Positions 1 through 64,000 of a DNA stretch of 64,000 bases are shown here, piece after piece. The notes beneath the pieces are model-generated. The model saw only the letters and a list, made by a program, of their open reading frames with translations, made no database searches and was not told the origin of the DNA. A program made the translations under genes and the position numbers. The stretch lies in IMG/VR virus record IMGVR_UViG_3300010354_000001, positions 32,001 through 96,000 of that record; one strand, given 5' to 3'. Position 1 is the first letter of the stretch; every line of letters begins with the position of its first letter. The DNA is from a virus.

Positions 1-248
1 TGATTAATTGCAGATTCCCAAGCTAGATCCCACTTAGTTAAATCTATGATTACTGGATCTGTCATACTTGCACCTGCGTTGAAGCTGGCTATTACAGTAG
101 TACCTCTACGTAAGTTAATTACTGTAGCTGTAGCACTTGTGTTATGGTAAGTAAGCACTTTCAGTAAGTTAAGAGACTTAGCTGCTGCTGGAAATAGTGT
201 AGCTGCGGTCGTGTTAGTTAGAGTTGCTGTCGCTTGAATATTTTGCAT
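1..248 (-). CDS. hypothetical protein, partial (runs off window edge), Thr/Ala-rich, possibly structural
   Basis: ATG at 248 opens MQNIQATATLTNTTAATLFPAAAKS... with no stop before position 1. Confidence 0.55.
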   Translation of the reverse strand, partial: MQNIQATATLTNTTAATLFPAAAKSLNLLKVLTYHNTSATATVINLRRGTTVIASFNAGASMTDPVIIDLTKWDLAWESAIN

Positions 249-346
249 ACCCAAAGTGTACTATGAGAAAAATTTAATCTACAGGTTTGTAAGTTTAACA
301 CATCCTTAATAAAACTTGGTATAATGATCTCAAAGGAAATGAAAAC

Positions 347-1102
347 ATGAGTAATTTAAAAGAAAAAGTAAAGGATATCCCAGTATTAACTAAAGAAGAA
401 GAGAGAAATCTTTTCGCAAGATTAGGGAATGGGGATAATTCCGTAGTTGATAAGTTAATAGAGCATAACTTAAGATTAGTGGCGAGTATAGCCATAAAAA
501 TCTGCACCTCTAGATTAAGCCTAGATACAGATGACCTAATATCGGAAGGAGTAATAGGATTAAAAACAGCGATCCTTAAGTATGAGTATAAAAGAAACTT
601 AAAATTTAGCACATACGCTACCTACTGGATTAGGCAGGCCATGATTAGGGCCATATACAACAAAAGCAAAATAGTTAGGATTCCTTGCTACATGGAGGAG
701 AGGCTGGCTACTAAACGTAAAGCCTCTAAATACGGCATAGAAGTTTCTGAGGATAACGAACCTTTAGAGGTTATAAGTTTCGTTGATGTGGACTATACTG
801 CGGATTATAGAGGATTGGCTCACGGGGATCTTGCCAGTAACTTAGAGGCTTGGAACGGTAAGCTGGATTCTAATATAACTAGAGCAGAAGCTAAGTTAGA
901 CAGAAGTAGCTTATGTGCTGCTATATCTGAGATAAAAGTGATCTCTCCAAAAGAAAGACGTACTTTTTACTATTCTGTAGCAGGGGAGTCAGTGAAAAAT
1001 ATAGCTAAAAGATTAAGAACTTCTCCAGATAAAGTTAGAGGGGTAGTTAGAAAAGTGACAAATGTTGTTAGAGGAGCTATATCGTGTCAGGATTACTTAT
1101 AA
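347..1102 (+). CDS. sigma70-family RNA polymerase sigma factor
   Basis: Regions 1.2/2: LTKEEE, LIEHNLRLVASIA, DLISEGVIGL, KFSTYATYWIRQAM; degenerate C-terminal HTH. Confidence 0.92.
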   Translation: MSNLKEKVKDIPVLTKEEERNLFARLGNGDNSVVDKLIEHNLRLVASIAIKICTSRLSLDTDDLISEGVIGLKTAILKYEYKRNLKFSTYATYWIRQAMIRAIYNKSKIVRIPCYMEERLATKRKASKYGIEVSEDNEPLEVISFVDVDYTADYRGLAHGDLASNLEAWNGKLDSNITRAEAKLDRSSLCAAISEIKVISPKERRTFYYSVAGESVKNIAKRLRTSPDKVRGVVRKVTNVVRGAISCQDYL

Positions 1103-1245
1103 TGTATACTAGTGCGTTATCTTTTGTTTCTGGTGTATGGTATACTAGGCGTATATACGAGGAAAAAGAGAAAGCTGCGGCCAATGATAGAGCTAAAGCT
1201 GCGGCCAATGATAGAGCTAAAGCTGAGGAGATTGCAAAGAAATGA
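1102..1245 (+). CDS. small hypothetical protein with internal KAAANDRA duplication
   Basis: 47-aa ORF overlapping both neighbours; 24-bp tandem duplication at 1171-1225. Confidence 0.5.
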   Translation: MYTSALSFVSGVWYTRRIYEEKEKAAANDRAKAAANDRAKAEEIAKK

Positions 1246-2294
1246 ACGAAGATCAATGTGTAACAAGAACTAAGATAGAATCAGTAGTGCCCATCCCTAA
1301 TGCGGATAGAATAGAATCTCTTAAACTTAGTAACGGATTCCAAGTAAGTTGGAATAAAAATGTATATAAGGAAGGAGAGGAAGTTCTATATATAAGAGAG
1401 CAGGCCGTACTACCTCCTAAATTAATTACTGAGTTAGGCTTAGACGGTATGTTATCTGGCAATGCTAAGAATAGAGTTAAAGCTAGAAGGTTTAAGCAAG
1501 TCTATTCAGAAGGCTTGTTAATGAAGGCAGAATCTACTAAAACTTTACCAGAAGAAGAGTTGGATAAATTCTTTGAAATTACTAAATATGTCCCAGCTCC
1601 TCCTAGAGGTACTGGAGCTAAAAATCTATACGGTGATGTCTTCTATTTAGGTGCAGTTGCAGATTTTGAAGTGCATAAATTCAAAGATAGGATTCCTCCT
1701 TCTGTGGATAAATTTGACATAGTGACTGAGAAGATACATGGCACTAATGTAAGAATTGGTAAAGTAGAAGTAAAACCTCTAAAAAGATGGTTTCATAAAA
1801 TAACTAAATTTTTAGGGATAAGAGTTAAAGGTAGACTATTCGGCCCTAACTGTGATATGTACGTCTGTTCCAAAGGTCAAGGTAATAAAGGATTAGTCTT
1901 TCATGATTATGTAGATAATGCTTATACTAGAATATTTAAGAAGTATCAAGAGTCTTTTAAATACTTTAAACCTGGAGATTATTTAGTAGGGGAAATTGCA
2001 GGGCCTAATATTCAGAAAGGTTTTGATTATGGGCTAGCTGAAGATGATTTATTTGTGATAGATTTTAAAGGTAATTTAGTTGCGACTGGCGATAAATTTA
2101 TTAGGGCTACTCCTGCAATTACTATAGACTGCACTATTGAGGATTTCTTTAAACTGGACATAGAAACTCTTGACACAAAGGTAAGTGAGAACTCTCACAT
2201 GGCTGAAGGAATAGTAGGTAAGTCTGGGAAATTTATGATGAAGAGAGTATCCGAAAGATACAAGTTGAGGAGTGATGGAACTGAGTTCAATTGA
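1242..2294 (+). CDS. RNA ligase, Rnl2-like/DRB0094 family
   Basis: N-terminal PIPNADRIE OB-like domain; motif I TEKIHGTN; GEIAGPNIQ; EGIV and K motifs. Confidence 0.85.
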   Translation: MNEDQCVTRTKIESVVPIPNADRIESLKLSNGFQVSWNKNVYKEGEEVLYIREQAVLPPKLITELGLDGMLSGNAKNRVKARRFKQVYSEGLLMKAESTKTLPEEELDKFFEITKYVPAPPRGTGAKNLYGDVFYLGAVADFEVHKFKDRIPPSVDKFDIVTEKIHGTNVRIGKVEVKPLKRWFHKITKFLGIRVKGRLFGPNCDMYVCSKGQGNKGLVFHDYVDNAYTRIFKKYQESFKYFKPGDYLVGEIAGPNIQKGFDYGLAEDDLFVIDFKGNLVATGDKFIRATPAITIDCTIEDFFKLDIETLDTKVSENSHMAEGIVGKSGKFMMKRVSERYKLRSDGTEFN

Positions 2295-2411
2295 GCTATT
2301 AGCTAATATCGCGGTTATACTTATGGGTTTAGAGTCCGCAGGTAGATACGTTACAAAACATATCCCTACTTTTTATAGATATGTTACTAGAATGTTAATA
2401 TCTATGATATT

Positions 2412-3569
2412 ATGGGTATTAAAAAAGGTGAGAAAATGATAATCAAAACACTATATAAATTAGACACTAAAGGTAAAACAAGAGTATTGCACATGCACTT
2501 GGAAGGGGATAGTTATTATACTTCTCACGGCATTTTAAACGGCAAAATCATTACCGACAAACCCACAAAAGCCGTTCCTAAAAACGTAGGTAGGGCTAAT
2601 GCTACTACGGCAGAAGAGCAGGCTAAATTGGAAGCTGAGGCTAAGATCACTAAGAAAATTGAAGAGGGGTACTTCGAGAATTTAGAAGACATAAGCGAAG
2701 GAGTAAGTTTCTTTGAACCTATGTTAGCTCATAAGTTTAATGAAAAGTTTAAGCCTACTAGTGCTGAGATTTATTCACAGCCTAAGCTAGATGGCATTAG
2801 AGCTATTGCAAGAAGAGAGAAAGGCGAGATAGTCTTAAGAACCAGAAACGGTAAAGTTATAGTCCCTTGTGAAGCTATAGAGCGTGCATTATCTTCTTTT
2901 CTGCCTGAAGATGTTATCTTAGACGGGGAGCTGTATAATCACGAGTTTAAGGATGACTTTAATAAGATAGTATCGCTAGTGAAAAAATCTAAACCAGATG
3001 CTAGCGAAATACAAGAAGCGAATAAACTGATACAGTATCATGTATATGATGTAGTATCTACGTTAGCTCCTAATGCACCCTTCTTTAAAAGAGTGGCAGA
3101 TTTAGCAGTTCTAGAATCTGACATTAGAGACAGGGGAGCTCATTTAGAGATTAAAGTAGTTCCTACACTAATACTCAAAGGCGATGACTTAAAAGCTATA
3201 GATGCTGTATACGAATACTATCTAAAAGAGGGTTATGAAGGTCAAATGATTAGACTTAACACTAAGTATGAGAATAAGAGAAGTAACGGATTACTTAAAC
3301 GTAAAGAGTTCTTGTCTGAGGAATTTGAGATAGTAGCTATAAACGAAGGTATAGGTAATAGAGCTGGTACAGCAGGCAATGCTACCCTTAAACTTTCAGA
3401 TGGTAGAACATTTAGCTCTAATATAAAAGGGGATAGAGAGTTTGTGGCTGAGCTATTAAATAATGCAAAGTCAGTGATTGGTAAAAAAGCTACAGTAGTA
3501 TTTTTCAACTACACCCCAGACGGAATACCTAGATTTCCATTTGTACATTCTATAAGGGATTACGAATAA
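2412..3569 (+). CDS. ATP-dependent DNA ligase
   Basis: PMLA, QPKLDGIR, LDGELY, YHVYD, GYEGQM, PRFP. Confidence 0.93.
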   Translation: MGIKKGEKMIIKTLYKLDTKGKTRVLHMHLEGDSYYTSHGILNGKIITDKPTKAVPKNVGRANATTAEEQAKLEAEAKITKKIEEGYFENLEDISEGVSFFEPMLAHKFNEKFKPTSAEIYSQPKLDGIRAIARREKGEIVLRTRNGKVIVPCEAIERALSSFLPEDVILDGELYNHEFKDDFNKIVSLVKKSKPDASEIQEANKLIQYHVYDVVSTLAPNAPFFKRVADLAVLESDIRDRGAHLEIKVVPTLILKGDDLKAIDAVYEYYLKEGYEGQMIRLNTKYENKRSNGLLKRKEFLSEEFEIVAINEGIGNRAGTAGNATLKLSDGRTFSSNIKGDREFVAELLNNAKSVIGKKATVVFFNYTPDGIPRFPFVHSIRDYE

Positions 3570-4417
3570 TGCCAAAAAAGATTAACAGCCCTATAAGATA
3601 TCCAGGTGGTAAATCTAAATACTTTAATCTATTCGAGAAGTATGTAGCTAAAGGGGATTTTGATACTTTCATAGAGCCTTTCGCAGGCGGAGCGAGCATA
3701 GGTATTAATACTATGATCCTGCATCCTAAAAAGCAATATATTCTTAACGATAAACATGAAGGAGTTTATGCTTTCTGGAAAGAGGTTTGCGACTATGCTT
3801 ATGTTGGAGATTTCTTGCCGTTGAGCATACCTTTAGTAGCTAAAGTAAAAGAAATCCAAGCTAGATTTCAAGATAACGGTAAAGCTCTTTATGAGCTCTG
3901 TAGGATTTTTGAATCGAAAGATATACTAACGCAAGCGGCTAAATTCTTTATACTTAATAGAATTACTTTCTCTGGCACAGCAGATAGTGGAGGTTACTCT
4001 GAATCTGCATTTAAAAGCAGGTTTACAGAATCCTCTATAGAGAGATTGTCAGATTGCGTAAGACTGTTTAGTCACAGAAAAGTATCAGTATTTAACAAGA
4101 ACGCTGTAGATCTTTTGGCTAATTATAATAACGAGGATACATTAGTTTACCTAGATCCTCCATACTATACAGCTAAAAAACTTTATGGATTCAGAGGTAA
4201 ATTACATGATGAGTTTAACCATCAAGAACTTAAACTTTTCTTAAGAAACAGAGCTAAGTTTAAATGGTTTATGTCTTATGATAACTGCGAGTGGGTAAGT
4301 GAAGCTTACAAAGGTTTTAACAAAGAGTTAATAAATTTAAGATATGGTATGGATAACGCAGGGGGTAATTCCTGTAAGATAGGAAATGAAGTTATTATAT
4401 CTAACTTTGTGGTATAA
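3569..4417 (+). CDS. DNA adenine methyltransferase, D12/Dam family
   Basis: RYPGGKS, EPFAGG, YLDPPY. Confidence 0.92.
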   Translation: MPKKINSPIRYPGGKSKYFNLFEKYVAKGDFDTFIEPFAGGASIGINTMILHPKKQYILNDKHEGVYAFWKEVCDYAYVGDFLPLSIPLVAKVKEIQARFQDNGKALYELCRIFESKDILTQAAKFFILNRITFSGTADSGGYSESAFKSRFTESSIERLSDCVRLFSHRKVSVFNKNAVDLLANYNNEDTLVYLDPPYYTAKKLYGFRGKLHDEFNHQELKLFLRNRAKFKWFMSYDNCEWVSEAYKGFNKELINLRYGMDNAGGNSCKIGNEVIISNFVV

Positions 4418-4441
4418 TGAAAGCGTAAAGGAAAACAAACA

Positions 4442-5563
4442 ATGAAAAGATTAATATTAATTATAAGCTTAATGCTTCTAAGTAGCAAGGCAATGGCTTG
4501 CTCTTACCATACTAAAATTAACTTTAAAACTTCTAGGGCCACATGGAACGGTGATGGTGCTTTTACTTGTGGAAATAACACCTGCTACCAAGAGAATTTA
4601 AAATATACTTATTGGAAACCTGTTAATGAAAATAAATTAAGGCTACCTAAGTTTAGATTTTCTGAGGATATACCAAAGCCGATTAGAGATTTAGTGTTAT
4701 TAAAAATAGAAAAAGATTTATTAGGTTTACCCGCAGGTGTTCTGGAAAATGAGATAGTGGAAAATGAGGCTGCCTTTGCAACTGGAGTAGATGATTGGTT
4801 TAATTTCGCTGTCATCTACCCTAATGATACCCCTTATTTTAGAGCTTTATTGGCTTACGCTAATTTACAAAAAGATAATTTTAGATTGGATGAAAACAAA
4901 AATATGTATGAAGTTTTAGGTGGCAATCTTAGGCTAGTCAGTTTCTTTTTAGATAGAGAAGATTTAACCGTAGATGCTAAAGCTAACGTATTAGTGCATG
5001 AGTTCTTGCACTATTTTTTAAATCATTCTCAAGGCGATACGGTCAAATATGATTACTTATTTAAAGGATCTAAAAAAAGACAGTGGGTAATGGGCAAGAT
5101 AGGAGAATCAGTGCCAATCATGTACCCTACCCCAGCATTAGGTAAAGCTAAGATCATGCAAGAAGATGTAGCTCAGTTCAGAGAAGTCATAGGATTGCCC
5201 CAAGATAAGGATACTACTACTGTATCTGGAGTAGTAACTTGGAACAGTGTTTTAGTTAAGGCTGCTAGATTAACTTTTATTAACTTAGAGAATCCAGACT
5301 GGACTCAGAATGTTGAAATAGATGGTCTAAGAGCTGGTGATGGAAGCTTTACTGTTTACGGACTAAAGAAAGGAACTTATGAGATTAGACTCGAAGCTGT
5401 AAATCCAATGTTTGCAGATTTAACTGCTTGGAACAAGTTTAAAGACAAGCCAGTGAATATGCCGACTGCGGTTTTCCTTAAAAACAAAAAAGGTAGGAAG
5501 ATTAAATTTGTTTCGGACATAGATAAGAATATTAATTTAGATTTTAGGAGTGTTGAAATATGA
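4442..5563 (+). CDS. secreted metzincin/matrixin-like Zn metalloprotease with C-terminal beta-sandwich
   Basis: Signal peptide; HEFLHYFLNH zinc motif; Met-turn PIMYP; DGSFTVYGLKKGTYEI carboxypeptidase-regulatory-like motif. Confidence 0.7.
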   Translation: MKRLILIISLMLLSSKAMACSYHTKINFKTSRATWNGDGAFTCGNNTCYQENLKYTYWKPVNENKLRLPKFRFSEDIPKPIRDLVLLKIEKDLLGLPAGVLENEIVENEAAFATGVDDWFNFAVIYPNDTPYFRALLAYANLQKDNFRLDENKNMYEVLGGNLRLVSFFLDREDLTVDAKANVLVHEFLHYFLNHSQGDTVKYDYLFKGSKKRQWVMGKIGESVPIMYPTPALGKAKIMQEDVAQFREVIGLPQDKDTTTVSGVVTWNSVLVKAARLTFINLENPDWTQNVEIDGLRAGDGSFTVYGLKKGTYEIRLEAVNPMFADLTAWNKFKDKPVNMPTAVFLKNKKGRKIKFVSDIDKNINLDFRSVEI

Positions 5564-5925
5564 AAATAGTATACCCAGATTATATGCCTGATTGGAGCGG
5601 TTCACGAGGCCGTCTATACCCCTCTAAAGGAGAGGTATTGGAGACAAATCCCCAAGTTAAGGGGATGTCCGAAAAGCAAAGAAAACTGTTGCAGAGGCAC
5701 CACATTGACCTAGATCGAATGAATCCAGATCCTAAAAACATTCACCTTCTCGATGCCGAAACTCACGAGGGAGTACACAAACAAGAAAGAGCCTTATCCT
5801 CTGCCTTAATTAAGGCAGGAATCATAGGATACGATAGAGAGAATCCACACTACTTTATAGCAGACAGTAATGTTAGAAGGGTTTTGCAGAAAATGTTTGG
5901 GGGAGGGGGTACATCGAATGACTAA
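5560..5925 (+). CDS. HNH endonuclease-like protein (paralog of 48776-49219)
   Basis: HHIDLDRMN...NIHLL...H...H. Confidence 0.7.
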   Translation: MKIVYPDYMPDWSGSRGRLYPSKGEVLETNPQVKGMSEKQRKLLQRHHIDLDRMNPDPKNIHLLDAETHEGVHKQERALSSALIKAGIIGYDRENPHYFIADSNVRRVLQKMFGGGGTSND

Positions 5926-6373
5926 AAGAATTAAAGAGCTATTTGCCGCTGTTATGCATAGGGCCTACACTGAAGAGTGTGCAGACACCGAGTCATTAGT
6001 GGCTATGGAGGAATTGCAAGGACTTGTAGATAAACTAATAGACGAGAATAAGATACTTAATCTTATGACCAAGACTAGTGATGCAGCTACAGGAATTATA
6101 AACGACCAAAAACTGCATGGGTTACTGCTTAAGTTTTATGATATGTTTACAGAACACTTTCCACCAGAAGATGATTTTAAAATAGATGTAGACTTTGATC
6201 CTGAAGATGAAATAAACGAAGATAGAATAGTCATAACAGTGATGACCAGATCAGACGATCTGGAAGGTTACTTAGATAAATATTTTTTAGTTTATCAGGA
6301 GTTAGATCAGGCTAGAAAATTATTAGCTCCTGAGTGTAAGCATGTAGGATTTGGTATACAGTATGTGGAGTAG
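5918..6373 (+). CDS. hypothetical protein
   Basis: Operon-packed ORF; ATG 5918 follows GGAGGGGG. Confidence 0.6.
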   Translation: MTKRIKELFAAVMHRAYTEECADTESLVAMEELQGLVDKLIDENKILNLMTKTSDAATGIINDQKLHGLLLKFYDMFTEHFPPEDDFKIDVDFDPEDEINEDRIVITVMTRSDDLEGYLDKYFLVYQELDQARKLLAPECKHVGFGIQYVE

Positions 6374-6376
6374 GTT

Positions 6377-7357
6377 ATGAGAGTTTTAAGTTTATTTGAT
6401 GGTTGCGGGATGTGTTATCAAGCTTTGAAAGAAGCTGGCATACAAGTGAGTAAGTATTATGCTTCTGAGATAGATAAATTTGCTATGCAGATAGCTAATA
6501 AAAATCATCCAAACATAATCCAGTTGGGGGATATTACCTTATTAGATGAGGCTAAACTTTTAGAGCTTGGCGAAATAGATTTAATTTGTGCAGGCTTCCC
6601 CTGCACTAGTTTATCCATAGCAGCGAGGCAGAAAGAATCAGGACTAGAGAAAGGGCAATCCACCTTATTTTATGAAGCTTTGAGGGTCTTAAGTACTGTA
6701 AAACCTAAGTATTTTTTAATAGAGAATGTGGCTTCGATGAAACATTCTGATAGAGATAAGATAACAGAAGCTTTAGGCGTAGAACCTATTATGATAAATT
6801 CTGCACTTGTTACAGCTCAGTCTCGTAAGAGATATTATTGGACTAATATTCCTAACGTAACTCAGCCAGAAGATAGAGGTATTTTACTAAAAGATGTGTT
6901 AGATAGTGGGTTTACTGAGAGGCACAAGTCGTTATGCGTCACGGCTAGTTACCATAAAGTATGTCCTAATGATTATTTTTTATTCGGCAATAGGCAGATG
7001 ATATTTACTAAACCTGTTTTCTTAGGGGGCGTTCCAAGTAAAAACCACACCAAAGGTTATGGGCAAGGGAATAGAGTTTACTCCGTAGAAGGTAAATCGG
7101 TAACATTATCCGCTAACGGAGGAGGTAAAGGAGCTAAGACTGGACTTTATGAAATGAAGGAGTTAGTAACTAATGAACTAAAACCGATAGTTAGGAGATT
7201 GTCTACTCTAGAATGTGAAAGACTACAAGGCTTACCAGAAGGGTATACAGAGGGGGTTAGTGAAACTCAGAGATACAGGATGATCGGTAATGGTTTTACT
7301 GTTCCAGTTATTTCTCATGTATTGAGAGGCGTGGGTCACGTGAGTGAGGTGGTTTAG
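6377..7357 (+). CDS. DNA cytosine-5 methyltransferase
   Basis: LSLFDGCG, GFPC, IENV, QSRKR, ERLQG, IGNG. Confidence 0.93.
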   Translation: MRVLSLFDGCGMCYQALKEAGIQVSKYYASEIDKFAMQIANKNHPNIIQLGDITLLDEAKLLELGEIDLICAGFPCTSLSIAARQKESGLEKGQSTLFYEALRVLSTVKPKYFLIENVASMKHSDRDKITEALGVEPIMINSALVTAQSRKRYYWTNIPNVTQPEDRGILLKDVLDSGFTERHKSLCVTASYHKVCPNDYFLFGNRQMIFTKPVFLGGVPSKNHTKGYGQGNRVYSVEGKSVTLSANGGGKGAKTGLYEMKELVTNELKPIVRRLSTLECERLQGLPEGYTEGVSETQRYRMIGNGFTVPVISHVLRGVGHVSEVV

Positions 7358-7914
7358 TGGAAAATGTAGTGGAAGAGATTGCCTATCGTTTGTTAGAGTC
7401 TTATAAAATCAAGAAGCCAATAGTAAACCCTTTTGATTTAGCTAACAAAAATGGACTCAAAATAATTTATTTTAGCCCGAGTAAGGAAGAGTTCAAGGAC
7501 GTATCTGGTGCGTTAGATAAGGCGAAGAAAACTATATTTATCAACAAGGAAGAACCAGCGGAAAGGCAATTGTTTACAGCCGCTCACGAATTAGGACATT
7601 ATCTGTTAGGGTACAAGACGGAAGATGTCTTGTATAGGTTAGATAGCTTTTCTAATAATGATGATAAACAAGAGAGGGAGGCTAATTTTTTTGCTGCATG
7701 TTTATTAATACCTGAATACATGTTAGATGATGTTTGCAGGGAATACCAGTTTAGGCTACGTGGAGATGAGGTAAAATTATCAAAAATATTTGGGGTCAGT
7801 CTAAGTTTTATGACGTACAGGCTTAAGCATTTACTTAGGTCTAAGATAAGAAACACTTACCTAGAAGAAGAAATTCAAGAAGGCAATCCTTTTGATGACG
7901 AATTTAAGTGTTAG
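7357..7914 (+). CDS. ImmA/IrrE-family metallopeptidase
   Basis: FTAAHELGH and EREANFFAACLLIP. Confidence 0.88.
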   Translation: MENVVEEIAYRLLESYKIKKPIVNPFDLANKNGLKIIYFSPSKEEFKDVSGALDKAKKTIFINKEEPAERQLFTAAHELGHYLLGYKTEDVLYRLDSFSNNDDKQEREANFFAACLLIPEYMLDDVCREYQFRLRGDEVKLSKIFGVSLSFMTYRLKHLLRSKIRNTYLEEEIQEGNPFDDEFKC

Positions 7915-8308
7915 TAAGGATAAAGAGATAATCAGTCTCTTAGAGACAGAAATTGATGCACCAAACTTAGCACAAGAGGAAGATTCCTCGCAATTAAGGG
8001 AATTAGAAGCAGCAGCAGAAGCAGCAAGGGCACAGAGACAATTAGAAATAAAAGAAAAAGCTGATATTCTCGGAATGCGGCAAACTTGGAGTAACTATAT
8101 TTTGTTAGCTATATGCTTATTGACTTGTGCAAATTTATTGTTCTGTTTAAGTGCTATTTTTTACCATAATCACAACTTGTACCATGTGCAATATAGCGAT
8201 AGCGTATTAATAACTCTACTTACTAGTGGTGCGTGTGAAATGTTTGGGCTAGCTTTTATAGTTGCTCGTTTCTTGTTCTCGTCCACTGGCGATAAAACTA
8301 CAACATGA
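7892..8308 (+). CDS. two-TM membrane protein coupled to the ImmA/IrrE gene
   Basis: Two hydrophobic segments; overlaps upstream stop. Confidence 0.6.
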   Translation: MMTNLSVSKDKEIISLLETEIDAPNLAQEEDSSQLRELEAAAEAARAQRQLEIKEKADILGMRQTWSNYILLAICLLTCANLLFCLSAIFYHNHNLYHVQYSDSVLITLLTSGACEMFGLAFIVARFLFSSTGDKTTT

Positions 8309-8434
8309 GTTCACGCTTAAAGGGATGATTCCGAATGAGTTTGCTTTTAGATGGAATAATAGGGGGATTGAAGATATGTTTGGGTTAATTGTTAGAAGAG
8401 GAGTTTTAGTTTAGTAGGCTAAACTAGAGTTAAT

Positions 8435-9559
8435 ATGGCAAACAAATTATTGCATAAAGCAAAGAAATCAAAAAGTGATGAATTTTACACGCAATATATT
8501 GACATTCAAAAAGAAGTTGAAGCCTATCTAGAGTATAACCCTGACACATTCAGAGATAAAGTAGTTTACTGTAACTGTGACGACCCGTTTGAAAGTAATT
8601 TTTTTCGTTATTTCATATTGAACTTTGAACGAATTGGGTTAAAACGGCTCATTACAACAAGTTATAGACCCTCACCTGTTGCTAATACTCAATTAAGATT
8701 GTTTGGTGACGATGACACTGTCAAACAAAAAAAAGGTCGCCCTAAAATAACAGCCAATAAATTTATTATAAACTCAATTGGCGACATAGATGATGACGGT
8801 GAGTTCAGCCTAAAAGATGTTGCGTTACAACTAAAACAAAACAAGAAGAACGAATGGACACTTTTGGATAGTGACGGTGATTTTCGCAGTGCAGAATCTA
8901 TTGAGTTATTGAAACAATCCGACTTTGTAGTAACCAATCCACCATTTAGTCTTTTCCGAGAATTTGTAAAGCAGCTTGTTGATTACGACAAGAAATTCTT
9001 AATCATTGGAAATATTAACGCTATTACTTATAAGGAAGTTTTTCCCTTAATTAGAGAGAATAAAATATGGTTAGGTACGGGTATGGGGCGATGGATTTCT
9101 GGGTTTATTGTTCCAGAATCGTATGAATTATATGGTACTGAGGCACGAATTGATGAAGATGGTAATAGAATAGTGGCGACAAATAATTGCCTTTGGCTTA
9201 CAAATTTAGACCACGGTAAAAGACACCAACCGCTACCCTTAATGACAATGGCTGACAATATTAAATTCAGCTCACACAAGGATGTGAAGGGGAAGAAATA
9301 TGAAAGATATGACAATTACAATGCAATTGAAATTCCATACACTGACGCTATTCCAAGTGATTATGATGGCATAATGGGTGTGCCAATTACATTTTTGGAT
9401 AAATACTCGCCTGATCAATTTGAAATAATTGGTATGGCAGAAGATAATGGCCGCGGTTATTCTGGAGGTGTAATGATTGACCCCAAAGGTAATTCACATG
9501 CTACTTTACCAAATGGGAAGCACATGTATAAAAGAATATTTATTAGGCATAAAAAATAA
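8435..9559 (+). CDS. adenine methyltransferase, M.EcoRI-like family (orphan)
   Basis: KSDEFYT, VYCNCDDP, GDFRS, VVTNPPFSLFRE, MGVPITFLDKY. Confidence 0.88.
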   Translation: MANKLLHKAKKSKSDEFYTQYIDIQKEVEAYLEYNPDTFRDKVVYCNCDDPFESNFFRYFILNFERIGLKRLITTSYRPSPVANTQLRLFGDDDTVKQKKGRPKITANKFIINSIGDIDDDGEFSLKDVALQLKQNKKNEWTLLDSDGDFRSAESIELLKQSDFVVTNPPFSLFREFVKQLVDYDKKFLIIGNINAITYKEVFPLIRENKIWLGTGMGRWISGFIVPESYELYGTEARIDEDGNRIVATNNCLWLTNLDHGKRHQPLPLMTMADNIKFSSHKDVKGKKYERYDNYNAIEIPYTDAIPSDYDGIMGVPITFLDKYSPDQFEIIGMAEDNGRGYSGGVMIDPKGNSHATLPNGKHMYKRIFIRHKK

Positions 9560-9633
9560 AAATTAATAATCCCTTATTGACATCTTAACTTTTATTGTTT
9601 ATAATGAAAGCAGGAAAACAAAAAGGAGAAATT

Positions 9634-10196
9634 ATGAATAACGACAAGCTTAAAGAATTATTAACAGGATTTACTAGAGTTAAAGAACTTGCTACCGAAG
9701 TTAAGGAAGCCTACAAAACAATCAAAGAGATTAGAAGTTTAGCTAACACTATGCCTGAATGTGATGCAAGAACTAACATAGTCAATCAAGTAGAGTTACT
9801 TGAAGTAGAGGCTGCATTAAACGAGTTAGCTATACACAATAAGACAGATAAACTACTAGCTTTGCAGGAGGAGATACTTAAAGAGCATAAATTATTTCTT
9901 AGATACGAGGGCGAAGCTGAAGAGTTTAAAGAGAAAATGTTAGAAGTTAATCCAGAATATTATTACCACGAAAGTTTAGGGGGTACTAAATAATGGAGAT
10001 CATTGGAGTTTGTGTAGCCATACCAGTTCTAGCTACTATGCTAGGAACCTTTATAGCTATGCTATTATGTTTAATACCGCTTGTTTTGTGGGTTGTGTAC
10101 ACCGCATTTCCTACTAGCTGGATAGGTATTAAGATTAAAGATTTAGGAAATTACGTAGATAGAAAAATGTTGGAGAATTATGACAGAAACCATTAA
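9634..10196 (+). CDS. two small hypothetical ORFs (9634-9993; 9993-10196 membrane)
   Basis: ORF track, RBS AGGAG, overlapping stop/start. Confidence 0.6.
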
Positions 10197-10866
10197 GATA
10201 GTATTAGATCACGGAATAGGTGAGGTAGAATTAATAAGAGCCTCTGGTAGCGACCTAGACGTGATTAACGCAGCTAGGATCTCGTATTCTAAAGTAAAAA
10301 CAGAGCTAGATGAGGCTGATAAAAAATTAATTAAGTATTTAGTTAACCATAACCACGTTTCTACGCTAGAGCATAATTATATTACTTTTAGAGTAAGGTG
10401 TCCTAAGCCTTTAGCAGTTCAGTGGATGAGGCACAAATCATGGTCTTTTAATGAGACCTCTTATAGGTACTGCAAGATGGAGGAGGAGTTCTACACTCCG
10501 CAAAATATAAGAAAGCAGCACGAGTCCTCCAAGCAAGCCAGTACAGATTTTGAGTTTCCAGAAGAGGATGCTGCACATATTAAAAACATATATAATAATA
10601 GCTACAAAGTAGCTCACTCTGCATATAAGCAATTATTAGAGAAAGGTGTAGCCAGAGAACAGGCTAGAATGATTTTACCTTTTGGATTCTTTACAGAGTT
10701 CTGGGCCACTTGCAATCTACGCTCCTTCATGCACTGGTACTTAGCTAGGGTGGATACTCATGCTCAGTGGGAAATTCAGGAGCTAGCTAAAGCAGCTATG
10801 TCCTTGATTAAAGATAAATACCCAGTAACTATCCAAGCAATTCTTGACAAAGGAGGTAACAAATGA
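10180..10866 (+). CDS. thyX: flavin-dependent thymidylate synthase
   Basis: AARISY, H.STLEH, QWMRHKSWSFNETSYRY, REQAR, AQWEI. Confidence 0.95.
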   Translation: MTETIKIVLDHGIGEVELIRASGSDLDVINAARISYSKVKTELDEADKKLIKYLVNHNHVSTLEHNYITFRVRCPKPLAVQWMRHKSWSFNETSYRYCKMEEEFYTPQNIRKQHESSKQASTDFEFPEEDAAHIKNIYNNSYKVAHSAYKQLLEKGVAREQARMILPFGFFTEFWATCNLRSFMHWYLARVDTHAQWEIQELAKAAMSLIKDKYPVTIQAILDKGGNK

Positions 10867-11801
10867 GCGGAGGAAGTTTAGATTATATTTATTGTAAGGT
10901 AGAAAGTGCGGCTCACGACATAGCTAGAGAATCTTTTACTAATAAAATACCAGAGCTAAAAGCTTTTAAAGATCATTTAGTTAAAGTAGCTGAAGTCTTG
11001 CATGACGTTGAGTGGTTTCTCTCTGGAGATTATGCAGAAGAAACTATGGTAAAGTCTATTAAGAAGTTACTTTCAGAGGAGCAAGTTTTAGACTCTGTCG
11101 TGAAAGAGGCTGAAGAGATATTAGTAAAACTTACTAATAGCTTAGAAAATTATAAAGGAGGTTCTAATGCAGCTAATACTAAATAATGGAGAAACTATAG
11201 ACGTTACATCAGATGAGGTAATTTTATACGTGAGTGAGGAAGACAGAGATAACTTTTATGATAGAGTCAGTATTGCAAATTTTAGTGCTATTTTAGACAT
11301 GCCTTATTGGTGGTTTAATTTATCAGCTATTGGTGTGAATGGCAAGGTGTACAAACTTACTGAAATCAAGGAGATCAAATGATAACAATAAATTTTAATA
11401 AGATTAAATCTAGACAAGTTAATATAGAGCTTGCCTTTACTACTAACCACTATAATCTGGATCATGCTCAAGCGTTAGATAAGATCAAACAGTATAGGAT
11501 TTTATCTAAAAGAAATGACTTCTTAGATGTGAACGATAAGAATGATAGAAGCCTGATCGCCGACATATTTAACAATTACTATGCTAAGGAAGAAGGACTG
11601 CCAGAAATAAGAACTTACTACAGTAATGATTATGCCCTACCTGATTCTATGCTGTCTGCTTACAAAAATAAATATAATAGATTCATACTTTTTACTAAAA
11701 TTAGACCTTTCTATGTCAGCTTGGATAGATACTTAAAACATTACGAAAATATCAAATGGCTGATTGAAAGTGATAACATAAAAATAAAGGATGTGAGTTA
11801 A
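10863..11801 (+). CDS. three hypothetical ORFs (10863-11186, 11167-11382, 11379-11801)
   Basis: Tightly overlapping co-directional ORFs. Confidence 0.6.
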
Positions 11802-12007
11802 TGTTGGCTAGAAGCTTTAAGGAGTATATGGACGTAGTAGGCTCTGTGGAGCACGAAAACGAAACCAAGACTTGGCACGGTAGTTTACTAAGTATAAAAG
11901 ATCGTCCTATCGATGCACTAGTGACTTACGAGGCAGAGAGCCTATTGGAGTTGCAGCAAGCTTTTCATGAAGCTGTGAAAGAGTATTATAGGATAGGCGG
12001 TGAGTAG
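11801..12007 (+). CDS. HicB-like antitoxin domain protein (solo, no DNA-binding domain)
   Basis: GSVE...HGSLLSI.D..VTYEAESLLELQQAFHEAVKEY fits the HicB N-domain pattern. Confidence 0.65.
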   Translation: MLARSFKEYMDVVGSVEHENETKTWHGSLLSIKDRPIDALVTYEAESLLELQQAFHEAVKEYYRIGGE

Positions 12008-12063
12008 ATTGTTTAATCACCGCAAATCTGCTATGATAAAAACAAAACAAAGGAGAAAATTAA

Positions 12064-12705
12064 ATGTTTTACAGTAAAGAATTAGAAGAAATAAAAAAAC
12101 TACTAGCCGAAAGAGATAGTGAAGCAGAGAGACAACGTAGAGAAATCAGAGATCTTAACGCAACTAACGCAGGTCTTTTAAAAAAGATTGAAGATATTAC
12201 AGATGCAAGAGATAAAAAGATCGAAGATGCTAAACATGAGGCTATAAGACAAGAGTCTTATAAAATTTCTGCTTTGGAGAATGATAAGAAAAAATTAGAG
12301 TTAGAGTTAAGTAATGTTTCTACTAGAGTTAAAATGGAACTTTCTACAGAACTTAACAAAATCACTACTTTACAAGTAGAGATCGAGAAACTAATAGCTG
12401 AGAATACCGCCCTTAAGACAGTGGGTGAGTCTGAATATCTAGCTAAGCTTGCTAAGCTGGATGCGGAGCATAAGGAGTACCAAATTACTGCCGAAAGTAT
12501 AATTAAAGACTTAAAGAATAATTTAGCTAAGGCAGAGTTAAATGCTGCAAATGCAGAGGAAAGAGAAAAGAATACTATTGAGAGATACAGTAAAGAGATT
12601 CAAAGGCTTACTGAGTCTAGAGACAGTATGTTTAAGCAGGTGCAAGAGAGCAATGAAAAACTGCAAGCTATCGTACTTAAAAAATACGACAAGGTAGATG
12701 GATAA
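12064..12705 (+). CDS. coiled-coil protein
   Basis: E/K/L heptad-rich; preceded by TGCTATGAT and AGGAG. Confidence 0.6.
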   Translation: MFYSKELEEIKKLLAERDSEAERQRREIRDLNATNAGLLKKIEDITDARDKKIEDAKHEAIRQESYKISALENDKKKLELELSNVSTRVKMELSTELNKITTLQVEIEKLIAENTALKTVGESEYLAKLAKLDAEHKEYQITAESIIKDLKNNLAKAELNAANAEEREKNTIERYSKEIQRLTESRDSMFKQVQESNEKLQAIVLKKYDKVDG

Positions 12706-13823
12706 TATCTACTTAACAGTTGACCAAATATCGGATAGAGTTTCTAAAGAGGCTCTATCTGATAGGTTAATAAAAAAAAGATGTGAACACTATTCTAATA
12801 ACGCAAAGCTAGACTCTAAGGGTGATGAGTATGCGGATAGGTTAGACAAGGCTCTTAGTTATCTTTCTAATAGAAATCTCAGGATAGAGAACTGGTGCAT
12901 AGGAGTGATTACCGTACCAGACTGCCCAGACATAATACTTAGCATTTACACGTATGATAGAGATTATGGTGATTTTAATGGTAGTGATTATAAAGATTCT
13001 CAGAGGTATTTAGATAGCGGGAAAATTCTACATCCATTAGATGCGGAGGGACATAGAAGACTGTTTCTATCTATAATTAAAGAAACTTTATTACGTCCAG
13101 ACGTATACACAGATGGAGTACCTCAAAAATGGACCATAGTGAATAATGCTAGAGATGTAAAATATAAATTAAATAACGGCATCATAGGATATGGTAATAG
13201 TGTGGAGTGGAGAGCAAACTTTGAAGGGGCTTATGGGTATAGTTGTCCTTCCATAATTAAAGACCATGGATAATATTTACAAACTAGTAGATGATGCCTG
13301 CGTCAAGGTTAAACACGACATTAAGTGCAGGGTGGAGACTGATCGGATCATTCATCACCTAGATGCTCTTATGTGTCTTTCTCATTGGACTGGGGGTAAC
13401 TGGCGAGAAGAAACTACAGAAGAGATACTATATAGGACTAAACAAGGAATGAGATCGCATAATACAGTTTCATTATTTTCTTTTTTAGGGGTTGTGTGGG
13501 AAGTAGGGTACTTCGTAGATGTTCAGACAAGCAGTAGACGTTTCGGGGACTGGGAACAACATAACCAAAGAGTGCATGATTTAAAACTGGCACTTGATCC
13601 TTACAGAATGACTGGCTTACTTCTGTCGCAGGTAAAAAGCTTTATAGAAGATAATAGCTCCAGGGTGTTTGATATTAAGCCAGAAGAAATAGAAAAGTTT
13701 GTACTTCCTATTAAGAATGTGGTTTGGATCGGAGAGGTTAATCATAGTAGGCTCTATTCGCATAGTAATTGCGAGGCTGTGGTAGAGTGGAAATTAAAGT
13801 CCACACAAGAGTTAGGGGTGTGA
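12698..13823 (+). CDS. two hypothetical ORFs (12698-13273, 13266-13823), both starting MDNIY
   Basis: ORF track. Confidence 0.6.
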
Positions 13824-13997
13824 GAGGCTAACCCCCCCCCTCGCTTCTTACGGAAGGCTTTAACCGCTCTAGGATAGCTTATTGAGTATTATTCTGTCGC
13901 AAAAAAAGTATAAATTTGCGATAAATACTATAGGAGAAACAGTATCAACTCAAATGATATAAAGGTGATAATGGTTATAAAGATATAATCAGTAGCG

Positions 13998-14309
13998 TTA
14001 AACATCTTCTTTATCAGTAGGTCTAAGTGCAAACTCTACTCCATCTAAGAATGATTCTAACTTTGTTTTAGATTCTTCTAGCTCTTTAGCATAGCCGTAT
14101 AATTCATTTTTTATAGTATCTTCTATGTAAGATATAACCTTAGGAAGATGTAATCTTATCTGATCGTAATCATTCTTAGTAAGTTCTGCTTGCACATCCG
14201 CTCTACTAAGTTTTCTACTTACAGCAGCCTCTAACTCACCGTGTTTAAACCAGTTTCTCATTAAATTAGAAAATTCTATTTCGTCTAGTCCTTGTATATA
14301 TGGTCTCAT
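13998..14309 (-). CDS. hypothetical protein
   Basis: ORF preceded by extended -10 TGCTATAAT. Confidence 0.6.
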   Translation of the reverse strand: MRPYIQGLDEIEFSNLMRNWFKHGELEAAVSRKLSRADVQAELTKNDYDQIRLHLPKVISYIEDTIKNELYGYAKELEESKTKLESFLDGVEFALRPTDKEDV

Positions 14310-14440
14310 AACTTACATTATAGCACACGGTTTAGATTTATTATATTAGGTCTATTAAAAGTGGACTTGTCACAAACTTAGTAAACTTTTGTGACGATAT
14401 TTCCGTAAAGGGAATTATTTTAGTCGTTAGGGAAATGTAA

Positions 14441-14515
14441 TGGCACGTTCTGAAGGACTTGAACCTTCTACTAAGGTTTTGGAGACCTTTGTTTTACTAG
14501 GTAAACTAAGAACGC
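14441..14515 (-). tRNA. tRNA-Trp(CCA)
   Basis: Anticodon arm AAGGT-CTCCAAA-ACCTT, T loop GTTCAAG, encoded CCA. Confidence 0.9.
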
Positions 14516-14519
14516 ATTA

Positions 14520-14594
14520 TGGAGCGAACGGTGGGACTTGAACCCACAACCAACAGTTTGGAAAACTGCTACTCTGCCGTTGAGCTACATTCGC
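14520..14594 (-). tRNA. tRNA-Gly(TCC)
   Basis: GCAGT-TTTCCAA-ACTGT, U73, encoded CCA. Confidence 0.92.
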
Positions 14595-14655
14595 ATAATG
14601 TAAGGGCTAGGAGGATTCATATATCAGCCCTTACAAGTAATATTATAACACGGCC

Positions 14656-16170
14656 TTAGTGTATATTCCTTAGCCAAGGTTTTTTAATTTTGGAGTCGAA
14701 GTCTAAAGAAGAATGTGTCTTTACCAAATCGGAGCAATGTTCGATTCGCAAGCCCCAACCACCTTCCACTTCCCTAAAATGAAAATCAACTGTTTTAAAG
14801 TTATCGTATTTTAAATTTCTTATTACTTTAAAATCCACAGTATCAGAATCCAAGGACTTGCAATCTATAGAGAATCCTTCAAATCTATAGTACTTATCCT
14901 TTACTTGGTCGTAAAAGATGTAACTCCATCTGCTTTCTTTTGGTGCTTTAGTATTAAGCTCAGATACTCTAAAATACCCGTCAGTAGTTTCCAATAATAT
15001 TTTTTCGATAACGTCTAAAGTAATCATATAAATAACTCCCTCTTAGTATCTACTTGCTTGACAAAAGAAGGAAAAAGCTTTTTAAATTCTTTATTCATCA
15101 TCCCTCAAATTTACATAAATGCAAATAATTATAAACATAAGTAGAACTAATTTCGTTATCCAGCCCATCACTGGGTGTTCCCCATAGGTCTGATCTAATC
15201 CCATAATTAAAGAGCCTTCCAGCATTGCGTTAAGGTAGTTTTTTCTTGTCATTTTAAATCCTCCATACGGCAAGCCCAAGAAGCAGCTAGGGCACAAATA
15301 CAAACGACTAAAAGCCCTACAAGAATCCAACCTAAATAAGGCTCAAGCCACATAACATAAGCTTTTAAAAACTTAAAAATTAGATGAGTACCCAGCCCCC
15401 AAATCGTAAAAACTCCAAGTGCTTTTAAAAAGTTAATCAAAAATCTCATTCCTTAAACCTCACATTTTTACCGCCTATTAGTTCTTTTGTCCGTTTGCTC
15501 ATCGTAAAATGAACATGGAGCACGCCATCTATGAAAGCTTTAGTTTCTTCCACTGTACCGCCAATAAAAACAGTTTTAAAAGGTTTATCACTACCTATCT
15601 TTCTTTTTTTAATTTCTTTTTTGCAAATGAATAAAATTTCGTCCTCCTCACAGAAATATTGAGAAATACAATCTTGGTAATTTCTAAAGTATATTTCTAA
15701 ATTCGCTATTGTGCTCATTCCTTAAACCTCACATTTTTATCCATAATCAAGATCCTTTAGACCTTTTAAGTTTCTCTTTTACTTTAAAGAAAAAAAGCAC
15801 TAATAAAGTAACTACAACTACTATACAAAATTCTTGATTCATAACTAATATACTAACATACTTGAGGGAAATACTCCTTTAGTATACCCCTAATTAAACT
15901 AAAAGATTCTGCACTAATATCTAGGTCTTCTTCTAATATATCTTCTTGCTTAGTTTTATTTTCTACGTAAACCGTAAGCTCTTTATTCTTCCATACTTCC
16001 ATAGAGAAGTAATAAGATTCATTTTCTATTATTACTTGGTAAGCTCCTTGATTCTCGCCATAGTAGTCTAGTAAGGCATCTTTGTGCCCTTTATATTTGT
16101 CTTGTAATTCTTTAACAAATTCAGGTAAAGTCATATACTCAGTATTACATAAGATCAAGTCTGTAGGCAT
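14656..16170 (-). CDS. cluster of small hypothetical ORFs (14656-15027, 15091-15252, 15249-15449, 15446-15718, 15853-16170)
   Basis: Co-directional packed ORFs. Confidence 0.55.
15445..15739. repeat. 26-bp direct repeat CTCATTCCTTAAACCTCACATTTTTA at 15445-15470 and 15714-15739
   Basis: Exact duplicate flanking ORF 15446-15718. Confidence 0.85.
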
Positions 16171-16630
16171 TAAATTTATCTTTTAATTCTTTGGGGTAAT
16201 GCTCATGACACCATACAAATGCTTCATAAGCTGATTTAGTCCTATACAAGTATTCATCTATACCTATGCCTATATGTCGAGGAGTGCACTCATCTATAAA
16301 ACAAACACTTTTCATTGCGGTGTGTCCAGCCCATGTATAGGTGATTTCACTGTCATGCTCATACCCTTCATACTCAGGTAGACATGCCTCAAGTGCACCT
16401 TTAGGAATAATTGGAGTTAAATGATCTATAAACCTAAAGAAAGCAGGTAGAGTATCTGGTCTTTGATCTATCTCATAAAGTGTTATATCTCTAGCTACAG
16501 CTAGGTAGTTATTAGCTCGGTTATAAAACCGTCCTTGTTCATTTACAAATACGTTAGATACTCTACGGAAGTCATATCCTAAATCTAGTATCTTTTTACT
16601 TTCTTCGTAGGTTAGGTTTAATTCGATCAT
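16145..16630 (-). CDS. MIELN-family paralog 1 (hypothetical)
   Basis: Shares MIELN.YEESKKIL.LGYDF, PIIPK.ALEACLP and EAF.WCH with 31697-32197 and 32194-32739. Confidence 0.75.
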   Translation of the reverse strand: MIELNLTYEESKKILDLGYDFRRVSNVFVNEQGRFYNRANNYLAVARDITLYEIDQRPDTLPAFFRFIDHLTPIIPKGALEACLPEYEGYEHDSEITYTWAGHTAMKSVCFIDECTPRHIGIGIDEYLYRTKSAYEAFVWCHEHYPKELKDKFNAYRLDLM

Positions 16631-16652
16631 TTATTTACTCCTTCAGGATTAC

Positions 16653-16934
16653 CTAATTCCCATTCAACTGTTTAAGTCCTATACCAGTACAAATTGCAGT
16701 TGCTATAGTACTTAAAATACTAGCAGCAATATCAGCATTTTCCATAACTCCCTGATTAATATATAAAATTAAAGCAGAAAATATAATAAAATAAAAAATA
16801 AACATCAAAGAAACAATAAATACTGCAAATGCTAATATACCTGCAATTTGTAAAGATAAAAAGAAATCTCCCTCACATACATTTAGAGAAAATATAAACA
16901 GGATTAATAAGGTGCAGATTGTAAAAGTTAACAT
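16653..16934 (-). CDS. hydrophobic membrane protein
   Basis: About three TM segments. Confidence 0.55.
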   Translation of the reverse strand: MLTFTICTLLILFIFSLNVCEGDFFLSLQIAGILAFAVFIVSLMFIFYFIIFSALILYINQGVMENADIAASILSTIATAICTGIGLKQLNGN

Positions 16935-17069
16935 ACAGCTATTATAACATAAAATTTACCTCTCAAACCATATGGTAATGTAGCATCTGGTTTTAAAATT
17001 TTCTGGGGAATTTTTTAGGTATTTAGGTTTTTTGGGATTTTAGAAGTGGTTTTTGGAATTACTGTATGT

Positions 17070-17375
17070 GTCTTTTTTGAGGTTTATTTCTTTTATGACA
17101 TACCGATATGGGGAATCCCGTTTCGTTTTTTGAGGCTTAATTCTTTTCGGGCGTAGCGTCTGATTTTAAAAATATGTAGGAATTTTTTTGGGGATTGTGT
17201 TTTTTCTAAATTCTGAAATGGCTTTGGGGTTATTGTGTGTGTTTTTTTGAGGCTTTTGAGCGTATTTTTTAGAGTGATGTAGCGTTTGATTTGAAATTTT
17301 AAAGAGTTTAATTCTTTTCGGTATGTCTTTTTTGAGGCTTAATTCTTTTCGGATGTAGCGTCTGATTTGAAATTT
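17070..17375. repeat. degenerate direct repeats TTTTTTGAGGCTTAATTCTTTTCGG..GTAGCGTCTGATTT
   Basis: Near-full copies at ~17126-17166 and ~17328-17368, plus partial copies. Confidence 0.7.
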
Positions 17376-18464
17376 TTGTGGGGTTGTGTCTTAGGCTACT
17401 TTTCACGTAAATACGTATTACCGATTTTTGACTCTAAACTGGGTCCCTTAAAAGCATGGCTATTCAATGATTTTGGACTATCTGCAAGGCTCCATAGCAA
17501 ACGAATTCACGCAAAAACTAGAAAATATATACTTCAATATCGAAACAACGTATAAAGAGAATCCTCAAAGGTCTAACAAGATAATTGCACGCAAGCTAAT
17601 ATGCTTATCGGCTAGCAAAGGCACGCAAGGCGTGAAATTTATGACATTTTGAAGGCTTTTTATCAGTTCAAGATAACACTGTATTATCTTTACTAAGTAA
17701 GAAAGGGATAATGGCTCCTAGTCTAGGTTATACGGTTTATAGTGTTTTACGCAAAGCAAAATAAGCATATTATCTTGTGCAAGTAAGAGTATGCGATAAG
17801 AACTGGACTGTTTTTAACCTAATTTCTGAAATAAGTTTCTTAACAGCTTTAATCAGGACTTTTAAAAGTCCTAGATTGATATTTTAAAGTTTATTACATT
17901 AGCCGATACAGTGATTTGCACTTTATATATCGCTAGAACCCTGTTATAGAAAGGGTTACAACTGATAGCAAGTTTTTCATTCTACATCTATCATTAGAAT
18001 TATGTCCAGTAGTGCTTTTCAGCGAATTTAAACTTTAAATGACTGGCCCATTTATTGTCGTGAAAGCCTTTTATAGACTGGTTTTCAGTGTCTTAAGAGT
18101 AGGGAAAGTTCCATGCTTGGGCCGATTTTTTACATCTACAGAGTAGAGACGGAAGCGGTAGCTTTATGCTCTTAATTAAAGTGTAATACATTGATTATTG
18201 GGAATTTAGACAGGGCCAGAAGGCTCTAGGACGAACGAAAATAGGTCTAAAGGTATAAATACTAGGCTATGGTATTTATTACGCTCCTAGCCGATAAGTA
18301 AATTATTTTGTTAATTTGTAAAGCGTAAATATAGATTTTTTACTGGAAAATGGGTATTTTGGGGCCCGAGATTTATATATTTCATTCTGAAAGCCTTTGC
18401 TGGAAAGGGTTTTAAGCTGTAAAAAGCCATATAAAAAAGTTTTACCCGCAACATACAAGCCCCC

Positions 18465-18600
18465 CCAATAAAGCCATAAAAAGCCCCAAAAAAGCCATAA
18501 AAAAGAGCTGATAAGCTCTTAAAAGAGCCGTAAAAAAGAGCTGAAATAAAGAGCTGAAAAGCTTTTAAAAAAGAACTGGAATATAAAGAGCTGGAATAAA
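18465..18600. repeat. A-rich short repeats (AAAGCC, AAAGAGCTG)
   Basis: At least 6 AAGAGCTG-like units. Confidence 0.7.
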
Positions 18601-18869
18601 CTTTTAAAATATCCCTACTACTGGATACTTTTTAAATATCTCCCCTACAAGTACAAGGGCCCATAAAAGGCCCGATAAATACTTCTAAAATCCTTTATCT
18701 AAGCATGTTCTAAGCTATTTTAGGCCCTAAGTAAAATATTAGGCCTTATAGATATTCTTAAAACTCTTTACTGATGAAGGTTCTAAGCTATTTTGGGCCC
18801 GAGAAAGTTATATAAAAAGAGCTGGTATAAAAAGCTAAGTAATTACATTGTTATTACTTTTACAAAATA

Positions 18870-18908
18870 AAAAAAGAGTTGAGATCTTTTAACTTCTCAA
18901 CTCTTTTA
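18870..18908. terminator. bidirectional intrinsic terminator-like hairpin
   Basis: AAAAGAGTTGAGA...TCTCAACTCTTTT. Confidence 0.6.
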
Positions 18909-19353
18909 TAGTGTATCGGGGGGCCTAAGGCTATATTAAGCTAAGCCCTGTCTTCCTATCTGTTATAGATAGGGTATTACCTGCGAGGCCGTGAAAATAG
19001 ACCTCTGCCTGTTTATACCCCTTAGCACTCAAAATGCACTAGCGTCTTACCGCTAGCCGTTATATAAACAACTTGACGGTATCCATCAATGATTATTGAA
19101 TCGTTCATTTGTACTACTCTATTAATTAATTTATTTTCCATACCTACTATTTTAACATATTTAATTAAGATCTGCTTAAGAAAGTAATATATTTTTAGTT
19201 TATTAACTTTATTTAATACTTGTTAGTGTTATGCGGCCTTATGGGATTGTATTAAAATTGCTTATCGGCTTAGGGGTTAAAATCTTGCAGTTGCTACATA
19301 TGTATCTTTTTTAAATTTACTAGCTTATGCCGATAAGCAGAAATATAAGCAAT

Positions 19354-19381
19354 AAAAAAGCCTAGCGGGGGGGCTAGGCTT
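19354..19381 (-). terminator. intrinsic terminator after ORF 19400-19585
   Basis: AGCCTAGC-loop-GCTAGGCT followed by T-run on the minus strand. Confidence 0.7.
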
Positions 19382-19399
19382 GGGGGGGTTTATTGGGGA

Positions 19400-20879
19400 T
19401 TAGTTAGACTTAGCTAACCTAATCCAGGTATTTACCTCCGCCATTTCTGCAGAAGTGAACTCTATGAATTTTATACCCATCTGCTCAGCTTCTTGGGTAG
19501 TGGCTTTAATTTTAGCTAGTAAAGCTAAATTAGCTTTAGTAGCTTTAGTAGCTCTTATTAAGTTTAGCACTGCATTTTTTCCCATAATTTACTTCTTTTA
19601 GATTTGTTTTAGCTGTTTACTCAGCTCTCTATACTTCTTATATTAGCATATAAAATTAAGCTATGGTTAAGAACATGCTAATAAATCGTTAAAAGATTAT
19701 AAGGATTTTTTTAAAGAAATTATAGTCTCCTTTAGTTCTAACAGTTTAGATAAAGGTAATTTTACTCGCACATAGTCTCCTAGATTATTAATAACAACTA
19801 GAATATATTTATCTAGGTCTTTAATATCTTCTAGCTCCCTGTCACAAGAGCTAAAATCGGGAGTCCCGTCCCAATTATTAACATAGGCCAGATGGTCATC
19901 TATTAGATCAAATAACCTATCTTCCTCCGAACCTTCATAATCGCTAATACTAGCGATTCTATCGGGGGAGACTTGCCGCTCTTTTGTCCCCTTGTATATA
20001 GTGTTAAATAACATTTTTTATTCTCCTTTACCTAGTTTTAAGATACTAGGATCTATTTTTAAGGGCCCGAGTTAGGGCCCCTGCTACTACATCTCTACTG
20101 CGATTAAATCGCTGAACCATACTCTCTCAGCAGGAGAATTTCTAACTACTCGGTTAGAATACACGTCATACGGCCGTATTATAGCAAACGTCCCCGTAAA
20201 TCCTACTAGTTTATACACTAGGCAACTTCCAGACTTTCTACATAATTTACTCATAATTTTTCAGCTCCTTTATACCTATAATATTAACACATAAAGTTAA
20301 TAAGTGGTTAAGAATATTTAAAAATATTCTTTTATTAACTTTATTTAATTTTCAAAAAAATTAGCCTGCTCTTTTACATGCCGCCTAAATAGTTTTTTGG
20401 CTTCTGTTAAACTATAAGCTGCATACCTTTTTTTATAAAATACCCCTTTATAATGGGTAGTTAAAATAATATCCCCGCTAGGAAATAATTTTTCTATATC
20501 TATTTTCATTTTGGCCTTTTACTGTTTGTTGAGTTTACCAGCTCTCTATACTATGCTATATTATTAAAATGGTATGCCTGGACTTATACATATACAATAT
20601 AACCAGTCTGCTGTATGCCACGCTGCTATAGTTAGGGCCATAGCTGCTAAGAATTGTACTAGTGTTATTTTGTTATCCATAGTTTTATTATTCCCTTTAT
20701 TTTAATATTATATTTTTGTATAAAGTACGTCCGTGTCCATCTTGAACATTACTCGGGATAGTTACCTGAGTTATCACGTAACCTAGCTTGACATGATTTT
20801 TAAGCATAGGTAGGTCATGATAACTATTAGTTAGTCCTATAACATGTGTTTCTTTTTTTAACGTATAATATTTTAGCAT
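19400..20879 (-). CDS. small hypothetical ORFs (19400-19585, 19697-20014, 20697-20879 and shorter ones)
   Basis: ORF track; RBS-like AAGGAG/AAGGG upstream of several. Confidence 0.5.
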
Positions 20880-20918
20880 AGTTTTTTTATTCCCTTTATT
20901 TATTGTTTTTAACCTATT

Positions 20919-21620
20919 TTAATCATTATTTTTTATAACGGGCATAATCATAACTGTAATATTATCTTGTTCTATGAATACAGGACTCTTAAGGATTCTC
21001 TCCCCTTCTGCATGCGTATAAAGTAGAATACCTTCCTGATTAGAAGTTTTAACAAGAGTTAATAAATCCTTAACATAAAAATTAACCTCCTTGGTTGCTT
21101 CGTCAAAATCTATAGAATCCTTTGCATTTAAAGTAATTGAATCATTTTTATTTTTAAAAGCATTTAAAGTTTTAAGCAAAGAACTTTTTTTAAAAATTCC
21201 CAATACTTTTTTATCTTCAATTAAGCACCCTAAATAGTTAGGAGCTTTAATGTCCAAGGACTCAGCACTATAGGTAAGTTTAACTTCTTTATAGCAGTTT
21301 AAAACTTTAAAAGTAACTGTATTATCTAGTTTTTCGATAGTTACTTTAAAGCCCTTTTTATCCAACTTGTTGAAAGCCTTTAAAGCAGTAGTTAATACTG
21401 CTACATCCTTACTATCCAGTAATACATAATTATTACTGGTAGAATCAGTAGGGCCTAATTTAGTTAATACCAATTTGCTGCTATCGGAAGCTGCTATGTA
21501 AGCCCCGGATATGTAAATACTGTTAAGTATACCAATTGATTTGGTATTTACATAATCCAGGCTACTGCTAAGGCAGTTAACTAAATCTAAACTATTTATT
21601 TCTAAGATTGTTTCTGTCAT
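20919..21620 (-). CDS. DNA polymerase III beta-clamp-like protein (divergent, shortened)
   Basis: ILNSIYI...AASDSSKL resembles DnaN ILxGV...ATDGHRL; PNY and C-terminal MIMPV. Confidence 0.55.
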   Translation of the reverse strand: MTETILEINSLDLVNCLSSSLDYVNTKSIGILNSIYISGAYIAASDSSKLVLTKLGPTDSTSNNYVLLDSKDVAVLTTALKAFNKLDKKGFKVTIEKLDNTVTFKVLNCYKEVKLTYSAESLDIKAPNYLGCLIEDKKVLGIFKKSSLLKTLNAFKNKNDSITLNAKDSIDFDEATKEVNFYVKDLLTLVKTSNQEGILLYTHAEGERILKSPVFIEQDNITVMIMPVIKNND

Positions 21621-21805
21621 TGTTTTTATTCCCTTTATTTTATTCCCTTTATTTTTAAATATTAACATATCTTTTAAAAAAAATATGGTCTTATAAAAAA
21701 ATTAAAAATTAAAATAAGCACTGCCCCGATAATTGTCAATACATTTATAAAAACGTATATACTGAAAGCATCTAAATCGTATTTACTCATTGTTTTTACC
21801 TTTTT

Positions 21806-23988
21806 TTAATTATTTGTGTAAATAAATTCTAAATTTTTCTCTATTATTTCTTTCTTATCTAGAATTTCAGCAGTATCAGCATTCAATTCGTCAATACCCA
21901 TTAGGTCTAACATATTATCTAGAGCCTCGTAAATCTGTTCTATATTTTCTGAAAAATCTGGAAGTCTTGGAGCTGGTACAGATTCGCTAATACATATTCG
22001 GTATCTTAACCTGAGCTCATCTTCAACTTTATCTATATCTTGCTCTCTTAATGTTATCTTAATAATATCTTCTATCGTCATTTTTACCTCCATTTTTAAT
22101 ATTAACATTTACTCATTTATCTATTAGGGATTTATACAGTTCTGAAAGCCTGTCAGGGATTGGGTTTCAGGGGAAAATCCTCTACAATCAATTAAAATTA
22201 GCATGGATAGATATTCATACAGGCTTGTTAATTTTCGTTGATTCTAGAGGAATGACCTCTACAACCCTGTCACTGAAAGGGTTTTAAAAACACTAATTCT
22301 AGATAATATACATTTAGTAATACTTATTAGTGTTTGCCTACCCTAAACGATAAATGAGAGATTTTTAATGTTGTTTTCCTAATAAGTAAATCCTAGTTTT
22401 TCCATATCTGATTTAAAATTTTGCATTAAAGCTGGTAAACGCTCTAGTAACAATTTTTTTAAATCTTCCTTGGGTAGTGACAGCTGCTCATCTGTGGCCT
22501 CGGGCCATACGGCCGAGTTTCTAGCTGCTTTAAAATCTCGGTCTTTGCCTTCCCCCCAAGAAGTTGGCTCCTGCACTATTTCCACTTTGCAATTAGTCAT
22601 AGCCGCTACAAAATTATTAGCTTCTTGTACACTATCAAACGGGGCCCTGTGCCACTCCTCCGTATCCATGCCGTTAAAAGAATATTTAGGAGAGAATTGA
22701 TACTCGTTTTTATGTCTGCTGTTTTTATGATGAATTTCAACAATTTTAAAATCTTTCCAATCAGCGGCCACTCCTACTAAGTCAATAAAATTTAATAATT
22801 CTCTACTAGGTTTATATAAAAATGGACTGTTATTAAATTTTAATTTTCTAGTAAAGTTATAAGGCTCTCCCTTCTTTCTGCCCCAACAGTCAAGATCTCC
22901 AACATTATATAATGTATTAGCTAGATAGTGCATAGGACCATCACTGGATACGTTATGCCATTTTATTAGGTAAGCAAGTTCTGGAGCATATTTAGCTATT
23001 TCGTCATGCAGGCAACCGCAACTTATTAAATTTTGCTCACTTGCTGGCTCAACTTTATAACTCCCTTGATATAGAGACCCTGTTATAGCAAAGGTATTAT
23101 GTCCATTATTGCATTCGTCATCAAAGCGTAAATTAATAAAGAGAGTATAATTTTTATCATTTTCTCTAAAATGTTTAACTATTTGCTTTTTCTGTTTTTT
23201 AGTTAGTATGCTGATAGGTAGTGTATTTAGTGTATTTTCCATTTTGTTTATTTTCCTTTTATTTTTTAAATTAAATCTAATTCCTTAATCATTTCTGAAT
23301 ATTCCTTAAAATCTGCATTTTGCAAACATTCTAGAATATTGTCTAGATCTTCTGTCTCGGTAGCATAGTCAATAAACCTGTCAATACTGTAATAATAATT
23401 ATTATGAGATCTCATGTCATTACTTATTTTATCCTCGATTGAGGATCTTATTCTATCGGCTAACTCGAAATACAAATTAGTTATCTCTTCTGAGTCAGGA
23501 TCTTTTAACTCGTAATACGTACCATCTACTTCTACGTTAACCCAACAAGTGCCAAGCAATTCTTGGCCTTGCAAGCCATACCCATTTCTTAAGCATTTCT
23601 TAAGAATTTTAAAAGCTCTTGAATCAGTTTTTTTATTTTGAACAAGATAGCAGTATGCAAGATTGTTAAAATCTTTATTTTCCATATCTAGGTCAAAATT
23701 TATTTTGCAGGAATTATAGTTAAAATCCCATTTTTTTAATTCTACATTTTTAACGCTTTTAACTGCGTTACGAGGTAAGTCTTTAAGATAATAATCTTTA
23801 ATAATTTCCTCATCATCTAATTCATGCTTTAAATCATAAATAAACAACTCGTAATACTCATCATCTTCTAAAATTGCGTAAAAATTATTATCTTTACAGT
23901 ATTTTAGGACTTTGTTAATTTTCTCTCTATTTAAATTTTTATTAAGAGCTGCTTTGGCCCTGCTTGAGTAAGTTTTAACTATTGCCAT
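21806..23988 (-). CDS. three hypothetical proteins (21806-22081, 22379-23242, 23266-23988)
   Basis: Long ORFs with RBS. Confidence 0.65.
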
Positions 23989-24855
23989 TATTGGCCCCTT
24001 TTACTGTTTTTTAAGAGTTTATCAGCTCTCTATTTATCTTATACCCATAATCTTATCATAGCTAACACGCCTTAGCAAGATATTTTAAATTAACTTTTAT
24101 TAATTTTAGTATTAGGGTTAATTCTCATAATTACCTTATATCAGATCAATATTAAGAAATAGTTATGAAAAATAGCATTTATAGCTTATCGGCGTAACGA
24201 TTTAAAATATATAAAGGTATAAACACTAGGCTACTGCCTTTTTAATTGCTTATAGGGCATTTTAAAGAGAGAGCTTAAAAGCCTTTTTGGGATTGTGTTT
24301 TTAAGCTTTTTTTTGCTTAAAAATAGATAGTTAGTATCCCAATCTAACTAAAAAGCTAAATAAGATAGTCTTATCCTACTGCTCTTTTTTGTTTTTTAGC
24401 TCTCAAGAAAAAAAAGTTTAAAAATTATCCTATATAGAATTTTAGCAGGCCTTACTAAGGCCTTTGGGCCTGTGTCGGGCCTATAATAAATAAACTAGTA
24501 TAGGTTTGGGCCTGGCCTTGGCCATAAGTTAATAGCGTAACCCTGTCATAGAAAGACTTTCAGAAATATAAAAATTAAAAATAAAACTATTGGGCCTGCT
24601 ACATAAATAACTTATTAAAATATTCTAGTGCTTGGGCCACGGCTTTAATTAGAAAGCTGTCCTAGACGGGGTTTAAAGAATAAAATTTTATACAGTTCTG
24701 GAGTTGTTGGGCCACGTGCTGGCCCTAAAAAATAATTTAAAAAAGCTGTTATAAATTTAAAAATTGTGGCATAGTAGAAGTATGAGCAACTTAGAGATTT
24801 TTAAACATTTAGCTGCTAAAGAGCTTTTTTTTAGAAAAAAAATTTTAAAAAACTC

Positions 24856-24884
24856 TTGACAGCTTAACCAAGCCTTAGTATAAT
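24856..24884 (+). promoter_or_regulatory. perfect sigma70 consensus promoter
   Basis: TTGACA-17 nt-TATAAT. Confidence 0.8.
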
Positions 24885-24945
24885 TAAGGCATAAAGAGAT
24901 TAAGAGATAAATCTTCAATCTCTTAGTAAACTGAAAAAAAGAATA

Positions 24946-25044
24946 GCCCCCAAGCCCAAGCCCCAAGCCCAAGCCCCAAGCCGAAGCCGAAGCCCAAGCC
25001 CCAAGCCGAAGCCGAAGCCCCAAGCCGAAGCCGAAGCCGAAGCC
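24946..25044. repeat. tandem 6-7-mer repeat (CCCAAG/CCCCAAG/CCGAAG)n
   Basis: About 15 units. Confidence 0.9.
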
Positions 25045-25566
25045 CTAAAAGCCGCTCTGGGCCTATATTCCACCAATTATTAAATTTTTATAAAATTTTT
25101 TAATCCGAAATACGTATTACACATTAAAAAAACTCCAAAAATCCAACCTTAATAAAAAACATAATTCATTTTAAAAAATCATGGGAGTTCGGGAGCCTCG
25201 AAACTAATTCGTTTTTAAAAATCTTGGGGAGTCTGGCAGGTTTTGTGTCTGCTGTTCCCTTTGCAGTTTTCCCTACTCTATAATTAAGTTACTATACTTT
25301 ATAGCTTTTAAATTTAATATCTTTGCACTAAATACATACATAATGTAGTATATGATAACTTGTAGTTGCTTCTGCTCTATGCTTGTATAGAGTATCCTAC
25401 TAGGGTAGGTACGTATGTAGTTTAAAGTATCTTATAATGAGCGTTACCTGCGGTTTATACCTGTTATATAGTATCTTATCCTATATATTATGTATATAAT
25501 ACATACTCCGCAAAAACTCCGCAAAAATTATTTTTGGGCGATACTGTGGCGAAAACTCCGCAAAAT

Positions 25567-26196
25567 CTAAACACCACCTTCTTTTGGGCGAAAATGTAGA
25601 CTTTTCCTGTCGTGCAATTTATACACATAGCAATGTTTTGGAGGTAATGTTATAGGAGTTAGTAATCCTTGTTCTAACTTCTCTCTGAGTCTTTTAACGA
25701 AAGGTTTATACTCCCCTTTGTGTTTAGTTCTTAAAGCTCTTGAATGGTAAGTTTTACCTGTTTCTGGATCTAAATATCCTTTGTCTTTACTACCTAAGCC
25801 TAAATACTCAAAGTTAGAAGCTTTGTAAATAATTCCTGTATGCCCATATAAGGGATCCGCATAAGATACTATTACTTTGATAGTAGGATCTGTTTGTTTA
25901 ATATGCTTTATACACTGGGCTATAACCCTACTCTCAGAATTTTTTGCAGTCTCGTCTACTAATACTAATCTCCGCAATTCTAAAACCTCATGCTCGTTCT
26001 GGGCGAAGCGTTTCCATGCCGTGGTAGACATAGCCCCAAACAGCACCGCTCCTACAAGATACCCTTCATGCTCTACTGCAAAAGAGTAGGATACTTTAAC
26101 TCCGTTAATACTGTGAGAGTAGTGTTTATTTTCAATAAAAGATTTAATCTCTGAAACCTTACACTCCCTTATGGTTAAATCTTTAGCTGGGATCAT
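25567..26196 (-). CDS. Mom-like GNAT-fold DNA modification protein
   Basis: HYSHS, LELRRLV, KNSESRVI, VSYADP..GHTGIIYKASNF. Confidence 0.75.
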   Translation of the reverse strand: MIPAKDLTIRECKVSEIKSFIENKHYSHSINGVKVSYSFAVEHEGYLVGAVLFGAMSTTAWKRFAQNEHEVLELRRLVLVDETAKNSESRVIAQCIKHIKQTDPTIKVIVSYADPLYGHTGIIYKASNFEYLGLGSKDKGYLDPETGKTYHSRALRTKHKGEYKPFVKRLREKLEQGLLTPITLPPKHCYVYKLHDRKSLHFRPKEGGV

Positions 26197-26422
26197 TCTA
26201 ATTTACAGAAAAAGGTAACTTAGTGCTATTATGCCCGCACCTAAAGCACCTAATATATAGTGTGTCTGTGAGTAATCTCCACCTGCCGCAGCATTTATTA
26301 TATCAGTTACCATAATCAAAGTAAACATTACTAAAGATACTGTGTTAAAAGTACTCATTTATTTCCTCCCTCTATTTCTTCCTTTACTCTCTCGAATCTA
26401 TCTATTGTGTAATCTATTTCTA

Positions 26423-26911
26423 TCATGTGCCTACCTTCTCCTTACCGCCTAAACTAATCATCCGTATCTCCCAAGTATCCTGTAACTTCATTACTACTGA
26501 ACCAAAAGCAGGAGACTTGGCATTAGCCCCTATACCACTTTCAAACTTTATACGCCCATCTGGAATGAACAACTTGCCCCCTCTAGACATGCCGCAAAAC
26601 CTTTTAGTGGTTATGAACTCTATAGGAAATAATACATATATTTCATTCTTTGCTTGGTTGTAGGTTTCCCAAGCTTTTTCCATAAATTTATGTTTGATGG
26701 TAAATGGTGGATTTATCCAAATTCTTTTATATGTCGTCCAGTCCTTACTTAAGCCATCAGTGTCTATAGTGTCGAAGTTTTCAATCCCGAACTCTTTAGC
26801 TTTCTCTTTAGTGGTAGCTGGATCATAATCAAATACACCAAACTGATCAACAAACCATTTAGGCGTATACCACTCATTATTTTTTGTAAACTCTACTAAA
26901 CCTTTAGCCAT
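26423..26911 (-). CDS. phage-type DNA N6-adenine methyltransferase
   Basis: EWYTP, FDYDPA, DGL..W, WINPPF, GRIKF. Confidence 0.82.
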   Translation of the reverse strand: MAKGLVEFTKNNEWYTPKWFVDQFGVFDYDPATTKEKAKEFGIENFDTIDTDGLSKDWTTYKRIWINPPFTIKHKFMEKAWETYNQAKNEIYVLFPIEFITTKRFCGMSRGGKLFIPDGRIKFESGIGANAKSPAFGSVVMKLQDTWEIRMISLGGKEKVGT

Positions 26912-27602
26912 AATATTCTGCCTCGTCTGCCAATAAATCTGCCCTTCTTACTGTTATTAGAAAATCATTAATTAACTCTAAGTCCGCCTTTTTATCGTTT
27001 ACATAATCCCTAAAGTCTAATAATAAACCTTCATAGTAATTACATAAATTTACTGCTTCTCCTTGAGTATAGTCTTTAGCTTTTCTTATGTCAAGTAAAT
27101 TTTTATAAACTTCTGTACCTTTAAAGTCAATTATATACTCGCCGTGTCTTAAGTAATGCAGTGCTTGGTAAGTTACTCTAAGCCATGCAGAGGTATATTT
27201 TCTAGCTTTCCTGTCTTTATTTAGATCCCAGTCTCCATGCAATAATTTATTTTTTTGATTCTTAGCGTACCCTAAATGAGAGTTAAGAAGAAGTTTTGGG
27301 TTTATTATGTGTGGTAGCAAGTTTCTTAATACAGTGCCAAAATATGTTTTAACTTCTATTGGGGCGACAAACACCTCTAAAATGGTAGGGTTATTTTGTA
27401 GGGCCATAGATAAGAAATGTTTTAACTCCCATGCTGTATTATCTTCGTTGCCTTCTATCCAGCTAGTGTTTGCTGGTTTATTGCCTACGCTTAATAATTC
27501 TCTTGTAGGAGTTGTGAATACTGCTCTATAGTCATAGTCACTGTTTTCATCAGCTAACCCATGTGCCCTAGAGCCTACTAATACTTTTAATATTTCTGTC
27601 AT
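26904..27602 (-). CDS. DNA pol beta-superfamily nucleotidyltransferase (RlaP/YcgL-like)
   Basis: GSRAHGL..ENSDYDYR, NNPTILE, GYAKNQ. Confidence 0.8.
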   Translation of the reverse strand: MTEILKVLVGSRAHGLADENSDYDYRAVFTTPTRELLSVGNKPANTSWIEGNEDNTAWELKHFLSMALQNNPTILEVFVAPIEVKTYFGTVLRNLLPHIINPKLLLNSHLGYAKNQKNKLLHGDWDLNKDRKARKYTSAWLRVTYQALHYLRHGEYIIDFKGTEVYKNLLDIRKAKDYTQGEAVNLCNYYEGLLLDFRDYVNDKKADLELINDFLITVRRADLLADEAEYYG

Positions 27603-28825
27603 GTGTCGTTCTCTAATGTCTCTGCTAGTATCTGTTTAAGTTCCTCTATCTCTTGTTTGAGCTTTTCGTTTTCCTTAGCTACTATACTTTCCTTGTAGCT
27701 CTTTAGCTTAAAGTCAAATAGATACCTTAATGTCTGCCAAGGGGATATCTCCCACGCTTTTTTAATGTTCTCGATTTGTCTTCGGATACGAGTATTTGTT
27801 ATCTTCTGGCAAGTCACAAGCCACTCAATACCGTCCGAGCCTTCGTGTGTTAACTCGTAAACCTCGCAGTCAAAGGCTTTGCAAATGCGAATTAATTCTT
27901 CACACTCCTCGTTGCCTAAAGTCTTTAATTTTTGTCCTGTTTCTTTTGCGTTTACGCAATTACTTTTATAGTTTTGTATATCTTCAAATGTTATTTTTTC
28001 CATATACTGCCTCCTAAAAACTCAAATAATTTACTCAAGAGACTTTTTTGCTCTTTCTGCTCTGAGGCAGCATTAACACCGCTAACGTACATACCCACTA
28101 CATCTTTTATAGTGACTGGAGTCCACCGATACCTGTATGCCCTAATGTTTTCATAAAACTGTTCGTCTGAGATTTCTTTTGCTCCTTCATAGATTAAGGG
28201 ACTCTCTACGCCAAAGTGTATAAATAATTCATTACCTCTTTCGACAAGTATGTATCTTACTAAGTAAATCTGGTTCTTAGTGTACTCAGATAGCTTCAGT
28301 AGCGATGTGTGAAAATGTATTTCTTGTCCTGTGGTTAGTGTAACTTCGCTATCTAGAGAGTATGTTGTATACTTGTTTAACTCCTCTTTATATAAGTAGT
28401 CTTTAATTGCTTCAGCTACATAATCAACAGCTCCAAAAACAGCTATAGTATTAACTCCTCTAGGAAATATTAATTCTCCCGATAAAGTAATTTTAGTAGG
28501 GAACTTATCCTGATTAATATTGCGAACTACTGGGGGAGTTAGTTTGTTTAAGTTTATACTTTTTAATTTTTTAGTTTTCATGGGGTTCCTCTCTGCTTGC
28601 AAGCAACTTGTCTGTAGCTACAGTATTTCTAGAAACCAGATCCCTCAAAGAGAGTATTTCTTTTTTGTTGTTACTTAACTCATAATATAAAGTGGATCCG
28701 AATCTAGGCACTAGAAAGTTATCTTCCTCTGTTATGTAGATAGGGTTGCCCTCCATTACGAAAGACAGTTCATACTCCTTGACCTCTGCTTTATTTAAGA
28801 ATATTGTTTGTTTAATTTTGTGCAT
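27599..28825 (-). CDS. three hypothetical ORFs (27599-28003, 27991-28602, 28571-28825)
   Basis: ORF track. Confidence 0.6.
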
Positions 28826-28880
28826 TTGTTTCCTTTTAGTTAAATGTTAGCACACTTTGGATTTTTTTGCTAAAAAATAC

Positions 28881-28937
28881 AGCAGGCATCAACGTGTTAG
28901 ATTAAAAGTCTAGTGTTGTTTTTGCTGTGAGCCTGCT
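28881..28937 (-). ncRNA. mini Y-like RNA carrying a tRNA-Lys(UUU) anticodon stem-loop
   Basis: AGCAGGC/GCCTGCT stem + TC + ACAGCAA; CAAC/GTTG; TAGA-CTTTTAA-TCTA. Confidence 0.65.
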
Positions 28938-28968
28938 TAGTTAATGACGTTAGCTAGACTAACAATAT

Positions 28969-29046
28969 AGCTACTGGTAGGATTTGAACCTACGACCTCC
29001 TCGCCCATAAAATATGCAAGGTGCTCTACCTCTGAGCTACAGTAAC
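28969..29046 (-). ncRNA. tRNA-like RNA with non-canonical elongated anticodon arm
   Basis: GTTACTG/CAGTAGC acceptor, TAGCTCAGAGGTAGAGC D arm, GTAGG-TTCAAAT-CCTAC T arm; anticodon arm CCTTGC-ATATTTTATGG-GCGAGG. Confidence 0.75.
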
Positions 29047-29054
29047 GTGATTAC

Positions 29055-29172
29055 ACCAGTCATTTTGTCTACAGACGCCTTACCTCTTGGCTACCCTTGT
29101 TTTACGAAGGAGTTGGATTTGAACCAACGATACTCTGTCCCTAATAGATGTTTTTTGTGCTGTTAGACTGGT
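29055..29172 (-). ncRNA. YrlA-like Y RNA (permuted tRNA-like domain)
   Basis: ACCAGTC/GACTGGT stem + ACAGCA; T arm before closed acceptor, then D arm TAGCCAAGAGGTAAGGC. Confidence 0.75.
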
Positions 29173-29182
29173 TGAGTGAGAC

Positions 29183-29310
29183 TGAAGACATTTTGTTGTT
29201 TTTTGATTTGCCTTACCGATCGGCCACCACTCCTTGCGGAATGGGTTGGATTTGAACCAACATACACATCTTGTTTTTGTTTTTGTTTGTTGTGTTGCTG
29301 TCTGTCTTCA
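29183..29310 (-). ncRNA. YrlA-like Y RNA (permuted tRNA-like domain)
   Basis: TGAAGACA/TGTCTTCA stem + ACAGCAA; GTTGG-TTCAAAT-CCAAC; CCATTCC-GCAA-GGAGTGG; TGGCCGATCGGTAAGGC. Confidence 0.78.
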
Positions 29311-29318
29311 AAGAGAAT

Positions 29319-29432
29319 CGGACTTGACTCTCAGCTTCGCTGAGGGAGATTATCGGCTTCACAGAGTCTGCTTTTACTCTCGTATGAGTAAGTAGTCTTA
29401 TTAACTCTCCACCTACGCCCATCCTAGGCGTA
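29319..29432 (-). ncRNA. orphan TnpB omega-RNA-like scaffold (copy 3)
   Basis: Near-identical to 55403-55492 and homologous to tnpB 3' end; terminal hairpin replaced by CTCAGC-GAA-GCTGAG; ends AAGTCCG. Confidence 0.7.
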
Positions 29433-30884
29433 TGTTTTAATTATAGCATACTTTTCATCATTTACTATATTTTCCACTAAAGATTCTGGATTTGCATCAG
29501 CTTCTAATACATATTTCATCACTGAAGGTGAGTACCCAGAAATTAACTGAACATTTTTATCTTTACTTAAAGCTGGCATGTTTCCTGTACGCCCACTGAC
29601 GTTCCAAAATACTACTTTAGGCATAGCATAGCCTGAAGCTCTAAATAAATCTTGTATATGCTCAAAGTTGGTTTTGCTTTTATTGGCTACATCAAACTCC
29701 ATATCAGAGATTATTAATATGCTTTTAGGCATTTCTGATTCTGGAGAATTATGCTGTTTAGCTCTTCCTAGTAATAACTCAAATACTTTAGTTAAATCAG
29801 TGTTATAGCTCCAATTAGCCTTTCTTAAAGCATCTACTTTTTCAAGTAAAGTGCCTTCAGGAATAGTAAAGAAAGCTGGATTCTCACTGAAAGTGCAAAC
29901 TAAGTTTTTAAAGTCTCCTACTAATCTTTCTGCTAAATAGATACCTAGTCCGACAGATACATCCATAGGTTCTCCTGCCATAGACCCAGATACATCACAC
30001 ACTACCAGAGTAGATGATGCTTTTCCTTGTAGATAGTCTGGTAAAGCTTTCCATTGGGCATCTGCGGTTGCAGGATCTTTATCAGTAGCTTTGACTAGAT
30101 CAGAAGGAAATAATACTGAGCTATTTATCTTCTTTTCTCCTTTAACTACTGCTTCTAAATACCCGTTAAACCTCTCCTCTGAGTGTTTTCTGAACGCTTT
30201 AGAGTAGTTGCTCATGGCCTTGGAAGGAACATGCTCGTATTTTATCTCATCCCACTTCTTAGCTGACATTTGAGTCTCTACTACTTTAGTATTAGCTGCT
30301 AGTTTCTGTCTGTAAGCTTTCGGCCCGCCTGCCTGCTCTGTTAGTTTCTTTCTTAGCTTAGGATATTTTTTAGACTTCTCCCTAGGTAGCCACTTGAAAA
30401 GTAAACTGTCAGTTGCTTCGCCAAAAGCTTCTTGTATATGTTTAAGAACTACAAGCTTAGTAAAATAGTGAGTAGTATCGCTCTCGTAGAGATCGAATAG
30501 ATAATCCCATCTTGTGAAAGAGACTATGTTGTCTACGTTATTGATAATCGCACTATCGCTGACTACTCTTACTATATCCTCTGAGTTTATCTGGCATTGG
30601 GTAGTTTCGTGTAAAGTAGCTAAGTAGTTAAGGGCCAGTTTAAAAAATCTTCTCTCTCCTAGTCCTCCCCGAATAGCTCCTGCCCAAAAAATTAACTTAA
30701 TAGTCTTTTCTCTGTCGAATTTGTAAGCTTTATCTATTAATGCAGTTATATCTACATCGCTCATCTTCCTAGAGGCTCCTGCTAGGAACACAAAATCCAC
30801 TAAGGGGTTGAAAGATGATTTATTTGTTACAGCACCATTGTCTGTGTGGCCTGTGTTAGTTAAATTTTTGATTAGATTATTCAT
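29424..30884 (-). CDS. Ro60/TROVE-like VWA protein (DUF2828 type)
   Basis: TDNGA, IRGGLGER, RWD, KWLPRE, VPSKAM, MIDAS CDVSGSM, ISDMEFD, VFWNV, SGYSP. Confidence 0.85.
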   Translation of the reverse strand: MNNLIKNLTNTGHTDNGAVTNKSSFNPLVDFVFLAGASRKMSDVDITALIDKAYKFDREKTIKLIFWAGAIRGGLGERRFFKLALNYLATLHETTQCQINSEDIVRVVSDSAIINNVDNIVSFTRWDYLFDLYESDTTHYFTKLVVLKHIQEAFGEATDSLLFKWLPREKSKKYPKLRKKLTEQAGGPKAYRQKLAANTKVVETQMSAKKWDEIKYEHVPSKAMSNYSKAFRKHSEERFNGYLEAVVKGEKKINSSVLFPSDLVKATDKDPATADAQWKALPDYLQGKASSTLVVCDVSGSMAGEPMDVSVGLGIYLAERLVGDFKNLVCTFSENPAFFTIPEGTLLEKVDALRKANWSYNTDLTKVFELLLGRAKQHNSPESEMPKSILIISDMEFDVANKSKTNFEHIQDLFRASGYAMPKVVFWNVSGRTGNMPALSKDKNVQLISGYSPSVMKYVLEADANPESLVENIVNDEKYAIIKTYA

Positions 30885-30936
30885 AGGTTTGTTCCCTTTG
30901 CTTTTATTATAACAGACGTTCTAGTTTTTTGTGCTA

Positions 30937-31254
30937 TTAAATTTTACATACTTCCCGTCGACTCACTATGAGAACTATAGCTCCTGCCCAGAAAGAGAAG
31001 AAAAGCATACAGTAATACACGAAATAATCTTCTTTTATTTTTCTTTCTGCATACATCAGGTCTACTAGATGGTTAATTCCATCCTGCCCCACCTCTAAGC
31101 ACTCTGTAGCTTCTTTGTAGCATACTAATTTTTCTGTTGGGTGGACGGTTACGTAGTTTAGTGTATAGTAATCGTGTCCTCCCCCTGACCCATAATACCT
31201 TGCTTGTGCAGGGTTAGTTATTAATAATAACAACGCTAAGAGTAGAGTTCGCAT
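30937..31254 (-). CDS. membrane protein with signal peptide and C-terminal TM
   Basis: Hydrophobic termini. Confidence 0.55.
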   Translation of the reverse strand: MRTLLLALLLLITNPAQARYYGSGGGHDYYTLNYVTVHPTEKLVCYKEATECLEVGQDGINHLVDLMYAERKIKEDYFVYYCMLFFSFWAGAIVLIVSRREVCKI

Positions 31255-31700
31255 TAGCTATACTCCTGATATATACAAGTCTTTCTTACTTCAGGCTTAG
31301 TAAGCATAGCTACTTCGGCAAGTCTTCTTCTAGTTAACCCTTCTTCTTGTCCTGAACCCTTCTTAACATGCTGCCTCATAAGCCTAGCTGCTACATCTTT
31401 CTTACCTTGAGCTGCTAGTTTAACCACATCTGCGCAGCCTCCTCGGCCCATGTTATAGCAGTAACTAACTAAAGAGTCATGTTCATGCTGCTTAACATTT
31501 TTAAATATTAATTTAACGTGTTGAGAGTCAAGCTCCATGTGACTCTTCATTCGTTTTTTAGCTTCTACCTCATCTATACATTCCCATCTACTTCTAGCTT
31601 TAGTGCCAAAGCCGTTAGACCATTGAGATCCATCAGGGTATGCACAGCTTACGAAGCCTTCAAAACCTATTACGAAAGTCATTAATGTTTCAGTTATCAT
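31254..31700 (-). CDS. GH24 lysozyme
   Basis: FEG..AYPD..WSNGFG, DSLVSYCYNMG, GLTRRRLAE. Confidence 0.8.
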   Translation of the reverse strand: MITETLMTFVIGFEGFVSCAYPDGSQWSNGFGTKARSRWECIDEVEAKKRMKSHMELDSQHVKLIFKNVKQHEHDSLVSYCYNMGRGGCADVVKLAAQGKKDVAARLMRQHVKKGSGQEEGLTRRRLAEVAMLTKPEVRKTCIYQEYS

Positions 31701-32197
31701 CTCATCGCCTCCTCGAATTTTTTTCTAAGCTTTTCTGGGTAGTTTTTGTGACACCATGCAAAGGCTTCGAATATTGATTCAAGTTTACTGCTTCTATTTG
31801 GATCTAGGTCGAGAATCATCCAAGTCCTTAGATCGTTTATGAGCCAAGTTGAGCCACTTAGATCAGGTAAGCACGCTTCAAGTGCAGCTTTGGGGATTAT
31901 TGGGATAAGTGGGGTATACTCATCCCCCATCTTGTAATTTTTAAGGTCGGCTAAAGCTTCCTCCAAATCAATGGTGTAGGTATTTAACAAATCTACCTCA
32001 TGGTGCGTCAGCATGTCAGTGAGTGTTGGGTTGACTAAATGTTCACCAAGTCTAAACCACTTTACAATTTTACCTTTGCTGGGATCACCGTTTGGAGGAT
32101 AAAAATTATGCTGCCATTCAGTACAAATTTCAGTAAAATCATATCCAAGCTCAAGTATTTTTTTAGACTCTTCGTAAGTACAGTTAAGTTCAATCAT
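31697..32197 (-). CDS. MIELN-family paralog 2
   Basis: Shared blocks with 16145-16630. Confidence 0.75.
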   Translation of the reverse strand: MIELNCTYEESKKILELGYDFTEICTEWQHNFYPPNGDPSKGKIVKWFRLGEHLVNPTLTDMLTHHEVDLLNTYTIDLEEALADLKNYKMGDEYTPLIPIIPKAALEACLPDLSGSTWLINDLRTWMILDLDPNRSSKLESIFEAFAWCHKNYPEKLRKKFEEAMR

Positions 32198-32739
32198 TTC
32201 ATCACCTCCTTGAATTTCTTTCTAAGCTCTTCTGGGTGGTGTTCATGACACCATATGAAGGCTTCGTAGGCTGAATCAAACTCTTCTAGTAGTAGAGATG
32301 TTACTAAATCCCCATCCCTGCACAGTCGATATTCTAGAGGGTTACGAGGGATATACCACGTCAAATCCCCGTGATAAGCATCTACGATATCAGGCAAGCA
32401 CGCTTCAAGTGCAGCTTTGGGGATTATTGGGACGAACCCCTCCTCATTTGGATTGCAGAACATTTCTCCCTGTACGAAATATTCGTTGTGTTTGTTATTA
32501 TAGAGAGAATCTTCATAGTCTATAGATTGCCTCTCTAACGTGAACTTCTCAACATCAGTATTGAAATACTCCTCTGGGACTCGCATATATTCCTGTGCTT
32601 TTACTTTATAGTATTCAACTAAAATGTATTTATCTGAGCAGTCTCTTTTCTTGTATACGTCTCCAAACTTTTTTCCGAAGTCATATCCTAAGTCTAATAT
32701 CTTTTTAGACTCTTCATAGCTACAGTTTAACTCTATCAT
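32194..32739 (-). CDS. MIELN-family paralog 3
   Basis: Shared blocks with 16145-16630. Confidence 0.75.
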   Translation of the reverse strand: MIELNCSYEESKKILDLGYDFGKKFGDVYKKRDCSDKYILVEYYKVKAQEYMRVPEEYFNTDVEKFTLERQSIDYEDSLYNNKHNEYFVQGEMFCNPNEEGFVPIIPKAALEACLPDIVDAYHGDLTWYIPRNPLEYRLCRDGDLVTSLLLEEFDSAYEAFIWCHEHHPEELRKKFKEVMK

Positions 32740-33681
32740 CTGCTTACTCCTACATATCTAATTCCAGTACGTGCTTGTTGAGGCTTGTACTCGAAAGGCT
32801 TATTTATGCTTGAATGAAAGTTCATACTGCTTGTTTGAGTAGCAGGGCCTTGCCTGTCAGTTCTTTGCATAGCTGTCAACTCATCCTCTAAATCGTTTAC
32901 CATCTTATTGGCATCTCTAAGAGCTTCTTTTGCCCTATCTACTGAATATGATATTTGTCTTCTGTATGCCCTTGCAGCATCTAGTTCTTGTTGTTTTAAA
33001 TATGTACTAGGTACATCTGCTGCTAGTGCAGTTTGTCCTGCTAGTATTAATGTTATTAGTATTAGTTTTTTCACTGATTCTCCTTTTGTTTTTCTATTAA
33101 AAATTTGGGGGAAAATTCCCCCTTCCTTGCGGAACGCCTCACGCACTACAGTGTGCATTAAAAACTTTTTTCTCAAATTTGCAGACTGAGTCGTATATCC
33201 TCGTCAGGTCTTTTTTTAAATTTGCTAGATTTAGATTCTCTTCCGAAGCTTTACTTAAAATAAATTCCTTGTAATTTTTTGTCACATAAATGTGTATGAG
33301 TAATTTAAGCATCTCTCTGCCAAAATCATGCTTGTATCTTCCAGTATGGTTAGAGTAGCCCTCGTTAGAAAAATCAAAATACTCTAATTTTATTTTTTTG
33401 ATTTGTTCTTTGATCTCATCTAAACTAATATCTGTCGGATTTGTAGAAGAATCACCACGAAGGAACTTAAATAACTCTTTTTTGAAAACATTAATTTTTT
33501 TAAAATTTTCTTTTTCGATTTTAGTTATATTAAGTTTTGTGTGGCGGATTAAGTCTAGTAGCCTCTCGTAGTCCTGAAGCTCGCTAATCTTTATCTTCTT
33601 TAATAGGCGATTAGAGTCCATAAAAGTAAAAGTCTTATTGCTTAAGCCTAATATATCCCTAAACATCTTTCTTTCGTCCAT
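32736..33681 (-). CDS. two hypothetical ORFs (signal-peptide protein ~32736-33074; 33139-33681)
   Basis: ORF track; likely GTG start KKLILITLILAG. Confidence 0.55.
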
Positions 33682-33839
33682 TTAACTTTTTCTCTCCACC
33701 CTTTCAATATACCACAAAAAATAAAACTCTAACATTAGAAAATGTTAATTTATGGACTTACACAAGTGGTTTTTCTTACAGTTGCTTTTTGTTCATGGTT
33801 TTGAACCATTTTTTTGTTACTCTCATTTAGACTTACCTT

Positions 33840-36008
33840 TTAAAATATTGATACCGATTGTAAAATTTGGCTCCAAACCTTCTCTACAAAATTACCTCCT
33901 TCTAAACCTTCAAACTGTTCTTGTGTGTAAGTCAGTAAGAAGCTTTTAGTTATTGGTAGATCGTTATACTTAGTTAATACTTCTTCTCTAGAAATCTTAT
34001 CCCAGTTGCCTTTTTTATATATCTCTCTAAGCACTCTAATGTCTTTATAGATGGGAAGTTTAACTTTTAGAAACTGACCTTCAGAATCTTCTAAGACGAA
34101 ACCTTCGTCTAGCGAGTCTTTGGATCTCTCTATTAGCTTAGTCAATTCTGTAACAGTATTAGCTGTAAATACTTTAGTCTTAGGCTTAACTCCTATTGCT
34201 TTTGCTATAGATTTTACTTTCTCATAAGGCTCCCTGATAAACTCTAAGGTGTTATGCACTATATCCAGTAATACTAGATGAGCTTTGTCGTACTTGACTA
34301 TATGTGGATCTCGCACTGGGTCTATAACCTCAAACACAAAAGTAGTATTGGTGTCTTTAACATACTTAGTTAAGAACTCTACATCTAAGGTAGCGTGCAA
34401 AATGTCTTTTAAGTATTCTGAAAAATCAGAACTAGGGGAAGTTTTAGAAGTTATAAATAATTTATCTTTTTCATGATCGTAACTAACTAAGCCTAAAAAA
34501 CCATTCTCTTTAGTAAATACTTGTACTGGGTAAGTTAAGCTAGTTAGTTCTAATCCACGCTCTCCTAGATTAAAGAACTTCTCGTATCCTCTGGCTACTA
34601 ATTTATTAGTTTTGTTGTTTATGAATAATCCTCTTGTTTTTATAGTTACTGAATCCCAAGATTTATCATAAAAGGCTTTTCTGGAAAAAGAATAAGAGTC
34701 TATATGATCGTATGTTTTCTTATTTATAAGTTTGCGATTTATATAGCTCTCTAAACTTTTTAGGAACTCTGGAATATTCTCCTCTTTGCTCATAGGTGCT
34801 TTTGGGTTGTGGTATTTGATTATCTCTTGCCTATTTACATCATAAACTGAAAGATATCCTCCATGCTCTACAGAAGACTCTAAGCATACTGCACCATAAT
34901 CAGTTATATAGCTATCATTACTCATGTTTCTGTGTCCGAATACTTGAGTAAAGCAAGTAAGTTCAGAACTGTGCCCATGGGGGTATAATTCCCTACCTAA
35001 ACGCATATTTATACCTTTAGGGGTATAGTTATAGCCTTTTACCCCAGTCCACAAGTGTGCTGAAGGTTTTAATACTATATCGTAGAAATTCTCTAGGTTC
35101 TGTTTCGTATCTACCCCAGCGTGAGTCACCAATATATTATTTCCCTCCTCTAACTGGACTACACAAGCATCGTATAGTTTCTTTAGGAAATCTCTTATAG
35201 ATTTTTTAGTTATCCCTGCTATTTTAGGTAGTGTTACGTTATTAAATGTACCTGATCTTGCTTTCTTGCCCATACAGTAGTCTCTTAGATGTAGTTCGTG
35301 ATTCCCCATTAATAGAGTTACGTTAGGCTTATCTGCTAATTCCATCATTCTGCGAAGCACGTAATTCTCATCATCGCCACGATCTAAGTAGTCTCCTACA
35401 AAAACGTAATGAGTACTATCATCAAATTCACTTAAAAGTTTTTCTAGAGGTTTTCTACATCCCTGTATGTCGCCTACTATTAAAACCTTAATACTGTGCC
35501 TTTCGTACCTTATGCAAGGAATAAACCTGTTGGTCAAAAAATATGTATACAGAGTTTCTTTTAGAGTTTCCCCCTTAATGTGGTTATGATTATTTACAGC
35601 CTCATACCTTTCTTTCTGCCTATTTACCACTGATTCAGGAACGCTGTGTATTCCTCTAGTGGTATTATCTACCAGTGGAGTATTCCCAAAATCTAATACT
35701 AGAGTGTCATATAAATAGTTATCAGCTAATTCTTTAAACGGCTTCATGTCACTTTCTTTAGTGAATGTTGCATCTAATATAATTAGCTGCCCTTCATGCA
35801 TTCTATATTCTACAGCTTCTTTAACTATAGCCCAGATAGATTTATCCATTCCCTGAGAGATAGTAGTTCTATCTAGTTCTACGTTATGTGTTACCCCTGC
35901 TACTGCATGTCTTATTTTATCAGGGCTTATTGTGTAGTCCTCATAGCCTTTAACGTAAGTGCTTTTACCTGTGCCTGAGACACCTCTTAAAAATATTAAT
36001 AGTCTCAT
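33840..36008 (-). CDS. polynucleotide kinase + metallophosphatase + RNA ligase fusion (Pnkp-like end-healing/sealing enzyme)
   Basis: P-loop GVSGTGKST; GDIQG, GDYLDRG, GNHE; RGYEKFFN, KENG, EGFV, KVK. Confidence 0.88.
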   Translation of the reverse strand: MRLLIFLRGVSGTGKSTYVKGYEDYTISPDKIRHAVAGVTHNVELDRTTISQGMDKSIWAIVKEAVEYRMHEGQLIILDATFTKESDMKPFKELADNYLYDTLVLDFGNTPLVDNTTRGIHSVPESVVNRQKERYEAVNNHNHIKGETLKETLYTYFLTNRFIPCIRYERHSIKVLIVGDIQGCRKPLEKLLSEFDDSTHYVFVGDYLDRGDDENYVLRRMMELADKPNVTLLMGNHELHLRDYCMGKKARSGTFNNVTLPKIAGITKKSIRDFLKKLYDACVVQLEEGNNILVTHAGVDTKQNLENFYDIVLKPSAHLWTGVKGYNYTPKGINMRLGRELYPHGHSSELTCFTQVFGHRNMSNDSYITDYGAVCLESSVEHGGYLSVYDVNRQEIIKYHNPKAPMSKEENIPEFLKSLESYINRKLINKKTYDHIDSYSFSRKAFYDKSWDSVTIKTRGLFINNKTNKLVARGYEKFFNLGERGLELTSLTYPVQVFTKENGFLGLVSYDHEKDKLFITSKTSPSSDFSEYLKDILHATLDVEFLTKYVKDTNTTFVFEVIDPVRDPHIVKYDKAHLVLLDIVHNTLEFIREPYEKVKSIAKAIGVKPKTKVFTANTVTELTKLIERSKDSLDEGFVLEDSEGQFLKVKLPIYKDIRVLREIYKKGNWDKISREEVLTKYNDLPITKSFLLTYTQEQFEGLEGGNFVEKVWSQILQSVSIF

Positions 36009-36266
36009 TTTGTTTCCTTTTACGAATTTACTTCACCTAAAGCTACTGAGTAATCATCAATAACCCAGAAGATTGTTTCTGGTTGCTGTCTCAATAACTC
36101 TAAAGATCTTATCACACTTTGTGGGTTTGTAGTTTTTATAATATGCTTAACGTGCACTGCATCCTTATCTGTAGGTTGTTCTACTGTGAAGTTTTCAAAC
36201 TCTTTAAGCTCTTGTAAATCTATCATTGTTTTTGGTTTTCCTTTCCTACATAATAATCTACCACGG

Positions 36267-37109
36267 TTAAGAAACCTTTATATTAAGTTTTTTTAATTTA
36301 TAATCTTGATTCTGCCATGGGTATCCTCTAGGATTACAGACACAAGTTAAATTTTTACCTGCTATAGGCTTGTAAGTTTTTGCACTGTGTGTATGTCCGT
36401 AAACCCAGTACTGTGCAGTAGTGCCTTTAAGTAACTCTTCTCCATCAAAATTATAGAAAGATGTAGTTACCTCATCCCTAAACTCTTTATCTTGGTGTTT
36501 TCTTTTATTACTAGGATTTATATGACTTACCATAATATCTGCTAGCTTATGCACTTGCTCTAGCTTCCTATATTCTTGTTCTGTTAGCTGATCGAATACT
36601 TTCAAGCTGGTGTATGTAGGTTCGTTCATGGTTCGCATCCAGATATCCTGTATACTCTCGTAGGTAATTAGCTGCTCAGATATATAAGATCCGTCATACC
36701 ATCCCATGGCTCCTGCGATTACAGCATCGTCTATCAGCACATAACTGCCGTCAAGTAGATAAACTCCGTCTATCCCTTTTATGCTTTTAGCTAAATCTTT
36801 TACCCTATCCCAAGAACTCACATGGGTAGGTGAGTATATAGTCCATAGATCATGATTCCCTGTAACTACACATATAGTCTCATAAATTTCTTCTCTGAGC
36901 CATTTTAAACAGTTTATAATTTGATAGTTGTGATGTCCTAAATCTCCTGCAACAATTAAATTTTTAGATTTAGGTTGCCAAGATCTAAATAGCTCCAGAA
37001 AAGTTTCTTTATTGTCAATATCTACTCTGTCTAGATTATATCTAGGAAAATTATGATCGAAAAAATCTAAATGTATGTCTGAGCATAAATCGAAACTGAC
37101 TGTCTTCAT
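36267..37109 (-). CDS. calcineurin-like metallophosphoesterase
   Basis: SDIH, AGD, GNHD, GHTH, NPRGY. Confidence 0.88.
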   Translation of the reverse strand: MKTVSFDLCSDIHLDFFDHNFPRYNLDRVDIDNKETFLELFRSWQPKSKNLIVAGDLGHHNYQIINCLKWLREEIYETICVVTGNHDLWTIYSPTHVSSWDRVKDLAKSIKGIDGVYLLDGSYVLIDDAVIAGAMGWYDGSYISEQLITYESIQDIWMRTMNEPTYTSLKVFDQLTEQEYRKLEQVHKLADIMVSHINPSNKRKHQDKEFRDEVTTSFYNFDGEELLKGTTAQYWVYGHTHSAKTYKPIAGKNLTCVCNPRGYPWQNQDYKLKKLNIKVS

Positions 37110-37138
37110 GTCGTTAATTATAGCATAAAAAGTACAAT

Positions 37139-37624
37139 TTGAGTATGAGATTATCGCCTAAAGGAATTAAATTACTGCATGATAGGGAAGGTTGCGTTTT
37201 GACAGCTTATAAAGATACTGTAGGTGTCTGGACTATTGGGTACGGTATGACTTTCTATCCTAACAAAACTAGAGTTAAGCAAGGGGATAAATTAACACAG
37301 AAACAAGCAGATGATATGTTTGCCTATGTTCTAGAAAATGATTTTGAGAAACCTATAGAAAAGCTTCTAGTGGGTGTTACTTTAAACCAAGATCAGTATG
37401 ATGCTTTGGTTAGTTTTGCGTTTAATGTAGGAGTTTCTGCACTATCTACATCTACATTGTTGAGAAATCTAAAAGCTGGGAAAATAAAAGATGCTAATAA
37501 GCAGTTTGCTAGATGGGTGTTTCCTGTTGAGATAACTTCTCGTAGAAAAGCAGAATCTAGGCAGTTTGCTGGAATTGAATTTTCCGACAAGGCTGACCTA
37601 GACCCTTTGGTTGGTTGGTTATAA
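37139..37624 (+). CDS. GH24 lysozyme/endolysin
   Basis: REG...AYKDTVGVWTIGYG, DALVSFAFNVG, RRKAE. Confidence 0.92.
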   Translation: MSMRLSPKGIKLLHDREGCVLTAYKDTVGVWTIGYGMTFYPNKTRVKQGDKLTQKQADDMFAYVLENDFEKPIEKLLVGVTLNQDQYDALVSFAFNVGVSALSTSTLLRNLKAGKIKDANKQFARWVFPVEITSRRKAESRQFAGIEFSDKADLDPLVGWL

Positions 37625-37626
37625 AC

Positions 37627-38384
37627 TTACTCTTTAATCATTACGTTATAAAATAACGCTGAAGCTGTTGCCAGTGTGATTATTACGTATGGGAACCCTG
37701 GCATAGTCAGGGTTTCTCCGCCTGTACTCGCAGTGCTTATAGCAGATACCACTATAGATATTACGGCAGCTAAAGATAACAACACTAAAACTAGAGAGAC
37801 TGGGTTTTCGTAAGCTCTATTAATCCACTCGATTCCAGCATCTTCCGCTAAAGAGTATTTATATTTTTCTAAGCTTTCAATAAACTCCTCGTCTTCCGTA
37901 TTTTTAACTTCTTTAGCTAATCTAGATATCGTAGAAAGGCTCAAGCCTGTAGTTTCACTGATCTCTTTTCTAGATACTCCTGCAAGTAACAGAACCCTAG
38001 CTGACTCTCTTGCTTCTGGAGTTATTACTGCTCTCTTCTTAGTTACTTTAGTAGCTTTGGCTACTGGTTTTTTCTTTTGTACCATTTTTCTTCTCCTTGT
38101 ATCGTTATTTTGGTATATTTTCTTATGAGTTCTTTCAGATCTGCTCTAAATTCACTTATTAATATCTTAGCATCTTTTCCAGTTATTTTGCTTATTTTTA
38201 CTAAATGATCTTTACAGCAACAAACTAGTATAGAGTACCCATACTCTACAGCCTTTGCACTCAGCCCATACTCATACCTAAAGTCAAATACTTGGATTAG
38301 GGATTTAAACATGCGATCTAAAGAATATAGAACTAACTCTATATTTTCTGCTTGCATTTTCCACTTAATTCTAGGTCTTGCCAC
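37627..38384 (-). CDS. HTH + two-TM protein (37627-38085) and hypothetical protein (38061-38384)
   Basis: GVSRKEISETTGLSLSTISR HTH; hydrophobic C-terminus. Confidence 0.6.
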
Positions 38385-38534
38385 TGCTCTTTAAACTCTC
38401 AAGTATAGAATAAAACTCATCCATAGCTTCTTTATTACCGCTAGGTATAGCTAGCCCACAAAGTAATAATAACATTCTTAATATAGCTCTTTGGGTTTCT
38501 GCTAAACTATCTAACTTCTCTTCTAGATCTCTGT

Positions 38535-39128
38535 TCACGATTTCAACCCTACAACAAATTGAACTGCTGTGTTTAATGTTTCTAAATCTCCGCTATTATG
38601 AATAGTATAGCTGATTAAACTTCTTCTCTGTACCCACTCAATCTCAGAAATATGCACTCCTTCTGGCTTAGTCCCCCAAACAATTAGATCATTAAGCCAT
38701 TGAGGATCGTTTCTGGATACTCGCACTAAAGTCACCCCTGCTTTATAGAGAGCTTCCATCTCATTCACAAACCTTACATCTGTAATAACTACATTCTCTT
38801 CATCTTTAATCCTAGCAAGTAAAGATTCTACCCAAATATCTTCATGGTAATGCTGTCTTACTACCTCTGTACCAAATACCTGAAGCTCATTCCTTGGGAT
38901 TATATCTATCCCTAGCCTTTCTGACCAGTAGGAGTCTTTTGTTTCCCTAAATACTCTAGACTCTTCTGTGTCTCCTTCTAGTAGAGCTCTATCCCAGCCA
39001 TATATGGCAGATAAAGTATCTTTTAAAGGTTCTGCAAATGAGTGCTTTTTATACCCTAAAGACTTCTCTAATATGTCTCCTACAGTATTTTTACCACTGC
39101 CTATTAATCCTATTAATCCTATTTTCAT
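38535..39128 (-). CDS. deoxynucleoside monophosphate kinase
   Basis: GLIGSGKNT, SFAEPLK, LQVFGTE, ITDVRF.NE, HISE. Confidence 0.9.
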   Translation of the reverse strand: MKIGLIGLIGSGKNTVGDILEKSLGYKKHSFAEPLKDTLSAIYGWDRALLEGDTEESRVFRETKDSYWSERLGIDIIPRNELQVFGTEVVRQHYHEDIWVESLLARIKDEENVVITDVRFVNEMEALYKAGVTLVRVSRNDPQWLNDLIVWGTKPEGVHISEIEWVQRRSLISYTIHNSGDLETLNTAVQFVVGLKS

Positions 39129-39137
39129 AATCCCTCC

Positions 39138-39982
39138 TCAATCGTGTGATGTAGTTACTACTGATAAAACTGCTGATAAAATACCTATTAAAGGAACTGT
39201 GTAGTTATCCTCTGGAGGTCTGTGCATTATGGATAGAAACATAAATGTTCCAGTGCAACCTAGCAGGAACGATTGCATAGCTTGTAATATTATTTTTTCT
39301 TGTCTTTTATGATTCTTGTTAGTCATTATCTGAAAGTCCTATAGCTTTTTTAGCTTTCTCAATCCTAGCATTTAAATCTAAACCTTCAAACGCATCTATT
39401 TCTTTTTTCAATTTTCTTGCAGATTCTTTAGTGAGCTCAAACTTGAAATAGTGGCTCTTTGGATCTAAAGGTATAGGAGTGGTGTATATCTCTAAAGTTA
39501 TTTTCTTACGCTCCATGTTAGCAGATTCGTGATTTAATATATCGGTAGTCTCTAAAAAAAACGTCTTTCTGCTAGAGTGAAAATCCACACTTACGATTTT
39601 GCCGCTAGAAGAACATTCTAGGGTATGTAGACCCCATCCACGATACTGCCTCAAAAAATTAAAGTTAACCTTCTTGGTTTCTCTCTTCTTAAATAATTTA
39701 AACATTTTCATTTTCCTTTTTAGCTTCTATTTCTTTTTCTTTCTCTTTTTCATTCTGTGCATTTAGTTCTAAGTAGGTGATATCGTCCTTTAAAACGCCT
39801 ATAGAATAGTTTATGGCTTGTTCTAACCTACATATAGAATCCATATCTGGGATAGCCTTAAGCATACTATCTATGCTACCTGAAGAGTTTTTCAGAGTCT
39901 TTACTAATCTAGTTTTTACTTCTGCTTTCATTAATAAGAGCCTATCTATTGCTTTATCATGTTCCGCGTATAAATCTTCCAT
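39138..39982 (-). CDS. three small hypothetical ORFs
   Basis: ORF track. Confidence 0.55.
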
Positions 39983-40025
39983 ATTTTCCTCCTAAATAAA
40001 AAGTCTAAATGTCCTGTCACTGCTG

Positions 40026-41639
40026 TCACCCTGTCACCCTCCATGTACCATCGACTAGGGTGATTAACTGTAACGGGCCTACTGATTTCTTTTCTCCTTT
40101 GTACTGAACTGCTAATGTTTGAGTCCAGCTACTTGGGCCTTTATTATACCCCATTCTGAGCTTACTCATAGTACCAACCATTGCAGTATTTCTAAGCCTT
40201 CCCATACTGTGGGTATGTCCTATTATAGCAGCTCCGTGACACTCTTCAAAATTTCTTAAATTTCCCCTAGATCCATTAGACCCCATATCCCCGTGACTTG
40301 CAAACTGCCTGCCACTTAAAATAAAGTCCTCATCTCTACTTAAAAATCTTACGTTACTAACTTTCTTACTCTGTAAAATGCTATTACAGTATTTTTCTAA
40401 TGGGTTGTATCCGTCTAGCATATCTAGACTTAACTCAAGTCCTGCCCTATAGTTTAAAGGGTCGTAAATAAAAGCACCAGATTTAAGATACCTATCAAGC
40501 CACTCATCGTGGTTAGACCGTACTACTAAAACATTCTTAGCTAGCTTAGAAATTCCTACTAACTCTGAAGCTACTGAGCCTATATCGTCATAAATCTTAC
40601 TCTTCTCAGGTTCTTTGGTATATTTATTTGCTTTGTGTATTAAGTCCTTAGATTCGTGATGATTAACTGCTGCCCCATCATATAAATCATGCAAGAATAA
40701 ATAATCAGGCTTTAACAGCTCACACACTTCCTTACCCATAGCAAAAGCTTTCGGACAGGTATTACCAATGTGCATGTCCCCAAATACCACTGCTTCTGCA
40801 TTAACTTGCATTTTAGTCTTTTCTGGAGTATACTTAGTACCCAAATCTATGAAACTGCCATCCTTATAAGCTTCTATGTGTCTAAAATGAAACTTATCTA
40901 CAGTCTCGGTTTCTACCACTATAGCTGCCATGACATGATCTGTCTCTGCTAAGTATCCAGTACGCTCTGACATATACATTTCGGTGTTATAATCTGGTTT
41001 GGTTATGGCTCCAGAAGTCATACATACTTTAGGATATTTGTTGTTGCCCCCTGGAATAGAGTCTAGAATTAACTTAGTTCCTGCTGAAATAAAAGATTTA
41101 CTTTTCCCTGCGATTCTCTTAAGTCCTGTGAGTGGATTAATTTGTTTAGCAGAAGTTTTAATGTTACATAGGAATAAATTATTATTTAAGTAAGTTTCAG
41201 TTGGTACTATGTATTCCTGTAGTCTTTTATCTATGTGCCCTAAGCTAGACCAGTCAGAGTTTCTTTTAGCTGGATCTGCACAAGTTAGTATTATCAACCT
41301 AGCTTTATTTACTTCACAATAGTATTTAATAGCTTCTAAGAAACCTTCATGCACCATGCAGCCCATTACTGCGGTTGTTACTACATAGCGGTTGTACTGT
41401 TTTATTTCCTTGTTTATCTTTGCAGTATTTGTAGTTCTTAAGGCATCTTCTATAGCTACGTCATGGAAATACTCTGGGTTGAGCTTTCTTACCTGTGCGT
41501 GCAAGTCATGTAGGTTTACAAACTTCTCCCTAAGCATTGCCCTAGTGACTCCTAATTCTTTTAGGGTTTCTAGTGTTGGTGCTTTATGATTTTTCTTGTA
41601 AAACTTTAAATAAACTGAAATTATTTCATTCTTCGTCAT
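40026..41639 (-). CDS. large phage protein with C-terminal metallophosphoesterase domain
   Basis: GDMH, HDLYDG, SNHD, HGD, GHTH. Confidence 0.75.
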   Translation of the reverse strand: MTKNEIISVYLKFYKKNHKAPTLETLKELGVTRAMLREKFVNLHDLHAQVRKLNPEYFHDVAIEDALRTTNTAKINKEIKQYNRYVVTTAVMGCMVHEGFLEAIKYYCEVNKARLIILTCADPAKRNSDWSSLGHIDKRLQEYIVPTETYLNNNLFLCNIKTSAKQINPLTGLKRIAGKSKSFISAGTKLILDSIPGGNNKYPKVCMTSGAITKPDYNTEMYMSERTGYLAETDHVMAAIVVETETVDKFHFRHIEAYKDGSFIDLGTKYTPEKTKMQVNAEAVVFGDMHIGNTCPKAFAMGKEVCELLKPDYLFLHDLYDGAAVNHHESKDLIHKANKYTKEPEKSKIYDDIGSVASELVGISKLAKNVLVVRSNHDEWLDRYLKSGAFIYDPLNYRAGLELSLDMLDGYNPLEKYCNSILQSKKVSNVRFLSRDEDFILSGRQFASHGDMGSNGSRGNLRNFEECHGAAIIGHTHSMGRLRNTAMVGTMSKLRMGYNKGPSSWTQTLAVQYKGEKKSVGPLQLITLVDGTWRVTG

Positions 41640-42303
41640 GCACTAATTCTAGCATAACATCAACAAAAAGTTTGATATGTTCCTTGGTAAGTTCAGCTAA
41701 TTCTTTATTAGTTAAAAGCTTCATCAAGCATACTATCTCGGTTCCTATATCAGTAGATACTATGTCGTTTTGACTTTGAGTAAACTCTCTAAACTCTTTT
41801 TCGATAAACTTTTCGTTATTACTTTTGTTAGGGTTAGCCTCTGCAAATAGTACTCGGTTGCATGTCGCCCCTTGATTAACATAGTTTACTGATCCTGCTG
41901 AGTCTTTGTACTTGTAATACTGATACCCCTCAAATATTACCTGCGGAGGTAATAACTCCCATATTATCGGATCTATAGAAATATATTTCCCTTGAAAGGC
42001 AGGAGGTTCCCCAGCTACCAATACATTTTGGTCGTGCACTTCGTCATAGCTGAGACCTTTTGCGTAATGCTCTATGTCTAACTCTTCTACTATATACTGC
42101 TCATCGGTCTCGATGTTAGGAGTAGCGTACGCCATAGCTTTTAGTGGCTCTTTGCTGATACTTTCATGTACTATCAAATCCCCGATTATCTTGCAGTGGA
42201 ACGGGTATAGCGATGAGTTGATATCTACTACTTTATAGAATAATTCATCACCTAAGTGCTTCCTAATTTCTTCGTTTGCTGCGTAGCTGATATCGGTATA
42301 CAT
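41626..42303 (-). CDS. hypothetical protein
   Basis: 225-aa ORF. Confidence 0.6.
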   Translation of the reverse strand: MYTDISYAANEEIRKHLGDELFYKVVDINSSLYPFHCKIIGDLIVHESISKEPLKAMAYATPNIETDEQYIVEELDIEHYAKGLSYDEVHDQNVLVAGEPPAFQGKYISIDPIIWELLPPQVIFEGYQYYKYKDSAGSVNYVNQGATCNRVLFAEANPNKSNNEKFIEKEFREFTQSQNDIVSTDIGTEIVCLMKLLTNKELAELTKEHIKLFVDVMLELVHDEE

Positions 42304-42320
42304 CTGCCTTAATTATACCA

Positions 42321-44270
42321 TTAAGTTGGGGAATTTCCGTAACGATCTCTTCGTTTTAAGTCTCTTCTGCTAGATTCTTTTCTTTGTGGTCTACCGTTCT
42401 CGTACACCCTTGCCTGAGTCTTAATACCCCTAGTTGTAGTGAGTAAAAATAGGGAACTAACCATAGAATCTGATATGTCATTATGATGTCCTGGGGCGTG
42501 GTCAATTCTACCAGTCTTTTCATCTTTCTGTAAGAATATTAACTCTTCAAACAAATCCTCATTGTCTGGCATTATTACCCTTCCTGCATATACTTCGCTC
42601 TTAAACATTTCATAAGCTCCTGGCTCGAGTCTTGTACTAAATTCTTTTGTCTTGAATCCTAACCTATTAATTCTCTGTCTTGCTGCTTTACTCTGCCACT
42701 TATCGAAACTAAATAAGACTATGTTAAGTCCATAATATTGTTTGAGCTTTACTATAAAATTAACTACTTCATCTATATTTACCTCTATACCTTTGCTAGC
42801 TTTAATAGATATGGCAAACTCTACGATAAAGACAGGTCTTTCTTGAGATACTTTTTTACCTTCTTCGTCAAGTACTACCTCTATAGATTTACCTAAGATC
42901 CTAGACATAGATATACCGCAAGCATCACCGCTGGTAGCTAAGTCAGTAGAAATTACTCTAGCTGCATTTTTATCCGTAGGTAAATTCTCTTCTATTACTA
43001 CAGGCATACCTTCTGTGCCTGTATTGTAGTTATAATGATTAAGGAAGTACTTAAAGCCCATATCTGAGTATTTAAACATAGCCTCCTTAATAGCTTCTGG
43101 CTTACGAATAAATACGTCTACTGCTGTACTAGATACTCCTAATATATCTCTCTGGGCTTTAGGAAAATCACGTTCAAAATCTACAAGCCATGTGGTAGGC
43201 ACATGCTCTATTCTTGCATTAGCTGGGTACTGTTTAGTTGCTACCTCTTCTGGACTTAGTATCTTACCTGCGTAATCCTTGGTCGATACGAGAATAGGAA
43301 AGGTTTCTTTAGAATACTTCCACTCTGGCATAACATCCCATGCCCTTTGGTCAAATACTAATTGATTCGGACTTTTACCTAGCTTTTTTATTTGAGCTTT
43401 AACTTTACTTGTGTAATCATTCTCATGGTTTGCCGAAGAGACTACATATACACCTCCAAGTGCTATGTTTTTCTTTTCTTGTGTAGCGAACCTACTTTTA
43501 TATCGGTTGAATGCCTCGTGTATAATCTTCTCTGCTTGGTCATAAGTGGCATTATCACCTCCCTCCACAGCTTGCTTAGATTTCTCTACGATAAGCATGG
43601 TGTTAGCCTCCTCTACGGAACAGGCTATCAAGTCATGCCCTAGAAGATTATTTGCATCTGGCCTAAATACTGTAAAAGTTACATTGAGATCTGTGAGTTT
43701 TAGGTCTGCCTCCAAATCCTTATCGTAGTTAACTTTATGTCTCTGGGTATATTTCATACCCAGAAACATACTTCTCACTGGATTATATACGTTCTCTCTT
43801 GCGGTTTTCACCTTGGCGGCAGTACATCCTAGCACTATAGGTTTATCTTTCAATAACCCAAATACTAGATGTGGGTTAGGAAAACAAGTCAAACAGTATA
43901 GCGTGTAACATAAAGCTATATTAGTTCTTAAAGTCTTACCTATACCGATAGCCCCAGTCAGTATTACTTCTGTAGGTTGAATTTCCCCAGTCCAAATATC
44001 GGGACACATTACCTTTAGATCTGCTACTATTTGCGGCCAGTAGGTGTTAGTTCCCAAGTATTCGGGATCTGTCAGAAACTGTTCGATAGTTACTGGTAAC
44101 CTAGTCATTAACCTTATAGCTTTTATAAAGTTAGGGTTATTCCTATATATAAGTTCATCTACAGCATTTTCTAAAACACGCCTAAGTCTAACAGGATCTT
44201 CACTAATCCCAGCATCTATAGCTTCTTCTAAACTAGCTAAAGTTTCTGCTCTTATCTGTTCTAACTGCAA
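42321..44270 (-). CDS. terminase large subunit
   Basis: Walker A GAIGIGKT, Walker B-like VEEAN, RNase H-like STDLATSGD, FDKWQS, DH...NDISD. Confidence 0.85.
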   Translation of the reverse strand: MQLEQIRAETLASLEEAIDAGISEDPVRLRRVLENAVDELIYRNNPNFIKAIRLMTRLPVTIEQFLTDPEYLGTNTYWPQIVADLKVMCPDIWTGEIQPTEVILTGAIGIGKTLRTNIALCYTLYCLTCFPNPHLVFGLLKDKPIVLGCTAAKVKTARENVYNPVRSMFLGMKYTQRHKVNYDKDLEADLKLTDLNVTFTVFRPDANNLLGHDLIACSVEEANTMLIVEKSKQAVEGGDNATYDQAEKIIHEAFNRYKSRFATQEKKNIALGGVYVVSSANHENDYTSKVKAQIKKLGKSPNQLVFDQRAWDVMPEWKYSKETFPILVSTKDYAGKILSPEEVATKQYPANARIEHVPTTWLVDFERDFPKAQRDILGVSSTAVDVFIRKPEAIKEAMFKYSDMGFKYFLNHYNYNTGTEGMPVVIEENLPTDKNAARVISTDLATSGDACGISMSRILGKSIEVVLDEEGKKVSQERPVFIVEFAISIKASKGIEVNIDEVVNFIVKLKQYYGLNIVLFSFDKWQSKAARQRINRLGFKTKEFSTRLEPGAYEMFKSEVYAGRVIMPDNEDLFEELIFLQKDEKTGRIDHAPGHHNDISDSMVSSLFLLTTTRGIKTQARVYENGRPQRKESSRRDLKRRDRYGNSPT

Positions 44271-45089
44271 TTAATTCACCTGCATTGTGTCTAGCACTTC
44301 TGCTAATTCTATAAGTCCTTCTTGAACTCTACGCTCAAATTCTTTTCTGGTTATCTTTAATTCTGCGGCCATTTTAGTGTCGGATAAGCCCTCAGCGTAG
44401 TATCCAAACTTCCACTTTAGAGATTCTGCTAATTCTGCAGGCAACTCAGCTAGAGCCAAGTTAACTGATCTTCTTCTATCTAAATCTTCCTCCGCAATTT
44501 CCTCTACTGCTTCTAGTGTCTCCACTAACGTAGTGGTACTACTATCCTTAGTAGAAACAAATTCGTCTAGGGAGTCTATTGTAGTTAAGCCTTCTTTAAC
44601 TAAATCTAACTTATCTTTATTTATCCCTAACCCTAACATTAGTTCTTGGTCTGTTGGGGTTCTTTCCAGTTGCTTACTTAAATTAGCATAAAGTTTTTTA
44701 AACTTATTCATGGTATCTACCATGTGGTTAGGTATTCTAATAGATCTTGCTTTATCTGTTAAAGCTCTAGATATAACTTGCCTAATCCAAAAAGTAGAAT
44801 ATGTGCTAAACTTATTGTTCGTGGAAAGGTCAAACTTATCTAAAGACTTAATCAAACCTGTGGTTCCTTCTTGTATTAAATCTAAAAATGAAACTCCCTT
44901 GTTTACATGCTTTTTTGCGATAGATACTACCAACCTAAGATTATGTTTTATTAACAAATCCTTATAGTGCATATCGCCTGCTTGATACTTTCGCAAATAG
45001 TCATACTCAACCTCTTTGCTGAGCACCTTATACTTATTTAATTTTCCTAAAAATATTTTTATTTCTTCATCATTTACTTCATTCAACAA
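44271..45089 (-). CDS. RpoD-like sigma70 factor
   Basis: [38 protein letters not shown]; regions 3 and 4. Confidence 0.93.
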
Positions 45090-45092
45090 TAT

Positions 45093-45413
45093 CTACCCCT
45101 CGACTATGCTATCCACAGCCAATACCTCTCCTTTTTTAGTCAAACTCCAGACATCTGTAATCCCATCAACATAGAAAACTACTTTGTTAATTAATCCGCC
45201 CTCTATATACTCAGCCCAAAATTCTGATACGTTATCGTCAGAGTTAAGAAACTTTTCCTCTGCAAATACTTTGACAGATTTAGATTCGCTTTTATAGACA
45301 GCTCTACATCCCATGATTTTTCCTGAGATGATATACTCATCCCCAAAAGATGTTTTAATCTGTCCGTCAATATCGTCTTTAGTTACAAAGTACAGCTCGT
45401 CTCTTAAGTCCAC
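45093..45413 (-). CDS. hypothetical protein
   Basis: ORF track. Confidence 0.55.
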   Translation of the reverse strand: MDLRDELYFVTKDDIDGQIKTSFGDEYIISGKIMGCRAVYKSESKSVKVFAEEKFLNSDDNVSEFWAEYIEGGLINKVVFYVDGITDVWSLTKKGEVLAVDSIVEG

Positions 45414-45446
45414 TAAAATATTATAACACGAAATACGTATTTTTGG

Positions 45447-46067
45447 TTAAATTTTTTCGATTATTTTTATAGAATCTATGTGCGAGTGCCCGCCTTTGTG
45501 GGCTATAGACACAACATTCTCGGCTCTTTTAGCTAGTAATTTATCAGCGTTAGCCATCTCTTTGGAAATAAAATCATCAGTTCCGTAAATATTAAATATG
45601 TTTACGAAGCTTACGCACTTTCTTCTGAACCATAAATAAGACTTAATATATAGTCTTAATGTCTTAAGCCCTATCCCTATGGGGCTGTTTAAGCAATAAA
45701 ATGTATTCAGTTCCATACTCCTATCCTCAGTACCCAAGCAAAGAGTTATTAGAGTTCCTAAGCTATGTGCTACCACATCTACTTTGTAGCCTTGTGTAGT
45801 TAAATTAAGAATCTCGTTAGTAATTTCTGCGTTAATCATCCCTGCCACATAACGATTATTTAAGTAGCCCCAAATGTCTGCAGCATAATCTTTAATATGG
45901 GGAGGAAGCCATTTTAAATAAATAGGTAAATTTTCTTTTACTACTTCAAAATACTTTTCGGACTGTGCATAATATACACATTCGTATTTAGCTGCAATGT
46001 TAGCTAAATCCTCTAACATATATCTAGGTTTGTCGTTTATGCCTTGAATAATAATTAGAGCTTTCAC
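45447..46067 (-). CDS. alpha/beta hydrolase-fold protein
   Basis: Nucleophile elbow VVAHSLG; DDFIS; GGH. Confidence 0.7.
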   Translation of the reverse strand: MKALIIIQGINDKPRYMLEDLANIAAKYECVYYAQSEKYFEVVKENLPIYLKWLPPHIKDYAADIWGYLNNRYVAGMINAEITNEILNLTTQGYKVDVVAHSLGTLITLCLGTEDRSMELNTFYCLNSPIGIGLKTLRLYIKSYLWFRRKCVSFVNIFNIYGTDDFISKEMANADKLLAKRAENVVSIAHKGGHSHIDSIKIIEKI

Positions 46068-46081
46068 ACTCCAAGTGTACT

Positions 46082-46789
46082 CTAGGATTCTATTTGAGGG
46101 GTGTCTGCCCTTTTAATCTCATGAACTCTGGATATTAATAAGTCTATAGAAGAGTCTAAAGCTGCTTTTTGTTTAGCTCCTGGATCGTCTATGTTATGAG
46201 CTTTATTTTTAACTGGATCTAAAAGTCTCAAATCGAAACTCCACTTCATTTTATCATTAACGGTCTGCAAAGCTAATTTTAAATAAGTAGCACCCTGCGA
46301 TCCGCCCTTATTTGTGTAATAGTCTTCCATAGCTAACTTAGTTATCATGTCATATTGAGCAAAGGTGTTAGTTAGTGCAGCAAAAGCATCGTAGCCTTCT
46401 AGTTTATGGGAATTAATCTTTCTTATGGATTCTAACCAGCCATTTATTATTTTAGGCGTAACCCCGAAGGCTAGTGCCATTTCGTCATCTCTAAATCCTT
46501 TGAGGAAAAGATCATAAATATAAGGAAATATAAAAGTTTCTAACTCTTCTCTTGTTAGTTTCTTGTGGTAATTTGCTAAAAGTCTTAACTGTTTTACTCT
46601 TTCCTCGGAATACCCTAATGCTGAATCGCTTGGAGTGGCTTCCTTCATAAGTTCCCTTATGTTTGAGGCTAGAGAATTATCATCTGCTCTAGCTCTAGGG
46701 GCTTCTGCTATTGGATTTTCTTGATCTAGTATTGGTTTAACTTCTTCTGGGGTTTTTGGCCCTGAAAGGTCTATTCGTTTTTCACGCAT
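46082..46789 (-). CDS. helical HTH-containing protein, candidate terminase small subunit
   Basis: GFRDDEMALAFGVTPKII HTH; near terL. Confidence 0.35.
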   Translation of the reverse strand: MREKRIDLSGPKTPEEVKPILDQENPIAEAPRARADDNSLASNIRELMKEATPSDSALGYSEERVKQLRLLANYHKKLTREELETFIFPYIYDLFLKGFRDDEMALAFGVTPKIINGWLESIRKINSHKLEGYDAFAALTNTFAQYDMITKLAMEDYYTNKGGSQGATYLKLALQTVNDKMKWSFDLRLLDPVKNKAHNIDDPGAKQKAALDSSIDLLISRVHEIKRADTPQIES

Positions 46790-46791
46790 CT

Positions 46792-47535
46792 TTATTTAGT
46801 GTACTGCTGAATGAAGTTCCTTTCATCTATAGTAATACTTGTTAAACTTAAAATCCAAGTTAGATAACTCACTAATTCTCTTTCGTTATGTCGCACTAAG
46901 TCATCCATAGACTGTCCTTTAAACTTACCCTTGTTGAATACATACTTGCCTAATCCTTCTTGGAAAGTAAACCAGTCACCTAAAATAAACATCTCACCGA
47001 AACCTATCACTTGAGCAGTCTCAGGAATGTTTAACTCTTCGTACATCTCTTGCATCTTTTGGAATATCTGAAGTGTTGCAATCGCATCTACTTTAGCATC
47101 GTGAGCCCCTTCCATAATTTTCCCCGTATAAAGCTTATATAAGCTCTCTAGATTACATCTATTTAACTTTTTATGTATTGCGTAAGGATCTATAAGATTT
47201 TTGTCTGATAGGGATAATTCAAAACCGCACTCTTTTAACTGCCTAGACAGTATAGAAAAATCAAAAGTAGCGTTAAACATGATTATGTTCTTATAGGCGT
47301 TTAGTATTTTAGATATTCTAGGAGCTACTTCAGAGAAACTTGGAGCATCCTTCAAATCTAATATAGAGATTTTATGTATTTCTTCTGCGTCTGGAGATAT
47401 GGGTACTGTAGGTTTTACATAACTGGAATACGATTTCCCGTCACTAGAAACCAGTGCTATCTGCACTATCTCGTCCCTCCCTAAATCGAGCCCAGTGGCT
47501 TCTATGTCTATAGATAAATACTCGTTTTCTCTCAT
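46792..47535 (-). CDS. DEDDh 3'-5' exonuclease (DnaQ/ExoX-like)
   Basis: DIEATG, FNATFD, AHDAKVDA; FNKGKFKG tail. Confidence 0.9.
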   Translation of the reverse strand: MRENEYLSIDIEATGLDLGRDEIVQIALVSSDGKSYSSYVKPTVPISPDAEEIHKISILDLKDAPSFSEVAPRISKILNAYKNIIMFNATFDFSILSRQLKECGFELSLSDKNLIDPYAIHKKLNRCNLESLYKLYTGKIMEGAHDAKVDAIATLQIFQKMQEMYEELNIPETAQVIGFGEMFILGDWFTFQEGLGKYVFNKGKFKGQSMDDLVRHNERELVSYLTWILSLTSITIDERNFIQQYTK

Positions 47536-47546
47536 ACTAATTAGTC

Positions 47547-47665
47547 CGGACTTGTCCCATTAACATACGTTAAGGGAGATTATCGGCTTCACCGAGTCTG
47601 CTTTAATCACCTCGTATAGTGAGTCTAGTCTTACTAACTCTCCACCAGCGGCCATCCTAGCCGCT
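47547..47665 (-). ncRNA. omega-RNA-like scaffold overlapping tnpB 3' end (copy 1)
   Basis: Position at the tnpB right end; hairpins covary with copies 2 and 3. Confidence 0.7.
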
Positions 47666-48735
47666 TCCTTTGCTATATTGATAGAAGCGTTCCTGTCTCT
47701 GTGGTGCTTTGCACCACATTTACAAGTCCACTCCCTATCAGACAGTTGCAAACTATCATTTATTCTACCACACTCTGAACAAGTTTTACTAGAAGGAAAA
47801 AATCTATTTACCTCTATAACTTGTTTGCCAACAGAGTTGGCTTTATAATTTAAGTAGTTAAGGAATAATCCCCAACCAGAGTCAGCTATTGACATAGCTA
47901 ACTTATGGTTTTTAACTAAACCTTTAATATGTAAATCCTCTACAGCGAATGCTTGATTCTCGCATTCGCTTACTAGAGAATTAGAAACTTTATGAGAGAA
48001 ATCTTTTCTCTTATTAGCTATTCTCTCGTGTAGCTTTGCTACACGGATTCTAGCTTGATTTCTCTTTTTAGAACCTTTCTGCTTTCTGCAAAAATCTCTT
48101 TGAGATTTTTTTAGTTTACTTAAATTTTCTCTTAAAAACTTATTAGGTTTAACTCTAACTCCGTTAGAAGTAATTAAAAAATCTTTTAGACCAAGGTCTA
48201 AACCTGTTATACCTTCTTTATGTTTAATATTAGATAAATCTAAATCTTCTACTTCAAATAAACAAACTGCATAGTAACTACCAGAAGCAGATTTTTTAAC
48301 TGTTACTTTCTTTAACTTGCCTTCAGGCAAGTCACTTCCTCTAAACTTAACTAAGCCTAGCTTCGGTAGTTTTATTTTATTACCAATTAAGGAAGTTCCT
48401 TGTATTATGGAGTAAGATTTTTTGCAATACTTGTTTTTAAATCTAGGAAATTTACCTACCCCTTTAAAAAATCTATTATAAGCTTCTGCTAGATTACCGC
48501 AGGTAATCTGTAATTGTGCTGCTGAAGCAGCACTAAGCCATGTATATTGCTTTTTAAGTTTAGGTAAAAGGTTATTCATATCATAATTAGATAAAGATTT
48601 ACCTGTTCTTAAATATTTCTTTTTACAAATCTCTAACATTTTATTATAGATAAATCTAGAACAACCAAACTCAATCTCAAGTTGTTTAACTTGTGATTGG
48701 TTTGGGTAAAGTTTAATTTCTCTTGATCTAAACAT
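47560..48735 (-). CDS. tnpB: TnpB RNA-guided endonuclease
   Basis: N-terminal HTH; RuvC GLDLG, VEDL, RDRNA intact; Zn finger CSEC...CKCG. Confidence 0.93.
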   Translation of the reverse strand: MFRSREIKLYPNQSQVKQLEIEFGCSRFIYNKMLEICKKKYLRTGKSLSNYDMNNLLPKLKKQYTWLSAASAAQLQITCGNLAEAYNRFFKGVGKFPRFKNKYCKKSYSIIQGTSLIGNKIKLPKLGLVKFRGSDLPEGKLKKVTVKKSASGSYYAVCLFEVEDLDLSNIKHKEGITGLDLGLKDFLITSNGVRVKPNKFLRENLSKLKKSQRDFCRKQKGSKKRNQARIRVAKLHERIANKRKDFSHKVSNSLVSECENQAFAVEDLHIKGLVKNHKLAMSIADSGWGLFLNYLNYKANSVGKQVIEVNRFFPSSKTCSECGRINDSLQLSDREWTCKCGAKHHRDRNASINIAKEAARMAAGGELVRLDSLYEVIKADSVKPIISLNVC

Positions 48736-48775
48736 TATAATTGGAGGTGTCTCCTGATTATATTATACTACGTTC

Positions 48776-49219
48776 TTAACGTATGTTAATGGGATAAGTG
48801 TGGATTCTAATAAATCTATCCATGTGCCTAAAAGGAAATTTATTGGCTATATACATGGTTTCCTGCAGTTCTACATTATCTATATAGTAGTGGGGTTTCT
48901 CTGGATCAAACTTAATCAACCCTGACTTTATAAGTCCTGAGATTATTTTATCTAACTGTTTGTGTAGATCTGCGTGAATCTCCCTATCAAGTATTATTAA
49001 GTTTCCGTTAAACCCATTCTCTCGATCAAAGTCTATATGGTGTATATCAAATCTGTTGTCGGGGTAAAATCCGTGTTTAGCTTCAAATTCATCAGCTAAA
49101 GCATAGCGATCATCATAATTACGCTTCCTGCTTGCAGTCCATCTTTGGATGTATTTAGGATAAAAAAGTCTCTTCTTCTTTTTCAAGCGTACTTTAATTG
49201 TATCCTCAGAGGTCAGCAT
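48776..49219 (-). CDS. HNH endonuclease-like protein; C-terminus supplied by the element TIR; start uncertain
   Basis: IHHIDFDRENG..NL...H...H; ends TYPINIR in the TIR. Confidence 0.7.
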   Translation of the reverse strand: MLTSEDTIKVRLKKKKRLFYPKYIQRWTASRKRNYDDRYALADEFEAKHGFYPDNRFDIHHIDFDRENGFNGNLIILDREIHADLHKQLDKIISGLIKSGLIKFDPEKPHYYIDNVELQETMYIANKFPFRHMDRFIRIHTYPINIR

Positions 49220-49285
49220 GACAGGATTTGAACCTGCGGTATCGGGGTCACAGCCCGACGCCTTAGACCACTAGGCGACATGCTG
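49211..49285 (-). tRNA. tRNA-His(GTG), atypical identity elements
   Basis: CAGCATG/CATGCTG acceptor, TCGGG-CTGTGAC-CCCGA, GCAGG-TTCAAAT-CCTGT. Confidence 0.85.
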
Positions 49286-49484
49286 GCCTCTGAAGATAGT
49301 TAAATTATACCATCTTTAAGCTACTTCTTTGAAATTAAGGCTATAATTGCTGTAAGTGCCAGTAGCCCCATACCTACAGCATATGGAATCAGCACTCTAT
49401 GGGAATAGTCGAAATCAGTACACAAATTTATCCACATGGATACCACTACAGTAAATAGCACTGATATTGCTATGCCTATCGAAC

Positions 49485-52397
49485 TTACTGACACGCTACA
49501 CATTCCTCGGTATTTATCTTAGCGGATAATACTGAATCAGATCTCAAGTAATACAAGGTCTTAACTCCAGTTTCCCAAGCTTGGTAGTGAACTTCGTGTA
49601 AGTATTTACCGTCTATGTCACCTTTTTCTGTTCTACCAAAGAATAAATTTAAAGACTGTGCCTGACATATATGTTTCTGTCTTGCTGCTGCCTGCTTAAT
49701 TATAAATCTTTGATCTAACTCATAAGCTGTCTTGAATAGTTTCTTTTCTTCCTCTGTTAAAAAGTCTAACTGTTGAACACTGCCAGCATTTTTAATTATA
49801 GACTTCCATACTTTAGCAGTGTTTTGTCCTTTTTCTTTTAGTAGATTTTCTAGGTAAATATTTTTAACTAAGAAGCTTCCGCTTAAAGTTTTTTGTAAGT
49901 ATGCGTTACCTGCTATAGGTTCTATGCAAGGAGTACAGTTACCTGCGATTATAGATATATTAGCAGTAGGAGCTATAGCTGTTAAATAACTATTCCTGTT
50001 ACCTGGATTATCCTCACACTCACCTTTAATCTTAGCAAGTTCTATAGATTTAGCTCTAGCTGCATTTTGAATCTTCTCAGAGATTATTTTAGCTAAGGCT
50101 ACCGACTGAACTCCCTCAAAAGGAATCTTTTCTCGCATTAGGTATCCATGCCACCCCATCAGTCCTAAGCCTATAGATCTTTCTTTAGAGGCTGAGTAAA
50201 TAGCTCTTTTATAGTCTCTAGGATTTGCAGTTTTAAGGAATAGGGTGAGTACGTTATCTAATGCTTCTGTCGCTATAGAGGATACATACTCTAATTGGTC
50301 TATTGGGCATTGTTCTAGGTTTATGCTGCCAAGTACGCATATGGCCGTTCTGTCTTTGCTTGTTGGCAAGACTATCTCAGAGCAGTTGTGCACTAAAACT
50401 CCTGAGCAATTTAAGTATTTGTCATCTTGAGTGGAAGTTATTATGTAGAAATTGTGATTATCTTCTACAGTGAGATCGTAAACTTCTTGCTCCTCATCAA
50501 GCTCTATAACACTTACTACTTTGTGATTACCTATCACTATGGATTTATAGTTACTCCAACTACCACCAAAACGCATCTCGCTAAAAGTGTAAGGTATTTT
50601 GATTCCAGTCTCCTCCCTGTGTTTAGCTAACATACTTCGAGTTAAATCCCCATGTTTATTATATAATTTTTTGCCTATGGCAATTAATTCTTCGTTAGTT
50701 ATACCGTTATAATTAGGGTTTAGCTCTCCTTTAGCCATCTTATTCTTACTACTTAACCACCTTTCCCTAGAAGACTTATCCATGCGGTAAACCCAGTTGT
50801 TAGTGCCAGATATCTCACTGCTAGTCTTTTTTCTGTGTTCTTTGGCTGAGAGCATCTGTAAATTAGCTATGCCGTCATTTCTGATATCGTTATCTATGTG
50901 ATCGATGTGATACCCTTTTGGAATATCCCCATTATAATAACTCCAGATCAGCCTGTGTTGTTTGGTATGCCCGTTACTAGATGACCCTATATGCCTGTAG
51001 GGTGTCTCTTTATGCAATCTAGTATACGTGTTGAAAGGCTGTAAAGAATCTCCATTCTTTAGGTTTCCTGCTTCTATATACTCGCCATTTTTTAGAGCTA
51101 TTAAATGATCTTTAGTGCATTTGAATTGGCTATTATCATCCAATAACACTTGCACTAACTTCTTAACCCCAGTCTTAAACGCTACTGCTGCTTTGACTTC
51201 ATTAGTCCAGAACGCCTCCTGCACCCCGCCCCCACGAACTCCCCTGCGTTTTATTTTAGCCTCTCTGGCACAATATACTGGGAATTTTTTTCTACCTTTA
51301 GACTCTTCCGCAAGCTGCTTTATAGTAACCCCGTTACGTCCGTCCGCTACAGCTACAACAGTATCCCCTGAAAAACATAAATTACTTTGTTTTATCTCTA
51401 ACCCTTTCTCTGAGTGGCTTTGCAGTATGTCTTTATTAGACGTGTCTATGTAGTGGATGTAAGGTTCTCCAGTTTCAATCCTACTCTTTAAAATCCCCTT
51501 CCATAAAGTTCTGGCATCTACAGTCTTAACTACCTCTTTTGTATGTGGGCATATTAAATTAAATGATTCTTTTTTATTTACCGCTTCCATAAAGTCATCA
51601 GTAATGTTTATCCCGTGATGAATATTTAAGCACTTTCTATTCTCATCCCCTCCAGTAGGTTTGCGAATGTTTATATATTCCTCGCAATCTGGATGACTAA
51701 CATCTAGGTAGATAGCTGCCGAAGCTCTTCTGGTCGAGCCTTGGGATATGGCTAATGTATTAGAATCCAAGACTTTCATGAAGGGGATAGTACCTGAAGA
51801 TTTTAAAGTCTTCCTAATAGGTGCTCCATGACCTCTTATGTCTCCCATAAAAACACCTAGCCCTCCTCCGCCTGCTCCTAAGTGGGCACACTCCTCTATA
51901 GTCTTATAGATGTCTGTGATAGAATCTCCCATGTAATTTAGAAAGCAGGAAACTAAATTTCCTTTGTTAGTGGCAGTGTTAGTTAAAACTGGAGTAGCTG
52001 GCATGAACCATAACTTAGATATAACTTCATAAAGCTCTGTGGCCTTAAGTATTAATCCTTCAGTTACTTCCACCTCATCTTTATCATACTGATCTGCTAA
52101 AGTAATACCTGCTGCTACTCTAGCAAAGAACTGCTGTGGCCCTTCTACTAGCTTTAGGTTATCTGACCTTAAGAAATATCTATCTCTTAAAGTCTCCAGC
52201 CCAAAATAAGTTAATAGCTTATTTCTGCTGTTATCTAACGGTATATGTTTTTGTAGAGTCTTTACTTTCTGTGTGTAATTAGGGCTGTCCCAAGAATTAC
52301 TATCTCCTACCTCTTCTATGGTCTGTGCAAGTAATATGTCCCTAGCTCCTTCTATATCACCTTTATCTAAAGCTGCTAATATGTCTTTCTTCATCAC
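49485..52397 (-). CDS. nrdA: class Ia ribonucleotide reductase alpha subunit with intein
   Basis: PATPVL, SCFL, GEPY, SNL|CSEI, APTA, KTLYY, C-terminal CVAC. Confidence 0.95.
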   Translation of the reverse strand: MMKKDILAALDKGDIEGARDILLAQTIEEVGDSNSWDSPNYTQKVKTLQKHIPLDNSRNKLLTYFGLETLRDRYFLRSDNLKLVEGPQQFFARVAAGITLADQYDKDEVEVTEGLILKATELYEVISKLWFMPATPVLTNTATNKGNLVSCFLNYMGDSITDIYKTIEECAHLGAGGGGLGVFMGDIRGHGAPIRKTLKSSGTIPFMKVLDSNTLAISQGSTRRASAAIYLDVSHPDCEEYINIRKPTGGDENRKCLNIHHGINITDDFMEAVNKKESFNLICPHTKEVVKTVDARTLWKGILKSRIETGEPYIHYIDTSNKDILQSHSEKGLEIKQSNLCFSGDTVVAVADGRNGVTIKQLAEESKGRKKFPVYCAREAKIKRRGVRGGGVQEAFWTNEVKAAVAFKTGVKKLVQVLLDDNSQFKCTKDHLIALKNGEYIEAGNLKNGDSLQPFNTYTRLHKETPYRHIGSSSNGHTKQHRLIWSYYNGDIPKGYHIDHIDNDIRNDGIANLQMLSAKEHRKKTSSEISGTNNWVYRMDKSSRERWLSSKNKMAKGELNPNYNGITNEELIAIGKKLYNKHGDLTRSMLAKHREETGIKIPYTFSEMRFGGSWSNYKSIVIGNHKVVSVIELDEEQEVYDLTVEDNHNFYIITSTQDDKYLNCSGVLVHNCSEIVLPTSKDRTAICVLGSINLEQCPIDQLEYVSSIATEALDNVLTLFLKTANPRDYKRAIYSASKERSIGLGLMGWHGYLMREKIPFEGVQSVALAKIISEKIQNAARAKSIELAKIKGECEDNPGNRNSYLTAIAPTANISIIAGNCTPCIEPIAGNAYLQKTLSGSFLVKNIYLENLLKEKGQNTAKVWKSIIKNAGSVQQLDFLTEEEKKLFKTAYELDQRFIIKQAAARQKHICQAQSLNLFFGRTEKGDIDGKYLHEVHYQAWETGVKTLYYLRSDSVLSAKINTEECVACQ
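50385..51377 (-). mobile_element. intein with HNH homing endonuclease in nrdA
   Basis: CFSGDT...VLVHN|C; internal HIDHIDNDIRND.IANLQ..S..EH. Confidence 0.9.
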
Positions 52398-52405
52398 TTA
52401 ACCCC

Positions 52406-52798
52406 TTATTTAGTTTTTGGATGGAAAACTCCATCTTTGTCCTTATGCCCTACTACCTCATAATTTGAGTGAGATACAAACTCTTCTTGCGCAGAAAACC
52501 AATCATAAAATTTATCGTCGGTATCTAATATGATAGGCACTCCATCTGGGCCTGTGAAGTAATCATTATCCCATTCTTCATTATCTATCTGTCCGCAGTC
52601 ATAGAGCCACCAACCTAATTCTTCGCTTGCATTGTCTCCGAAGGTCTGGTCTATTAAAGTATCAGATATCTTGCTCGTACTATCGAACATATCGCAGTTA
52701 AGTAAGTCTATCCCTTGTGCATATAACACATCTCTTATCTTAGCTGCTTCTCTTGCGTGTTTAAGTACTAAATCAAATATTTGTCTTTTGTCTTTCAT
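52406..52798 (-). CDS. hypothetical protein
   Basis: ATG at 52798 just after the nrdB stop. Confidence 0.6.
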   Translation of the reverse strand: MKDKRQIFDLVLKHAREAAKIRDVLYAQGIDLLNCDMFDSTSKISDTLIDQTFGDNASEELGWWLYDCGQIDNEEWDNDYFTGPDGVPIILDTDDKFYDWFSAQEEFVSHSNYEVVGHKDKDGVFHPKTK

Positions 52799-52799
52799 G

Positions 52800-54770
52800 T
52801 TAGAAATCTCCCCAATCTGTGTCACCTTTACTGTATTCTGTTGCTCTCGCCTCGAAGAAGTTAGCATGTTCTTTGCCAGACATCATTAGATCCATCCAAT
52901 CTAAAGGATTATCCTTAATGCCAAAAATAGCTTTTAATCCTAAGTTTTTAAGTCTGTAGTCTGCGATATATCTTATGTAGTGCTTTAACTGTTCTGGGGT
53001 TAGCCCATCTACAGCCCCCATCTCGAAACAGGTGTCAATAAAATTATCTTCCAGTCTAACTATCTCTTCACAGGCATCATAAATTTCTTTTTTAAAGTCT
53101 GGATTTCTCAGTAGTTCATACTCTTTGACTAACTCTCTAAATAGGTACGAAACCCCATCAGAGTGGCAGTTCCCTACTATTGCGTGCTTAAGTCCTCTGC
53201 GTACAATTAAAGATCCTTCAGGCATAGTAAAACAGTACACTTTTCCTTTATAATGCTTTCTTTCTTGGTTTACAGCCTTCCACTTTCCTTCTTTAAGCTT
53301 TTTATTTATAGAGACTTTGTAGCTAGTATTGAATTTATCACTCCTATCGCCTGGACGTTCTTGCACAGTACACAAATACCCTGCTAATATAGCCACAGCT
53401 TGGACTTTGTCCCTAGATACTTCGCAAGTAGTTACATAATCTATGAATGAACCGTCCCCATACCTGTCATGCCCGTCCCAGTGCCCTATTTCTGATATTA
53501 TGTCTTTGGCTTTTGCTGAACTTAGAGTTTCTAGGTTTATCCAAGATAAAGACTTATCCCTAAATATTATAGGAATAATAAAGTGGTAGTTGGCGTACCC
53601 TTTCCTATCTAGACTAACTGTATATTTAATACCAGACTCAAGCAATAGCCTTTCTATCCTTTCTTTTTTGCGATCTTTTTTTATGTTTAAATTAACACTA
53701 GTTCCGCCTGTCCTTTCCCCTAAATTTTTTGGACGTAAGTCCAATGACCCATATGCCTGAACTGCTATTCTTAGCCTCTCTAGAGGAGTTAACAGACCTT
53801 CCCCACCTACCCCACGCCCAGCTAATGGGTATGTGTATCTATTAGAACTTTTAATCTTTGCTAAATCTTTAGCTTTAATCTTTTGCAGGCTGCTAAATTT
53901 GTACCCATCCAGTGAGTCTGAAGGATTGTACTTATAGTTAAATAGTAAATCATGATCTTCGGTGCAGGCTATGTTTAGCCTAGCTTTACCATCCTTCATG
54001 TAAATCAGCTCACCATCAAAATCTTTTTCTATATAATTTATAGGAGTGTCAAACGATATCCCTCTAGTCGTTAAGTCCATCTGTGCTACTTTTTCCCCAA
54101 AAGCGACATCCCTAAATAACTTCCAGCCGTTCTCAGTTAATACCTCGGTTTTATCGTCAAAACAGTTCTCGTCTTTCACGCTCCAGGTTACTATCTGCCC
54201 AACTCCCTTCATTAAGCCCCTTCTAGGAAAGTTCATTAATACTGCGAAAGATGCGAATAAGCTTACCCCTTCTATAAATCCGCCAAACACAGCTAAGTTT
54301 TTAGCTAGTTGCCTCGGAGTCGGTGCGATGTTAACTCTAGTACCGTCATCTAGAGAGTTTAGGTGCATCATATCAAATTTATCTCTCATAGCTGCGTAAT
54401 CTTTAAAAGCCTCATACTCGGAGTCTGGTAAGCCTAAAGTATCATTTAGTTGGCTATATGCCCATGTATGTAAGACTTCTGCGTTAGCAAAAGCTGTGAG
54501 CATCGCAGCTATTTCAGGCTTAGGAAAGTTCTTTATTAGAGAGGTATTGTAGTTATTCATTACCTCTTGATCTCCAATTGTAAAAAACCTAAGAATCTGA
54601 ATTATTAAATTTTTTTCTGGCTCGGTTAACTTCTTATTAAAGTCGTAAATATCATCCGTCATCGGCACTTCAGTAGGAAGCCAGTGGGCCTTCTGCTGGT
54701 TAGTCATGTACTCAAAACAAATCGGATACTCTAAAGGTTTAGGAACCTCTCTCTTAGTTAAAATGCTCAT
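52800..54770 (-). CDS. nrdB: class Ia ribonucleotide reductase beta subunit with intein
   Basis: HWLPTEV, EVLH..AY, EGVSLFASF, DEN|CH, NFFE.RATEY. Confidence 0.93.
   Translation of the reverse strand: MSILTKREVPKPLEYPICFEYMTNQQKAHWLPTEVPMTDDIYDFNKKLTEPEKNLIIQILRFFTIGDQEVMNNYNTSLIKNFPKPEIAAMLTAFANAEVLHTWAYSQLNDTLGLPDSEYEAFKDYAAMRDKFDMMHLNSLDDGTRVNIAPTPRQLAKNLAVFGGFIEGVSLFASFAVLMNFPRRGLMKGVGQIVTWSVKDENCFDDKTEVLTENGWKLFRDVAFGEKVAQMDLTTRGISFDTPINYIEKDFDGELIYMKDGKARLNIACTEDHDLLFNYKYNPSDSLDGYKFSSLQKIKAKDLAKIKSSNRYTYPLAGRGVGGEGLLTPLERLRIAVQAYGSLDLRPKNLGERTGGTSVNLNIKKDRKKERIERLLLESGIKYTVSLDRKGYANYHFIIPIIFRDKSLSWINLETLSSAKAKDIISEIGHWDGHDRYGDGSFIDYVTTCEVSRDKVQAVAILAGYLCTVQERPGDRSDKFNTSYKVSINKKLKEGKWKAVNQERKHYKGKVYCFTMPEGSLIVRRGLKHAIVGNCHSDGVSYLFRELVKEYELLRNPDFKKEIYDACEEIVRLEDNFIDTCFEMGAVDGLTPEQLKHYIRYIADYRLKNLGLKAIFGIKDNPLDWMDLMMSGKEHANFFEARATEYSKGDTDWGDF
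53169..54164 (-). mobile_element. intein in nrdB (degenerate LAGLIDADG-like core)
   Basis: CFDDKTEVLT.NGWK...TEDH...VYCFTMP..LIVRR..IVGN|C. Confidence 0.88.
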
Positions 54771-54773
54771 AAA

Positions 54774-55190
54774 TTATATCTTTTCCCTTTCTGTTTCAAG
54801 TATAGCACCTGCCTTGGCTATATTTCTTGGATATTCTCTACCTCGCATAAAAAATTTACTATCTGTTTTAGTAGGCTTGTAGTATTTCTCTATAGTAGCT
54901 GTTGCAAGCTCTATATCAAAATCTTTGCAGCTAAAAATATCTACTGTTATAAATCCATTTTGGTCTGGAAAAGTGTGTACTGCTATGTGACTTTCTGCGA
55001 TTAGCACTACTCCACTAACGCCCCACTCTTCTTCTACTTTGCCTTTATACTTAAAAACATAAGGAGGCATTATCTTTGTCATCCCTATCTCATCAGGCAA
55101 CTTATCCAGTATATCTGCGGTTATCTCTACTGATCTTGTAGCTTGCTCATCGCAGCCGTAGAGTTCTAATACTAAGTGTGGTCCAAACAT
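54774..55190 (-). CDS. speD: S-adenosylmethionine decarboxylase proenzyme
   Basis: GPHL, GVSGVVLIAE|SHIAVHTFP, DIFSC. Confidence 0.9.
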   Translation of the reverse strand: MFGPHLVLELYGCDEQATRSVEITADILDKLPDEIGMTKIMPPYVFKYKGKVEEEWGVSGVVLIAESHIAVHTFPDQNGFITVDIFSCKDFDIELATATIEKYYKPTKTDSKFFMRGREYPRNIAKAGAILETEREKI

Positions 55191-55323
55191 TTGTATAAAT
55201 ATTGTTACTTAACTTTTGTGTTTTAAATATTAAGATTTTTGGTAAAATTTTAAGGCACGGACATAAAAGGAATAAATGGAAAACAATGAAAACTGCCGTG
55301 CCTATACTCCTATTATAGCATAC

Positions 55324-55518
55324 CAAACTTATCCCATTAACATACGTTAAGAATGTAGTATAATATAACTAGGCATGATAACCAAGTGTCTATTACGAAA
55401 AATACGCCCAGGATGGGCGTAGGTGGAGAGTTAATAAGACTACTTACTCATACGAGAGCAAAAGCAGACTCTGTGAAGCCGATAATCTCCCTTAACGTAT
55501 GTTAATGGGATAAGTCCG
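55324..55518 (+). mobile_element. MITE derivative of the tnpB element retaining promoter and omega-RNA-like scaffold
   Basis: 24-bp perfect TIR core (55327-55350 / 55492-55515); 8-bp direct repeat TAGCATAC at 55316-55323 and 55519-55526. Confidence 0.88.
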
Positions 55519-55824
55519 TAGCATACTACCGAAAGATCTACTACCATAATAAAAAGGTGAATAATGAACTTGATAATCTGTCTTTGGGTCTTGCATTAAC
55601 TCCACATGACATAAAGAACCAAGACAGGGATAATAATCTCGTGGAAAATACGTTATTATGTTATTTTCTAGATCCTCTCTATCTAAGATAAACCATTGCA
55701 CTTCACATTTGTCATCATAATTATAGTAAACCGCATAGTCAGTAGTCTCTACGGACTTACATGATGCATAACCTAACTCTTCCAATACACTCTTACAATG
55801 CTCGAACTTATCTATTGGATTCAT
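55492..55824 (-). CDS. hypothetical protein, C-terminus extended by the MITE
   Basis: Ends RTYPINIR in the TIR. Confidence 0.6.
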   Translation of the reverse strand: MNPIDKFEHCKSVLEELGYASCKSVETTDYAVYYNYDDKCEVQWFILDREDLENNIITYFPRDYYPCLGSLCHVELMQDPKTDYQVHYSPFYYGSRSFGSMLRTYPINIR

Positions 55825-56338
55825 TGATTAACTGCTCATGTATTGGCTTTGAGAAGTCTAATTTCTTAGTCTTCCCTTTCTTGTATTCAGAGATTCCCCT
55901 TTCTATAACAGACTCTAAGTCATCCCCAAATAATATCTCTGCTATCTTTGGTTTAAAGTAATCTTTACCTTTACCGACTTTCCCATCTTCCCTAAACACA
56001 GGTTTACCGTCTTCTAGCTTAGATAGATTAGAGTCTTTAACTTCCTCGAAACATCTTTCTAGTATCTCTACAGCTTTATCTCCATAGCCAGCATCTTCTA
56101 ATACTTGCAGACCTATATTAAAAGCTACAAAGGCTACATCACATACACCATCTATGGTCTCTACTAAACATTCTTTGTTGTAGGCAGTGTCTACCACAGA
56201 CCAAAGATAAGAATTAAGCCCTTGGCTCAGTTCTCCTACTTCCTCATCTAAATACCTTAGATGATCTTGTGCTGATTTTAAAGGATCTGGATTACCTACT
56301 CTTACTATCTTATCTATAAACTGTTTAATTTTTTTCAT
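55808..56338 (-). CDS. MazG-like/PRA-PH nucleotide pyrophosphohydrolase
   Basis: EEVGEL, DGVCD, SNLSK..DGKPVFREDGKV.K. Confidence 0.82.
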   Translation of the reverse strand: MKKIKQFIDKIVRVGNPDPLKSAQDHLRYLDEEVGELSQGLNSYLWSVVDTAYNKECLVETIDGVCDVAFVAFNIGLQVLEDAGYGDKAVEILERCFEEVKDSNLSKLEDGKPVFREDGKVGKGKDYFKPKIAEILFGDDLESVIERGISEYKKGKTKKLDFSKPIHEQLINESNR

Positions 56339-56346
56339 GTAATCGC

Positions 56347-57886
56347 CTATCCTCTCATGTCTTTAATCTCATAATCCTTAGAGTTCCAACCACGCTCTCT
56401 TTGTCGGTTAGCATAATCGTGAAGATAATCATAAATATATATGTCTTCTGTAATGTCTCCTGTTGTTACATCTATAACTAGACACCCTGCGTACACATCT
56501 GATATAACAAAGCAGTTATCTCTTCTATGTACGAACTGGCACAAATGATTCTTTAGGTAATTTAAACCGCCCCAAATCTTAGGTCTTTTACCCCAGCTAA
56601 AATTGCTACCAGTTCTACCTCTAGAGAATAGTCCAGTCTTTGGATTGAGTATTGCGTAGCCTTTTAGTGTTATTGGAAATTGCATTGCTAATCATCCATC
56701 TTTTCTATGAGTTGAGCTATAAATAAAAACACTCCACCGCATACTAACATCACTAATCCTATAAACGCTGTAACCAAGAAGATTACTAAACCTATAGCTA
56801 ATTTAAGAAGTGCAATTCCTATAGCTATTCCTATTAAAAGTAATATTATATCTGCCCATAAAGGAAATATAGTTAGACTGTCTATTAAAGTTATTAAGTT
56901 ATCCACTATTTCTTACCTTTCTTCTCTACACTTGCCCTAGCTTCTTGAGGAGTGAAGTTAGTGCCATAAATAGCATTTATGTGCTCCAGCACTCTCTCTA
57001 GAGGCTGTTTAACACTATTCATCATGCAGTATTGCCCTATGATATGCATTAATGCTTTGTTTTGATTGTTCTCTATGGTCTGCATTGGCATTACTGTCGC
57101 TATAGTATCTAGTACATGCTGATAGTCAGCAGGACTTAATCTGAAACTTAGATCTACGTGAGTTTTGTTTTTAGTCTTAACCTCTTCCTCTTCTTCCTCT
57201 ACGAACTCTTCAGGAGTCATATACTTGGCCACAAAAGCTCTAATCTCCCTAACTGAATGAGTAGCTATGTAGTCTAGTATCTCATCCTTATTATCATTTC
57301 TTATGATGTCGGCTACAAGCACACACTTCATGTAAGATTTAACCCTAAGCATATCTTTTCTAGTTACGCCTGCTGCTGAGAACTTTCTATAGATCGTTAT
57401 GTAGTGATAAGCTTTCTTGTGTTCTAACTCCCCCATAATATCTATGATATATGCTTTAAAGGCATTAGCTCCAGTACCCACATACTTGCCTTCATATCTG
57501 GAGTTTTCGTAAAGTTTGTTTTCTTGAACTAAGGATAACATACCCCCCACGTCAAAGTAAGTCTGGTAAAGAGTCTCTATTTGATTTTCTAAACTATCTA
57601 ATAAATCATCCTCTGAAATAGAATCTAGCTCTTGATCTAAGAACTTATCTACTTCTTTAGGTAGTATAGAATCTTCGGTTGTGGGTTGTGTGATTACGAA
57701 CTGCCCAGTAGTTTCTACTTCTTCAAAAAGAACCCATCCTGGTTCTCCATCATCATTCCTTACTTCTATTTGATCTTCTGCGATAGAGACAACTGTCAAG
57801 ATATCCCCTTTAGTATAGATCATATCTTTCTCTTCTACGCCTTCTGCGTATCCTTTGAATTTTAGTATTTCGCCTTTAGCTACCAT
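56347..57886 (-). CDS. three hypothetical ORFs (56347-56685, 56688-56906 membrane, 56906-57886)
   Basis: ORF track. Confidence 0.6.
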
Positions 57887-58253
57887 GTTTCTTTCTCCCT
57901 GAAATCAATTCTAATAAGTATTTTGCATCTATTACAGCTAGTGGTTGCCTTCTATTCTTCTTCATTATTAATAGAGGCTCCATTGGGCTAGATGTCTTTT
58001 TATTTACCTTTGTACAGTTTACTACTGCTTGCTCAAAGGCTGCCCAAACATTTAACTTCTCTACATTTTTGCACTCAAATGAGAAAGGTATTAGCTTTCT
58101 AGCAGCAGGAGAGAGTTTTATGTCCTCCCCTGACTCCCCCATTATAGCACAGGTAACATCGTCTGGTTCTAGGGAAGGGAATATCTCCCTTAGGGTATCC
58201 CTAACCCAGTCCTGTAAGGCTCTGCCTTTTGCTTTTCGTGAACTTGGAGTCAT
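57876..58253 (-). CDS. Holliday junction resolvase-like PD-(D/E)XK nuclease
   Basis: SRKAKGR..Q, GEDI, FECKN. Confidence 0.75.
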   Translation of the reverse strand: MTPSSRKAKGRALQDWVRDTLREIFPSLEPDDVTCAIMGESGEDIKLSPAARKLIPFSFECKNVEKLNVWAAFEQAVVNCTKVNKKTSSPMEPLLIMKKNRRQPLAVIDAKYLLELISGRKKHGS

Positions 58254-59155
58254 ACTGAAAAACACCTCGCCACATAAGGGCATGTCTTAGCTTTAGAGCA
58301 AGAATCTGTTAAGCAGTGAGTTCTTGGCGGAATAGTCTTTGCTTGTATAGACTCTATAGCTAATTTTGACTCTTCTAGTAAACCTCTAACCTCTGTCTCA
58401 TAGTCTAGCATAGGTGTTACAAATTCACGATACATGGAATCGTAATTATATTGCTTTTCTTTATCGTGCTTTGATCTCCAGTCTTTACAGACATACACTA
58501 TCTGCCCATACTGGTTTATGTCTAATTTGTTTTCTTTAATAAAAGGTAAAGTTCCTAGCCTATAAACATAAGGTAAAACTTGTTCTTTATGTTCTTTTAG
58601 TGCGTGGATTTTATTAGGAGCTTTCAGAAAATGTAACTCCCAGTTTTTAGAGGATATGGATTTAATCTCTACTACTGTAAGCTTTCCATTCTTATCTAGG
58701 AATACCCAGTCTGGATGTCCTTTGATTTTATTTTCTTTATCCCATAGGTCTATCTCTCGGAAATTAACTAGCTTGTCAGACTCTTCCCCAAACCTTAACT
58801 CTAAAGTCTCCATTATGTTCAAATCTTTATTAAATACTTCATAGGTATGCTTGCCATACAAAACTCTATTCCACATACCTAGAACTTTGGTTATAGACAT
58901 TTGCGTTAATAACTGCTCTCTCACATGCTCTTCTATAGCTCTGCCCATTTTAAAAGTAACTCTAGTGTTAGAGGCTACGTACTGAGCTGATCTGATTTTA
59001 TTTTTATGCTGGTTAGTAAAATAGTATTCTCTTGCACATAACTTAGATAGTGCAGAAACATTAACAAACTCTGGGTTTGCTCTAGACTGAGATAATGCAA
59101 TCTCTTTGTCTGCGTTTTTTAAGATGTCTACTATGCTTGTGAGTGGCTTATCCAT
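58250..59155 (-). CDS. Cas4-like PD-(D/E)XK exonuclease
   Basis: N-terminal Cys, GHPD, VEIKS, Q...Y, C-terminal Cys cluster CPY..RC. Confidence 0.75.
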   Translation of the reverse strand: MDKPLTSIVDILKNADKEIALSQSRANPEFVNVSALSKLCAREYYFTNQHKNKIRSAQYVASNTRVTFKMGRAIEEHVREQLLTQMSITKVLGMWNRVLYGKHTYEVFNKDLNIMETLELRFGEESDKLVNFREIDLWDKENKIKGHPDWVFLDKNGKLTVVEIKSISSKNWELHFLKAPNKIHALKEHKEQVLPYVYRLGTLPFIKENKLDINQYGQIVYVCKDWRSKHDKEKQYNYDSMYREFVTPMLDYETEVRGLLEESKLAIESIQAKTIPPRTHCLTDSCSKAKTCPYVARCFSV

Positions 59156-59637
59156 GGTAATACTTCAGACAAAAATATACTTTCCTCGAAAAAGAAAAAT
59201 ATACGTCCGTTCATATTAAATAATAGCACATCTGGAAAATTTTTATTAATTAATATAGACTTTTTATTTGCAGTTATTAGGGGTGTGTTAAGTTGGAATT
59301 TAGTGATTACTTCTTCAGGTAAAGTAAACATCTCTAAAACATAAACTTTCCTTATACTTTCCCCTAGAAAATCTATCTGCATACAAGGCAGCTCTGCACA
59401 CGTTAAAGCTTGCTCTTTTATCTTATCTATTACTTTATGTGTTAGGACATACTCGGGCTTCTCTGTAGCTTTGCACTCTATCCTAAGTAAGCCTTTGAGC
59501 CTTATGTCGCCCTTGATCTCCTTAGCTCCTGAAGCTGGGGTGTTCTTGCCCCCTACTAGATTAGCTACTCTGCGTTCTTGCTTTGGAGAGTAGTTCGCTG
59601 CCTTATGTTTCCTGTTCTGTCCCTTTGGATACTTCAC
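59131..59637 (-). CDS. resolvase-like PD-(D/E)XK nuclease
   Basis: QERRVA, TPASGA, KGD, IECK. Confidence 0.7.
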   Translation of the reverse strand: MKYPKGQNRKHKAANYSPKQERRVANLVGGKNTPASGAKEIKGDIRLKGLLRIECKATEKPEYVLTHKVIDKIKEQALTCAELPCMQIDFLGESIRKVYVLEMFTLPEEVITKFQLNTPLITANKKSILINKNFPDVLLFNMNGRIFFFFEESIFLSEVLPWISHSQA

Positions 59638-60850
59638 TCTGTCTCAACCCCCCTAGTAGATCAACTCCCACATACTCTAGCATGAAGTCTGGCTCTGCTT
59701 CATTATATGCAGACTTACCTATTCTTTCTCTATGTTTAGAGATTATTAGTGCTTTAAGTCTGGCGTACACATCTTGATTATTAAAGAGATATTTTTCTAT
59801 CTCATCCATAGTCTTAAATGTGACATCATCTATGCCTATACCTAGAAGCTTTTGCTTATTAGCTCCGCCAGAATGTATCCCAGCTTCCTTAGCTCTTCCA
59901 ATAACACCTCTGAAATCATTTACCGTACCTCTAGTAAAAGGATCTTGATTACTCACATACATAGACCATTCTATGCGTGACGGTTCCCCAAGTCCTAGTT
60001 TATTCTTTTCAAACCCTACACTAAAGTTCTTTAACTCTACAGCTTCGAGTCCTTCCCCACGTTCTCTTTTTAGTTTCCCTGTCTTTAAAACTAAATAAGA
60101 AAAATCTAATATTTTTTCTCCTCCAGCGATTCTATATGGATCACCTTTGAAACCTTTATCGAAATTAGCCCTTAAGTGATTAATCATTAATAATGTAGGC
60201 TTGTCTAGTCCTTTCTCATTTAATCCCCTAATTACAGCTTCATACTGTTGGCAGAAGGTAGTCATTACTTTTGCTGTAGAAGCTATAGTCCTGTCTTCTA
60301 CACTCTTATCTAAAAGAGCTGCATCTGTCATTGCTGTTACTGAATCTATAATAATTAAAGATATTCTACCTGGAAATTCTTTTGCGTAGTCTACGATCAA
60401 ATCCCCAGCCTGCTGCCCTGTCTCAGGCATTAGCACGACAAATGCGTTAGGATCCATATTAATGCCGTGTTCTATAGCCTGATCTGGTATTAGATGACCC
60501 TCCATGTCAAAATAAATTATTATTTTATCTGGATACTTTTTTTGAGCTTCTGCTGCTAGTTTTTGGCATAGGGTAGATTTCCCAGATTCCCTTAAGCCTA
60601 CTAACATAGTAGGAACATGCTCTGGTATTCCCCCACCTGTGTAATAGTCAAGCTCAAACACTCCTGTAGGTATTCTCTTTCTTTCCATTACTAAGTCTCT
60701 GTTACTTAAGTCTTTTTTGTAACCGCAACGCTTATTATAGGTTGCGTTCATCGCAGCTAACATATCTGCATTTTTATGTACTTTTACGTTGAGTACATCT
60801 ATAGATTTTTCAGGTTCTTTCTTGGTCATACACCTTTTATTATAACACAA
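59603..60850 (-). CDS. recA: RecA-like recombinase
   Basis: IPTG..ELD..GGGIP, Walker A GLRESGKST, IIIDSV, INH.R, AGG. Confidence 0.85.
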   Translation of the reverse strand: MCYNKRCMTKKEPEKSIDVLNVKVHKNADMLAAMNATYNKRCGYKKDLSNRDLVMERKRIPTGVFELDYYTGGGIPEHVPTMLVGLRESGKSTLCQKLAAEAQKKYPDKIIIYFDMEGHLIPDQAIEHGINMDPNAFVVLMPETGQQAGDLIVDYAKEFPGRISLIIIDSVTAMTDAALLDKSVEDRTIASTAKVMTTFCQQYEAVIRGLNEKGLDKPTLLMINHLRANFDKGFKGDPYRIAGGEKILDFSYLVLKTGKLKRERGEGLEAVELKNFSVGFEKNKLGLGEPSRIEWSMYVSNQDPFTRGTVNDFRGVIGRAKEAGIHSGGANKQKLLGIGIDDVTFKTMDEIEKYLFNNQDVYARLKALIISKHRERIGKSAYNEAEPDFMLEYVGVDLLGGLRQSEVSKGTEQET

Positions 60851-60931
60851 ATGTATTAGCTATTTACAAGTTGTGAAATTGCTAAAAATAAATGGTAAGT
60901 ACCCCTTAGAGTATAGTATAATAAATCTCTA

Positions 60932-61057
60932 TATGGGATATACGATTCAAGATTTCAATAAAGAATTTCCAGATAACGATTCTTGTTTACAGTATTTGTT
61001 TAATCGAGGAAGTCTGAGAGTCCTTTGTTTTTGGGATTGGTTGAGAAGCTTTTTTAA
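60932..61057 (+). pseudogene. internally deleted IS1595-family transposase
   Basis: MGYTIQDFNKEFPDNDSCLQYLFNR joined out of frame to RKSESPLFLGLVEKLF*, resembling IS1595 Tnp N- and C-termini. Confidence 0.65.
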
Positions 61058-61103
61058 GTAGTTGGTGAAAAGTTGGCATGTAGGACATTGTATAATATAG
61101 TTA

Positions 61104-62171
61104 GTGCCTATGAGCTTTATAAACTATATACATAACGGGGATACTTTAGAGCATCTAAAATCTTTGCCTAATGAGTGCGTTGATCTTGTAGTGTCCTCTC
61201 CTCCATATAATATTGGTAAGGAATACGAGAGCAGAGTAGCTTTAGGTAAATACTTAGCCCAACAAGAAGAGGTTCTAAAAGAGTGCGTGCGAGTATTAAA
61301 GAGTTCTGGATCTATTTTTTGGCAAATAGGGGCTTTCGTTGATAATGGTGCTTTTTATCCTTTAGATGTAAAGTTTTTTAATATACTAGAATCACTAGAC
61401 TTAAACCCTGTAAACAGAATAATATGGGCTAAGCAGCACGGGCTTCATGCGAGAAATAAATTTTCTTGCAGGCATGAAACTATACTCTGGTTTTCAAAAA
61501 CTAAAGAGTATAGATTCTACTTAGATAACATAAGAGTGCCCCAGAAATATCAAAACAAAAAACATTTTAGAGGGGATAATAAAGGTACATTATCCTGTAA
61601 CCCAGAAGGAAAAAACCCTGGAGATATATGGGTATTCAGGAATGTAAAACACAATCACGAAGAGCAGACTATACACCCTTGTCAGTTTCCAGAAGATATG
61701 ATTACACGCATAATACTCTCTACCACTGAGCCTAATGATTTAGTCTTAGACCCTTACATGGGGACTGCCACCACTGCTGTAGTAGCTAAAGACCTTGGGC
61801 GTTTATACACTGGTGCGGAGTTAAATGCTGACTATTTCGAGGTGTCTTTAAGAAGATTATCTGGACTTCCTGATAAAGATGGACGGTTCGCTAATCTTAA
61901 ATGCCTACGAAAACATGTAACTGAGACTGGCGAAGACGTAACAAAATACTCATTTGATCAACAAACCACAAAAACCCCCTCTATGTCCTCTAAAATATTT
62001 GGTGAAGAGTACCATCTAGAAGAATTATACGAGAGGTTATCTTATGAAAATGACTGTTTTGTTAATAAGCTAAACGGGATGCCCCCTCCTGAGAACCTTA
62101 GATACGACAAGCTGAAACCTAGACCTGAAGATATTTATGAAAGACCCTTATTTAAAAAGCTTTCTCGATAG
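61104..62171 (+). CDS. N4/N6 DNA methyltransferase (beta class), BglII-like system
   Basis: SSPPY, HPCQFPE, LDPYMGT. Confidence 0.88.
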   Translation: MPMSFINYIHNGDTLEHLKSLPNECVDLVVSSPPYNIGKEYESRVALGKYLAQQEEVLKECVRVLKSSGSIFWQIGAFVDNGAFYPLDVKFFNILESLDLNPVNRIIWAKQHGLHARNKFSCRHETILWFSKTKEYRFYLDNIRVPQKYQNKKHFRGDNKGTLSCNPEGKNPGDIWVFRNVKHNHEEQTIHPCQFPEDMITRIILSTTEPNDLVLDPYMGTATTAVVAKDLGRLYTGAELNADYFEVSLRRLSGLPDKDGRFANLKCLRKHVTETGEDVTKYSFDQQTTKTPSMSSKIFGEEYHLEELYERLSYENDCFVNKLNGMPPPENLRYDKLKPRPEDIYERPLFKKLSR

Positions 62172-62835
62172 TAACCTTCCCGATACTGTCCTCATTGCGG
62201 CAATCCATCACATACTTACTTAAAGACCTACTGCTTACATCCCTAGAGTAGCGCTCAGATTTATAATCAGTCCAATAGCACGGAATTTCAACCCCTACCG
62301 CACTGTCTATCCCAATAAGAGCGATAGGGCACTCAAATACGCTGTATTGGCTTAAGAAATTTACTTGCCTACACGCTTGCTCATAGTACAAGGTGCTATT
62401 TGATGATGGGAACTTTTTCGCTTTGGTTATTATGCAGACTGCCATGACTTTATGCCCACAAAATAAGGTTTTCGACTTGAAGAATAGCTCCGATCTTACT
62501 AGATTATTCAATAGGAAGGGGTAATTAGAGAATTGAACCTCTACAAGCAGCCCATTTTTAAAAAAATCTACATCTTTCCCTAGAAAATTATACTGCTCTG
62601 GGATTTTAGTATTACAAGACCAGCCTTTAGCTTGTAAATACTCTTTGATTGCAGCGTTGGTTCCTACTGTATCAAATATAGGCGAACCAACCTTGCCCCT
62701 CTGGTCGGATGCTTTAAAGTAAATGCTTAATTCTTGTGTGCAAGAGTAAACCTCTAACCAAGCCGCATTTAACTCGCCGATACTTTCTATTACGTACATG
62801 TAATCGTTATAGCTAGAAATAGATAGTATAGGCAC
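62152..62835 (-). CDS. type II restriction endonuclease, BglII/BstYI family
   Basis: DVDFFK..LLVEVQFSNYPFLLNN.VRSELF, PSSNSTLYYEQA. Confidence 0.8.
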   Translation of the reverse strand: MPILSISSYNDYMYVIESIGELNAAWLEVYSCTQELSIYFKASDQRGKVGSPIFDTVGTNAAIKEYLQAKGWSCNTKIPEQYNFLGKDVDFFKNGLLVEVQFSNYPFLLNNLVRSELFFKSKTLFCGHKVMAVCIITKAKKFPSSNSTLYYEQACRQVNFLSQYSVFECPIALIGIDSAVGVEIPCYWTDYKSERYSRDVSSRSLSKYVMDCRNEDSIGKVTIEKAF

Positions 62836-63045
62836 TTACAGTAAATCCACAGGCTGGAGACCAAGTGCCTTAGCAATCTTCTCAATGTTTAAAAGAGTAA
62901 TATTCTTTTCTGCACGTTCAATCATGCCAATATAAGTACGATGAAGACCTGCACGCTCAGCTAACTCTTCTTGGGAGATGCCGAGTTTTAAACGCTCTTC
63001 TTTTACTCTATTGCCAAAAGCTTCTAGTATCTTCGACTTAGACAC
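62836..63045 (-). CDS. XRE HTH controller (C) protein
   Basis: SQEELAERAGLHRTYIGMIERAEKN; directly upstream of the REase. Confidence 0.85.
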   Translation of the reverse strand: MSKSKILEAFGNRVKEERLKLGISQEELAERAGLHRTYIGMIERAEKNITLLNIEKIAKALGLQPVDLL

Positions 63046-63112
63046 GAGTAAAAGTATAAAGTGTAGATGACTATGATTCTACATACTACGATTAGCTACA
63101 AATGTATATGTT

Positions 63113-63577
63113 TTATAGTAAAGTTAAAATCCTGCTAGTTCCAGTAATAGTAGACCATTTTGCGTGTTCAGTGGATACCAAAGACTCGACCCTCTCAGAT
63201 AACATTACCCACGGCTCTAAAGAGCCAGTGTAAGCCCCTGCTTTACTGTTATATAGCTCTTTCTCGTGCCTTAAAGCCTCACAAGTTGAACGGTAGGTCA
63301 TCCAGTTGTTCTGGTACTGATTTAAGTGTGATACAGATTCCAGTGTAGTAATAACTATCCCTAAGATGCTTAATACCGATATTATATATGCTGGGTCTAT
63401 ACTCAATCGTAATGCCCCTATGATTCCAATAGATGCTGAAATTAGTAATTGGGCAAATTTTATCTGTTTATAGCGTTTTTGGTTAAAAACGCTTTTACTG
63501 TCATACCAAGAAATTTGATTTTCTAGCCTTTCATAGGCTATTTGTTCAGGAAGTCTTGTATTGTCTGAATATTCCAT
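63113..63577 (-). CDS. SLATT/DUF4231 two-TM protein
   Basis: RLENQISWY, two TM, W..YRSTCEALRHE. Confidence 0.8.
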   Translation of the reverse strand: MEYSDNTRLPEQIAYERLENQISWYDSKSVFNQKRYKQIKFAQLLISASIGIIGALRLSIDPAYIISVLSILGIVITTLESVSHLNQYQNNWMTYRSTCEALRHEKELYNSKAGAYTGSLEPWVMLSERVESLVSTEHAKWSTITGTSRILTLL

Positions 63578-63930
63578 TTATAAATTGTACCCCCTAGCTC
63601 TTTGACAATACTCGGATGTACCACGCTTCCAACGGTGTCTTTCGTGGCTATGAATAGTATCGCATTGCCTTGTCTATGGGATTCCCTAACTTCCCACTCT
63701 ACCCAATGACTACTTGCCGTAAACGAACTTACCAAGCATACAGTTTTAGATGATCTAGTTATTTTTTCCTTTACCTTACTCTTAATATATGGTGCATTAT
63801 CGCTATTAAAAGGGGTTTTAACAGACTCATCATAAAAATCAATATCTACGTTTGGATTAAGACCCAACAATCTAAAACCTCTTGCGTGGTCAATATCTTC
63901 ATAAGTAAAACTCAAAAAAACTCTCTTCAT
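63538..63930 (-). CDS. TIR domain protein (ThsB/DUF1863-like)
   Basis: RVFLSF.YED, YIKSK, S.WVEWE (catalytic Glu). Confidence 0.82.
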   Translation of the reverse strand: MKRVFLSFTYEDIDHARGFRLLGLNPNVDIDFYDESVKTPFNSDNAPYIKSKVKEKITRSSKTVCLVSSFTASSHWVEWEVRESHRQGNAILFIATKDTVGSVVHPSIVKELGGTIYKWNIQTIQDFLNK

Positions 63931-64000
63931 CGAAAGTATATTTTAGCTGAGTTGTTGGAGGTTTTGTCTATAATAAAACCTAGTGGGTTAGTTTATCCAT

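What the first reader, a model, noticed from the sequence alone, without database searches (positions are those of the whole stretch)
28881..30884. Phage Ro60-like (DUF2828) gene followed by an array of Y-like RNAs sharing an ACAGCA motif
Seen: four structured RNAs lie co-directional with, and just downstream of, the TROVE/VWA gene. Three start with a 7-bp terminal stem, then exactly 2 nt, then ACAGCA (AGCAGGC-TC-ACAGCAA; ACCAGTC-TA-ACAGCAC; TGAAGAC-AG-ACAGCAA). The stem sequences differ entirely but all pair. Known: bacterial Ro60 (Rsr) binds the terminal stem of adjacent Y RNAs such as YrlA. Inference: this Ro60-like protein recognises a stem+ACAGCA handle, distinct from the classical bulged Ro site, and carries interchangeable effector modules (tRNA mimics, an anticodon loop). 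That would make it a modular phage RNP for RNA repair or anti-defence.
Basis: partly seen in the sequence, partly recalled or inferred. Interest (0 to 1): 0.9.

Follow-up and report, generated by a model that had tools for sequence, protein, structure and literature searches.

The report
Phage Ro60-like protein with partner RNAs
A freshwater phage encodes a ring-shaped relative of the RNA-surveillance protein Ro60 followed by small RNAs that share one conserved "handle" and carry tRNA look-alike parts; the same pairing recurs in very different phages, so the RNAs are probably the protein's partners in a branch of the Ro60/Y-RNA particle that I found in neither Rfam nor the papers searched.

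Summary
On the minus strand, downstream of a 486-aa DUF2828/DUF7788 gene, three RNAs begin with a 7-bp terminal stem, 2 nt, then ACAGCA(A/C). The stems differ in sequence but all pair.

- **Protein.** Its model matches Ro60 structures over about 410 residues (Z 20). It has no Pfam TROVE hit.
- **Family membership.** A covariance model built only from RNAs of eight other DUF2828 loci finds RNA1 and RNA2 in the window (58 and 57 bits).
- **Enrichment.** In 27 non-redundant DUF2828 loci the handle is 13-fold denser within 1 kb on the gene strand, in 23 of 27 loci. T4, T5 and Bxz1 have tRNA arrays but no DUF2828 gene and no handle.
- **Cargo.** It varies: T arm/closed acceptor/D arm bodies, anticodon-loop mimics, and whole tRNAs with the handle inserted.
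- **Rfam.** YrlA and the Dictyostelium Class I model reach only sub-threshold scores, on relatives.
- **Expression.** Metatranscriptome contigs cover the RNA region. This is supportive, not conclusive.
- **Context.** A kinase-phosphoesterase-RNA ligase gene and an RlaP gene lie nearby.

Protein-RNA binding and the tRNA-repair or anti-defence role are inferred, not shown. This scan has reported the same system before on other DNA.

The parts
29424..30884 (-). Gene for a 486-aa Ro60-like protein (Pfam DUF2828 + DUF7788; PHROG 850 'RNA-binding protein')
   Evidence: Pfam: DUF7788 at 1.4e-47 and DUF2828 at 1.4e-36; no TROVE hit at E<=0.01. PHROG 850 at 7.7e-123. AF2 model with pLDDT 81.7. Best PDB matches are all Ro60: Xenopus 2i91/1yvp with Z 20, 411 residues aligned; phiLo Ro60 9kop with Z 16. 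The MIDAS residues D297, S299, S301, T362 and D394 are invariant in 20 homologs.
29183..29310 (-). RNA1, handle plus tRNA-like body. Stem TGAAGAC/GTCTTCA; ACAGCAA at 29301-29295; A/C-rich linker; T arm 29261-29245; closed acceptor-like stem 29244-29227 (loop GCAA); D arm 29224-29210; ACAAAAU before the 3' strand; GU tail
   Evidence: Sequence. Leave-out model R2 scores 58.2 bits, E 1.1e-10, full length. Aligns with 12 RNAs of other loci. RNA-library contigs lie over it.
29055..29172 (-). RNA2, same design. Stem ACCAGTC/GACTGGT; ACAGCAC at 29163-29157; T arm 29128-29112; closed acceptor-like stem; D arm; ACAAAAU; GU tail
   Evidence: Sequence. R2 scores 56.7 bits, E 2.3e-10, full length. RNAfold closes the 7-bp terminal stem.
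28969..29046 (-). tRNA-shaped RNA (Ile-UAU by ARAGORN) with an anticodon loop of 11-13 nt and no handle. Part of the array; function unclear
   Evidence: ARAGORN. Rfam tRNA 53.6 bits with 13 nt where the model has 7. Fold.
28881..28937 (-). RNA4, short handle RNA. Stem AGCAGGC/GCCTGCT; ACAGCAA at 28928-28922. The inner hairpin TAGA-CUUUUAA-TCTA (28912-28898) copies the loop sequence of tRNA-Lys(UUU). The 3' end reads ...CUGU, then a U run
   Evidence: Sequence. Aligns with 27 short RNAs of other loci. Its R1 score of 39.8 bits is by construction, because it is in the training set. Anticodon-loop scan.
29311..29423 (-). Spacer between the stop codon and RNA1 ('RNA0'). Present in RNA libraries; not a handle RNA; weak RAGATH-18-like match at 29351-29415 and a GAA-loop hairpin at 29345-29331
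   Evidence: Rfam RAGATH-18 at 21.8 bits, E 0.34, below the gathering score of 44.9. R1 scores 3.7 bits. Fold z-score 0.01. Contigs 29168-29393 and 29364-29432 in run X16 have no mismatch.
33840..36008 (-). Context: 722-aa fusion of a polynucleotide-kinase-like P-loop domain, a calcineurin-like phosphoesterase and an Rnl1-type RNA ligase, on the same strand 3 kb upstream
   Evidence: Pfam: AAA_33 at residues 4-136, Metallophos at 173-308, RNA_lig_T4_1 at 458-651.
26904..27602 (-). Context: RlaP-family nucleotidyltransferase ('RNA repair pathway DNA polymerase beta family'), on the same strand 1.3 kb downstream of the array
   Evidence: Pfam RlaP at 5.5e-22. PHROG 388 nucleotidyltransferase.

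Best explanation
The gene encodes a Ro60-like ring protein of the DUF2828 family. RNA1, RNA2 and RNA4 are its partner RNAs, the counterparts of Y RNAs.

Each RNA has a common handle:
- a terminal stem of about 7 bp whose sequence is free;
- 2-3 nt, usually ending in A, then single-stranded CAGCA(A/C) on the 5' side;
- an A-rich run before the 3' strand;
- a short GU/UGU(U) tail.

The handle is the protein's docking site. It takes the place of the GNCGAA/CGAA stem-bulge site of YrlA and the phiLo Yrl RNAs.

Behind the handle sits exchangeable cargo. In RNA1 and RNA2 it is a tRNA body without an open acceptor end (T arm, closed acceptor stem, D arm). In RNA4 it is a copy of the tRNA-Lys(UUU) anticodon loop.

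The array is most likely transcribed with the gene and cut into stable small RNAs.

The particle most likely works on or around tRNAs during infection. It could present tRNA-like bait to host tRNA-cutting enzymes, or recruit tRNA-handling and repair enzymes, together with the nearby kinase-phosphoesterase-ligase and RlaP proteins.

Shown here: the fold, the RNA family, and its linkage to the gene. Supported but not shown: presence in RNA libraries. Inferred: binding, processing and function.
For: - **Fold.** The ten best PDB matches are all Ro60, aligned over the whole chain (Foldseek prob 1.0, E 1e-7; Z 20.2, 411 residues, rmsd 4.0). vWA-only matches follow at about Z 10.
- **RNA family, leave-out test.** Model R2 was built from 8 RNAs of other loci whose proteins are 32-38% identical to this one. 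It finds RNA1 and RNA2 as the two best hits in 64 kb.
- **Same strand.** R2 gives 42 hits in 27 loci, all on the gene strand.
- **Linkage.** There are 58 handle hits within 1 kb on the gene strand (1.15 per kb), against 0.087 per kb on the opposite strand and 0.13 per kb farther away. 23 of 27 loci have at least one.
- **Stem closure.** CAGCAA occurs 76 times in those flanks and 56 of them close a 7-bp stem. Permuted hexamers occur 4-19 times and 15 of 101 close one. The 58 hits carry 53 distinct stems.
- **Whole-genome specificity.** In wV8, A511, DuncansLeg and 6ec every R1 hit lies within 1 kb of the gene. T4, T5 and Bxz1 have neither the gene nor a hit at E<=0.01.
- **Independence from tRNA arrays.** Handle RNAs sit beside the gene even where ARAGORN found no tRNA in the stretch held (L003, L020, L026). 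In 6ec and DuncansLeg they abut the gene while the only annotated tRNA lies more than 1 kb away.
- **RNA presence.** In run X16 a 226-nt contig, 29168-29393, has no mismatch while the flanks are uncovered. In X17 and X18 the RNA contigs have word depth 85-1362 and 184, against 2.5-7 for gene contigs.
- **Context.** Kinase-phosphoesterase-Rnl1 fusion and RlaP.
- **Precedent.** phiLo Ro60 binds two adjacent stem-bulge RNAs through a short motif (PMC12135203). YrlA carries the same T/closed-acceptor/D module (PMC4201824).
Against: - No binding experiment exists for any DUF2828 protein in the papers I could search.
- The link rests on gene neighbourhood, and these genes often sit in tRNA arrays, which could favour such RNAs for other reasons.
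- 4 of 27 loci had no strict hit within 1 kb, and 11 same-strand hits lie farther away.
- In most loci the array is upstream of the gene (44 of 58 hits). Here it is downstream.
- RNA2 has C-G where 26 of 28 short family members have G-C at the second stem pair.
- RNA1 has almost no pairing between the handle and the tRNA body.
- The RNA evidence comes from assembled contigs, which cannot give ends, strand or true levels. One of the runs is labelled 'probably DNA'. RNA4 and most of the tRNA-like RNA were not covered.
- The covariation count on A3 is inflated, because I picked those sequences by their pairing.
Confidence: 0.65

Rival explanations
1. The handle is a processing or stability cassette of phage tRNA-array transcripts. 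It would be a stem plus motif read by a host or phage RNase or by another protein. It lies near DUF2828 genes only because both live in tRNA arrays, and the Ro60-like protein binds something else, for example damaged host RNAs.
For: - Most DUF2828 loci are embedded in same-strand tRNA arrays.
- Handle RNAs alternate with tRNAs in wV8.
- Some copies lie more than 1 kb from the gene.
- The 3' UGU tail and 5' UUU/UUA flank could be cleavage signals.
Against: - The tRNA-rich phages T4, T5 and Bxz1, which lack DUF2828, have no handle RNA.
- Loci with no tRNA in the stretch held still carry the array directly beside the gene (L003, L020, L026).
- A free-sequence stem plus a single-stranded motif in a bulge is the known Ro60 docking design.
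Confidence: 0.15
2. The RNAs are the protein's partners, but the particle is not a repair or decoy device. Like phiLo Ro60-Yrl and the bacterial Rsr-Y RNA-PNPase machine, it would capture a host exoribonuclease such as PNPase, or tRNA-modifying enzymes. That would redirect or blunt host RNA decay, or control turnover of the phage's own tRNAs.
For: - phiLo Ro60 and its Yrl RNAs bind host PNPase and slow it (PMC12135203).
- YrlA-type tRNA-like modules are substrates of tRNA enzymes (PMC4201824).
- Several loci with the system show no RNA ligase or kinase in the stretch seen.
Against: - In this window the gene sits between a kinase-phosphoesterase-ligase fusion and RlaP.
- A511 has an RtcB-type ligase 1.3 kb away.
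- Recurrent anticodon-loop copies (CUUUUAA, CUUGUAA, CUGAAAA) point to the anticodon rather than to 3'-end decay.
Confidence: 0.15
3. The elements are decayed or tandem tRNA genes, and the shared ACAGCA is a coincidence.
For: - Model R2 also scores the tandem tRNA-Gly/tRNA-Trp pair at 14456-14591 (41.7 bits). Chen et al. 2014 describe the same artefact.
- The loose handle pattern occurs at chance frequency in the window as a whole.
Against: - In the tandem-tRNA hit the terminal stem is broken and CAGCAA is absent.
- RNA1 and RNA2 have a closed acceptor stem, so they cannot be tRNAs.
- The strict pattern hits only the three RNAs, against 0.5 expected.
- The motif and stem recur beside homologs in Escherichia, Listeria, Mycobacterium, Staphylococcus, Campylobacter and Bacillus phages.
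Confidence: 0.02

Closest known systems
Bacterial and phage Ro60 (Rsr) with YrlA-type Y RNAs (Rfam RF02553; Chen et al. 2014, PMC4201824)
   Same: - A ring-shaped TROVE-like protein with a vWA domain.
- Small RNAs encoded beside it on the same strand.
- A terminal stem joining the RNA's ends, next to a short conserved 5'-side motif.
- A tRNA-like module in the order T arm, closed acceptor stem, D arm.
   Different: - The protein is not detected by Pfam TROVE and shows only marginal sequence similarity to solved Ro60 proteins (E 0.11).
- The motif is CAGCA(A/C), not GNCGAA.
- RF02553 gives no hit in the window at E<=10. On relatives it gives 27-41 bits against a gathering score of 69, in three of four hits only over the tRNA-like core.
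- Many members have no tRNA-like part at all.
Thermus phage phiLo Ro60 with Yrl1/Yrl2 (PMC12135203; PDB 9KOP, 9L5Y)
   Same: - A phage-encoded Ro60-shaped protein (Z 16 to this model).
- Two adjacent stem-bulge-stem RNAs whose bulge motif is needed for binding.
- It is the only phage case I found with measured binding.
   Different: - phiLo uses a CGAA motif and a canonical TROVE protein.
- No tRNA-like cargo is described for its RNAs.
- Its RNAs lie upstream of the gene. Here the array is downstream and has three handle RNAs plus a tRNA-like RNA.
Class I RNAs of dictyostelid social amoebae (Rfam RF01414; Kjellin et al. 2021, PMC7919456)
   Same: - A short terminal stem with free sequence and many compensatory changes.
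- An unpaired conserved motif right after the 5' strand that ends in CAGCAA.
- Variable remainder; length about 60 nt; a 5' AAG start and a 3' CUGU end whose C pairs with the 5' G.
- RNA4 reads AAGCAGGC-UCA-CAGCAA ... GCCUGCUGU and meets all five near-invariant motif positions.
   Different: - Class I RNAs are eukaryotic, transcribed from a DUSE promoter, and reported as unique to Dictyostelia.
- Their one known direct binder is the RRM protein Rnp1A.
- The spacing between stem and CAGCAA is about 2 nt longer.
- RF01414 does not hit the window at E<=10 and reaches only 23.1 bits (gathering 41.5) on a Listeria phage A511 member.
- I did not test whether Dictyostelium has a DUF2828 protein.
Phage tRNA repair against anticodon nucleases (T4 Pnkp + Rnl1; bacterial Pnkp-type kinase-phosphoesterase-ligase)
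   Same: - A kinase-phosphoesterase-Rnl1-ligase fusion lies 3 kb away.
- RNA4 copies the tRNA-Lys(UUU) anticodon loop. From my own knowledge, not tested here, that loop is the target of the PrrC anticodon nuclease that T4 repair counters.
   Different: - No Ro-like protein or decoy RNA is part of the T4 system.
- The functional link here is only neighbourhood.

Membership tests
Ro60 / TROVE proteins (Pfam PF05731 + vWA) | Ring of helical repeats closed by a C-terminal vWA domain | tested here: met
   The AF2 model (pLDDT 81.7) aligns to Xenopus Ro60 over residues 8-465 with Z 20.2. It also aligns to human, phiLo and Deinococcus Ro60 with Z 12-19.
Ro60 / TROVE proteins (Pfam PF05731 + vWA) | Sequence match to the Pfam TROVE model or to solved Ro60 proteins | tested here: not met
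   Pfam reports only DUF2828 and DUF7788 at E<=0.01. phmmer against PDB finds nothing at E<=10. The profile of 20 homologs reaches phiLo TROVE only at E 0.11, over the MIDAS stretch.
Ro60 / TROVE proteins (Pfam PF05731 + vWA) | MIDAS metal site (DxSxS ... T ... D) in the vWA domain | tested here: met
   D297, S299, S301, T362 and D394 are invariant in 20 homologs.
Ro60 / TROVE proteins (Pfam PF05731 + vWA) | Binds a Y RNA stem on its outer surface and RNA 3' ends in the central hole | not testable with these tools
   Needs binding assays or a structure of the complex.
YrlA Y RNA (Rfam RF02553) | tRNA-like domain: T arm, closed acceptor-like stem, D arm | tested here: met
   Present in RNA1 and RNA2. 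In relatives the closed stem shows changes on both sides in 6 of 7 pairs. RNA4 lacks it.
YrlA Y RNA (Rfam RF02553) | GNCGAA(N0-1)G motif near the 5' end | tested here: not met
   The 5' motif is ACAGCA(A/C) in all three RNAs. CAGCA is invariant in 36 short and 14 long family members.
YrlA Y RNA (Rfam RF02553) | Score at or above the Rfam gathering score (69 bits) | tested here: not met
   No hit at E<=10 in window 28500-29700. Relatives score 27-41 bits. There was no YrlA hit at gathering in 20 loci.
Dictyostelium Class I RNA (Rfam RF01414) | Short terminal stem, then an 11-nt motif with T3, C6, C9, A10, A11, and a 3' CUGU | tested here: met
   RNA4 meets all of these (one search compared). 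RNA1 and RNA2 have the stem and motif, but their 3' ends read CAGU and GUGU and they are twice as long.
Dictyostelium Class I RNA (Rfam RF01414) | Score at or above the Rfam gathering score (41.5 bits) | tested here: not met
   No hit at E<=10 in the window. The A511 member scores 23.1 bits, E 4.8.
Dictyostelium Class I RNA (Rfam RF01414) | DUSE promoter about 60 nt upstream; dictyostelid genome | tested here: not met
   The record is a 114-kb virus genome with terminal repeats. The RNAs lie in an operon-like array with no minus-strand promoter-like site.
DUF2828-linked CAGCAA-handle RNAs (family defined in this scan, not in Rfam) | Terminal stem of about 7 bp, 2-3 nt, CAGCA(A/C), A-rich run before the 3' strand, GU-type tail; same strand as a DUF2828 gene and within about 1 kb of it | tested here: met
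   RNA1, RNA2 and RNA4. The leave-out model finds RNA1 and RNA2. RNA4 aligns with 27 short members.

The most novel reading that the evidence does not exclude
The CAGCAA handle is the docking site of a second, very widespread branch of the Ro60 family, DUF2828, found in phages, bacteria and eukaryotes. The functionally unexplained Class I RNAs of social amoebae would be eukaryotic members of the same RNA family. They would then be Y-RNA-like partners of a DUF2828 protein, and phages would use the system with tRNA-part cargo as bait or guides in the fight over host tRNA cleavage.
Probability: 0.3. Interest if true: 0.9.

Novelty: new variant of a known kind. Interest (0 to 1): 0.8.

Why it matters
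DUF2828 is a large family. tblastn found it in 710 of 50,697 phage records, including Felix O1-like, A511-like, Campylobacter, Staphylococcus and Mycobacterium phages. Those records call it 'hypothetical', 'RNA-binding protein' or 'Ro-like', and no partner RNA or function is recorded.

A conserved RNA handle that travels with the gene has three consequences:
- It gives the family a testable ligand.
- It extends the Ro60/Y-RNA principle, one docking site with exchangeable modules, to a protein branch that sequence searches do not connect to Ro60.
- It explains many unannotated gaps in phage tRNA regions, and some oddly long 'tRNAs' such as those of Cronobacter phage S13.

The tRNA-body and anticodon-loop cargo, next to RNA-repair enzymes, points to a so far undescribed layer in the contest between phages and host tRNA-cutting defences. 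Several cultured model phages carry the system, so the key experiments are simple. The likeness to Dictyostelium Class I RNAs could also give those RNAs a mechanistic lead.

Tried and rejected
- **Near-identity DNA search.** The locus found nothing in the phage collection. The closest protein relatives are only 38% identical, so no close-relative covariation was possible for these exact RNAs.
- **Single-sequence folding.** Energies are unremarkable (z -1.2 to -1.7). The case rests on comparison, not on thermodynamics.
- **Model R1 on long members.** R1 was built from short members. It does not find RNA1 or RNA2 even with filters off (7.5 bits or less), because the long cargo is penalised. R2 was needed.
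- **RNA0 (29311-29423).** It is not a handle RNA: R1 gives 3.7 bits and the fold z-score is 0.01. The RAGATH-18 match is below threshold.
- **Extra pattern hits.** The hit at 60285-60235 lies inside a 415-aa ORF, and the loose pattern occurs at chance rate, so I dismissed it. The R1 hit at 20308-20335 (12 bits, E 4.8) and the T4 hit (19 bits, E 0.37) were also dismissed.
- **Other genes and signals.** There is no RtcB gene in the genome. No Hen1-like or other recognisable RNA-repair gene lies next to the ligase fusion. No minus-strand promoter-like site, and no terminator-like site right after the array, was found by the simple scans.
- **RNA ends.** Contigs of two studies stop at 29168, and adaptor letters follow at 29168 and near 29282 in X17. 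These places do not match the predicted ends and may reflect strain branches or fragmentation. I draw no conclusion from them.
- **Uncovered parts.** Most of RNA4, most of the tRNA-like RNA and the flanks had no contig cover. That says nothing.
- **Protein atlas.** It returned only DUF2828 clusters of viruses and bacteria.
- **Not tested.** I did not check whether Dictyostelium encodes a DUF2828 protein.
- **Selection bias.** The pair counts on alignment A3 are biased, because those sequences were chosen for pairing. The hexamer-based test replaces them.
Full report
**What is there.** The window is part of a complete 113,974-bp virus record with direct terminal repeats. The stretch is held, half or more of its sampled words, by 15 aquatic, lake, river and other metagenome runs, most of them labelled as such.

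On the minus strand a 486-aa ORF (29424-30884) matches Pfam DUF2828 (N-terminal part) and DUF7788 (C-terminal part), and PHROG 850 'RNA-binding protein'. Downstream on the same strand come these elements:

| Element | Coordinates | Description |
|---|---|---|
| Spacer ('RNA0') | 29423-29311 | 113 nt; not a handle RNA |
| RNA1 | 29310-29183 | handle plus tRNA-like body |
| RNA2 | 29172-29055 | handle plus tRNA-like body |
| tRNA-shaped RNA | 29046-28969 | Ile-UAU by ARAGORN; anticodon loop of 11-13 nt; no handle |
| RNA4 | 28937-28881 | short handle RNA, followed by a U run |

Each 7-mer pairs perfectly with the last 7 nt of its RNA.

RNA1 and RNA2 carry a T arm (GUUGG-UUCAAAU-CCAAC), then an acceptor-like stem closed by a loop, then U(G/A) and a D arm with the GG of a D loop. 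This is the order known from YrlA. RNA4 carries a 4-bp hairpin whose 7-nt loop, CUUUUAA, is the loop sequence of tRNA-Lys(UUU).

**Is it more than chance?** The loose pattern alone is not rare: 6 hits in the window against 6.0 +/- 2.2 in shuffles. With the GU/UG tail added, the only three hits in 128 kb of both strands are these RNAs, against 0.5 expected. They lie within 430 nt on one strand.

**The protein.** A model built with 20 homologs (pLDDT 81.7, pTM 0.79) was searched against the PDB.
- The ten best matches are all Ro60 proteins: Xenopus, human, Deinococcus Rsr and Thermus phage phiLo. All are aligned over the whole chain (Foldseek E about 1e-7, prob 1.0; Z 20.2 over 411 residues). 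Matches to vWA domains alone follow at about Z 10.
- The MIDAS residues are invariant in the family.
- At sequence level the link is nearly invisible. There is no Pfam TROVE hit, no phmmer hit to the PDB, and the family profile reaches phiLo TROVE only at E 0.11.

So 'Ro60-like' is right as a fold statement. Membership in the TROVE sequence family is not met.

**The RNAs belong to a family tied to this gene.** tblastn finds the protein in 710 phage records, all below 40% identity. Hosts include Escherichia, Salmonella, Mycobacterium, Listeria, Vibrio, Staphylococcus, Campylobacter, Enterococcus and Bacillus. There are also 27 IMG/VR loci.

In these loci the gene usually sits in same-strand tRNA arrays. 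T arms that lie outside any tRNA turned out to belong to RNAs of the same design as RNA1 and RNA2, with the same (A)CAGCAA after a terminal stem.

A pattern scan then showed tandem arrays of such RNAs next to the gene:
- six in L007;
- five or six in L011;
- three each in Listeria A511, Staphylococcus 6ec and Mycobacterium DuncansLeg;
- two in Campylobacter NCTC12673;
- four in Escherichia wV8.

Counts over 27 non-redundant loci:

| Region | Hits | Density per kb |
|---|---|---|
| Gene strand, within 1 kb | 58 | 1.15 |
| Gene strand, farther away | 11 | 0.13 |
| Opposite strand | 15 | 0.087 |

- 23 of 27 loci have at least one hit within 1 kb on the gene strand.
- A test free of my stem-based selection: CAGCAA occurs 76 times in the 1-kb flanks, against 4-19 for permuted hexamers. 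56 of the 76 close a 7-bp stem, against 15 of 101 for the controls.
- The 58 hits have 53 different stems, a median length of 68 nt, and an A-rich run (52-71% A per position over the five positions just upstream of the last nucleotide) before the 3' strand.

**Leave-out test.** A covariance model of eight tRNA-like members from other loci (R2; none from the window) was run over the window.
- It finds RNA1 (58.2 bits, E 1.1e-10) and RNA2 (56.7 bits, E 2.3e-10), full length, as the two best hits in 64 kb.
- The third hit is the tandem tRNA-Gly/Trp pair. Chen et al. 2014 warn of this artefact. It has a broken stem and no motif.
- On the 27 loci R2 gives 42 hits, all on the gene strand, including untrained ones in L010, L027, wV8 and Cronobacter phage S13.

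**Whole-genome controls.**
- In wV8, A511, DuncansLeg and 6ec the short-member model R1 hits only next to the gene. NCTC12673 gave no hit at E<=0.01.
- T4, T5 and Bxz1 are rich in tRNA genes, and Bxz1's group of mycobacteriophages (ET08) has a canonical Ro60 with YrlA. They have neither DUF2828 nor a handle hit at E<=0.01.

**Cargo is modular.** Four kinds were seen:
- short hairpins, often with anticodon-like 7-nt loops (CUUGUAA five times; also CUUUUAA and CUGAAAA);
- the T/closed-acceptor/D body;
- a whole tRNA body in which the handle stem replaces the acceptor stem (Rfam tRNA positions 7-64);
- in Cronobacter phage S13, two annotated 'tRNAs' of 113-121 nt with open acceptor ends. In these the handle is a closed hairpin inserted after the D arm: AAAAAC-GCAAACU-GACA-AGUUUGU-AUU-CAGCAC.

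The S13 case is a circular permutation of the RNA1/RNA2 design. It places the handle stem where the anticodon stem would be.

**Relation to known RNA families.**
- Rfam at gathering thresholds finds only tRNA and tmRNA in 20 loci.
- At permissive thresholds YrlA reaches 27-41 bits (gathering 69) on four relatives, in three of them only over its tRNA-like core. It finds nothing in the window.
- YrlA and the phiLo Yrl RNAs carry GNCGAA/CGAA where these RNAs carry CAGCAA.
- The Dictyostelium Class I model reaches 23 bits (gathering 41.5) on an A511 member.

The published description of Class I RNAs fits RNA4 closely. It reads: AAG start, a 6-bp free-sequence stem, an unpaired 11-nt motif with T3, C6, C9, A10 and A11, variable rest, about 60 nt, and a CUGU end whose C pairs with the 5' G. 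RNA4 reads AAGCAGGC-UCA-CAGCAA ... GCCUGCUGU. The resemblance is striking, but membership by score is not met. That paper reports Class I RNAs as unique to Dictyostelia.

**Literature.** The five papers that mention DUF2828 are about plants or a tardigrade. Searches on YrlA, Ro60, TROVE and 'Ro-like' in phages gave three relevant items:
- canonical Ro60 work;
- a jumbo-phage survey that notes TROVE proteins with a tRNA-like partner;
- an overexpression screen in which a mycobacteriophage 'Ro-like RNA-binding protein' was moderately toxic.

None describes a CAGCAA RNA. Earlier notes of this scan report the same system on many other genomes. They gave me the Class I and phiLo leads, which I checked in the papers.

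**Expression.** Four RNA-labelled runs hold parts of the stretch.
- X16 (metatranscriptome): a 226-nt contig covers 29168-29393 and a 124-nt contig covers 29364-29432, both without a mismatch. The flanking genes are uncovered, and the protein gene has one 34-nt piece.
- X17: contigs over RNA1 and RNA0 have word depths of 85-1362. Contigs over the gene have depths of 2.5-6 and come from a more distant relative.
- X18: a contig over RNA1 and RNA2 has depth 184, against 3-7 for the gene.

This is what stable small RNAs would give. However, contigs cannot rank levels safely, give no ends or strand, and one run may be DNA. I count it as support, not proof. The simple scans found no minus-strand promoter-like site in 28400-31300, and the only minus-strand terminator-like site (28654-28642) lies beyond the array, inside the next ORF, so co-transcription with the gene followed by processing is the simplest reading.

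**Context.** On the same strand lie these genes:
- a 722-aa fusion of a kinase-like P-loop domain, a calcineurin-like phosphoesterase and an Rnl1-type RNA ligase (33840-36008);
- an RlaP-family nucleotidyltransferase of the 'RNA repair pathway' (26904-27602);
- Mom and Dam genes.

There is no RtcB in the genome. A511 has an RtcB-type ligase 1.3 kb from its gene.

**Mechanism, with odds.**
- About 0.9: RNA1, RNA2 and RNA4 are real members of a conserved RNA family linked to DUF2828.
- About 0.65-0.7: the protein docks on the handle as Ro60 docks on Y RNA.
- About 0.4: the particle acts in tRNA damage control. It would be bait for anticodon nucleases, or a platform for the neighbouring repair enzymes.
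- Main functional alternative: capture of host PNPase or tRNA enzymes, as in phiLo.
- Main structural rival: the handle is only a processing cassette of tRNA arrays. The tRNA-rich negative controls, and the loci where ARAGORN found no tRNA yet the array abuts the gene (L003, L020, L026), argue against it.

**Verdict.** This is a new variant of the Ro60/Y-RNA kind, absent from Rfam and from the papers searched, already seen by this scan on other DNA, and readily testable in cultured phages.

Noticed in passing
window 28969-29046 (-): tRNA-shaped RNA (Ile-UAU by ARAGORN; Rfam tRNA 53.6 bits) whose anticodon arm has a loop of 11-13 nt, or a 6-bp stem plus an extra mini-hairpin, instead of a 7-nt loop. 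It may be a tRNA mimic rather than a decoding tRNA.
   Followed up: partly
window 29311-29423 (-): The spacer after the stop codon is covered by RNA-library contigs. It has a weak, full-length RAGATH-18-like match (29351-29415, 21.8 bits, E 0.34, below gathering) and a 6-bp GAA-loop hairpin. It is not a handle RNA, and what it is remains unknown.
   Followed up: partly
window 33840-36008 (-): A 722-aa single protein combines a kinase-like P-loop domain, a calcineurin-like phosphoesterase and an Rnl1-type RNA ligase. This is the domain order of bacterial Pnkp-type RNA repair enzymes. No Hen1-like neighbour was found.
   Followed up: partly
window 25567-27602 (-): Genes for a Mom-family DNA modification protein, a Dam methyltransferase and an RlaP nucleotidyltransferase lie in a row downstream of the RNA array.
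   Followed up: no
L036:4396-4638 (Cronobacter phage S13, KC954775.1): Two annotated 'tRNAs' (tRNA-Ser of 121 nt and tRNA-OTHER of 113 nt) contain the handle as a closed hairpin inserted after the D arm, followed by AUU-CAGCA(C/U). They are circular permutations of the RNA1/RNA2 design. This may explain some over-long or 'OTHER' tRNA annotations in phage records.
   Followed up: partly
window 29046-29100, run X18: An RNA-library contig of a related strain matches 29100-29282 and 29027-29046 but has 126 other letters in place of the 53 nt between them, which are the 3' part of RNA2 and the spacer. This suggests that cargo or whole units are exchanged between strains.
   Followed up: no
window 29168: Contigs of two RNA studies (X16, X17) stop at 29168, inside the 5' strand of RNA2's stem. 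In X17, adaptor letters follow there and near 29282. This could be a processing site or an assembly artefact. It does not match the predicted RNA ends.
   Followed up: no
L031:5336-6491 (Listeria phage A511): An RtcB-type 'tRNA splicing ligase' and a metal-dependent phosphohydrolase lie 0.6-1.3 kb downstream of the A511 DUF2828 gene. That gene has three handle RNAs directly upstream.
   Followed up: no

What the first reader, a model, noticed from the sequence alone, without database searches (positions are those of the whole stretch)
28881..28937. Mini-RNA displaying a tRNA-Lys(UUU) anticodon stem-loop: possible anticodon-nuclease decoy
Seen: the 57-nt RNA has the shared handle, and its only effector is TAGA-CTTTTAA-TCTA, with the 7-nt loop of tRNA-Lys(UUU). 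Known: tRNA-Lys(UUU) is the target of the anti-phage anticodon nuclease PrrC. Inference: the RNA is a decoy or sensor for host tRNases, presented on the Ro-like protein.
Basis: inference. Interest (0 to 1): 0.75.

Follow-up and report, generated by a model that had tools for sequence, protein, structure and literature searches.

The report
Phage RNA displaying tRNA-Lys anticodon arm
A 57-base phage RNA carries a copy of the lysine-tRNA anticodon hairpin on a conserved "handle" that travels with a Ro60-shaped protein gene, and many other phages carry the same kind of RNA with other anticodons swapped in, so it is probably a displayed tRNA part that may bait tRNA-cutting defence enzymes (untested).

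Summary
On the minus strand, 28937-28881 reads 7-bp stem, UC, ACAGCA, A/C linker, UAGA-CUUUUAA-UCUA, linker, AU, 7-bp stem. A conserved G follows at 28880.

The same handle occurs twice more in this array and nowhere else convincingly in the 114-kb phage. It lies just downstream of a DUF2828 gene whose model matches Ro60 best.

In 284 DUF2828 loci the handle occurs 374 times on the gene strand and 32 on the other. RNAs of 50-70 nt are its commonest form. 33 of 172 such cargos hold a hairpin with a C-U-NNN-A-A/C loop, against 1.15 in shuffles.

The loops equal real anticodon loops: Lys UUU (about seven lineages), Asn, Ser, Ile, Cys, Gly, Arg, Met, Asp, Glu and Val. One stem often carries different anticodons.

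Anticodon-arm mimicry and the Ro-like partnership are well supported. The decoy or sensor role for anticodon nucleases is plausible but untested.

I found no Rfam family and no paper for this RNA class. The closest known are YrlA-type Y RNAs and Dictyostelium Class I RNAs, which share the stem-UU-ACAGCAA signature. This scan has already noted the same family, including bare anticodon hairpins, on other genomes.

The parts
28880..28937 (-). The mini-RNA of the finding: the 57-nt handle RNA plus the conserved 3' G at 28880
   Evidence: Related freshwater strains keep it unchanged apart from a 1-nt insertion in the linker, while the spacer 28938-28968 is riddled with indels.
28931..28937 (-). 5' strand of the 7-bp closing stem (AGCAGGC)
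   Evidence: Pairs perfectly with 28881-28887. This helix covaries at all 7 positions across 31 family members.
28923..28928 (-). Invariant ACAGCA box, preceded by the 2-nt spacer UC (28929-28930) and followed by A
   Evidence: ACAGCA plus A (89%) is the family signature. It has no conserved complement in the 3' part, so it is probably single-stranded.
28913..28922 (-). G-free A/C linker (AAAACAACAC)
   Evidence: Linkers in the family are G-poor, 2-4% G. A natural 1-nt insertion is tolerated here.
28898..28912 (-). Anticodon-stem-loop mimic: UAGA (28912-28909), loop CUUUUAA (28908-28902), UCUA (28901-28898)
   Evidence: The loop equals that of real tRNA-Lys(UUU) genes. The same loop sits on different stems in L028, L137, L147, L208 and L209. 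The helix covaries, with an invariant A-U pair next to the loop.
28881..28887 (-). 3' strand of the closing stem (GCCUGCU), preceded by AU (28888-28889)
28872..28879 (-). U-A then a U-run right after the conserved G; probable end of the array's transcript
   Evidence: Sequence. The conserved block in related strains ends at 28872. Only 36 of 310 handle RNAs have such a U-run, which fits array-terminal units. The terminator scan did not call it.
28969..29046 (-). tRNA-like gene with normal acceptor, D and T arms but a 13-nt anticodon loop and no handle
   Evidence: ARAGORN and Rfam tRNA, 53.6 bits, loop of 13 instead of 7.
29055..29172 (-). Handle RNA 2: same handle, cargo is a circularly permuted tRNA elbow (T arm, closed acceptor hairpin, D arm)
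29183..29310 (-). Handle RNA 1: same handle, permuted tRNA elbow cargo
   Evidence: An exact contig from an RNA library covers 29168-29393; this is not proof of transcription.
29424..30884 (-). DUF2828 + DUF7788 (vWA-like) protein with a Ro60 fold; the presumed protein partner
   Evidence: Pfam E 1e-36 and 1e-47. The AF2 model (pLDDT 78) has its top 13 PDB hits all on Ro60/TROVE over the full length.

Best explanation
The 57-nt element is a real small RNA gene. It is the last unit of a four-RNA array co-oriented with, and just downstream of, a Ro60-fold DUF2828 gene in a 114-kb freshwater phage.

It belongs to a widespread RNA family that I could not find described. The family's handle is a 7-bp closing stem, NN, ACAGCAA, and a G after the 3' strand. 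The family lives inside phage tRNA clusters next to DUF2828 genes.

By analogy with Ro60 and Y RNAs, the handle most likely binds the DUF2828 ring protein (inferred). The variable cargo is displayed. In this RNA the cargo is a mimic of the tRNA-Lys(UUU) anticodon arm (shown by comparison).

Most likely use (inferred, untested): the particle offers the anticodon loop as a bait or competing ligand to proteins that read anticodon loops. The chief candidates are host anticodon nucleases that cut tRNA-Lys. This would protect the host tRNA-Lys that the phage depends on. The neighbouring elbow-type RNAs would do the same for proteins that read the tRNA corner.

Biogenesis (inferred): the RNA is released from a tRNA-cluster-like precursor. 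Here the closing stem plus U-run ends the transcript.
For: Handle specificity:
- Exactly 3 hits in the window, all in the array.
- In 284 DUF2828 loci, 374 hits on the gene strand against 32 on the other, in 181 loci. For 40-79 nt RNAs the count is 172 against 4.
- The handle has a conserved 3' G in 91% of members.
- Named phages carry it too: Felix O1-like wV8, Listeria A511, Campylobacter NCTC12673, mycobacteriophage Gardann and Staphylococcus 6ec.

Partner protein: the DUF2828 model's best PDB matches are all Ro60.

Anticodon mimicry:
- 33 of 172 unique mini cargos have a hairpin of at least 4 bp with a C-U-NNN-A-A/C loop. Dinucleotide shuffles give a mean of 1.15 and a maximum of 5.
- The loops equal the modal loops of real tRNAs with the same anticodon.
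- Both helices covary.
- The same stem (UCAAA/UUUGA) carries the UUU, GCU and UCC anticodons.
- Lys(UUU) makes up 7 of 34 mimics against 8 of 526 tRNA genes, p = 7e-6.

Constraint in nature: related strains keep the RNA intact while the adjacent spacer is scrambled.

Context:
- 605 of 607 tRNA genes in the loci lie on the DUF2828 strand, and handle RNAs sit 2-20 nt from tRNAs.
- This phage has no tRNA-Lys gene, and AAA is its commonest codon.
- RlaP and a kinase-phosphatase-Rnl1 ligase lie nearby.

[quoted passage not shown] PARIS AriB targets Lys(UUU), Thr(UGU) and Asn(GUU) (PMC12409363).
Against: - No expression, binding or cleavage data exist for this RNA.
- The hairpin here has only 4 bp and is not in the minimum-energy fold.
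- PrrC recognition also uses base modifications, and I cannot tell whether the mimic receives them.
- A decoy would have to compete with abundant host tRNA.
- 141 of 175 minis carry other, non-anticodon cargos, so the family's role is broader than anticodon display.
- Mimic stems are AU-rich with an invariant A31-U39 pair, unlike real tRNAs. This could point to a dedicated partner rather than host nucleases.
- 10 of 45 mimics sit beside a tRNA gene with the same anticodon.
- RNA-repair genes lie within 2.5 kb in only 10 of 284 loci.
Confidence: 0.4

Rival explanations
1. Adaptor or tether, the classical Y-RNA role. The anticodon-arm cargo recruits a tRNA-handling enzyme to the DUF2828 ring, or brings the ring to ribosomes. 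Candidates are anticodon-loop modification enzymes (t6A37, i6A37, Q34 or pseudouridine-39 enzymes), RNA ligase/Pnkp and RlaP. The RNA would then be an adaptor rather than a decoy.
For: Y RNAs tether Ro60 to effectors such as PNPase, and YrlA mimics tRNA and is modified by tRNA enzymes (PMC4201824, PMC12135203). The mimics keep the exact frame A31-C32-U33-NNN-A37-A38-U39. Most are anticodons of the t6A37 or i6A37 classes. RlaP and a healing-and-sealing ligase are near the array in this phage, and RtcB is near it in A511.
Against: Repair genes are rarely within 2.5 kb of DUF2828. It is unclear why a tether would need a dozen different anticodons. No enzyme partner is identified.
Confidence: 0.22
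2. Cleavage-sensitive latch, the 'sensor' half of the first reader's idea. The cargo is the only covalent link between the two strands of a short 7-bp handle. A host nuclease that cuts the anticodon loop would let the RNA fall off. This would un-gate the Ro-like ring so that it acts on damaged tRNAs.
For: Y RNAs are known to gate access to Ro60 (PMC4201824 and reviews cited there). The handle is a short helix closed only through the cargo. Arrays combine several different tRNA-part cargos.
Against: This is purely inferential. No evidence shows that DUF2828 has a gated cavity or any downstream activity.
Confidence: 0.15
3. The element is only the terminator or processing hairpin of the array, and the CUUUUAA loop is a coincidence of AT-rich sequence.
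For: The closing stem is GC-rich and is followed by G-U-A-UUUUUU. The inner hairpin is thermodynamically weak.
Against: The same handle with the same loop recurs on different stems in at least five other loci, and C-U-NNN-A-A loops are about 30-fold enriched over shuffles. Only 12% of handle RNAs have a U-run. The terminator scan does not call it.
Confidence: 0.04
4. It is a decayed remnant of a tRNA-Lys gene.
For: It lies in a tRNA-like array next to an aberrant tRNA-like gene.
Against: It has no D arm, T arm or acceptor features. Instead it has the precise conserved handle. Its stem is unlike real tRNA-Lys stems. It is conserved while the neighbouring spacer decays.
Confidence: 0.02

Closest known systems
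Bacterial and phage Y RNAs (YrlA/YrlB, Yrn1) with Ro60/Rsr (Rfam RF02553; Chen et al. 2014, PMC4201824; Thermus phage phiLo Ro60-Yrl, PMC12135203)
   Same: Small RNAs are encoded on the same strand beside a Ro60-fold ring protein with a vWA domain. A terminal stem joins the 5' and 3' ends. The design is modular, with a protein-binding module plus an effector module. tRNA mimicry is present; the two neighbouring RNAs here are YrlA-like permuted elbows.
   Different: The protein matches Pfam DUF2828/DUF7788, not TROVE, by sequence. The handle motif is ACAGCAA, not the CGAA/GNCGAAN0-1G motif. There is no Rfam YrlA hit on this RNA. The cargo is a bare anticodon stem-loop, which I found described for no Y RNA. 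The RNAs occur in arrays of up to 7 inside tRNA clusters.
Class I RNAs of dictyostelid social amoebae (Kjellin et al. 2021, PMC7919456; search pattern GTTGRC-CTT-ACAGCAA ... GTCAAC-TG in PMC5054030)
   Same: Both are about 60 nt, with a short closing stem joining the two ends. UU-ACAGCAA lies directly after the 5' strand and the middle is variable. The 3' end reads C-U-G-U; this RNA ends ...GCCUGCU-GU.
   Different: Class I RNAs are eukaryotic and reported as restricted to Dictyostelia. Their stem is 6 bp. Their known binder is the RRM protein Rnp1A/Cibp. No tRNA mimicry is reported. No Class I family appeared among Rfam matches at E up to 10 for this RNA or E up to 5 for ten other loci. Homology is therefore unproven.
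Phage answers to tRNA-cutting defences: T4 Pnkp/Rnl1 repair of PrrC-cut tRNA-Lys, and T5 tRNA variants that bypass PARIS AriB (PMC12409363)
   Same: Both concern the same tRNAs, above all Lys(UUU) and Asn(GUU). Both are phage-encoded and sit in tRNA-cluster or RNA-repair gene contexts.
   Different: Those are working replacement tRNAs or repair enzymes. This RNA has no acceptor end and cannot be charged. It keeps the host-like loop rather than an escape variant.
Synthetic anticodon stem-loop analogs used as PrrC substrates (PMC1950546)
   Same: Both are an isolated hairpin with the tRNA-Lys anticodon loop, and such hairpins are bound and cleaved by PrrC in vitro.
   Different: Those analogs carry natural base modifications and a GC-containing 5-bp stem. 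This one is a natural gene product on a protein-binding handle, with a 4-bp AU-rich stem and unknown modification state.

Membership tests
ACAGCAA-handle RNAs associated with DUF2828 (defined by this scan; no published name found) | 7-bp closing stem joining the 5' and 3' ends | tested here: met
   AGCAGGC/GCCUGCU is fully Watson-Crick. The helix covaries in the family.
ACAGCAA-handle RNAs associated with DUF2828 (defined by this scan; no published name found) | 2-nt spacer, then ACAGCA followed by A | tested here: met
   UC-ACAGCA-A.
ACAGCAA-handle RNAs associated with DUF2828 (defined by this scan; no published name found) | G immediately after the 3' strand | tested here: met
   G at 28880. 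It is present in 91% of 255 unique members.
ACAGCAA-handle RNAs associated with DUF2828 (defined by this scan; no published name found) | Same strand as, and close to, a DUF2828 gene or tRNA cluster | tested here: met
   The RNA lies 487 nt downstream of the gene on the same strand. Family strand bias is 374 against 32.
ACAGCAA-handle RNAs associated with DUF2828 (defined by this scan; no published name found) | Physical binding of the handle to the DUF2828 protein | not testable with these tools
   Only co-location and the Ro60 fold support it.
YrlA / Y RNA (Rfam RF02553, RF00019) | Match to the covariance model at the gathering score | tested here: not met
   There is no YrlA or Y_RNA match even at E up to 10.
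YrlA / Y RNA (Rfam RF02553, RF00019) | GNCGAAN0-1G / CGAA Ro-binding motif (PMC4201824, PMC12135203) | tested here: not met
   The 57-nt sequence contains no CGAA.
YrlA / Y RNA (Rfam RF02553, RF00019) | Encoded next to a Ro60 (TROVE) ortholog on the same strand | tested here: inconclusive
   The neighbour has the Ro60 fold, but its Pfam families are DUF2828/DUF7788, not TROVE. The profile-to-PDB sequence match to phiLo Ro60 is only E 0.03.
YrlA / Y RNA (Rfam RF02553, RF00019) | tRNA-like T/D/acceptor domain | tested here: not met
   It is absent from this RNA. It is present in the two upstream array members.
tRNA-Lys(UUU) | Seven-base anticodon loop CUUUUAA on a helix | tested here: met
   The loop is identical to 8 of 8 tRNA-Lys(UUU) genes in related loci. 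The stem has 4 bp rather than 5.
tRNA-Lys(UUU) | Cloverleaf with acceptor end, D and T arms | tested here: not met
   ARAGORN and Rfam tRNA find nothing at 28881-28937.
Dictyostelid Class I RNA | About 60 nt, closing stem, UU-ACAGCAA after the 5' strand, 3' CUGU | tested here: met
   57 nt, 7-bp stem, UC-ACAGCAA, and the end reads ...CU-GU. Pattern taken from PMC5054030 and PMC7919456.
Dictyostelid Class I RNA | Match to an Rfam covariance model for the family; dictyostelid origin | tested here: not met
   No Class I family appears among Rfam matches. The source is a freshwater phage.
Substrate or decoy of PrrC-type anticodon nucleases | Binding or cleavage by the nuclease; competition with tRNA-Lys | not testable with these tools
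   Only the sequence prerequisite, the Lys anticodon loop, is met.
Intrinsic terminator | GC-rich hairpin with a short loop directly followed by a U-run | tested here: inconclusive
   A U-run follows 3 nt after the GC-rich closing stem, but the 'loop' is 43 nt. The scan does not call it.

The most novel reading that the evidence does not exclude
The DUF2828 particle is a second, undescribed Ro/Y-type system. Its partner RNAs are interchangeable 'tRNA-part cartridges': anticodon arms of chosen tRNAs, elbows, and whole bodies. They would act as cleavage-sensitive baits. When a host anticodon nuclease cuts the displayed loop, the short handle falls apart and the ring is switched on or freed. The same handle in Dictyostelium Class I RNAs would mean that this particle type spans phages, bacteria and eukaryotes.
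Probability: 0.15. Interest if true: 0.9.

Novelty: new variant of a known kind. Interest (0 to 1): 0.72.

Why it matters
tRNA cleavage is now recognised as a common anti-phage defence (PrrC, RloC, PARIS, Cas13a collateral cutting). The known phage answers are repair enzymes and replacement tRNAs. A phage RNA that displays only the anticodon arm of the most-attacked tRNAs, on a handle tied to a Ro60-like protein, would be a third kind of answer: an RNA bait or sensor.

It would also give the widespread DUF2828 family (710 phage records) and the long-puzzling tRNA mimicry of Y RNAs a testable function.

The family is present in cultivable phages (Felix O1-like, A511, NCTC12673, cluster-L-type mycobacteriophages, Staphylococcus 6ec), so the idea can be tested directly. 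The shared ACAGCAA signature also offers a lead on the unexplained Class I RNAs of Dictyostelium.

Tried and rejected
- DNA similarity of the array to 50,697 phage records: no match. The closest DUF2828 proteins are at most 42% identical.
- Rfam, at gathering and permissive thresholds, on this RNA and on 20 related loci: only tRNA, tmRNA, GOLLD, a group I intron and sub-threshold noise. The noise includes AgvB at 22.7 bits (against 56 needed), caused by the CA-rich linker plus U-run.
- Class I RNA by Rfam: no hit.
- Thermodynamic folding does not recover the anticodon hairpin of this particular RNA.
- Promoter scan: no sigma-70-like site on the minus strand upstream of the array.
- Metatranscriptome run X15: its contigs cover 29168-29393 only and do not reach the mini-RNA. 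This says nothing about expression of a 57-nt RNA.
- Idea that mimics replace a missing cognate tRNA gene: not decidable with 2.5-kb flanks. 10 of 45 mimics have the cognate tRNA nearby, and L208 is cut just where L206 has tRNA-Lys(UUU).
- Tight linkage to RNA-repair genes: not general, 10 of 284 loci within 2.5 kb.
- Literature search for DUF2828 returned only unrelated plant and tardigrade papers.

Full report
**What is at the coordinates.** The minus strand of 28937-28881 reads AGCAGGC-UC-ACAGCA-AAAACAACAC-UAGA-CUUUUAA-UCUA-ACACGUUG-AU-GCCUGCU, followed by G (28880) and UA-UUUUUU. The two ends form a perfect 7-bp helix. The only other obvious structure is the 4-bp hairpin UAGA/UCUA, closing the 7-nt loop CUUUUAA. 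RNAfold supports only the closing stem (-12.6 kcal/mol, z -2.2); the inner hairpin is too weak to appear in the minimum-energy fold.

**The surroundings.** The element is the last of four co-oriented non-coding units directly downstream of a 486-aa gene at 29424-30884 on the minus strand.
- The gene matches Pfam DUF2828 and DUF7788.
- Its AlphaFold model (pLDDT 78) has its 13 best PDB matches on Ro60/TROVE proteins over the full length. These include the Thermus phage phiLo Ro60 and the Xenopus Ro-RNA complexes. Sequence-level similarity is marginal.
- The other units are two RNAs with the same handle and circularly permuted tRNA elbows (29310-29183, 29172-29055).
- Between them and the mini-RNA lies a tRNA-like gene with a 13-nt anticodon loop (29046-28969).
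- An RlaP nucleotidyltransferase (26904-27602) and a kinase-phosphoesterase-Rnl1 ligase fusion (33840-36008) lie nearby on the same strand.
- The genome is a single 113,974-bp, 36% GC contig from freshwater metagenomes, with only Trp, Gly and His tRNAs besides the odd one.

**Is the handle more than chance?** A pattern scan for [7-bp stem]-NN-ACAGCA-...-AU-[stem'] finds exactly these three RNAs in 64 kb on both strands. In the whole genome, looser criteria add only hits with G-U pairs and without the trailing G.

I fetched 284 loci encoding DUF2828 relatives. They come from IMG/VR, five named phages, and bacterial or MAG contigs.
- The handle (stem-NN-ACAGCA ... stem') occurs 374 times on the gene strand and 32 times on the opposite strand, in 181 loci.
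- For RNAs of 40-79 nt the counts are 172 unique against 4.
- The consensus adds an A after ACAGCA (89%), a G-poor linker, an A-rich 3' linker and a G right after the 3' strand (91%).
- Named carriers include Felix O1-like phage wV8, Listeria phage A511, Campylobacter phage NCTC12673, mycobacteriophage Gardann and Staphylococcus phage 6ec.
- The loci are tRNA clusters: 605 of 607 tRNA genes lie on the DUF2828 strand, and handle RNAs sit a few bases from tRNAs. This suggests release by ordinary tRNA processing.

RNAs of 50-70 nt are the commonest form of the family, and 7 nt is the modal loop size of their best hairpin (50 of 173).
- Among 172 unique mini cargos, 33 contain a hairpin of at least 4 bp whose loop fits C-U-NNN-A-A/C. 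Dinucleotide shuffles give a mean of 1.15 and a maximum of 5 in 300 trials.
- The a priori tRNA signature Y-U-NNN-R-N gives 37 against 7.8.
- The loops found are CUUUUAA (Lys; window, L028/L182, L137, L147, L208, L209, plus CUUUUAC in L186/L239-type loci), CUGUUAA (Asn, 7 sequences), CUUGAAA (Ser), CUGCUAA (Ser), CUGAUAA (Ile, including NCTC12673), CUGCAAA (Cys), CUUCCAA (Gly), CUUCUAA (Arg), CUCAUAA (Met), CUGUCAC (Asp), CUUUCAA (Glu) and CUUACAA (Val).
- Each equals the modal or a common loop of real tRNA genes with that anticodon in the same loci. The one partial exception is Ser-GCU, where most real genes start with U.
- In an alignment of 31 such RNAs both helices covary. All 7 closing-stem pairs and 4 of 5 hairpin pairs show changes on both sides. 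The pair next to the loop is an invariant A-U. These rows were selected for pairing, so the shuffle test is the independent evidence.
- The same stem (UCAAA/UUUGA) carries UUU, GCU and UCC loops in different phages. The anticodon is what is swapped.
- Lys(UUU) is 7 of 34 mimics but only 8 of 526 tRNA genes in these loci (p = 7e-6). Asn is also enriched (p = 8e-4).

**Constraint on this copy.** Contigs from three other freshwater studies carry the array 28872-29347 almost unchanged while the flanks differ.
- Inside the mini-RNA the only difference is a 1-nt insertion in the A/C linker.
- The 31-nt spacer between the mini-RNA and the tRNA-like gene is scrambled by indels.
- The conserved block ends just after the U-run.

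These boundaries fit the predicted RNA.

**What it most likely does.**
- Shown: membership in the handle family, the Ro60 fold of the neighbouring protein, and anticodon-loop identity with family-wide anticodon swapping.
- Inferred: the handle binds DUF2828 as Y RNAs bind Ro60, and the cargo is presented to proteins that read anticodon loops.

Several points favour a bait or competitor for host anticodon nucleases.
- PrrC's cues lie in the anticodon stem-loop, and isolated stem-loop analogs are cleaved (PMC1950546).
- PARIS AriB targets Lys(UUU), Thr(UGU) and Asn(GUU) (PMC12409363), and Lys and Asn are the two most common mimics.
- This phage has no tRNA-Lys gene, while AAA is its most used codon.
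- Healing, sealing and RlaP enzymes lie nearby (RlaP biochemistry in bioRxiv 10.64898/2025.12.29.696909).

Several points count against it.
- Most minis (141 of 175) carry other cargos.
- Mimic stems are AU-rich with an invariant A31-U39 pair, unlike real tRNAs.
- Some loci hold both a mimic and the cognate tRNA gene.
- Repair genes are seldom adjacent.
- The modification state is unknown.

The rivals are a Y-RNA-style tether for tRNA-modifying or repair enzymes, a cleavage-sensitive latch on the Ro-like ring, and a mere terminator. The last is largely excluded by the comparative data.

**Comparison with what is known.** The system works like Ro60/Y RNA with YrlA-type tRNA mimicry (PMC4201824, PMC12135203), but it fails that family's tests. 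There is no CGAA motif, no Rfam match and no Pfam TROVE hit.

The handle signature is the same as that of Dictyostelium Class I RNAs: closing stem, UU-ACAGCAA, about 60 nt, 3' CUGU (PMC5054030, PMC7919456). No Class I family appeared among the Rfam matches, and homology is unproven.

A full-text search for DUF2828 found no paper on these RNAs, and Rfam 15 has no family for them. Earlier notes of this scan had already described the ACAGCAA-handle family, including bare anticodon hairpins, on other genomes. My tests here agree with them independently.

**Verdict.** The anticodon-arm mimic and the Ro-like context are well supported. The decoy or sensor function is plausible and testable but unproven.

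Noticed in passing
window 29343-29433 (also 55402-55492, 47573-47660, and genome 12731-12814 outside the window): A ~91-nt element overlaps the DUF2828 stop codon. It is repeated 3-4 times in the phage at 97-98% identity. In metagenome contigs it appears in several different contexts at up to 10-fold higher depth. It has a weak, sub-threshold resemblance to RAGATH-18 (21.8 bits against 44.9). It looks like a small mobile or repeated RNA element.
   Followed up: partly
window 28969-29046 (-); L112 4520-4582: The tRNA-like gene in the array has a 13-nt anticodon loop, CAUAUUUUAUGGG. A 63-nt handle RNA of Staphylococcus phage 6ec has a 13-nt loop starting with the same nine bases, CAUAUUUUA.
   Followed up: no
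L108 4921-4978, L111 4472-4521; L058 and L112 4669-4727; L028, L034: Non-anticodon loop classes recur across very distant phages. GCGGA occurs in E. coli phage wV8 and mycobacteriophage Gardann. AUGG(G)AAC occurs in L058 and Staphylococcus phage 6ec. 9-nt UCCRAAAAYC loops occur in L028 and L034. These cargos are conserved but unexplained.
   Followed up: no
alignment A3, columns 36-44: All anticodon-arm mimics keep an invariant A-U pair next to the loop and the frame A-CU-NNN-AA-U. Real tRNAs in the same loci use all four pair types at position 31-39.
   Followed up: partly
L005 2116-2208: A handle RNA whose cargo is a complete tRNA-Thr(UGU) body (D arm, anticodon arm, T arm) with the handle in place of the acceptor stem. 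Rfam tRNA matches model positions 8-63 only.
   Followed up: partly
L148 1079-1524: A full GOLLD RNA (198.8 bits) lies about 1 kb upstream of a DUF2828 gene in a 179-kb viral contig, on the same strand, among tRNAs and handle RNAs.
   Followed up: no
window 33840-36008 (-), 26904-27602 (-): There is a single-chain polynucleotide kinase, metallophosphoesterase and Rnl1-type RNA ligase (722 aa). An RlaP nucleotidyltransferase flanks the Ro-like locus. Together they form a full heal-and-seal set in a phage with only three ordinary tRNA genes.
   Followed up: partly
whole genome G000: AAA is the most frequent codon in long ORFs (1557 of 26,933), yet the phage encodes no tRNA-Lys. It therefore depends on host tRNA-Lys(UUU).
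   Followed up: yes
window 28913-28922 and 29262-29300 (-): The linkers after ACAGCA are long CA-rich, G-free runs. They give a sub-threshold Rfam hit to AgvB, the prophage anti-GcvB sponge RNA (22.7 bits against 56). This is probably compositional.
   Followed up: no

Follow-up and report, generated by a model that had tools for sequence, protein, structure and literature searches.

The window, as we call the whole 64,000-nt stretch of viral DNA analyzed here, carries a TnpB element of 1256 bp (element A, 47547-48802) whose sense strand is the minus strand. Along that strand, the 1.26-kb element consists of a left end, a promoter, tnpB, a guide-RNA scaffold, and a right end; its cargo is TnpB and its guide RNA only. 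The carrier is a freshwater-type phage with a complete genome of 113,974 bp. Two minus-strand genes flank the insertion. A DnaQ/RNase T-type exonuclease gene (46792-47535) lies 11 nt downstream of the right end, and an HNH-type ORF (48776-49219) receives its last codons (…TYPINIR*) and stop from the left inverted repeat; the homologue in a sister phage without the element terminates in …RLMLY*.

Boundaries of the element

Element A is a true insertion with sharp ends. Sister phage contigs that do not contain it (L025 and L026) are collinear with the window up to position 47545 and resume at 48806, with ~10 nt in between. A repeat search recovered inverted arms at 47545-47574 and 48775-48804 that are 30 nt long and 90% complementary, and a 19-nt core of the terminal inverted repeat (TIR) occurs four times in the window, where shuffled sequences gave an expectation of zero. 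Based on the repeat search and on an in-register alignment with IS1595 inverted repeats, the right-end repeat spans 47547-47576 (minus strand) and reads, from the outside in, CGGACTTGTCCCATTAACATACGTTAAGGG; on the plus strand, its outer end is CGGACTT, starting at 47547. The original observation of an intact tnpB within inverted repeats, with CGGACTT at the right end, is borne out. The left-end repeat (48773-48802, minus strand) reads CACACTTATCCCATTAACATACGTTAAGAA from the outside in, meaning that its terminal CGG has decayed to CAC. No target duplication is seen at this copy, as had been noted at the outset, and the flanks there are strongly diverged from those of the two sister contigs. Given the decayed left terminus and the lack of a visible duplication, the window copy may no longer be mobile.

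The nuclease and its predicted guide RNA

The tnpB gene (47560-48735, minus strand) encodes a predicted RNA-guided nuclease of 391 aa that is apparently intact. It has the helix-turn-helix, RuvC (D, E, D), and zinc-ribbon architecture, with Pfam matches to HTH_OrfB_IS605, OrfB_IS605, and Cas12f1-like TNB, and its entire length matches ISDra2 TnpB (8BF8/8EXA/8H1J; E 2e-69). When 40 relatives were aligned with it, D180, E266, and D347 of RuvC and four zinc-finger cysteines (CxxC...CxC) fell in invariant columns; all predicted catalytic and zinc residues are kept. A set of relatives (P0001-P0056) is 50-94% identical to the element A protein, and three of them (P0001, P0003, and P0004) are 87-94% identical.

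A predicted sigma-70-like promoter precedes tnpB (48762-48789, minus strand; −35 TTAACA, 16-nt spacer, −10 TATAAT), agreeing with the consensus at 11 of 12 positions. Its −35 box sits inside the left inverted repeat, and the same promoter motifs are present in a 195-bp tnpB-less copy described below. At the other end of the element, the predicted omegaRNA scaffold (47547-47666, minus strand; ~116-120 nt) overlaps the 3′ end of tnpB and finishes with ...AAGTCCG. This stretch of 116-120 nt is kept in three tnpB-less copies, and its first stem covaries, with three pairs altered on both sides in three of six sequences. A search of Rfam returned no family matching the scaffold.

The last hairpin of the scaffold (47556-47576, minus strand; CCCUUAAC-GUAU-GUUAAUGGG) is formed from the inner part of the right inverted repeat. 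When each copy was folded singly, this hairpin appeared at the same place every time despite four different stems (CCCUUAAC, CACUUAAC, CUCAGC, and UCUAG), with compensatory changes among the copies. RNAalifold did not call the hairpin because the stems cannot be aligned by sequence. Judged from these sequence patterns, the right repeat also provides the final hairpin and the 3′ tail (…AAGTCCG) of the predicted omegaRNA scaffold, which agrees with the earlier suggestion of a dual role for this repeat. By likeness to characterized TnpB systems, and from its position 3′ of the right end, the DNA at 47527-47546 (minus strand; GACTAATTAGTATGAGAGAA) is the predicted guide. This segment overlaps the start codon of the exonuclease gene.

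Sister copies and target duplications

A tnpB-less derivative of element A lies elsewhere in the window. This 195-bp MITE (55324-55518, plus strand) comprises the left end with the promoter, the complete scaffold, and the right end. Perfect 8-bp direct repeats, TAGCATAC, abut it on the plus strand at 55316-55323 and 55519-55526, confirming the duplication originally reported for this copy; the right repeat is also the first 8 nt of the predicted guide of the MITE. The MITE is missing at this spot in a sister phage (L027), which has one related copy of the site (ATTATATCATAC followed by TAGTAGAC). To the right of the site, the L027 DNA is not homologous, and L027 itself contains an imperfect tandem, TATCATAC/TAGTAGAC, such that the case for a duplication at the MITE comes mainly from the 8/8 identity of its two repeats.

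Further copies are found in related phages. For example, a phage TnpB element of a different type (C-type, L159), with ends reading CGGAAGTATG, is flanked by a perfect 8-bp duplication, AAAAACTG. Another sister phage (L007) has an 89% identical copy of element A at a different site, which is empty in five sisters. The CGG is kept at both ends of this copy, and its right junction has 13-15 extra nt, with GTGCTG repeated. The duplication there, TAGTGCTG, can be read with a right copy of the form TAG[13 nt]TGCTG, i.e., split by 13 nt. Reading the junction instead as a 6-bp repeat with a 15-nt tail from the donor site explains three bases fewer. We prefer the split duplication, without proof. Element A, the L007 copy, and the MITE are thus all polymorphic insertions.

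Not all members of the family conform. A third scaffold copy in the window (29319-29438, minus strand) has a right end, with the hairpin CUCAGC-GAA-GCUGAG, and no left inverted repeat. A third element type, B, has a perfect 24-bp TIR that contains no hairpin. Three family insertions, each scored against sister phages without the insert, have no 8-bp duplication: B in L146/L147, B in the genome studied here, and an A-type MITE of 199 bp at genome positions 12697-12895. Two of these insertions have cleanly collinear flanks; the flanks of the third, B in this genome, depart from the sister sequences by 2-3 nt, the target being 2-3 nt short. The junction of B in L146 has 3 additional nt, and the 199-bp MITE has an unrelated 10-nt left terminus and no matching left repeat. 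The comparison of filled and empty sites proposed originally thus bears out the insertions and shows no duplication at these three; 8-bp duplications are present at the MITE and L159 and, in split form, at L007.

Is there a target motif? Each of the four A/C-type insertions has TTA immediately 5′ of the 8-bp repeat at its left-end side (for the window copy, 5′ of the eight bases that abut the left end), versus none of five autonomous IS1595 controls. This placement is a positional hint of a TAM. Across the copies compared, no 4-5-nt motif abutting the left end is shared. No single boundary rule or IS605-type target motif could be derived for all copies.

Relationship to IS1595 inverted repeats

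The terminal 24 bp of element A align without gaps, and in register from the first base, with eight inverted repeats of four IS1595-family elements; the gap-free alignment (A5) has the consensus CGGAATTATCCCCTTnACATACGTTA. The best pair, with the left inverted repeat of L251, is identical at 19 of 24 positions, whereas shuffled queries against 32 IS1595 loci reached a mean best score of 16.3 and a maximum of 18. Among the five best 24-mer matches in these loci, four are at or within IS inverted repeats, and three of them start on the terminal base. All four comparators encode a PF12762 transposase, labeled “IS1595 family transposase” by NCBI in L272 and L273, and three of the four have perfect flush 8-bp duplications (TTTTCCTT, ATATTATT, and GCACGCAA); the duplication in L272 is imperfect (6/8). 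IS1595-group elements also have flush 8-bp duplications (TGCGGGAT and ATTCCCAA), and such duplications are present in all five controls (L251, L258, L266, L267, and L273). The alignments show, at the level of sequence, that the 24-30-bp repeats of element A share base-for-base homology, beginning at the terminus, with inverted repeats of 8-bp-duplicating IS1595 elements. The same ungapped 24-mer comparison placed the type B and type C TIRs no higher than shuffled controls.

The ISNha5 group presumably combines large size and passenger genes with the end consensus CGGnnTT, which element A fits (CGGACTT). Types B (CGGAATA) and C (CGGAAGT) do not fit this presumed consensus. The ends of L266 and L267 agree with CcTGATT, presumably the end of the IS1595 group. 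The proposal of IS1595-type ends around a TnpB-only cargo is thus supported by the in-register alignment with four PF12762 elements and by the recurring 8-bp duplications. Nor are homologous ends confined to elements with Y1 or serine transposases: PF12762 elements share them, and 8-bp duplications are found at the MITE and L159.

Searches for a transposase and for relatives

No match to the IS1595 transposase domain PF12762 (E ≤ 1), to the Y1 transposase domain PF01797, or to the serine recombinase domain PF00239 (IS607 TnpA) is present in the complete 113,974-bp phage genome. A PF12762 transposase is likewise absent from five related virus records and from the neighborhood of every TnpB examined, and none of the 32 IS1595 loci contains a TnpB. 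Among the loci examined, no member of the TnpB family has its own DDE transposase. The suggested search for autonomous copies that share the TIR and carry an IS1595 transposase came up empty: an exact scan for the 19-nt TIR core gave nothing in IMG/VR and, in 596 Gb of genomes, one match (L006) with unrelated flanks, where ~4 matches were estimated by chance. A scan of IMG/VR for the scaffold pattern found the L007 contig only. Searching GenBank phages by blastn with the element region and the MITE gave no match; tblastn of TnpB against phages and plasmids gave nothing above 44% identity; and a metagenome scan gave, among the matches listed, relatives at ≤45% identity only. In 401 Pseudomonadota genomes, the sole TnpB relative (G117; 42% identity) is a canonical IS605-type element with asymmetric hairpin ends and no TIR.

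How do these elements move?

With a probability of about 0.65, we regard element A as a non-autonomous member of an IS1595-type transposon lineage, with tnpB and its guide RNA as the sole cargo. The phage yielded no transposase of any type, so movement would presumably occur in trans: an IS1595-family DDE transposase, encoded by the host or by a co-resident element, would bind both repeats and cut and paste the cassette. As the duplication lies against the right end, each guide would begin with 8 nt of duplicated target. TnpB could then cut uninterrupted alleles (TTA, target, and right flank), whether in co-infecting sister phages or in sister copies of the genome, and recombinational repair would copy the cassette in, leading to homing or retention. 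The tnpB-less copies would provide additional guides.

A second possibility is that the ends derive from IS1595 and that most spread of the elements now proceeds without a DDE transposase, with double-strand breaks made by TnpB or otherwise being repaired from a copy elsewhere, through homing between co-infecting phages, end-joining, or microhomology capture. Such a process predicts variable junctions. The three duplication-free insertions with their odd junctions (B in L146, B in this genome, and the MITE at 12.7 kb) are consistent with this, as are the extra nucleotides and repeated GTGCTG at the L007 right junction and the phage genome without a transposase. Nonetheless, it is an unlikely account of the family: the perfect flush 8-bp repeats at the MITE and L159 are the outcome of a staggered DDE cut and are not expected from end-joining, the element ends are sharp and identical in independent copies, and B retains a perfect 24-bp TIR, implying selection by a protein that binds both ends.

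It is very improbable that element A is instead an IS200/IS605 (IS1341-group) TnpB-only element mobilized by the Y1 TnpA of a host, its inverted symmetry arising only because the hairpins at the two ends are alike. The protein is indeed typical of IS605-type TnpBs (as the ISDra2 match indicates), 25 of 141 upstream neighbors of distant relatives are Y1 transposases (resolvases, three), both ends of element A contain a hairpin-forming palindrome, and scarless insertions exist in the family. However, the repeat of element A continues 9-12 nt past the palindrome to the terminus in inverted orientation, and the TIR of B has no hairpin at all. The homology to IS1595 inverted repeats, the 8-bp duplications (MITE, L007, and L159), and the lack of a common 4-5-nt target abutting the left end also argue against a Y1 mechanism, as do the absence of a Y1 gene from the phage and the asymmetric ends of the canonical relative G117.

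Several IS families make 8-bp target duplications, and IS630 and IS5-type elements make duplications of 2-4 bp, not 8. That the ends come from another DDE family (ISL3, IS6, IS66, or IS256-like, or IS630 or IS5-type) and resemble IS1595 by convergence is leaning on the lack of a transposase physically tied to these ends and on the published DDE-TnpB pairs, named as IS630, ISL2, and IS1031 (PMC13565253, citing PMC10691335), and is highly unlikely given the 19/24 in-register identity to repeats of elements encoding only PF12762 transposases and the match of three further elements.

Comparison with known systems

The premise that prokaryotic TnpB rides only IS200/IS605 or IS607 elements is out of date, since TnpB inside DDE-type inverted ends of other IS families was published in 2023 (Altae-Tran et al. 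2023, PNAS, PMC10691335). That survey describes TnpB branches associated with DDE transposases (DDE-1 to DDE-6), along with solo TnpBs that have the same inverted ends on both sides. Its main text does not mention IS1595, and the clade described here may already be within it. As in the systems its main text describes, element A is bounded by symmetric inverted terminal repeats instead of ends of the IS605/IS607 kind, its TnpB has its 3′ end ≤250 bp from the transposon end, and the ends of a solo TnpB resemble those of transposase-bearing elements. In contrast to those systems, no transposase-bearing partner was found for the phage elements, the carriers are tailed phages, and guide-only mini-elements occur alongside the nuclease.

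Four other groups of elements are relevant. First, Fanzor1 and Fanzor2* are carried by eukaryotic transposons with TIRs and target duplications (Bao & Jurka 2013, PMC3627910; Yoon et al. 2023, PMC10711439). In both Fanzors and element A, a TnpB-family nuclease is the cargo of a non-autonomous cut-and-paste transposon, found in viral genomes, and the guide-RNA scaffold passes through the TIR to the transposon boundary. Whereas the short, fixed duplication of Fanzors is reported to be part of the scaffold, the 8-bp duplication of the phage elements is variable and would therefore need to form the opening part of the guide; moreover, the element A protein is an ordinary ISDra2-like TnpB, not a Fanzor. 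A TnpB-only cassette with IS1595-matching ends would thus be a bacterial counterpart of Fanzors riding ordinary transposons. Second, IS1595-family elements with passenger genes are described as “transporter IS” (Siguier et al. 2009, as cited in PMC11891212). Two of these (L258 and L273) resemble the phage elements in three respects: their inverted repeats are homologous (…TTATCCCnTTGAC..ACGTA), they have 8-bp duplications, and cargo genes sit between the repeats. However, they encode their own PF12762 transposase, while the phage elements encode none and carry TnpB and an omegaRNA. Third, IS1341-group TnpB-only elements (relatives of ISDra2, and G117) have the same nuclease family and the same layout as element A: promoter, tnpB, scaffold overlapping its 3′ end, and guide past the right end. 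Canonical IS200/IS605 elements have asymmetric subterminal hairpins, lack both a TIR and a duplication, and target sites 3′ of a fixed 4-5-nt motif (PMC4810608); element A, by contrast, has terminal inverted repeats and sister copies with 8-bp duplications. Fourth, the 195-bp and 199-bp copies, which retain ends, promoter, and scaffold only, are like stand-alone omegaRNAs and PATE-type derivatives as these are summarized in the literature (Altae-Tran 2021 in PMC10691335; PMC3119063). Unlike PATEs, they have DDE-type repeats at their boundaries, and an 8-bp duplication flanks one of them, making that copy a MITE in the strict sense. A cyanophage preprint that combines TnpB with inverted repeats (10.64898/2026.02.14.705889) deals with an invertible segment of 30 kb and not with the ends of an element.

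Implications

What are the implications of this arrangement? First, element A is a sequence-level bacterial example of an RNA-guided nuclease in a cut-and-paste transposon in which the transposase-binding repeat is also part of the guide RNA, an arrangement otherwise known mainly from eukaryotic Fanzors. Second, a broader and more speculative reading, which we consider doubtful as a whole, is that a typical ISDra2-like TnpB has been refitted, along with its guide RNA, to a duplication-making IS1595-type transposon in prokaryotic viruses. The transposase-binding repeat would supply the 3′ module of the scaffold, the guide seed would come from the variable 8-bp duplication, and the TTA 5′ of that duplication would act as the TAM; the cassette and guide-only minis would home between co-infecting phages, and the duplication-free insertions would be transposase-independent captures at nuclease-made breaks. 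Third, a 391-aa nuclease with a ~116-nt scaffold is an ordinary candidate for TAM and editing screens. Fourth, this phage lineage is a ready natural experiment, since it contains several types of element as well as guide-only minis, and since its close relatives include both filled and empty sites. It bears on how a guide handles a variable target duplication, on TnpB-driven homing between phages, and on the passage of TnpB from scarless IS605/IS607 hosts to DDE transposons.

A mobile TnpB element and its relatives

Natural filled and empty sites show that element A, the 1256-bp tnpB element at window 47547-48802 (minus strand), is a real mobile insert. The window covers bases 32001-96000 of its source virus record, which is complete (113,974 bp, with direct terminal repeats), and the sister phage contigs used for comparison share 80–90% DNA identity. 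Two of these, L025 and L026, are without the 1.26 kb and match the window collinearly on both sides of it, up to 47545 and from 48806 onward. In another sister, L007, a copy of A with 89% identity lies elsewhere, at a place that is empty in the window genome and in four further sisters. Imperfect short tandem repeats lie exactly at the insertion point of two “empty” sister sites (GACTAATGCTA/TACTAATTGCA in L025:2950-3040 and L026, minus strand; TATCATAC/TAGTAGAC in L027:600-640); these may be footprints left by earlier excision, or may themselves attract insertion.

Element B, a second tnpB element with ~57% amino acid and 70% nucleotide identity to A, lies outside the window at genome 7422-8677 (L274:123-1378), where it is missing from two sisters, and at a second site in L146 (2674-3928) and L147 that is vacant in four relatives. 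Three copies have no tnpB: a 195-bp MITE (window 55324-55518), a scaffold-only copy (window 29319-29438), and a 199-bp guide-only copy outside the window (genome 12697-12895; L005:1332-1530) that is missing from four sisters. Large ORFs at window 49485-52397 and 52800-54770 resemble ribonucleotide reductase subunits, each with an intein-like insert, the first containing an HNH-like motif, as judged from translations only.

The inverted repeat arms of A (47545-47574 and 48775-48804) are 30 nt long and 90% complementary. Shuffles never yield their 19-nt core, which the window contains four times; the two occurrences outside A bound the MITE. Element B has a perfect 24-bp inverted repeat, TCGGAATAATCCCTTCATAGACAT, with no hairpin within. 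The 199-bp copy differs in its terminal hairpin, and its left terminus, GTTCCCCACC, bears no relation to the CGGA end of the family. More distant phage TnpB elements on other virus contigs (L161:5066-5195 and L162; 53–57% to type B) end in …AATCCG and …ATTCCG, with weak inverted counterparts upstream (TGGATTAT, GGGAATAA); hence, the CGGA/TCCG terminus may be a common feature of TnpB elements carried by phages. Upstream ORFs of 147 aa (HNH-type) and 110 aa, unrelated to each other, run in the same frame into an inverted repeat (window 48776-48802 and 55492-55518), and both are terminated by the repeat-encoded peptide TYPINIR and a TAA stop.

Origin of the nuclease

The tnpB gene (47560-48735, minus strand) encodes 391 aa with all three Pfam domains of the TnpB family. 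When the protein is aligned with 40 relatives, the columns of RuvC D180, E266 and D347 and of four zinc-ribbon cysteines show no variation, and solved ISDra2 TnpB structures (8BF8/8EXA/8H1J) match along the entire protein (E 2e-69). The original prediction spoke of “capture” of TnpB by another type of element, and the relatives bear this out. Sequence comparison indicates that the nuclease derives from IS605 stock and that its present packaging is secondary, because a bacterial relative at 42% identity (genome G117) has canonical IS605 anatomy, with hairpins that differ between ends, no inverted repeat and no duplication, and because the genes immediately upstream of more distant relatives include Y1 transposases (25/141) and resolvases (3/141), with no DDE family among the 25 most frequent families listed for these 141 neighbours.

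IS1595-type ends

The phage genome lacks matches to Y1 transposases, resolvases and the IS1595 transposase domain, the last of which is also unmatched in five related virus records. Thus, any transposase must act in trans. IS1595 comparators, with their inverted repeats and duplications located, were drawn from 401 Pseudomonadota genomes (94 with a PF12762 match) and from plasmids annotated “IS1595 family transposase”; L259 (genome G389) was left out of every analysis. Ends and duplications, in that order, are CGTAATTATCCCCTTGACCTACGTA and TTTTCCTT for L251 (1809 bp), GGCGTTTATCCCTTTGACTCACGTA and ATATTATT for L258 (2019 bp, two passenger ORFs), and GGGGATTATCCCCTTGACGCAAGTA and GCACGCAA for L273 (2527 bp, passenger ORFs); L272 has …TATCCCCTTGACATACGGTA.

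The A terminus, CGGACTTATCCCATTAACATACGT, is identical to the L251 left repeat at 19/24 positions. When it was slid over 32 IS1595 loci, four of the five best matches fell at or within IS inverted repeats, three beginning on the terminal base; shuffled queries gave a mean best score of 16.3 and a maximum of 18. Indeed, 19 ends (11 from TnpB elements, 8 from IS1595) align from position 1, essentially gap-free, with consensus CGGAATTATCCCCTTnACATACGTTA. These comparisons uphold the proposal of IS1595-type ends around tnpB, and they indicate that the ends of A are homologous to IS1595 transposase-binding ends, beyond loose resemblance. For type B and for type C, a third TnpB element type found on another virus contig (L159), the likeness (CGGAAnnAT, ATCCCTT, TTGAC) is visible in the 19-end alignment; on their own, their ends match IS1595 repeats no better than shuffles do.

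Target duplications

An 8-bp duplication had been noted at the MITE, and TAGCATAC does stand on either side, flush with the ends; the “empty” reference, L027, calls for caution, being non-homologous right of the site and itself reading TATCATAC-TAGTAGAC there. The type C element (ends CGGAAGTATG…CATACTTCCG) is flanked, also flush, by AAAAACTG. The L007 copy of A occupies a site that reads …GTTA-TAGTGCTG-CCATC in five empty sisters and …GTTA-TAGTGCTG-[element]-TAG-ATACTTTGCAGGG-TGCTG-CCATC when filled. An 8-bp duplication, TAGTGCTG, is therefore present, with 13 extra nt (ATACTTTGCAGGG) breaking its right copy after TAG (L007:5188-5208). These 13 nt show a loose resemblance to the sequence that follows the MITE site on its right (TAGCATACT/TAGTAGACTTTT).

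The window copy of A has no visible duplication, as first noted, and its flanks diverge from those of the sisters at exactly that point. Duplications are also absent from B in L146/L147 (≤1 nt, 3 extra nt), from B in the window genome, and from the 199-bp copy at genome position 12.7 kb, which has a left terminus unrelated to the canonical one but is a clean insertion relative to four sisters. These last three insertions are the main reason that confidence in the IS1595 reading is not higher.

Guide-RNA scaffold and target motif

All tnpB-less copies retain the same ~116-nt stretch, with 3′ end …AAGTCCG or …AAATCCG. Its first stem covaries among copies (GCGGC/GCCGC versus ACGCC/GGCGT, with both bases replaced in three pairs), and the right inverted repeat makes up its final 30 nt. 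The proposed second role of this repeat, as the terminal hairpin of the scaffold, is supported, because its inner part folds into a hairpin whose position is constant across the copies although four different stems are used (CCCUUAAC/GUUAAUGGG, CACUUAAC/GUUAAGUG, CUCAGC/GCUGAG and UCUAG/CUAGA). The left repeat holds a −35 hexamer, TTAACA, with a −10 TATAAT 16 nt off, a sigma-70-type promoter (11/12).

The four A- and C-type insertions all have TTA immediately 5′ of the eight bases abutting the left end, on the left-end side in every case (ATTA, ATTA, GTTA, TTTA), and those eight bases are the duplication where one is present. TTA is at that place in none of five autonomous IS1595 elements. If TTA is the TAM, the guide (duplication plus right flank) would match the uninterrupted allele. 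TAM use, nuclease activity and homing are predicted properties of A. In L007, the 13-nt interruption alters the predicted guide and so abolishes its match to the empty allele. Directly right of the MITE, the DNA of the 110-aa ORF (window 55521-55933) is replaced by unrelated sequence in a sister phage (L027:87-618), and this homology break coincides with the predicted guide target.

Relation to known TnpB elements

What is new about this element? IS200/IS605 elements are without inverted repeats and duplications, according to reviews (PMC13565253; PMC4810608). Altae-Tran et al. 2023 (PMC10691335) had already linked six branches of TnpB to DDE transposases, all of them with inverted terminal repeats, and described solo TnpBs whose ends are nearly identical; ISL2, IS630 and IS1031 are the families given for this association in a 2026 review (PMC13565253). 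Fanzors in viral and eukaryotic transposons follow the same logic as the phage TnpB element (Yoon et al. 2023, PMC10711439). Thus, the general kind to which A belongs is already known. IS1595 goes unmentioned in the PMC10691335 main text and in PMC13565253, and the nine papers found to name both TnpB and IS1595 draw no such link in their titles or abstract openings. What A adds is the specific, now tested assignment to the IS1595 family, together with a set of sites that are naturally filled in some phages and empty in others.

Follow-up and report, generated by a model that had tools for sequence, protein, structure and literature searches.

A short, protein-less DNA segment at 55.3 kb of this phage genome raises the questions of whether it is a mobile element, what kind of transposase moved it, and whether the RNA that it may encode directs a TnpB nuclease of the phage against related phages that lack the segment. 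The window, i.e., the whole 64,000-nucleotide stretch that was analyzed, comprises bases 32001-96000 of a phage record that is 113,974 bp long, has direct terminal repeats and contains 36% G+C; the phage is from freshwater, is about 114 kb long and looks virulent. The segment, which has no ORF of its own, has a 110-aa gene and an S-adenosylmethionine decarboxylase gene as neighbors and is convergent in orientation to them. No relatives of the 110-aa gene were found in IMG/VR, and no close relatives of the DNA were found among GenBank phages.

Anatomy of the 195-bp element

The initial annotation had described a 195-bp MITE at this locus. The element spans 55324-55518, and every feature that had been listed was recovered where it had been placed. 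Its parts and flanks are as follows.

55316-55323, plus strand: left copy of the 8-bp target-site duplication, TAGCATAC, read directly and present as a single copy in the empty allele of run X3
55324-55351, plus strand: left terminal inverted repeat, 28 nt, tip CAAACTTAT, with a 25-nt core exactly complementary to 55491-55515
55337-55364, plus strand: sigma-70-type promoter (TTAACA, 16-nt spacer, TATAAT) with 11/12 consensus matches
55371-55391, plus strand: predicted 5' hairpin of the transcript, 21 nt, stem AGGCAT/GTGTCT, the stem being kept in the sister copy
55403-55518, plus strand: predicted omegaRNA scaffold, 116 nt (stem 1, core, terminal hairpin and ...AAGTCCG), from a six-copy alignment
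55491-55518, plus strand: right terminal inverted repeat, 28 nt, which also forms the final hairpin and the 3' end of the scaffold
55519-55538, plus strand: predicted guide, 16-20 nt, made of the right copy of the duplication (55519-55526) and flank, as the scaffold copies diverge after TCCG

Read along the plus strand, 55316-55526 consists of TAGCATAC, the 28-nt left end, a 139-nt interior, the 28-nt right end and TAGCATAC again, and the 8-bp repeat proposed as a target-site duplication is exact at 55316-55323 and 55519-55526. On the minus strand, the left copy belongs to a phage promoter motif, GTATGCTATAAT, which is left intact. The proposed left inverted repeat was likewise recovered as a 28-nt end at 55324-55351. 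The two ends are complementary at 25 of 28 nt, with the mismatches confined to the first 2-4 bases of the tips (CAAA vs. CGGA), and the exact 25-mer core occurs four times in the window (twice here, and at 47550-47574 and 48775-48799) compared with zero times in shuffles of the window. The -35-like TTAACA (55337-55342) lies within the left end, and together with the TATAAT that had been pointed out at 55359-55364 it accounts for the 11 consensus positions. The same promoter precedes tnpB in the full element described below and is kept in the sister mini-element and in the IMG/VR contig L046. The transcript would start by the 5' hairpin, for which the sister mini-element has AGGTGC/GCACCT, i.e., two pairs altered on both sides with the stem retained.

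Empty alleles and a second insertion site

Public assemblies were aligned to window positions 54800-56000, and runs X18-X22, which had small shares of sequence words, were left out of the evidence. A 574-nt contig from the freshwater run X3 follows 54830-55315 and resumes at 55519-55605, so that it skips exactly 55316-55518, which are 203 bp and equal the element plus one repeat; the 8 letters of the repeat fit on either side. The empty site reads ...CTATTA/TAGCATAC/TACCGAAAG..., and to the right of the junction it does not differ from the window. Run X4 contributed a 1,373-nt contig with a more diverged empty allele, whose flank match ends 15 bases past the junction. The search for empty alleles in related phages, which had been suggested as a check, therefore returned a precise one in X3 and a diverged one in X4, and because of these alleles the insertion and its 8-bp target duplication are shown directly and not merely inferred. 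It had also been argued that removal of the element restores the end of the neighboring ORF. With the element present, the 110-aa ORF continues into the right end for another eight codons and its minus-strand translation finishes in ...GSMLRTYPINIR-stop; deletion of the element plus one repeat does give GSML-stop.

X3 contains a second copy of the mini-element at another place, with 6 differences over 191 nt, the left tip CGGC and AAAGTACA on both sides. The phage studied here has the empty target of that insertion.

37129-37136, plus strand: empty target AAAGTACA of the second X3 insertion, with the flanks of the X3 copy matching exactly over 16 nt

This phage carries the element at 55.3 kb but not at 37.1 kb, and the X3 sample holds two separate contigs of near-equal depth, one empty at 55.3 kb and the other occupied at the 37.1-kb site. 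Compared contig by contig, occupancy at the two sites differs between this phage and the X3 contigs. The 195-bp element has recently moved, and its insertion is polymorphic in nature. Immediately 5' of the duplication, the left junctions read ATTA, CATA and TATA, with AAAA at a fourth, poorly resolved junction. As expected of a MITE, the element combines inverted ends, a duplication with an empty site, ends shared with a parent, more than one insertion and a lack of coding sequence.

Transposon type of the ends

ISfinder includes IS1595 subgroups with 8-bp duplications and with ends that start with CGG or GG. The mini-element has 8-bp duplications at two independent insertions (at 55.3 kb here and at the AAAGTACA site in X3). 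For comparison with IS1595, 401 Bacteroidota genomes were searched, 64 of which had matches to PF12762 (DDE_Tnp_IS1595), and 34 loci were examined. Clean inverted ends were found at four of these 34.

L178: 1,342 bp, 311-aa transposase, tips GGGGCTTAT and GGGGATTAT, duplication GAATAAAT
L160: tips GGGACTTAC and GGGCATTAT, duplication GCAATCAC
L155: a different tip, duplication AACAACAA
L157: a tip like that of L155, and no clear 8-bp duplication at the boundaries called by the script

Duplications of 8 bp are accordingly present in the PF12762-encoding IS elements L155, L160 and L178. The Bacteroidota genome that carries L178 also carries L190, a tnpB-only element of 1,317 bp whose tnpB is distant (26% identical to the phage TnpB). 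The ends of L190, GGGGCTTATAGC and GGGACTTATATC (tip GGGACTTAT, duplication AAACTGGC), match those of L178, the resident IS with an IS1595 transposase. Because the right tip of the MITE, CGGACTTAT in reverse complement, is identical to the right tip of L190 at 8 of 9 bases, we filed the MITE ends as IS1595-type. The same tip resembles GGGACTTAC of L160 and GGGGCTTAT of L178, a comparison that draws on the 4 of 34 sampled IS elements with clean ends. We regard it as nearly certain that the element is a MITE of the IS1595 type. The initial annotation had missed that the ends and the 8-bp duplication are of DDE (IS1595-type) rather than IS200/IS605 nature.

Two other origins were considered. A PATE of the IS200/IS605 kind would have asymmetric subterminal hairpins and a Y1 TnpA, and would sit 3' of a fixed tetra- or pentanucleotide without having duplicated its target; it is ruled out by the inverted ends, the 8-bp duplication, the absence of any Y1 or serine transposase from the phage and the absence of a common 5' motif. 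A duplication produced by a staggered TnpB cut was set aside, since IS1595-type IS elements give the same 8-bp footprint and have similar ends. A search of the phage and 31 related viral records gave no IS1595 transposase, and mobilization must therefore be in trans, presumably by a transposase from a host copy. No transposase with exactly matching ends turned up.

The guide-RNA scaffold and its related copies

The first 45 nt of the MITE (left end and promoter) are 96% identical to 48758-48802 of the tnpB element, and its last 113 nt are 87% identical to the tnpB 3' end plus right end. These common parts identify the MITE as an internal-deletion derivative of the tnpB-element kind. The proposal that nothing but a promoter and a complete guide-RNA scaffold is left in the MITE, the latter at 55403-55518 including the right inverted repeat, held up. 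Further relatives in the whole genome are a second tnpB element (70% DNA identity, with its own perfect 23-bp inverted ends), the sister mini-element, which lies outside the window and is 84% identical to the MITE, and a copy reduced to the scaffold.

29319-29437, minus strand: scaffold-only copy that lacks a left end, has a GTATGCTATAAT promoter of its own and shares 97% identity with the MITE core

All six scaffold copies end in TCCG and their sequences diverge at once beyond it, as would be expected if an omegaRNA scaffold is followed by a guide taken from the flank. In the six-copy alignment, compensatory changes affect both sides of 5 stem-1 pairs, and the central and terminal hairpins persist although their sequences differ. 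Homology to the tnpB 3' end that stops at the right end, copy-specific sequence beyond it and conserved structure are together what a stand-alone omegaRNA should show. Between the MITE and its sister, identity falls from 93% in the core to 64-75% in the ends, the promoter region and the terminal hairpin, a pattern that could result from selection on the RNA or from gene conversion among copies. A C at 55459 in the MITE, where the sister copies have U, creates an A-C mismatch in the central hairpin. The MITE scaffold differs from the resident tnpB scaffold by 13% and a 3-nt indel, which counts against a role in trans, as compatibility with the resident TnpB has to be assumed.

No Rfam family other than tRNAs reached its threshold in the window; RAGATH-18, an IS607 TnpB guide RNA, scored 19.4 bits (E 0.3) at 55420-55484 against a gathering threshold of 44.9 bits. 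A 151-nt RNA-library contig covers the scaffold and a 28-nt flank (55396-55546) at 100% identity, although such a contig gives neither strand nor transcript ends and may stem from DNA carry-over. Exact-pattern scans with the end sequence and scaffold motifs (two motifs in the case of IMG/VR) returned nothing related in IMG/VR except contig L046, and two chance matches only in the JGI metagenomes.

The TnpB nuclease of the phage

The phage has two tnpB genes, one of which is within a full element with the ends of the MITE.

47544-48802, minus strand: 1,259-bp tnpB-only element with the same ends as the MITE, the likely source of TnpB in trans

The sole gene inside this element, about 6.5 kb from the MITE, codes for a TnpB of 391 aa (47560-48735) with the Pfam domains HTH_OrfB_IS605, OrfB_IS605 and Cas12f1-like_TNB. 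An alignment of 19 relatives shows no variation at its RuvC residues D180, E266 and D347 or at its four zinc-finger cysteines, and comparison with a 90%-identical copy in contig L046 gives a dN/dS of 0.21. Judged by these sequence comparisons, the TnpB is under purifying selection, and it is apparently active and assumed to be compatible. The protein aligns end to end with the ISDra2 TnpB (E 2e-69). At the positions that contact the TAM in ISDra2, Y52, S56, K76, F77, Q80, T123 and N124, the phage protein has N, N, A, A, Q, I and Q; because six of the seven residues differ and only Q80 is kept, its TAM is probably not the TTGAT of ISDra2. The left flanks of all copies, taken together with the ISDra2 contact residues, gave no consistent TAM motif, and a 'TA' preference 5' of the duplication is at best a weak hint.

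In GenBank phages, TnpB is present in 305 records, with the best match to the phage TnpB being 42.5% identical. Close relatives are found on many Logan and ENA contigs (P0001-P0033). No convincing inverted ends were detected around 49 more distant relatives (35 cyanobacterial or other bacterial and 14 viral), so that, within this sample, only the close phage clade has the inverted-end chassis. The three full-length tnpB elements have no duplications, and their empty sites in relatives are scrambled exactly over the guide-matching bases.

A proposed guide cassette acting in trans and its alternatives

The reading that we put forward, and to which we give even chances, is that the MITE is a recently transposed, non-autonomous deletion derivative that serves as a trans guide cassette for the phage TnpB against empty alleles. 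A host-supplied IS1595-family DDE transposase would recognize the 28-nt inverted ends and, by cutting with an 8-bp stagger, would have inserted the element at the upstream edge of a phage promoter. The surviving parts of the parent would be exactly those needed for a guide RNA. The left-end promoter would fire rightwards through the 5' hairpin and then through the 116-nt omegaRNA scaffold, and as transcription leaves the right end, the first 16-20 flank bases (TAGCATAC + TACCGAAAGATC) would become the guide. TnpB from the full element at 47.5-48.8 kb may then load the MITE RNA. DNA that matches the guide would be preceded by GTCCG in an occupied allele and by ...TATTA in an empty one, and a TAM that accepts TATTA and not GTCCG would restrict cutting during co-infection to relatives without the MITE. 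The break could be repaired from the MITE-bearing genome, which would amount to homing, or the rival could be killed.

The start of the guide follows from this scheme. It must be at the right end and include the duplicated 8 bases, because occupied and empty alleles would otherwise present the same target; with the duplication included, self and non-self are told apart only by what stands at the TAM position, GTCCG vs. ...TATTA. The initial annotation had predicted a guide against the empty allele, and related wild phages indeed contain a natural site, ...CTATTA/TAGCATACTACC..., that matches the guide TAGCATACTACCGAAAG... perfectly. In the X3 empty allele, the guide sequence is identical and the target reads ...CTATTA/TAGCATACTACCGAAAGATC; elsewhere in the phage, the guide has no match at two or fewer mismatches. 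On the sequences compared here, the targeting model is coherent and is the only self-consistent scheme. We consider it probable that the MITE RNA is made and bound by TnpB, and possible, with somewhat less than an even chance, that the MITE guide cuts empty alleles of co-infecting relatives. We counted against the trans-guide model that the left junctions have no common TAM-like motif, that the central hairpin of the MITE has an A-C mismatch relative to its sisters, and that a DDE element moving by cut and paste can be restored at its donor site without a nuclease. Moreover, the right inverted repeat overlaps the last hairpin of the scaffold, so that part of the scaffold would persist for transposition alone.

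This overlap is central to a simpler explanation, which we consider unlikely, namely that the element is an inert selfish relic, a young internal-deletion derivative moved by a host IS1595-type transposase, and that any RNA made from it has no role. The scaffold would then be present because the right inverted repeat sits inside it and the deletion happened to stop there. Such a relic is in line with the identity of the right end and the terminal hairpin as the same DNA, with the A-C mismatch in one hairpin of the MITE copy, and with a recent, polymorphic insertion that has left little time for decay. However, the sister keeps the promoter, the 5' hairpin and the full scaffold, with 93% identity in the core vs. 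64-75% outside and with compensatory stem changes, and a third copy has lost the transposon ends yet gained a strong promoter of its own. The conservation in the sister and the promoter of the third copy suggest that it is the RNA, and not mobility, that has been under selection. If the element persists as a cis-regulatory passenger through effects on neighboring genes, which we find improbable, the conserved state of the entire scaffold has no explanation. Several features would suit such a passenger: on the minus strand, stem 1 with the TTTTT at 55421-55403 looks like an intrinsic terminator that could serve the upstream 110-aa gene; the S-adenosylmethionine decarboxylase promoter GTATGCTATAAT is rebuilt by the duplication, with the motif exact at 55323 on the minus strand; and the element is convergent to its neighbors, its plus-strand transcript being antisense to the 3' end of the 110-aa gene. 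But the T-run is specific to the MITE copy and absent from the sister copies, and related phages have the empty allele without any replacement element.

A guide cassette could also have other targets, if it cut excision footprints at its own donor site, or only bound DNA because naive empty sites fail the TAM; we think this more improbable still. The lack of a 5' motif common to all copies would be accounted for, as would the three duplication-less tnpB elements and their scrambled empty sites in relatives. An excision footprint, however, would keep both 8-bp copies and hence the same guide-matching bases (TAGCATAC + flank) as the occupied allele, and footprint and self would be distinguished by TAM position alone, CATAC (from the left repeat) vs. 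GTCCG. A role limited to binding is disfavored by the intact catalytic residues of TnpB.

The trans-guide reading extends, tentatively and more probably wrong than right, to a dispersed set of self-programming guide cassettes, in which each hop would write a guide against relatives without the insertion and the set would act both as an RNA-guided gene drive and as an exclusion weapon. If this is true, lineages that differ in their insertions could cut each other on co-infection, and the system would be DDE-built rather than IS605-built, comparable to a free-living spacer array that is gained through transposition.

Comparison with known systems

Protein-less omegaRNA elements, DDE-linked TnpBs and effector-less guide RNAs acting in trans are already known. 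The part of Altae-Tran et al. 2023 (PMC10691335) on which we draw describes mobilized effector-less omegaRNAs that work in trans, calls their role unknown, and summarizes the stand-alone omegaRNAs of OMEGA systems from Altae-Tran 2021. PATE-like IS605 elements often encode omegaRNAs that need TnpB in trans (Meers et al., bioRxiv 10.1101/2023.03.14.532601). Like these, the MITE is protein-less, keeps the right end and scaffold, would take its guide from the flank and has its putative nuclease partner encoded elsewhere in the genome; unlike them, it carries its own promoter and resides in a phage. IS200/IS605 PATEs further differ in having asymmetric hairpin ends, no duplication and a TAM-adjacent position, whereas the MITE has inverted ends and an 8-bp duplication. 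Because of this duplication, the first 8 guide bases of the MITE equal the duplicated target, and the TAM must lie in unrelated flank.

The same part of PMC10691335 sets out six DDE-associated TnpB branches with inverted ends, together with solo TnpBs within the same ends, and links the DDE-6 branch to IS630; IS1595 is not named in that part. A 2026 review (PMC13565253) credits the paper with ISL2, IS630 and IS1031. Within the scope of that account, the system here is similar in having TnpB and omegaRNA in symmetric inverted ends that are predicted to be moved in trans, and different in that the MITE ends are IS1595-type (IS630 for DDE-6) and tnpB has been lost altogether. IS elements of the IS1595 family share with the MITE the 8-bp duplication and a similar inverted-repeat tip, but the MITE is without a transposase and its cargo is a promoter and a guide-RNA scaffold. 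With the ISDra2 TnpB-omegaRNA complex (PDB 8EXA, 8H1J) there is a full-length TnpB alignment, a 3' scaffold of about 116 nt and a guide right after the end; the ISDra2 omegaRNA stays active after deletion of -231 to -117, and the remaining length equals the 116 nt of the MITE (PMC10097598). The phage TnpB differs from ISDra2, with its TTGAT TAM, at six of seven TAM contacts, and the transposon context differs as well.

Homing of OMEGA systems into co-infecting phages is a theoretical possibility in the literature, and 'non-restorative transposon homing' has been discussed (PMC13565253). The free-standing homing endonucleases of T-even phages offer a parallel in their intronless homing and marker exclusion, as the proposed cutting would hit a co-infecting relative without the element and be followed by copying or exclusion; unlike in those enzymes, specificity would come from an RNA that is generated automatically by insertion. 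What is new here is the combination, i.e., an IS1595-type mini-element with only a promoter and an omegaRNA, in a phage, and with natural empty and alternative-site alleles. Protein-less TnpB guide elements, known from bacterial transposons of the IS200/IS605 type, appear here in an IS1595-type chassis. This raises the question of how a TAM-requiring nuclease cooperates with a transposase that makes arbitrary duplications, and whether transposition of minimal cassettes can enlarge a guide repertoire, which might be a step on the way to array-like systems. The naturally occupied and exactly matching empty alleles provide a testable system for TnpB-driven non-restorative homing or rival exclusion between phages.

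Target sites of the mini-elements

There are exactly two copies of the phage promoter motif GTATGCTATAAT, one at the target of the 195-bp protein-less mini-element (MITE, window 55324-55518) and one upstream of the scaffold-only copy (window 29319-29437, -). A second motif adjoins the other MITE site, whose insertion was seen in the freshwater metagenome run X3:

Promoter motifs at and near the mini-elements
Window 55312-55323 (-): GTATGCTATAAT at the MITE target
Window 29440-29451 (-): GTATGCTATAAT upstream of the scaffold-only copy
Window 37117-37128 (-): TTATGCTATAAT adjoining the second MITE site

With GTATGCTATAAT at one target and TTATGCTATAAT beside the other, each of the two mini-element insertions thus lies either at an opposite-strand extended -10 promoter or immediately upstream of one, and the promoter survives the duplication unbroken.

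The intergenic region that received the MITE also differs in a relative. Compared with window 55239-55250, the relative locus L009 carries an extra stretch of ~185 bp with a small ORF (L009:691-877) that separates the AdoMet decarboxylase gene from the conserved intergenic block, and another gene there occupies the place of the 110-aa ORF. The extra stretch and the swapped gene together mark this intergenic region as a hotspot of variation.

Full-length tnpB elements

Three full-length tnpB elements were available for comparison:

Full-length tnpB elements
Window 47544-48802 (-): element of this phage
Genome 7422-8677: element of this phage, outside the window
L046:3945-5187: related element on an IMG/VR contig

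None of the three has a target duplication, whereas both mini-element insertions show perfect 8-bp duplications. Occupancy of the sites is polymorphic as well: the element at window 47.5 kb is missing in the relatives L064 and L065; conversely, the L046 element is missing from this phage at the corresponding site (genome ~21855). In the empty alleles of these tnpB-element sites, the 10-20 bases matching the would-be guide are scrambled or carry an indel, within flanks that are 83-88% identical. Such alterations could mean that the sites evaded cutting, that an excised element left a footprint, or that insertion took another route.

Element ends, scaffold and neighbouring genes

Stem 1 of the scaffold followed by TTTTT (window 55403-55421, -) scores as a predicted intrinsic terminator for the 110-aa gene reading into the MITE, and this minus-strand T-run is absent from the sister scaffold copies. 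Two unrelated ORFs, one for an HNH-like protein of 147 aa and one for the 110-aa protein, each enter an element end and share the tail TYPINIR-stop, which is encoded by the inverted repeat (window 48776-48802 and 55492-55518, -).

Occurrence beyond this phage

Within window 54800-56000, contig depth in metagenome run X4 summed over the scaffold (55415-55496) is 5-7x that of the flanks. The ratio does not measure copy number; it suggests that many loci or lineages in X4 carry a scaffold. The more distant IMG/VR relative G003 has a lone end-like sequence (L150:1501-1528; 3 mismatches in 25) that precedes a gene start by ~20 nt; neither a scaffold nor tnpB lies close to it. This sequence could be a left end, either domesticated or a relic, that serves as a promoter.

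The Bacteroidota genome G434 contains a 1,317-bp tnpB-only element (L190:1386-2702) with an 8-bp duplication, AAACTGGC, and inverted ends matching those of L178, a transposase-bearing IS1595-family IS in the same genome. L190 is an independent bacterial case of TnpB riding IS1595-type ends.
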